Positions 1 to 11,549 of a stretch of 11,549 nt of DNA are shown here, in pieces; within the stretch, counting starts at the first letter, position 1; the number at the start of each line of letters is the position of its first letter. A model generated the notes under the pieces. It worked only from the letters and a program-made list of their open reading frames with translations, searched no databases and was not told the origin of the DNA. Made by a program: the position numbers and the translations under genes. Source of the stretch: Candidatus Hodarchaeota archaeon (GTDB lineage: Archaea > Asgardarchaeota > Heimdallarchaeia > Hodarchaeales > Hodarchaeaceae). The stretch spans positions 1 to 11,549 of the forward strand of contig JAEOTM010000106.1 in assembly GCA_016839815.1 (NCBI GenBank). The letters run 5' to 3'.

Positions 1-747
1 AATCGAGCTGGAGGGTTCCCCTTATCACCATCGATGGGTCCTGATCAAGGATTCGAAGGAGATTCAGGCAGCTTAGGTTCTATCTATATTCCAAGCCGAT
101 TTTCTGCAAACACAAGCTTTTTCGGGAAGGCAGGAATTCCCCAACCAACGTGGAGAGATCCGGAACAATTTGATACCTTTATCATCAAAACTACTTATCC
201 TCTTGATGATCCTGCTTTAGAAGATCTAACTCAGAAAATAGAAGAATTCACTAACACGGAAAATGAAGGTTATCGCAAGATTATTGGTTATAATCTTATA
301 TTGGGAACCGCTGAAACCATTTATGGACGAATTGAACAAGAACTCGAATCAATGGAGCAAATGACCAGCTTCTTACAGATATATGTGAACTTTGGCCTGA
401 TAATCGGTGCAGTCGGGATGGCGGTAATCTCTGTTAGAAATGTTGCAGAAAGGAAGCGTGAAATTGGTATGATGCGAGCAATTGGGTTCCCTCGTTTTCA
501 AGTTATGTTAGCTGCTCTCTTAGAGCTTGTAGTACTTGGATTTATCGGTTTAATCATAGGAGTGGTTAATGGTCTGTTTGTGAATGTTGGATTCGCAAAT
601 ATGATGAATGTTCCAGTTGTCATTCCTTGGGGAACAATTGGTGCATATCTTACATTCATCACTTTCATTGGATTACTTGCTGGGGCAATACCTGGATGGG
701 TAGCTAGTAGAATTCCAGCAGCTGAAGCATTGAGGTATGTCGGTTAA
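1..747 (+). CDS. ABC transporter permease, FtsX/MacB family; C-terminal part only, 5' end outside the window
   Basis: Frame is open from base 1 (NRAGGFPLSPS precedes the ATG at 34). It has the FtsX-type motif ERKREIGMMRAIG, three hydrophobic segments (YVNFGLIIGAVGMAVISV; LVVLGFIGLIIGVVNG; AYLTFITFIGLLAGAIPG) and the typical C-terminus ASRIPAAEALRY. Stop TAA at 745-747. Confidence 0.92.
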   Translation, partial: NRAGGFPLSPSMGPDQGFEGDSGSLGSIYIPSRFSANTSFFGKAGIPQPTWRDPEQFDTFIIKTTYPLDDPALEDLTQKIEEFTNTENEGYRKIIGYNLILGTAETIYGRIEQELESMEQMTSFLQIYVNFGLIIGAVGMAVISVRNVAERKREIGMMRAIGFPRFQVMLAALLELVVLGFIGLIIGVVNGLFVNVGFANMMNVPVVIPWGTIGAYLTFITFIGLLAGAIPGWVASRIPAAEALRYVG

Positions 748-757
748 GGTGAACTTT

Positions 758-1513
758 ATGGCGCAAAACGAAGTTAAATCAAAAGAAATAACCCAGAAGA
801 CATCCGATTCAGAAGTTATCTTAAGAATCGAAGGACTTCATAAACGATATAATGAAGGAAAAACCAATGAAGTTCATGCTCTAAGAGGAGTCGACTTAGA
901 AGTTCGAAAAGGTGACATGATGGCTATTATGGGGCCTTCAGGGTGCGGTAAAACAACTTTACTAAATATGATTGGACATTTAGATAAAAACTCTGGAGGT
1001 GACATCTTCATCTCGGACATTGATACAAATGACTTATCTGATGGTCAGATGACGGCATTTCGGAGAGACAACATTGGATTCATCTTTCAACTATTCAATC
1101 TCTTCCCATTTTTAACTGCAGTTGAAAATGTCGAAACTCCTCTTTTGCTTCAAGGAAACAATTCCGGTATCGCACGAGAACAGGCAAAAATGCTGTTGAG
1201 AGATCTTGGTATGGGAGATCGTCTTTATCACAGCCCATTAGAACTCTCAGGAGGCCAGCAACAGCGAGTTGCTGTAGCTCGAGCGTTAATAACTGATCCA
1301 GCTATTATATTAGGCGATGAACCTACAGGTGATTTAGATAGTACAACCAGTGCAGAGGTTATGACACTTTTCAGACGGATAAATCGAATTAATCAACAAA
1401 CATTTGTCCTCGTAACCCATAACCGCTGGATTGCTGAAAAATGCGATTATATAGTCCATATGCTAGATGGAAAAATTTCTCATGTTGAGATGGGACCATT
1501 CTTGGAGGAATAA
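758..1513 (+). CDS. ABC transporter ATP-binding protein, MacB/LolD/FtsE-like
   Basis: Walker [10 protein letters not shown]-loop GFIFQ, signature LSGGQ, Walker B/D-loop [12 protein letters not shown]-loop VTH. ATG 758 is preferred over 737 because AAGGTGA (746-752) lies 5 nt upstream of it. Confidence 0.95.
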
Positions 1514-1515
1514 CG

Positions 1516-3345
1516 ATGAAAATATACACAGCAGCTCTAATAGATAAGCCCTTACGAACAATAAATGCTGAATTACGGAAAAATTTAGCTTCTGATATGA
1601 AAAAACTACTTCAAGTGAAAAAAAGGAGTATTAATAGTCAAGAACTAAATTCATTCATCTTTCTTTCAGGAGAAAAACCAAATGGAAGTGTGCATCCAGA
1701 ATTAGTGGAAAAAATCGAGAAAGGTAATCTGTTCAAACGTTATGAATCCTATAACAAAACAAATGAAGCGAAGTTCAGACGGTTATTACTAAATAATCAA
1801 GAACTCAAGGAAACATCCCAAATTGTTAAAAATTTTATCAAAGAAATTGACGGTAGCCTCCCTAAGAAGCTAGACAGTGAATTGAAAAAGGTAAATTCTG
1901 ATTTACCGAAAATTTTCTGTGAATTAAGTAATAAAAGTTTCATTACTTTATGGGATATAGAGGAAGTCAATGAATATAGGTTTTATTTATCAGGGTTTGA
2001 TTTTCCCCTCTTTTGTGGTTCAACAGCAGAAATCCCCATTAATATCGGTGGAGTTGTTGATCAATTGCTAATAGCTAACTTTTTTGTCACATTCTTGAAG
2101 CCAACAGTCCAACGCTTAGATGAAATGAATAATGTGTTAACTAAACTTGAGGAAGAAATATCTAAACAGCATTATACAACAACTGACAAGAAGATCCAAG
2201 CAAAATTCGATCTTTTCTTGCGGATTCTAGTTGCGAAATTAAGTGCTTTACTGGAACTAGAGAATTTAATTTACCGAATCTTCAACCTGTTTGAGATTCC
2301 ACGTATGTATCTCACACAGTATAATCTCAAAAGTGATTTTGGCGACTTTAATGCCACAATATCCAGAATCTCTGAAGAGATATCTACTGGAAAAGTAAAA
2401 TTGCACGAAGTCAGTGAATTGATTCAAAAGTGTCAGCTATGCATTCGTGACTACTTGGATGACGGAGTTAATGGAGTTAAAACTATCGATTCTAAAAAAG
2501 AGTTTAAAGAAGCACTACGAACCATGGCTGAACTTAGTGTGGACCTGTTTGTTGAGGCAGAGATGCTTAAAATCTGGTCTGATTACTTTGGTTCAGATCT
2601 ACCGTTCTTCAGTTTTAATGCACAATTACTTCAAGTAGAAAAAACAGCAGCAGAAGAAATCGACAAGAATACAATCATTGCTGTACGGGGTCTCTTCAAA
2701 AATTACAATCTCGGACGCAATACTGTTTATGCTATCCGTGGGGTAAATCTTGATATCAAAGAAGGAGAATTCGTTGCAATTGTTGGATCGTCAGGTGCTG
2801 GAAAAACTACTCTTCTCAATTGTATGGCTAGTCTTGATTCACCAGATCATGGAAGCGTCTACTTTAGAGGTAAAGATCTTCATAAAATGAATGATTCTGC
2901 TAAGTCAAATGTGCGACTTAGAGAAATGGGATTTATTTTCCAAAGTTATGCACTGTTACCCCACTTTAATACTCGGGAAAATGTGGCTCTTCCAGCGGAT
3001 CTGGCCGATGGATTAAGCAAAGAAATGCGACAACGGATTGAGGATCTTCTCAAAGGTGTAGGTATTGATCAACAGGCAAAACAATTCCCAGCTCAGCTAA
3101 GTGGAGGTCAAATGCAGAGAGTAGCGATTGCTCGTGCACTTACAAATCAACCCGCAGTAATTTTCGCAGATGAACCTACTGGTGACCTCGACAGTGGAAC
3201 TGGTAAACAAGTGATGGAACTGTTGAAAAAATTTCATGAAGAAACTGGTACGACAGTTGTCATTATTACCCATGAGGAAGATATTGCTGCTTATGCAGAA
3301 AGACAAATTCTTATGGAAGACGGGATTGTCACAAGAAGAAAATAG
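1516..3345 (+). CDS. Fusion protein: ~385-aa uncharacterised soluble N-terminal domain plus C-terminal MacB/LolD-type ABC ATPase
   Basis: Single 609-aa ORF starting 2 nt after the previous stop, with GGAGGA at 1504-1509. The ATPase domain begins near residue 387 (nt ~2674) and has [29 protein letters not shown] and ITH. Confidence 0.9.
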   Translation: MKIYTAALIDKPLRTINAELRKNLASDMKKLLQVKKRSINSQELNSFIFLSGEKPNGSVHPELVEKIEKGNLFKRYESYNKTNEAKFRRLLLNNQELKETSQIVKNFIKEIDGSLPKKLDSELKKVNSDLPKIFCELSNKSFITLWDIEEVNEYRFYLSGFDFPLFCGSTAEIPINIGGVVDQLLIANFFVTFLKPTVQRLDEMNNVLTKLEEEISKQHYTTTDKKIQAKFDLFLRILVAKLSALLELENLIYRIFNLFEIPRMYLTQYNLKSDFGDFNATISRISEEISTGKVKLHEVSELIQKCQLCIRDYLDDGVNGVKTIDSKKEFKEALRTMAELSVDLFVEAEMLKIWSDYFGSDLPFFSFNAQLLQVEKTAAEEIDKNTIIAVRGLFKNYNLGRNTVYAIRGVNLDIKEGEFVAIVGSSGAGKTTLLNCMASLDSPDHGSVYFRGKDLHKMNDSAKSNVRLREMGFIFQSYALLPHFNTRENVALPADLADGLSKEMRQRIEDLLKGVGIDQQAKQFPAQLSGGQMQRVAIARALTNQPAVIFADEPTGDLDSGTGKQVMELLKKFHEETGTTVVIITHEEDIAAYAERQILMEDGIVTRRK

Positions 3346-3382
3346 ACTTTTTCTTCCCTCCCCTCTGTTTTTTTTATTTTTT
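3335..3382 (+). terminator. Putative terminator of the ABC operon
   Basis: 8-bp inverted repeat GAAGAAAA(3335-3342)/TTTTCTTC(3349-3356) around the stop codon, then a pyrimidine run and T8-A-T6 (3368-3382). Confidence 0.6.
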
Positions 3383-3468
3383 AAGCTATCACTCCTCAAC
3401 ATCCTTATCGTCGGGATCTAAACATTATTAATTCTCTTAACAAAAATCCACTGTAAGAGGAAATACTA

Positions 3469-4830
3469 ATGGATGAACCAATTATTGACTTTTTAAGACA
3501 CTTAGTTGCCTTTAAATCTGTAAGTTCAGACAGAAATCAAGCAGAAAACTCTAGAAAGACTGCTGAATTTATTAAAGGAAAACTTCTAGATATTGGAATG
3601 CAGGCAGAAATTATTGAGAATGAAGACAAAAATAAGAATCCCTTTGTATTTGGGAAAATGGGAGAGGATCCGAAGAAAAAGACAATATTATTTTACTCTC
3701 ATTACGATGTTCAACCTGCAGAGATTTCAGATGGTTGGGATACTGACCCATTTGTTTTGACTCAAAAAGATGATGGATACGTATATGCCAGAGGTACCGA
3801 TGACGACAAAGGGCCGATTGCAGTGACTATTTTTGCCCTTGATGAGCTTCTCAAGGAAAACCCCAATCTTCCTGTAAATATAAGGATTTTATATGAGGGT
3901 GAAGAAGAGAGTTCCTCTGGGGGATTTGAAGACACTGTCCTCAAAAATAAAGACTATATTGGTAATGTGGATGGTATTATGATCCTTGATACTTCCTGGT
4001 TTACTGATGAACAACCGTCTTTAGACTACGGGTTCCGTGGAATTACCTATTTGGGCATAGAGATCGAGGGACCATCAAGCGATCAACATTCAGGAATGGT
4101 TGGTGGTACAATACGCGAGCCATTGATTGATCTTGTCTACTTGATGTCACGGTTTGTTGATTTAGAGGGAAGAGTACTAGTAAAAGGTTTTTATGATAAG
4201 GTTAAACCATTAACTGAGGATGAAGCTCAGCTCTATGAGAATCTAGAATTTTCACTACAGGAATACAAGGATGCTATTGGCATTTCCAAGGTATTAAAAG
4301 AAGATGCAAAGCAAACTTTGATGGCTATGTGGCGTAATCCGTGTTTATCTATTCATGGAGTTGAGGGTGCATTTTCAGGATCTGGAGGAAAAACTGTTGT
4401 TCCTGGAAAAGTGATTGGAAAAGTGAGTATGCGTTTAGTTCCCGATCAAGACCCTGAGGAAATCTCTCAACTTTTTATCAAACATGTCCAAACTGAATTT
4501 ATGAAATTAAATTCTCCTAATAAGTTAACAGTCTCTCCCTTGGGTAATGGAGAATGGTGGTTAGGTGATGTGAATAACTTCCTTTTCAAGTCAGGAAAAA
4601 AAGCACTGCAACAATACTGGAAAATTGAACCCTCTTTTGCCCGTTCAGGGGGTTCTATTCCCATTATTCCATTTATGGAAAAGACCTTCAACGCACCAGC
4701 AATTGGTGTGGGGATTGGCCAGCCTTCAGATGGAGCTCATGGGCAAAATGAACGCATTCGGATCAAAAATCTGATTGGAGGAAAGGAAGTAATCAAACTG
4801 ATGCTGCAAAATATTGCTGAAGTTGAATAG
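3469..4830 (+). CDS. M20 family metallo-dipeptidase, CNDP2/Dug1-like
   Basis: Metal/catalytic motifs HYDVQPA, RGTDDDKGP, EGEEE, QHSG, GGSIP and DGAHGQNE; AAGAGG upstream at 3455-3460. Confidence 0.92.
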   Translation: MDEPIIDFLRHLVAFKSVSSDRNQAENSRKTAEFIKGKLLDIGMQAEIIENEDKNKNPFVFGKMGEDPKKKTILFYSHYDVQPAEISDGWDTDPFVLTQKDDGYVYARGTDDDKGPIAVTIFALDELLKENPNLPVNIRILYEGEEESSSGGFEDTVLKNKDYIGNVDGIMILDTSWFTDEQPSLDYGFRGITYLGIEIEGPSSDQHSGMVGGTIREPLIDLVYLMSRFVDLEGRVLVKGFYDKVKPLTEDEAQLYENLEFSLQEYKDAIGISKVLKEDAKQTLMAMWRNPCLSIHGVEGAFSGSGGKTVVPGKVIGKVSMRLVPDQDPEEISQLFIKHVQTEFMKLNSPNKLTVSPLGNGEWWLGDVNNFLFKSGKKALQQYWKIEPSFARSGGSIPIIPFMEKTFNAPAIGVGIGQPSDGAHGQNERIRIKNLIGGKEVIKLMLQNIAEVE

Positions 4831-4843
4831 TGTGCTGCTACTG

Positions 4844-4866
4844 GAAGAAGAAATATAAATTATAAT
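4844..4866 (+). promoter_or_regulatory. Putative archaeal BRE/TATA promoter for the small-protein gene(s), probably leaderless or short-leader
   Basis: Purine-rich GAAGAAGA followed by AATATAAA (4852-4859), about 26-33 nt upstream of ATG 4885; no clear SD sequence. Confidence 0.45.
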
Positions 4867-4884
4867 ACAAGATAGGCCAATAGA

Positions 4885-5229
4885 ATGTCGAAATCCCCAC
4901 TTGAAAAAATAAAAGTTGATTCCATACAAAAGAAAATAATTGAAGAATTTGCAGATATTATTGCTGATGAAACAGACCTTACTGTATTAGTCGTGAAAGG
5001 TTTTCTGTGGAAATCACTTCGTCAATGGCAAAAAGAGCATGGTCTTACTATTACTGATACTGAAACAGGAACAGGAAGCTCTCCTAAAGACAGGATTCAA
5101 CAAGCCACTGAAATTCTAGCGATTTGTAACACAAAAATTGAAACAGGAACAGATACTGAAAAGGAAGCTCTTGCACAGGGAATCAAAAAATCAATTAAGC
5201 ATTATACGACTCATTATGCTAATCGCTAG
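4885..5229 (+). CDS. Hypothetical small helical protein, paralog A (114 aa)
   Basis: Coding status is supported by end-to-end protein similarity to the next ORF, with many conservative substitutions. T6 tract follows the stop (5231-5236). Confidence 0.88.
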   Translation: MSKSPLEKIKVDSIQKKIIEEFADIIADETDLTVLVVKGFLWKSLRQWQKEHGLTITDTETGTGSSPKDRIQQATEILAICNTKIETGTDTEKEALAQGIKKSIKHYTTHYANR

Positions 5230-5302
5230 CTTTTTTGTATTGAATAAGGTAATAATTTGTCTAGAAAGGTTCTAAAGGTTTTGTGCTGTGTAATTGGTCA
5301 GA

Positions 5303-5641
5303 ATGGCTAAACCCTTAGAGCGTATTGATGTCGACAAAATCCAAAGACAAATTATCGGAGAATTCGCGGAAATAATTGCACAAGAAACCGAACTATCACG
5401 AATGGTGATAAAAGGATTCCTTTGGAAAGCGCTACGGAAGTGGCAAAAAATTCATGGGATGACTCATTCAGATACAGAAAAAGATGAAATCTCCCCAGCA
5501 GAAAGAATTCAACAAACAAAGGAGATTTTTGACATTTTCAGACCTACAGTGATTTCATCAACCAAAGTTGAGGAAAAGTTCCTCGCGAGTGGCATAAAGA
5601 AAGCTCTTCAGCATTATGAGCAGTATTTTGCAAATCGATAG
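5303..5641 (+). CDS. Hypothetical small helical protein, paralog B (112 aa)
   Basis: ATG 5303 (MAKPLE) aligns with the start of paralog A (MSKSPLE). Shared motifs: KGFLWK, WQKxHG, SPxxRIQQ, GIKK and terminal ANR. Confidence 0.88.
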   Translation: MAKPLERIDVDKIQRQIIGEFAEIIAQETELSRMVIKGFLWKALRKWQKIHGMTHSDTEKDEISPAERIQQTKEIFDIFRPTVISSTKVEEKFLASGIKKALQHYEQYFANR

Positions 5642-5647
5642 TAAATC

Positions 5648-7570
5648 TTATTTTTCTTTATATCGAGGGTTTAGGCGATAAAAAGATTCCTCTGTAAACT
5701 CCCAAGTAAGAATAATTATACCTCCTTCGCTTTCCATAGAAGCATTAGTTGCTAAACCACTTTCTGCGAAATCTTTAAGCAGATGAATAGCAGCAGCATT
5801 CCCCATGATTGTTTCTGTTATAAAACGGTTAATGTTTAATTCTAACGCACGTTTAGTCAGATAACGGAGAAATTCTCTTGCTAGACCTTTGTTGCGAAAG
5901 TCCTCATGAACGAGTAAAGAAATTTCTGCAGTTTTAAAATCGTGAAGAATGAAAAAATGACCTGTTCCTATAATATTTTCTTTTGAAATCGGACCTAAAA
6001 ATGCAGCAATTCCCATATCCTGACTAAAGTTAATGTTGGCTTCTTTTTGAGCTAAGCTATGAGGTAGTGCTCGTATCGCACTAAAATAACGTGAATATCT
6101 ACTTTTTTCGGAAACGGAATAAAAGAATCTTCGAAGTTTATCTTCGTCACTGGCAAGTATAGGTCGAATTCGAACAGTTGGTCCTCCATCTCTTAAGGTA
6201 AAGTGTTCCTGAACTTCCATAGGGTACATTAAATGTTTCGAAGGATCACTGTAAATCTGATCTTGATACATGTAATTTAGGTCTTTTGCTCTTTTGAATA
6301 GTTCTTCTCTGAATTTAGGATGGGCTAATTCTATCATAGAAAGAACTCGCTCTCTGAGAGAGGCCCCGTGAAGATAAGCAATCCCGTATTCTGTTACAAC
6401 ATATTCGATATCTGCTCTCGTGATTGCTACCCCTGCTCCTGGACAGAGATGTGATACAATTCGTGAATGATTCCCATCACTAGAAGTTGAGGGCAAAGCG
6501 ATAATCGTTTTCCCTCCTGGGGATAATTGTGCTCCACGATGTAAATCAACAGCTCCACCAATACCACTGTACAAATATGAACCTAAGCTATCAGCCGCTA
6601 CTTGACCAGTTAAATCAATTTCGAGAGCAGAATTAATAGTAACCATTTTATAATTTTTAGCAACAATATTTGGATCCAAAACATAGTCTGATGGATAAAA
6701 GTGAAAATCTGGATTGTCATTAACAGTTGAATACAAGCGTTGAGTACCCATCGCAAATGCAGCAACAGTTTTCCCTTGATGAATCGTTTTCTTCGAATTT
6801 GTAACAACACCACAATCTAAAAGTTCTAATACCGAATCAGTGATAAGTTCCGAATGTATTCCCAAGTCTTTTTTTTCACAGAGATATTTTCCCATCGCAC
6901 TAGTGACATTTCCAACCCCAATTTGTAATGTAGATTCATCATCAATTAAGCTGACAACATTTCTAGCGACTTTTTCGATTTGCGGTGTAATAGAGGGTGG
7001 TTTCCATTCCGTCAAGGGACTCCTGTTTTGAACCATATAATCAATATTTGAGATGTGAATGAAGCTATTTCCATGAGTAACGGGCATTTCTGGATTCACT
7101 TCTGCAATCACAATTGTGGAATTTTCCACGGCTGCTTTGGTTAGATCAACACTAATTCCTAAGCTAACATAACCAGATTTATCAGGAACAGATGTTTGAA
7201 TTAATGCAACATCAATTGGCAATAATTTTTTACGAAATAGGTCAGGTATTTTTGCAGAAGACACAGGTGTATAATCAGCTCTTCCCTCTCTGACAGCTTG
7301 TCGTATATTACCAGTAATAAACACGCTATTATATCTAAATCTTTTTGCGTATTGTTCTTTAACATACGGGGCTGGACCATGCGAAATTACATGGTAAATT
7401 TCATTATCCTCGGTTTGAATTTCCATTTGAGAAAGATGCAATAAAAGAAGTCTAGGCTCGGCACAACCTGTCCCGATAAATATTCTATCACCTGGTTTAA
7501 TATGTGAAAGTGCAGCTGTGGGCGTAGTATAACTGGGTTTGTCAGAGCCTACTGGTTGGTACGTAAACAA
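5648..7570 (-). CDS. Acetyl-CoA hydrolase/family I CoA-transferase (4-hydroxybutyrate CoA-transferase-like) fused to a C-terminal Pat-type GNAT acetyltransferase
   Basis: Transferase motifs IKPGDRIFIG, SLGISVD, TLQIGVG, DLGIHSE (catalytic Glu241), INSALEIDLTGQV, SGIGG, VVTEYGIAYL and AHPKFR. GNAT from about residue 449: IRPILASD, SEKSRYSRYF, AEISLLVHEDFRNKGLA. TTG start. Confidence 0.92.
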   Translation of the reverse strand: MFTYQPVGSDKPSYTTPTAALSHIKPGDRIFIGTGCAEPRLLLLHLSQMEIQTEDNEIYHVISHGPAPYVKEQYAKRFRYNSVFITGNIRQAVREGRADYTPVSSAKIPDLFRKKLLPIDVALIQTSVPDKSGYVSLGISVDLTKAAVENSTIVIAEVNPEMPVTHGNSFIHISNIDYMVQNRSPLTEWKPPSITPQIEKVARNVVSLIDDESTLQIGVGNVTSAMGKYLCEKKDLGIHSELITDSVLELLDCGVVTNSKKTIHQGKTVAAFAMGTQRLYSTVNDNPDFHFYPSDYVLDPNIVAKNYKMVTINSALEIDLTGQVAADSLGSYLYSGIGGAVDLHRGAQLSPGGKTIIALPSTSSDGNHSRIVSHLCPGAGVAITRADIEYVVTEYGIAYLHGASLRERVLSMIELAHPKFREELFKRAKDLNYMYQDQIYSDPSKHLMYPMEVQEHFTLRDGGPTVRIRPILASDEDKLRRFFYSVSEKSRYSRYFSAIRALPHSLAQKEANINFSQDMGIAAFLGPISKENIIGTGHFFILHDFKTAEISLLVHEDFRNKGLAREFLRYLTKRALELNINRFITETIMGNAAAIHLLKDFAESGLATNASMESEGGIIILTWEFTEESFYRLNPRYKEK

Positions 7571-7600
7571 CCCTCTTTAGCAGTGAATGGAAGTACTGGT

Positions 7601-7662
7601 CTAATAGGTGTAGTATTAGGTGTGTCAACAATTCAATTGAGTATTTCTTTATATTTTTTCTG
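7601..7662 (-). promoter_or_regulatory. Putative promoter/operator of the CoA-transferase-GNAT gene
   Basis: Minus-strand purine run followed by AATATAAA (7655-7648). Direct repeat TAGGTGT at 7605-7611 and 7617-7623, and inverted repeat CTAATA/TATTAG (7601-7619), near the expected transcription start. Confidence 0.4.
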
Positions 7663-7730
7663 TATAGTGAAAGATTGACGTTTTTTCAGAGAACCTCATT
7701 CACCTTGATTTATCATGATCTCTCACACTG

Positions 7731-7761
7731 TTTATATATGAATACATGTTCACATGAACAT
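7731..7761. promoter_or_regulatory. TATA-like element with adjacent palindromic operator candidate
   Basis: TTTATATA at 7731-7738, then the perfect inverted repeat ATGTTCA-CA-TGAACAT at 7746-7761. Confidence 0.4.
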
Positions 7762-7958
7762 ATTTCCTAGATTTATCAAATCTTTAGCTTTTGTTTATTA
7801 CTTTAACGATCTTAGAGTAGAAAATTATTTAAAATATCAACGTACATTGTTAATTAAATAAATAGGATAACAATCAAAGTAACTTTTATTCAGTTATTTT
7901 GTATCTAATTACTCGTAATTTAAACAATTGAAAAGTCAACCTGCGTCTACGGATAGAG

Positions 7959-7983
7959 TTTATAAGGAATATCACAATGTGAT
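7959..7983 (+). promoter_or_regulatory. Putative TATA box and operator of the dehydrogenase gene
   Basis: TTTATAAG at 7959-7966, followed 4 nt later by the palindrome ATCACA-A-TGTGAT at 7971-7983; ATG is at 8041. Confidence 0.5.
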
Positions 7984-8040
7984 GATGAATTTAATTAAAT
8001 GTAATTACGTTAATTTTCAGCAGGAAGTTGGGTCGTAGAA

Positions 8041-11010
8041 ATGAGTAACAGTAATGTAAAACCTGATTTTATCAAACAAAAGCTTAAAGGAAGAATTAAA
8101 GGCGAGATAGCAGTAGATGAAATAAGTCGGTACTTCTATTCGACCGATGCAAGTGTCTATCGTATTATGCCGACAGCAGTTGTATTTCCAAAGGATAAGG
8201 AAGATGTCAAGGAAGTAGTCAAATTCGCTAAGCAACATGGGATCTCGATACATGCTCGTGGCGCTGGTTCAGGATTGGGTGGGGCAAGTCTGGGACCTGG
8301 AATAATTCTTGCATTTCGACGGTATATGAATGAAATCATCGAAATAAATGAAAAGAACTCAACTACAATAGTTCAACCAGGGGTAATCTGTGGAATTCTT
8401 AATCAGAAACTCGCTAAGATAGGAAAAATATTATACGTTGATAATAGCTCTGAAAATTATGCCTCCATAGGCGGAATGATAGGGACTAATTCTTCGGGAG
8501 CGCATGCAGTAAAATATGGGTATATGGCCGATTTCGTGCAAGAATTAACCGTTATCTTGAGTAATGGAGAAGAGATTCAGGCAAGACCTGTTGAAATAGG
8601 TTCAACTGAATATAATGAAATAATTTCAAGAGATACGCTAGAAGCGAAGCTGTATCAATTCACAGTTGATTTAGTTAACAATCCTGATACTCAATCACTA
8701 ATATCTGATCATTGGCCCAAAGTTAAAATGAATGTAAGCGGGTATAATCTCAAGGATGTTATTAAAGATAATAAAATTGACTTATCACGATTATTTTTAG
8801 GTTCAGAAGGTACTTTAGGCATCGTAGTCGAGGCCAAGATTAAATATATACCTAAACCTAAGCAAATGACTCTTGTGGTCATGGATTTTGATTCCTTAGC
8901 AAAATCAGGACGAGCTGTTGATTTATTGGTCAATAAAGTAGGAGTTGCTGCGATCGAACAATTGGGTAAATCTGTACTTGAAATTGCTGTTGATATGAAT
9001 CCAGCACTAAAAGAATTCATACCTACGGGAGTAGACAATATACTTTACGTTGAGTTCGACGATGCTGATCCGGCAGTTCGAGCAGAGAAAGTTAAGAAAG
9101 CACGAGAATTGATAATTGACCAAGAACATTTAGCCTCCGATATGCGCTTCTCTGATGATCCTGTAGAGCAAGCTAGCCTATGGAAAGTACGAAAAGATGC
9201 AGTTCCACTTCTCAATAAAGTACGAGAACCTCGTCGTATCATGGCATTCGTTGAGGATCAGACAGTGCCTCTTGATCAATTAGGAAACTACATGGTTCAT
9301 CTTCGTGAAGAAGTATTTCCGAAATATGGACTACGAGCCGCAATTTATGGGCATGCAGCCAAAGGACTTGTTCACACTCGTCCATTCGTTAATACAAAAG
9401 ATGGTGGTGACCTCGAATTAATAAAAAAGGTTGCAGATGAAGTGAATTCATACGTTATTGGTATTGGTGGCGCAATTTCCGGAGAACATAACGATGGATT
9501 AGATAGAGTCAATTATATCAAGCAAATGTATGGTGAAGCGGTTTACGAGAAATTTAGAGAGTTAAAAGAAATTTATGATCCTGATGTAACCTTTAACCCA
9601 GATAATAAGATTACTGATAAAGAAGATCTTTTAATAAGTAATCTTCGGTTTGGAACAGAATATTCCGTCATTCCAGGTTTAGAGAAGAATCTAGTTTGGG
9701 ATGATAAGTGGGGCTTTGAGGAAGTAATTGAATCCTGTCACGGATGTGGAAAATGCACAGTTGACCTTTTACCTCAGCGTGATTGTCCGATTTACCGTGC
9801 TAAACAAACAACGACGGGTGAACTTGCTTCTCCACGCGCTCGGGCAAATCTGATGCGAGGTATAATCTCTGGGCAATTAGATTACAACATATTCTATTCC
9901 AGAGAAGCCCGACAGGTTCTGGAGGACTGTGCAGGATGTATGATGTGTAATATTGATTGTCCTTCAACAGTGAATATTCCCAAAGTGATGTTTGATGCAA
10001 AGATTATGCATTATGGAGGATCTAAATGGCCCTTTATTGGTAAAATCCCCAGAGGCCATTTCTTTACAGGGAATTACGAAATGATCGCAAAAGTAGGTAG
10101 TGCTTTTTCCCCATTAACAAATATTGGACTTTGGGGACCCAACAAGTACTTAATGCAAATTTTTGGTGGTGTTCATCACAAGGCCAACTTCCCTAACTTT
10201 AAACGGAATACTTTTCAGAAGTGGTTCAAAAAACATTCAAAGAATAATCCTACGCCGACCAATCCCACCAAAAAGGTAGCGATCTTCCATGGATGCTTTG
10301 CTAATTATACGGAAAATCGGGATATTGCTGTTGCTCATGTTCAGGTCTTAGAAAAGAATGGAATTGAAGTGGTTGTACCCAAAGGTCAGAACTGTTGTGG
10401 TATCCCTATGCTTTCGAATGGTCTGGGTCATATCGCTAAAAAGAAAGGAGAAAAAAATACACGAATCTTTGCGGAATATGTAAAGCAAGGGTATGATGTG
10501 GTTACTCAATGCAGTTCCTGCTATGCCACGTTGAAAGATGAATTACATGAAACATTAGTGGGAAATGAAGAATCGAAGCTTGTGAAAGATAATACCTACT
10601 TATTTACTGATTATATTCTGAAATTAAAAGACGAAGGCAAGCTGAATACTGACTTTAATGGAAACATGAAGAAAGGTTTACGCCTAGGTTATCACGAACC
10701 TTGTCACCTTATCAGCAGTGGTATCAAGGGAACATCTGTAAAAATGCTACAAAGCTTAGGTACAGTCAATGTTGAACCCCTTAAGACAGAATGTTGCGGA
10801 CAATTAGGTAGCTGGGGTTTTAAAACTAAGAATTACAAATACGGCCAAATAATTGCCGAAAGATCACTGTATCCTGAAGCAAAACGTGATGATATTGATG
10901 CTCTAGTTACAGATTGTCCTACCTGCAAATTACAACTTCAAAATGTGAATAAGGAGATCTATCATCCCACACAAGTTCTTCGCGATGCTTATGGTTTAGA
11001 TCGAACATAA
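8041..11010 (+). CDS. FAD-linked, Fe-S and CCG-domain oxidoreductase (fused GlcD-GlcF/YdiJ type); probable D-2-hydroxy-acid (D-lactate/glycolate/D-2-hydroxyglutarate) dehydrogenase
   Basis: FAD motifs RGAGSGLGG and GSEGTLGIV; active-site WKVR, GHAAKGLVH (H438, H445) and GEH (E482, H483); ferredoxin motifs CHGCGKC..CP (from C566) and CAGCMMCNIDCP (from C630); two CCG domains (HGC..CCG..CSSC; HEPCH..CCG..CPTC). Confidence 0.92.
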   Translation: MSNSNVKPDFIKQKLKGRIKGEIAVDEISRYFYSTDASVYRIMPTAVVFPKDKEDVKEVVKFAKQHGISIHARGAGSGLGGASLGPGIILAFRRYMNEIIEINEKNSTTIVQPGVICGILNQKLAKIGKILYVDNSSENYASIGGMIGTNSSGAHAVKYGYMADFVQELTVILSNGEEIQARPVEIGSTEYNEIISRDTLEAKLYQFTVDLVNNPDTQSLISDHWPKVKMNVSGYNLKDVIKDNKIDLSRLFLGSEGTLGIVVEAKIKYIPKPKQMTLVVMDFDSLAKSGRAVDLLVNKVGVAAIEQLGKSVLEIAVDMNPALKEFIPTGVDNILYVEFDDADPAVRAEKVKKARELIIDQEHLASDMRFSDDPVEQASLWKVRKDAVPLLNKVREPRRIMAFVEDQTVPLDQLGNYMVHLREEVFPKYGLRAAIYGHAAKGLVHTRPFVNTKDGGDLELIKKVADEVNSYVIGIGGAISGEHNDGLDRVNYIKQMYGEAVYEKFRELKEIYDPDVTFNPDNKITDKEDLLISNLRFGTEYSVIPGLEKNLVWDDKWGFEEVIESCHGCGKCTVDLLPQRDCPIYRAKQTTTGELASPRARANLMRGIISGQLDYNIFYSREARQVLEDCAGCMMCNIDCPSTVNIPKVMFDAKIMHYGGSKWPFIGKIPRGHFFTGNYEMIAKVGSAFSPLTNIGLWGPNKYLMQIFGGVHHKANFPNFKRNTFQKWFKKHSKNNPTPTNPTKKVAIFHGCFANYTENRDIAVAHVQVLEKNGIEVVVPKGQNCCGIPMLSNGLGHIAKKKGEKNTRIFAEYVKQGYDVVTQCSSCYATLKDELHETLVGNEESKLVKDNTYLFTDYILKLKDEGKLNTDFNGNMKKGLRLGYHEPCHLISSGIKGTSVKMLQSLGTVNVEPLKTECCGQLGSWGFKTKNYKYGQIIAERSLYPEAKRDDIDALVTDCPTCKLQLQNVNKEIYHPTQVLRDAYGLDRT

Positions 11011-11013
11011 AAA

Positions 11014-11066
11014 GGAAATTGTGATGGAGACCCCTCTCTTCTCTATCACAGTTTCTAAGTTTTTTT
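11014..11066 (+). terminator. Long stem-loop plus T7 tract after the dehydrogenase gene
   Basis: 11014-11030 pairs with 11040-11056 (17 bp, 3 G-U pairs, 9-nt pyrimidine loop), followed by AAG and T7 at 11060-11066. Confidence 0.7.
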
Positions 11067-11156
11067 AGTTATTCTTATCCTTGTGTTTACGTCTGATTCC
11101 TCCTAACCATACAACTATTCCAACAAACCCTAAAAGTGGGAATAAAGGATCGATTG

Positions 11157-11549
11157 ATGCCTGTTCTGGAGGTTTTGGAACATATCAATATCCAGATGCT
11201 ACAGAAGGATATTCGTACTACACAGGAAGAGATCGGTAAAAAACTCGGTTTATCCCGACCAGCAATCCAAAAACGGATAAAAAGTTTACAGGAAAGAGGA
11301 ATTATCAAATATACTCTTCAAGTAGATGAAGGAAAATTAGGTAAGCAAATTACAGCATTTATATCGGTGATACTAAGACGAGCTGGCCGAGTATGGAATT
11401 TTACTTATGAAGAACTCCTGAATCGAATGGAAGAACTGGAGATCCATGAATTTCATCATGTAACTGGTTCAGAGGATGTGATTCTGAAGATGAAAACTCG
11501 TAATATCGATACTCTTGAAGCAAATCTCATGAAGATTACACGGATGAAT
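11157..11549 (+). CDS. Lrp/AsnC family transcriptional regulator; partial, runs off the window end
   Basis: Manual translation MPVLEVLEHINIQMLQKDIRTTQEEIGKKLGLSRPAIQKRIKSLQERGIIKYTLQVDEGKLG...HHVTGSEDVILKMKTRNIDTLE shows the AsnC-type HTH and the RAM-domain VTGxxD motif. AAAGGA at 11144-11149. An alternative in-frame GTG is at 11136. Confidence 0.92.
   Translation, partial: MPVLEVLEHINIQMLQKDIRTTQEEIGKKLGLSRPAIQKRIKSLQERGIIKYTLQVDEGKLGKQITAFISVILRRAGRVWNFTYEELLNRMEELEIHEFHHVTGSEDVILKMKTRNIDTLEANLMKITRMN

Follow-up and report, generated by a model that had tools for sequence, protein, structure and literature searches.

Type VII ABC systems, such as MacB, LolCDE, FtsEX, YbbAP and BceAB, are understood as machines that work with two identical plain ATPases, and the research done on them is almost all bacterial. 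YbbAP(-TesA) of E. coli and BceAB of Bacillus, in which a MacB/LolD-family ATPase serves a single-chain permease with two FtsX modules, are the described systems to which the locus reported here can best be compared. BceAB runs with a plain ATPase homodimer. Domains attached to the ATPase are known from MetN (C2/ACT-like), ModC and MalK (TOBE-type) and OpuA (CBS), where they sense a cytoplasmic signal and gate the dimer of nucleotide-binding domains (NBDs); the regulatory domain of MetN is ferredoxin-like as well. To our knowledge, the duplicated permeases of the ADOP family have no adjacent ATPase gene. A signalling dyad of HAAS and PadR proteins linked to FtsX/MacB permeases has been proposed (PMC11237479), and the portion of that work available to us makes no mention of an ATPase-borne domain.

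The locus described here has likewise a MacB/LolD-family ATPase and a single-chain permease with two FtsX modules, and it differs from YbbAP and BceAB in several respects. Where those systems use one plain ATPase twice, this locus encodes two distinct ATPases, and one of them carries an additional N-terminal domain of 385 aa; the permease is distinguished by two large extracytoplasmic domains; and the hosts, being archaea, have no envelope of the bacterial type. The window, which is the whole stretch of DNA that was analysed, corresponds to an entire contig of 11,549 nt from an Asgard archaeal genome of 4.2 Mb and 89.5% completeness. Its relevant features are collected in Table 1. The stop of the permease gene and the start of the short-ATPase gene overlap by 11 nt, and the ATG of the long ATPase comes 2 nt after the TAA of the short one (1511-1513). 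The N-terminus MKIYTAALIDKP of the 609-aa protein agrees with the conserved start among the about 120 homologues listed. T-runs serve as archaeal terminators, and the T-rich stretch behind the long-ATPase gene is a probable end of the operon. An M20 peptidase gene (3469-4830) was considered as a part of the system and discarded: none but the closest relatives (loci L007-L009 and L017) have it behind the operon, and the T-rich stretch lies in between.

Table 1. Features of the window that concern the transporter operon; positions are those of the whole stretch.
Feature	Position (nt)	Strand	Basis and remarks
Permease gene, 3' end, last 248 codons	1..747	+	Pfam FtsX 6.6e-18; contig begins within gene
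Plain short MacB/LolD-type ATPase, 258 aa	737..1513	+	ABC_tran 1.8e-32; LolD 8.9e-65
GGAGGA, Shine-Dalgarno-like	1504..1509	+	Sequence reading; 6 nt 5' of long-ATPase ATG
Long ATPase gene, orphan N-terminal domain plus NBD, 609 aa	1516..3345	+	Open frame; Pfam/NCBIfam; homologues
Predicted ferredoxin-like alpha/beta subdomain, residues 1-170	1516..2025	+	AlphaFold2
Four long helices, residues 177-359, read as an intramolecular bundle	2044..2592	+	AlphaFold2
C-terminal motif W-x-D-x-F-G-x-D-[ILV]-P-x-F, residues 354-368, at NBD junction	2575..2619	+	Conservation
Linker, residues 369-386, poorly conserved	2620..2673	+	Low pLDDT; conservation
MacB/LolD-type NBD, residues 387-609, consensus catalytic motifs	2674..3342	+	Pfam/NCBIfam
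T-rich stretch 3' of stop codon	3348..3382	+	T8 at 3368-3375, T6 at 3377-3382

The C-terminal part of the long protein belongs to familiar ground. Residues 387-606 match ABC_tran of Pfam (1.2e-35) and the NCBIfam models LolD (8.6e-66), YbbA (3.1e-61) and MacB (4.3e-60), with scores far under the equivalog cut-offs (221.6 against 307.75 for LolD and 203.7 against 966 for MacB). Spr0694 (5xu1) is the closest solved sequence (2.7e-59), and MJ0796, MacB, YbbA (6.5e-53), LolD and BceA (6.5e-49) are also near. Judged by its sequence, this region is a MacB/LolD-type (type VII) ABC ATPase domain. It contains Walker A, Q-loop, LSGGQ signature, Walker B with the catalytic Glu and H-loop (ITHE), and these catalytic motifs are invariant across 26 orthologues; the short ATPase likewise shows Walker A, Q-loop, signature, Walker B-Glu and H-loop. 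The ATPases of MacB, LolCDE, FtsEX, MJ0796 and Spr0694 are thereby the nearest NBD relatives, but none of them has an N-terminal cytoplasmic domain. In the NCBI records the homologues are named merely as ABC transporter ATP-binding proteins.

The region in front of this ATPase had been described in a sequence-only reading as an unrecognised and discrete soluble domain, and the searches agree with that description. Residues 1-385 match no family of Pfam or NCBIfam, and the comparison with PDB sequences gave nothing better than E 0.86. When 28 orthologues were scanned against Pfam at E <=10, scattered chance matches were the only result, among them Tc3 HTH (in 10 of the 28) and DUF2096_N (in 4). 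A 19-residue Kyte-Doolittle scan found no transmembrane helix, the top mean of 1.54 being located at residues 173-191, within a long soluble helix. A described ABC accessory domain was sought by family, sequence and structure searches, without a confident match. Neither did we find any paper describing the domain in a literature search.

The AlphaFold2 model of the domain alone, which was built on a 28-sequence alignment, reached a pLDDT of 88.7 and a pTM of 0.85. Its alpha/beta part is formed by b1 (2-8), a1 (14-32), a b2-b3 hairpin (39-53) and b4-b6 (143-169), interrupted by a helical insertion of about 80 residues (61-140), and is predicted to be a ferredoxin-like arrangement. Long helices follow at 177-215, 225-257, 278-314 and 335-359. 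The proposal of an alpha/beta region followed by a helical bundle, made from the letters of the sequence, is thus borne out by the model: the beta-like segments KIYTAAL (2-8), FIFLSGE (47-53), ITLWD (143-148) and EYRFYL (153-158) are model strands, and the two heptad-patterned stretches fall in the helices 177-215 and 278-314. The loose likeness to CorA that had been suggested at the same time is not supported, as the protein has neither the GMN motif nor, with the hydropathy maximum given above, a transmembrane helix.

The fold did not lead to a known relative. Foldseek with the domain model gave no match under E 0.1 in the PDB, exhaustive alignment of the model to the PDB yielded noise-level matches only, and in the ESM Atlas the shape search stayed at TM <=0.34 and the feature search had no usable match. 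Two specific identities were also considered. A degenerate second NBD, as in a tandem ABC ATPase, is not supported by hhalign of the domain with the short-NBD alignment (0.4% probability over 11 columns), and each protein has just one Walker A. For a catalytic palm of the GGDEF, class III cyclase or Cas10 kind there is no GG[DE][DE]F-type motif and no Pfam match, and the metal-binding acids are not kept: position 10 may be D, N, E or A, and E43 is not constant among the paralogues. An enzyme is unlikely because the acidic pair that a catalytic palm would be expected to have is not conserved. In these searches, no described family and no solved structure could be recognised as related to the domain as a whole.

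An obvious concern is that two separate genes have been joined by the loss of a stop codon, a frameshift or a misassembly. For the N-terminal region, a word-indexed search gave 496 homologues, of which almost all have 600-660 aa and bear the NBD. Searched by HMM without filters, a set of 1.84 billion cluster representatives gave 71 matches; those of full length (585-904 aa) all carry the fusion to an NBD and the others resemble fragments, so that no free-standing full-length domain was present in that set. A single intact gene was observed in 75 of 80 loci from independent assemblies, and the intact fusion is present on the complete chromosomes CP070695 and CP122380. The expectation of the earlier reading that the fusion recurs is therefore confirmed by about 500 homologues, and homologues encoded as two genes, looked for in the 80 loci, are not the rule. 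The only observation in favour of an artefact is that the two parts are split in the other 5 loci, whose appearance is not that of a natural two-gene arrangement: one has a 1-nt frameshift within the linker (L081), another a palindromic misjoin within the NBD (L079), and in three the genes are broken at several points (L083, L085 and L086). With this evidence, the chance that the fusion is an artefact is practically negligible. The domain is a genuine, conserved cytoplasmic accessory domain of an undescribed family, fused to the second ATPase of the operon.

Wherever a locus extends far enough, the gene order is permease, short NBD and long NBD. The full-length orthologous permeases have 1115-1290 aa, with two FtsX modules plus MacB_PCD, roughly 10-11 hydrophobic segments and two large extracytoplasmic domains of about 280 and 365 aa, and the plain ATPase of the triad has about 250 aa. 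The C-terminus of the permease in the window also matches the NCBIfam model of the ADOP duplicated permease (positions 657-802 of 803, 1.3e-12). Three further operons with a short ATPase followed by a long one are present in the same genome, which makes four paralogous operons in all, and the open frame 5' of each paralogous ATPase pair is consistent with a permease. Distant paralogues in other Heimdall-group Asgard archaea keep the three genes, with a different gene order in one case. The long and short NBDs are 40% identical. In a tree they group by type, with a weakly resolved split (support 73/92 for the short clade), and none of 500 shuffles clustered as strongly by type. The simplest reading of the gene order is a complex in which one double-FtsX permease is joined by two ATPases, one plain and the other decorated, and which would contain exactly one copy of the domain. 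All this points to an asymmetric type VII (MacB/FtsX-class) ABC machine of a subtype not described before, and the distinct transporter subtype anticipated by the sequence-only reading finds its substance in the double-FtsX permease with two different ATPases. Co-folding of the orphan domain with the short ATPase, carried out without controls, scored 0.14 and 0.10, where the mark was 0.32, and these values speak neither for nor against a complex.

Regarding distribution, 18 of 21 genomes sampled from the window's own genus of Asgard archaea have an orthologue; a further 280 Asgard genomes yielded no more than three weak matches, which were taken as paralogues. Among Bathyarchaeia, 18 of 301 sampled genomes have an orthologue, mostly in single copy. 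The homologue records are labelled Hodarchaeota, Heimdallarchaeota and Bathyarchaeota, and some Thor-, Hermod- and Odinarchaeota. One homologue-bearing MAG is labelled Sulfotelmatobacter, and its neighbour genes are uninformative. Between the bathyarchaeal and the Asgard domain, identity is 48-52%. The operon has probably moved between phyla, because the short ATPase is 73-87% identical to its orthologues in Bathyarchaeia and Asgard archaea and the branches of the NBD tree are very short, which suggests that the operon may have been passed on as a useful module.

Within the orthologous group, that is, across about 500 proteins, the domain is 48-88% identical. When distant paralogues (15-37% identity) are included in a superfamily alignment, N45 is the sole invariant residue, and F47, Y79, W146, D182, F189, R254, R311 and D361 are nearly invariant. 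Per structural element, conservation peaks in the b1-a1 loop (IDKPL), in the b2-b3 turn, where N45 is located, and in the C-terminal motif (W-x-D-x-F-G-x-D-h-P-x-F). The loop and the turn score highest in the superfamily alignment; the C-terminal motif, whose W354, F358 and P363 are invariant in the orthologues, was among the two most conserved stretches chosen for pattern search. Between paralogues, the domains are 22-28% identical and the NBDs 49-58%; for the paralogues in the same genome the values are 24-26% to the domain of the window and about 51% for the NBDs. A divergence of the domain about twice that of its NBD would fit a specificity-bearing module. Following the usual ferredoxin-like topology and the order of secondary-structure elements, the b1-a1 loop and the b2-b3 turn should share one edge of the sheet. 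In ferredoxin-like, palm and ACT domains that edge is the usual ligand or metal site.

By analogy with the ATPase-attached domains of other transporters, we think that the orphan domain may act in cis, as a regulatory or sensor module, to gate the closure of the ATPase pair, and we would give this reading a probability of about 0.4. The ferredoxin-like alpha/beta part would take its input from the cytoplasm, as a small ligand or as the surface of a partner, at the sheet edge to which the b1-a1 loop and the b2-b3 turn would belong. Its state would then be relayed to the NBD by the four-helix stalk and the conserved C-terminal motif, through a linker that works as a tether with only 7-15 disordered residues, and the relayed state would gate the ATP-driven closure of the ATPase pair and hence the mechanical cycle of the permease. 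As inferred from its family, the machine probably works by mechanotransmission. Three observations are consistent with such a coupling. The linker is short, with pLDDT below 50 at residues 372-386 in the domain-alone model and at 372-378 in the full-length one; the motif at the junction is conserved; and the full-length AlphaFold2 model (pLDDT 83.4) has a pTM of 0.72, in comparison with the approximately 0.55-0.6 that, by a rough estimate, might be expected for independently placed domains. The conservation peaks at the presumed sheet edge and at the NBD junction may thus point to an input site and to coupling. The residues invariant over the superfamily are few and could be purely structural, and the single-copy asymmetric layout fits a docking or a bracing role equally well. 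The analogy has also its differences: the domains of MetN, ModC, MalK and OpuA are C-terminal, small, of known families and present twice per transporter, whereas the orphan domain is N-terminal, presumably in single copy, 370 aa long and matches none of them.

Alternatively, the domain might be a docking platform or signalling hub, which recruits a cytoplasmic protein and reports the state of the transporter to gene regulation, as BceAB does to BceS. The genetic surroundings provide candidates for such a partner, namely a PadR of the operon, a HAAS-RDD membrane protein and a protein with a coiled coil and a winged helix. A relative in the Hodarchaeales, whose domain is 82% identical, has an operon of PadR, RDD/HAAS membrane protein, permease, NBD and long NBD, and bathyarchaeal operons begin with PadR alone; this presence of PadR and HAAS/RDD genes ahead of orthologous operons, like the match of the permease, recalls the ADOP family, and it agrees with the HAAS-PadR dyad mentioned above as proposed for FtsX/MacB permeases (PMC11237479). 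Because the contig begins inside the permease, upstream regulator genes would lie outside the window. However, neither a PadR nor a HAAS gene lies within 8 kb of two distant paralogous operons that carry the domain. As for the third candidate, proteins of 904-941 aa in a sister subclade add a C-terminal coiled coil and a weak TrmB/MarR-like winged helix, and a free-standing homologue of this tail, 45% identical, is encoded in the genome of the window (C126:16442-17368). The free-standing protein was found in 20 of 21 genomes of the same genus and, among the Asgard genomes sampled, was seen only there, so that its co-occurrence with the domain counts as one evolutionary event. With the own-genome query it was not found in 301 Bathyarchaeia, 18 of which have the domain, which speaks against an obligate partner, and in the longer proteins the tail follows the NBD at its C-terminal end and is not joined to the domain itself. 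The coiled-coil/winged-helix part is therefore a lineage-specific addition and not a core partner of the domain. In view of these points, we consider a hub possible and somewhat doubtful.

A role as structural brace would dispense with sensing altogether: the domain would orient the ATPase pair and might prevent cross-pairing among paralogous systems. One copy per complex would suit such a role, and the genome of the window has four operons to be kept apart, with domains that have diverged much further than their NBDs. Moreover, the conserved residues are mainly aromatic or charges at helix ends, as would be expected for positions in the core or at the junction. On the other hand, known single-chain double-FtsX systems manage with plain ATPase homodimers: BceAB was named above, and YbbAP is another (PMC12646458). 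The mostly single-copy Bathyarchaeia, besides, keep the identity to the Asgard domain given above, which is a strong constraint for a spacer, and we regard a pure brace as rather unlikely. Domains fused to an ATPase that recognise cargo have precedent, such as the carbohydrate-binding domain of the Wzt ATPase and the C39-like domains of type 1 secretion ABC transporters, and a substrate adaptor that binds the cargo or its carrier on the cytoplasmic side would be in line with a domain that diverges with each paralogous system. No similarity to a known binding domain was found, however, and the type VII ABC systems so far characterised act on membrane or extracellular substrates and not on cytoplasmic ones (PMC12646458); an adaptor is consequently quite improbable. 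The gating module in cis is the reading that we prefer. We would also tentatively contemplate, with about the same doubt as for the hub, that the domain has a new fold and turns the machine into a two-way signalling device, in which one sensor or hub, present on a single ATPase of the pair, would link the mechanical cycle of the giant extracellular permease to a cytoplasmic ligand or to PadR and HAAS factors and, in the Asgard lineage, a winged-helix protein.

The type VII class, the NBD family and the type of permease were all known before; what is new is the orphan domain and the asymmetric layout with two ATPases. The system represents a conserved alternative to paired plain ATPases, in which two different ATPases are used and one of them bears a large domain for which our searches gave no match among known families or solved structures. 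The family to which this domain belongs is found in Hodarchaeales-type Asgard archaea and in sediment Bathyarchaeia, and the former are regarded as near relatives of eukaryotes. We think that the domain is a well-defined target, both for structural studies and for a new Pfam entry. If it gates or reports the ATPase cycle, it would offer a new handle on the cytoplasmic control of type VII machines. If the two-way signalling proved true, it would be an archaeal counterpart of transporter-based sensing, made from parts that had not been described before.

The genome to which the window belongs harbors three more paralogous operons, situated on contigs C144, C83, and C10 (loci L002, L003, and L004, respectively), in which a short ATPase gene is followed by that of a long ATPase of 613–649 aa. 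The layouts of the L002 and L003 copies are near-identical. In the window itself, the M20 peptidase gene (see the table) keeps its place only in the closest relatives, and an M28/M20 peptidase also adjoins a distant paralogous operon at locus L087.

Coordinates of the features in the window and at related loci
Feature	Location	Strand	Remarks
Short partner ATPase	window 737-1513
M20 family peptidase	window 3469-4830		no signal peptide; directly downstream of the operon
Acetyl-CoA hydrolase/transferase (N- and C-terminal domains) fused to a C-terminal GNAT acetyltransferase domain	window 5648-7570	-	640 aa
FAD-linked oxidase (FAD_binding_4 and FAD-oxidase_C), 4Fe-4S dicluster domain and two CCG cysteine-rich domains	window 8041-11010	+	single chain, 989 aa
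Lrp/AsnC regulator	window, from 11136		after the 989-aa gene
Free-standing coiled-coil and TrmB-like winged-helix protein	G000 (the window's genome):C126:16442-17368 = L089:1474-2403
Perfect palindrome, ~70 nt	L079:7170-7240		within NBD coding region; Bathyarchaeota MAG
Arf/Ras/Roc-type small GTPase	L088:1445-2002		Kariarchaeaceae contig; a paralogous operon lies ~2 kb downstream

Two other loci deserve mention. At L079, the palindrome introduces what looks like a stop codon in frame; a misjoin during assembly is its most likely origin. A MAG that bears the label Candidatus Sulfotelmatobacter (Acidobacteriota) contains one intact operon copy (L082, DATGZD010000012.1), whose neighbors, encoding CBS-domain proteins, a deaminase, and acetolactate decarboxylase, are compatible with mis-binning and with a bacterial member alike.

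The free-standing coiled-coil/winged-helix protein, whose gene adjoins a macro-domain gene, shares 45% identity with the C-terminal tail that is fused to the long ATPase in sister lineages, and a free copy is retained also in genomes having the fused form.

Regarding the spread of the operon, the short partner ATPases of Hodarchaeales-type Asgard archaea and of Bathyarchaeia (the window and loci L008–L068) share 73–87% identity. The operon has a patchy distribution within each of the two groups, being present in 18 of the 21 genomes of one Asgard genus and in 18 of 301 bathyarchaeial genomes. Such high identity combined with patchy occurrence suggests that the whole operon has moved between these two phyla.
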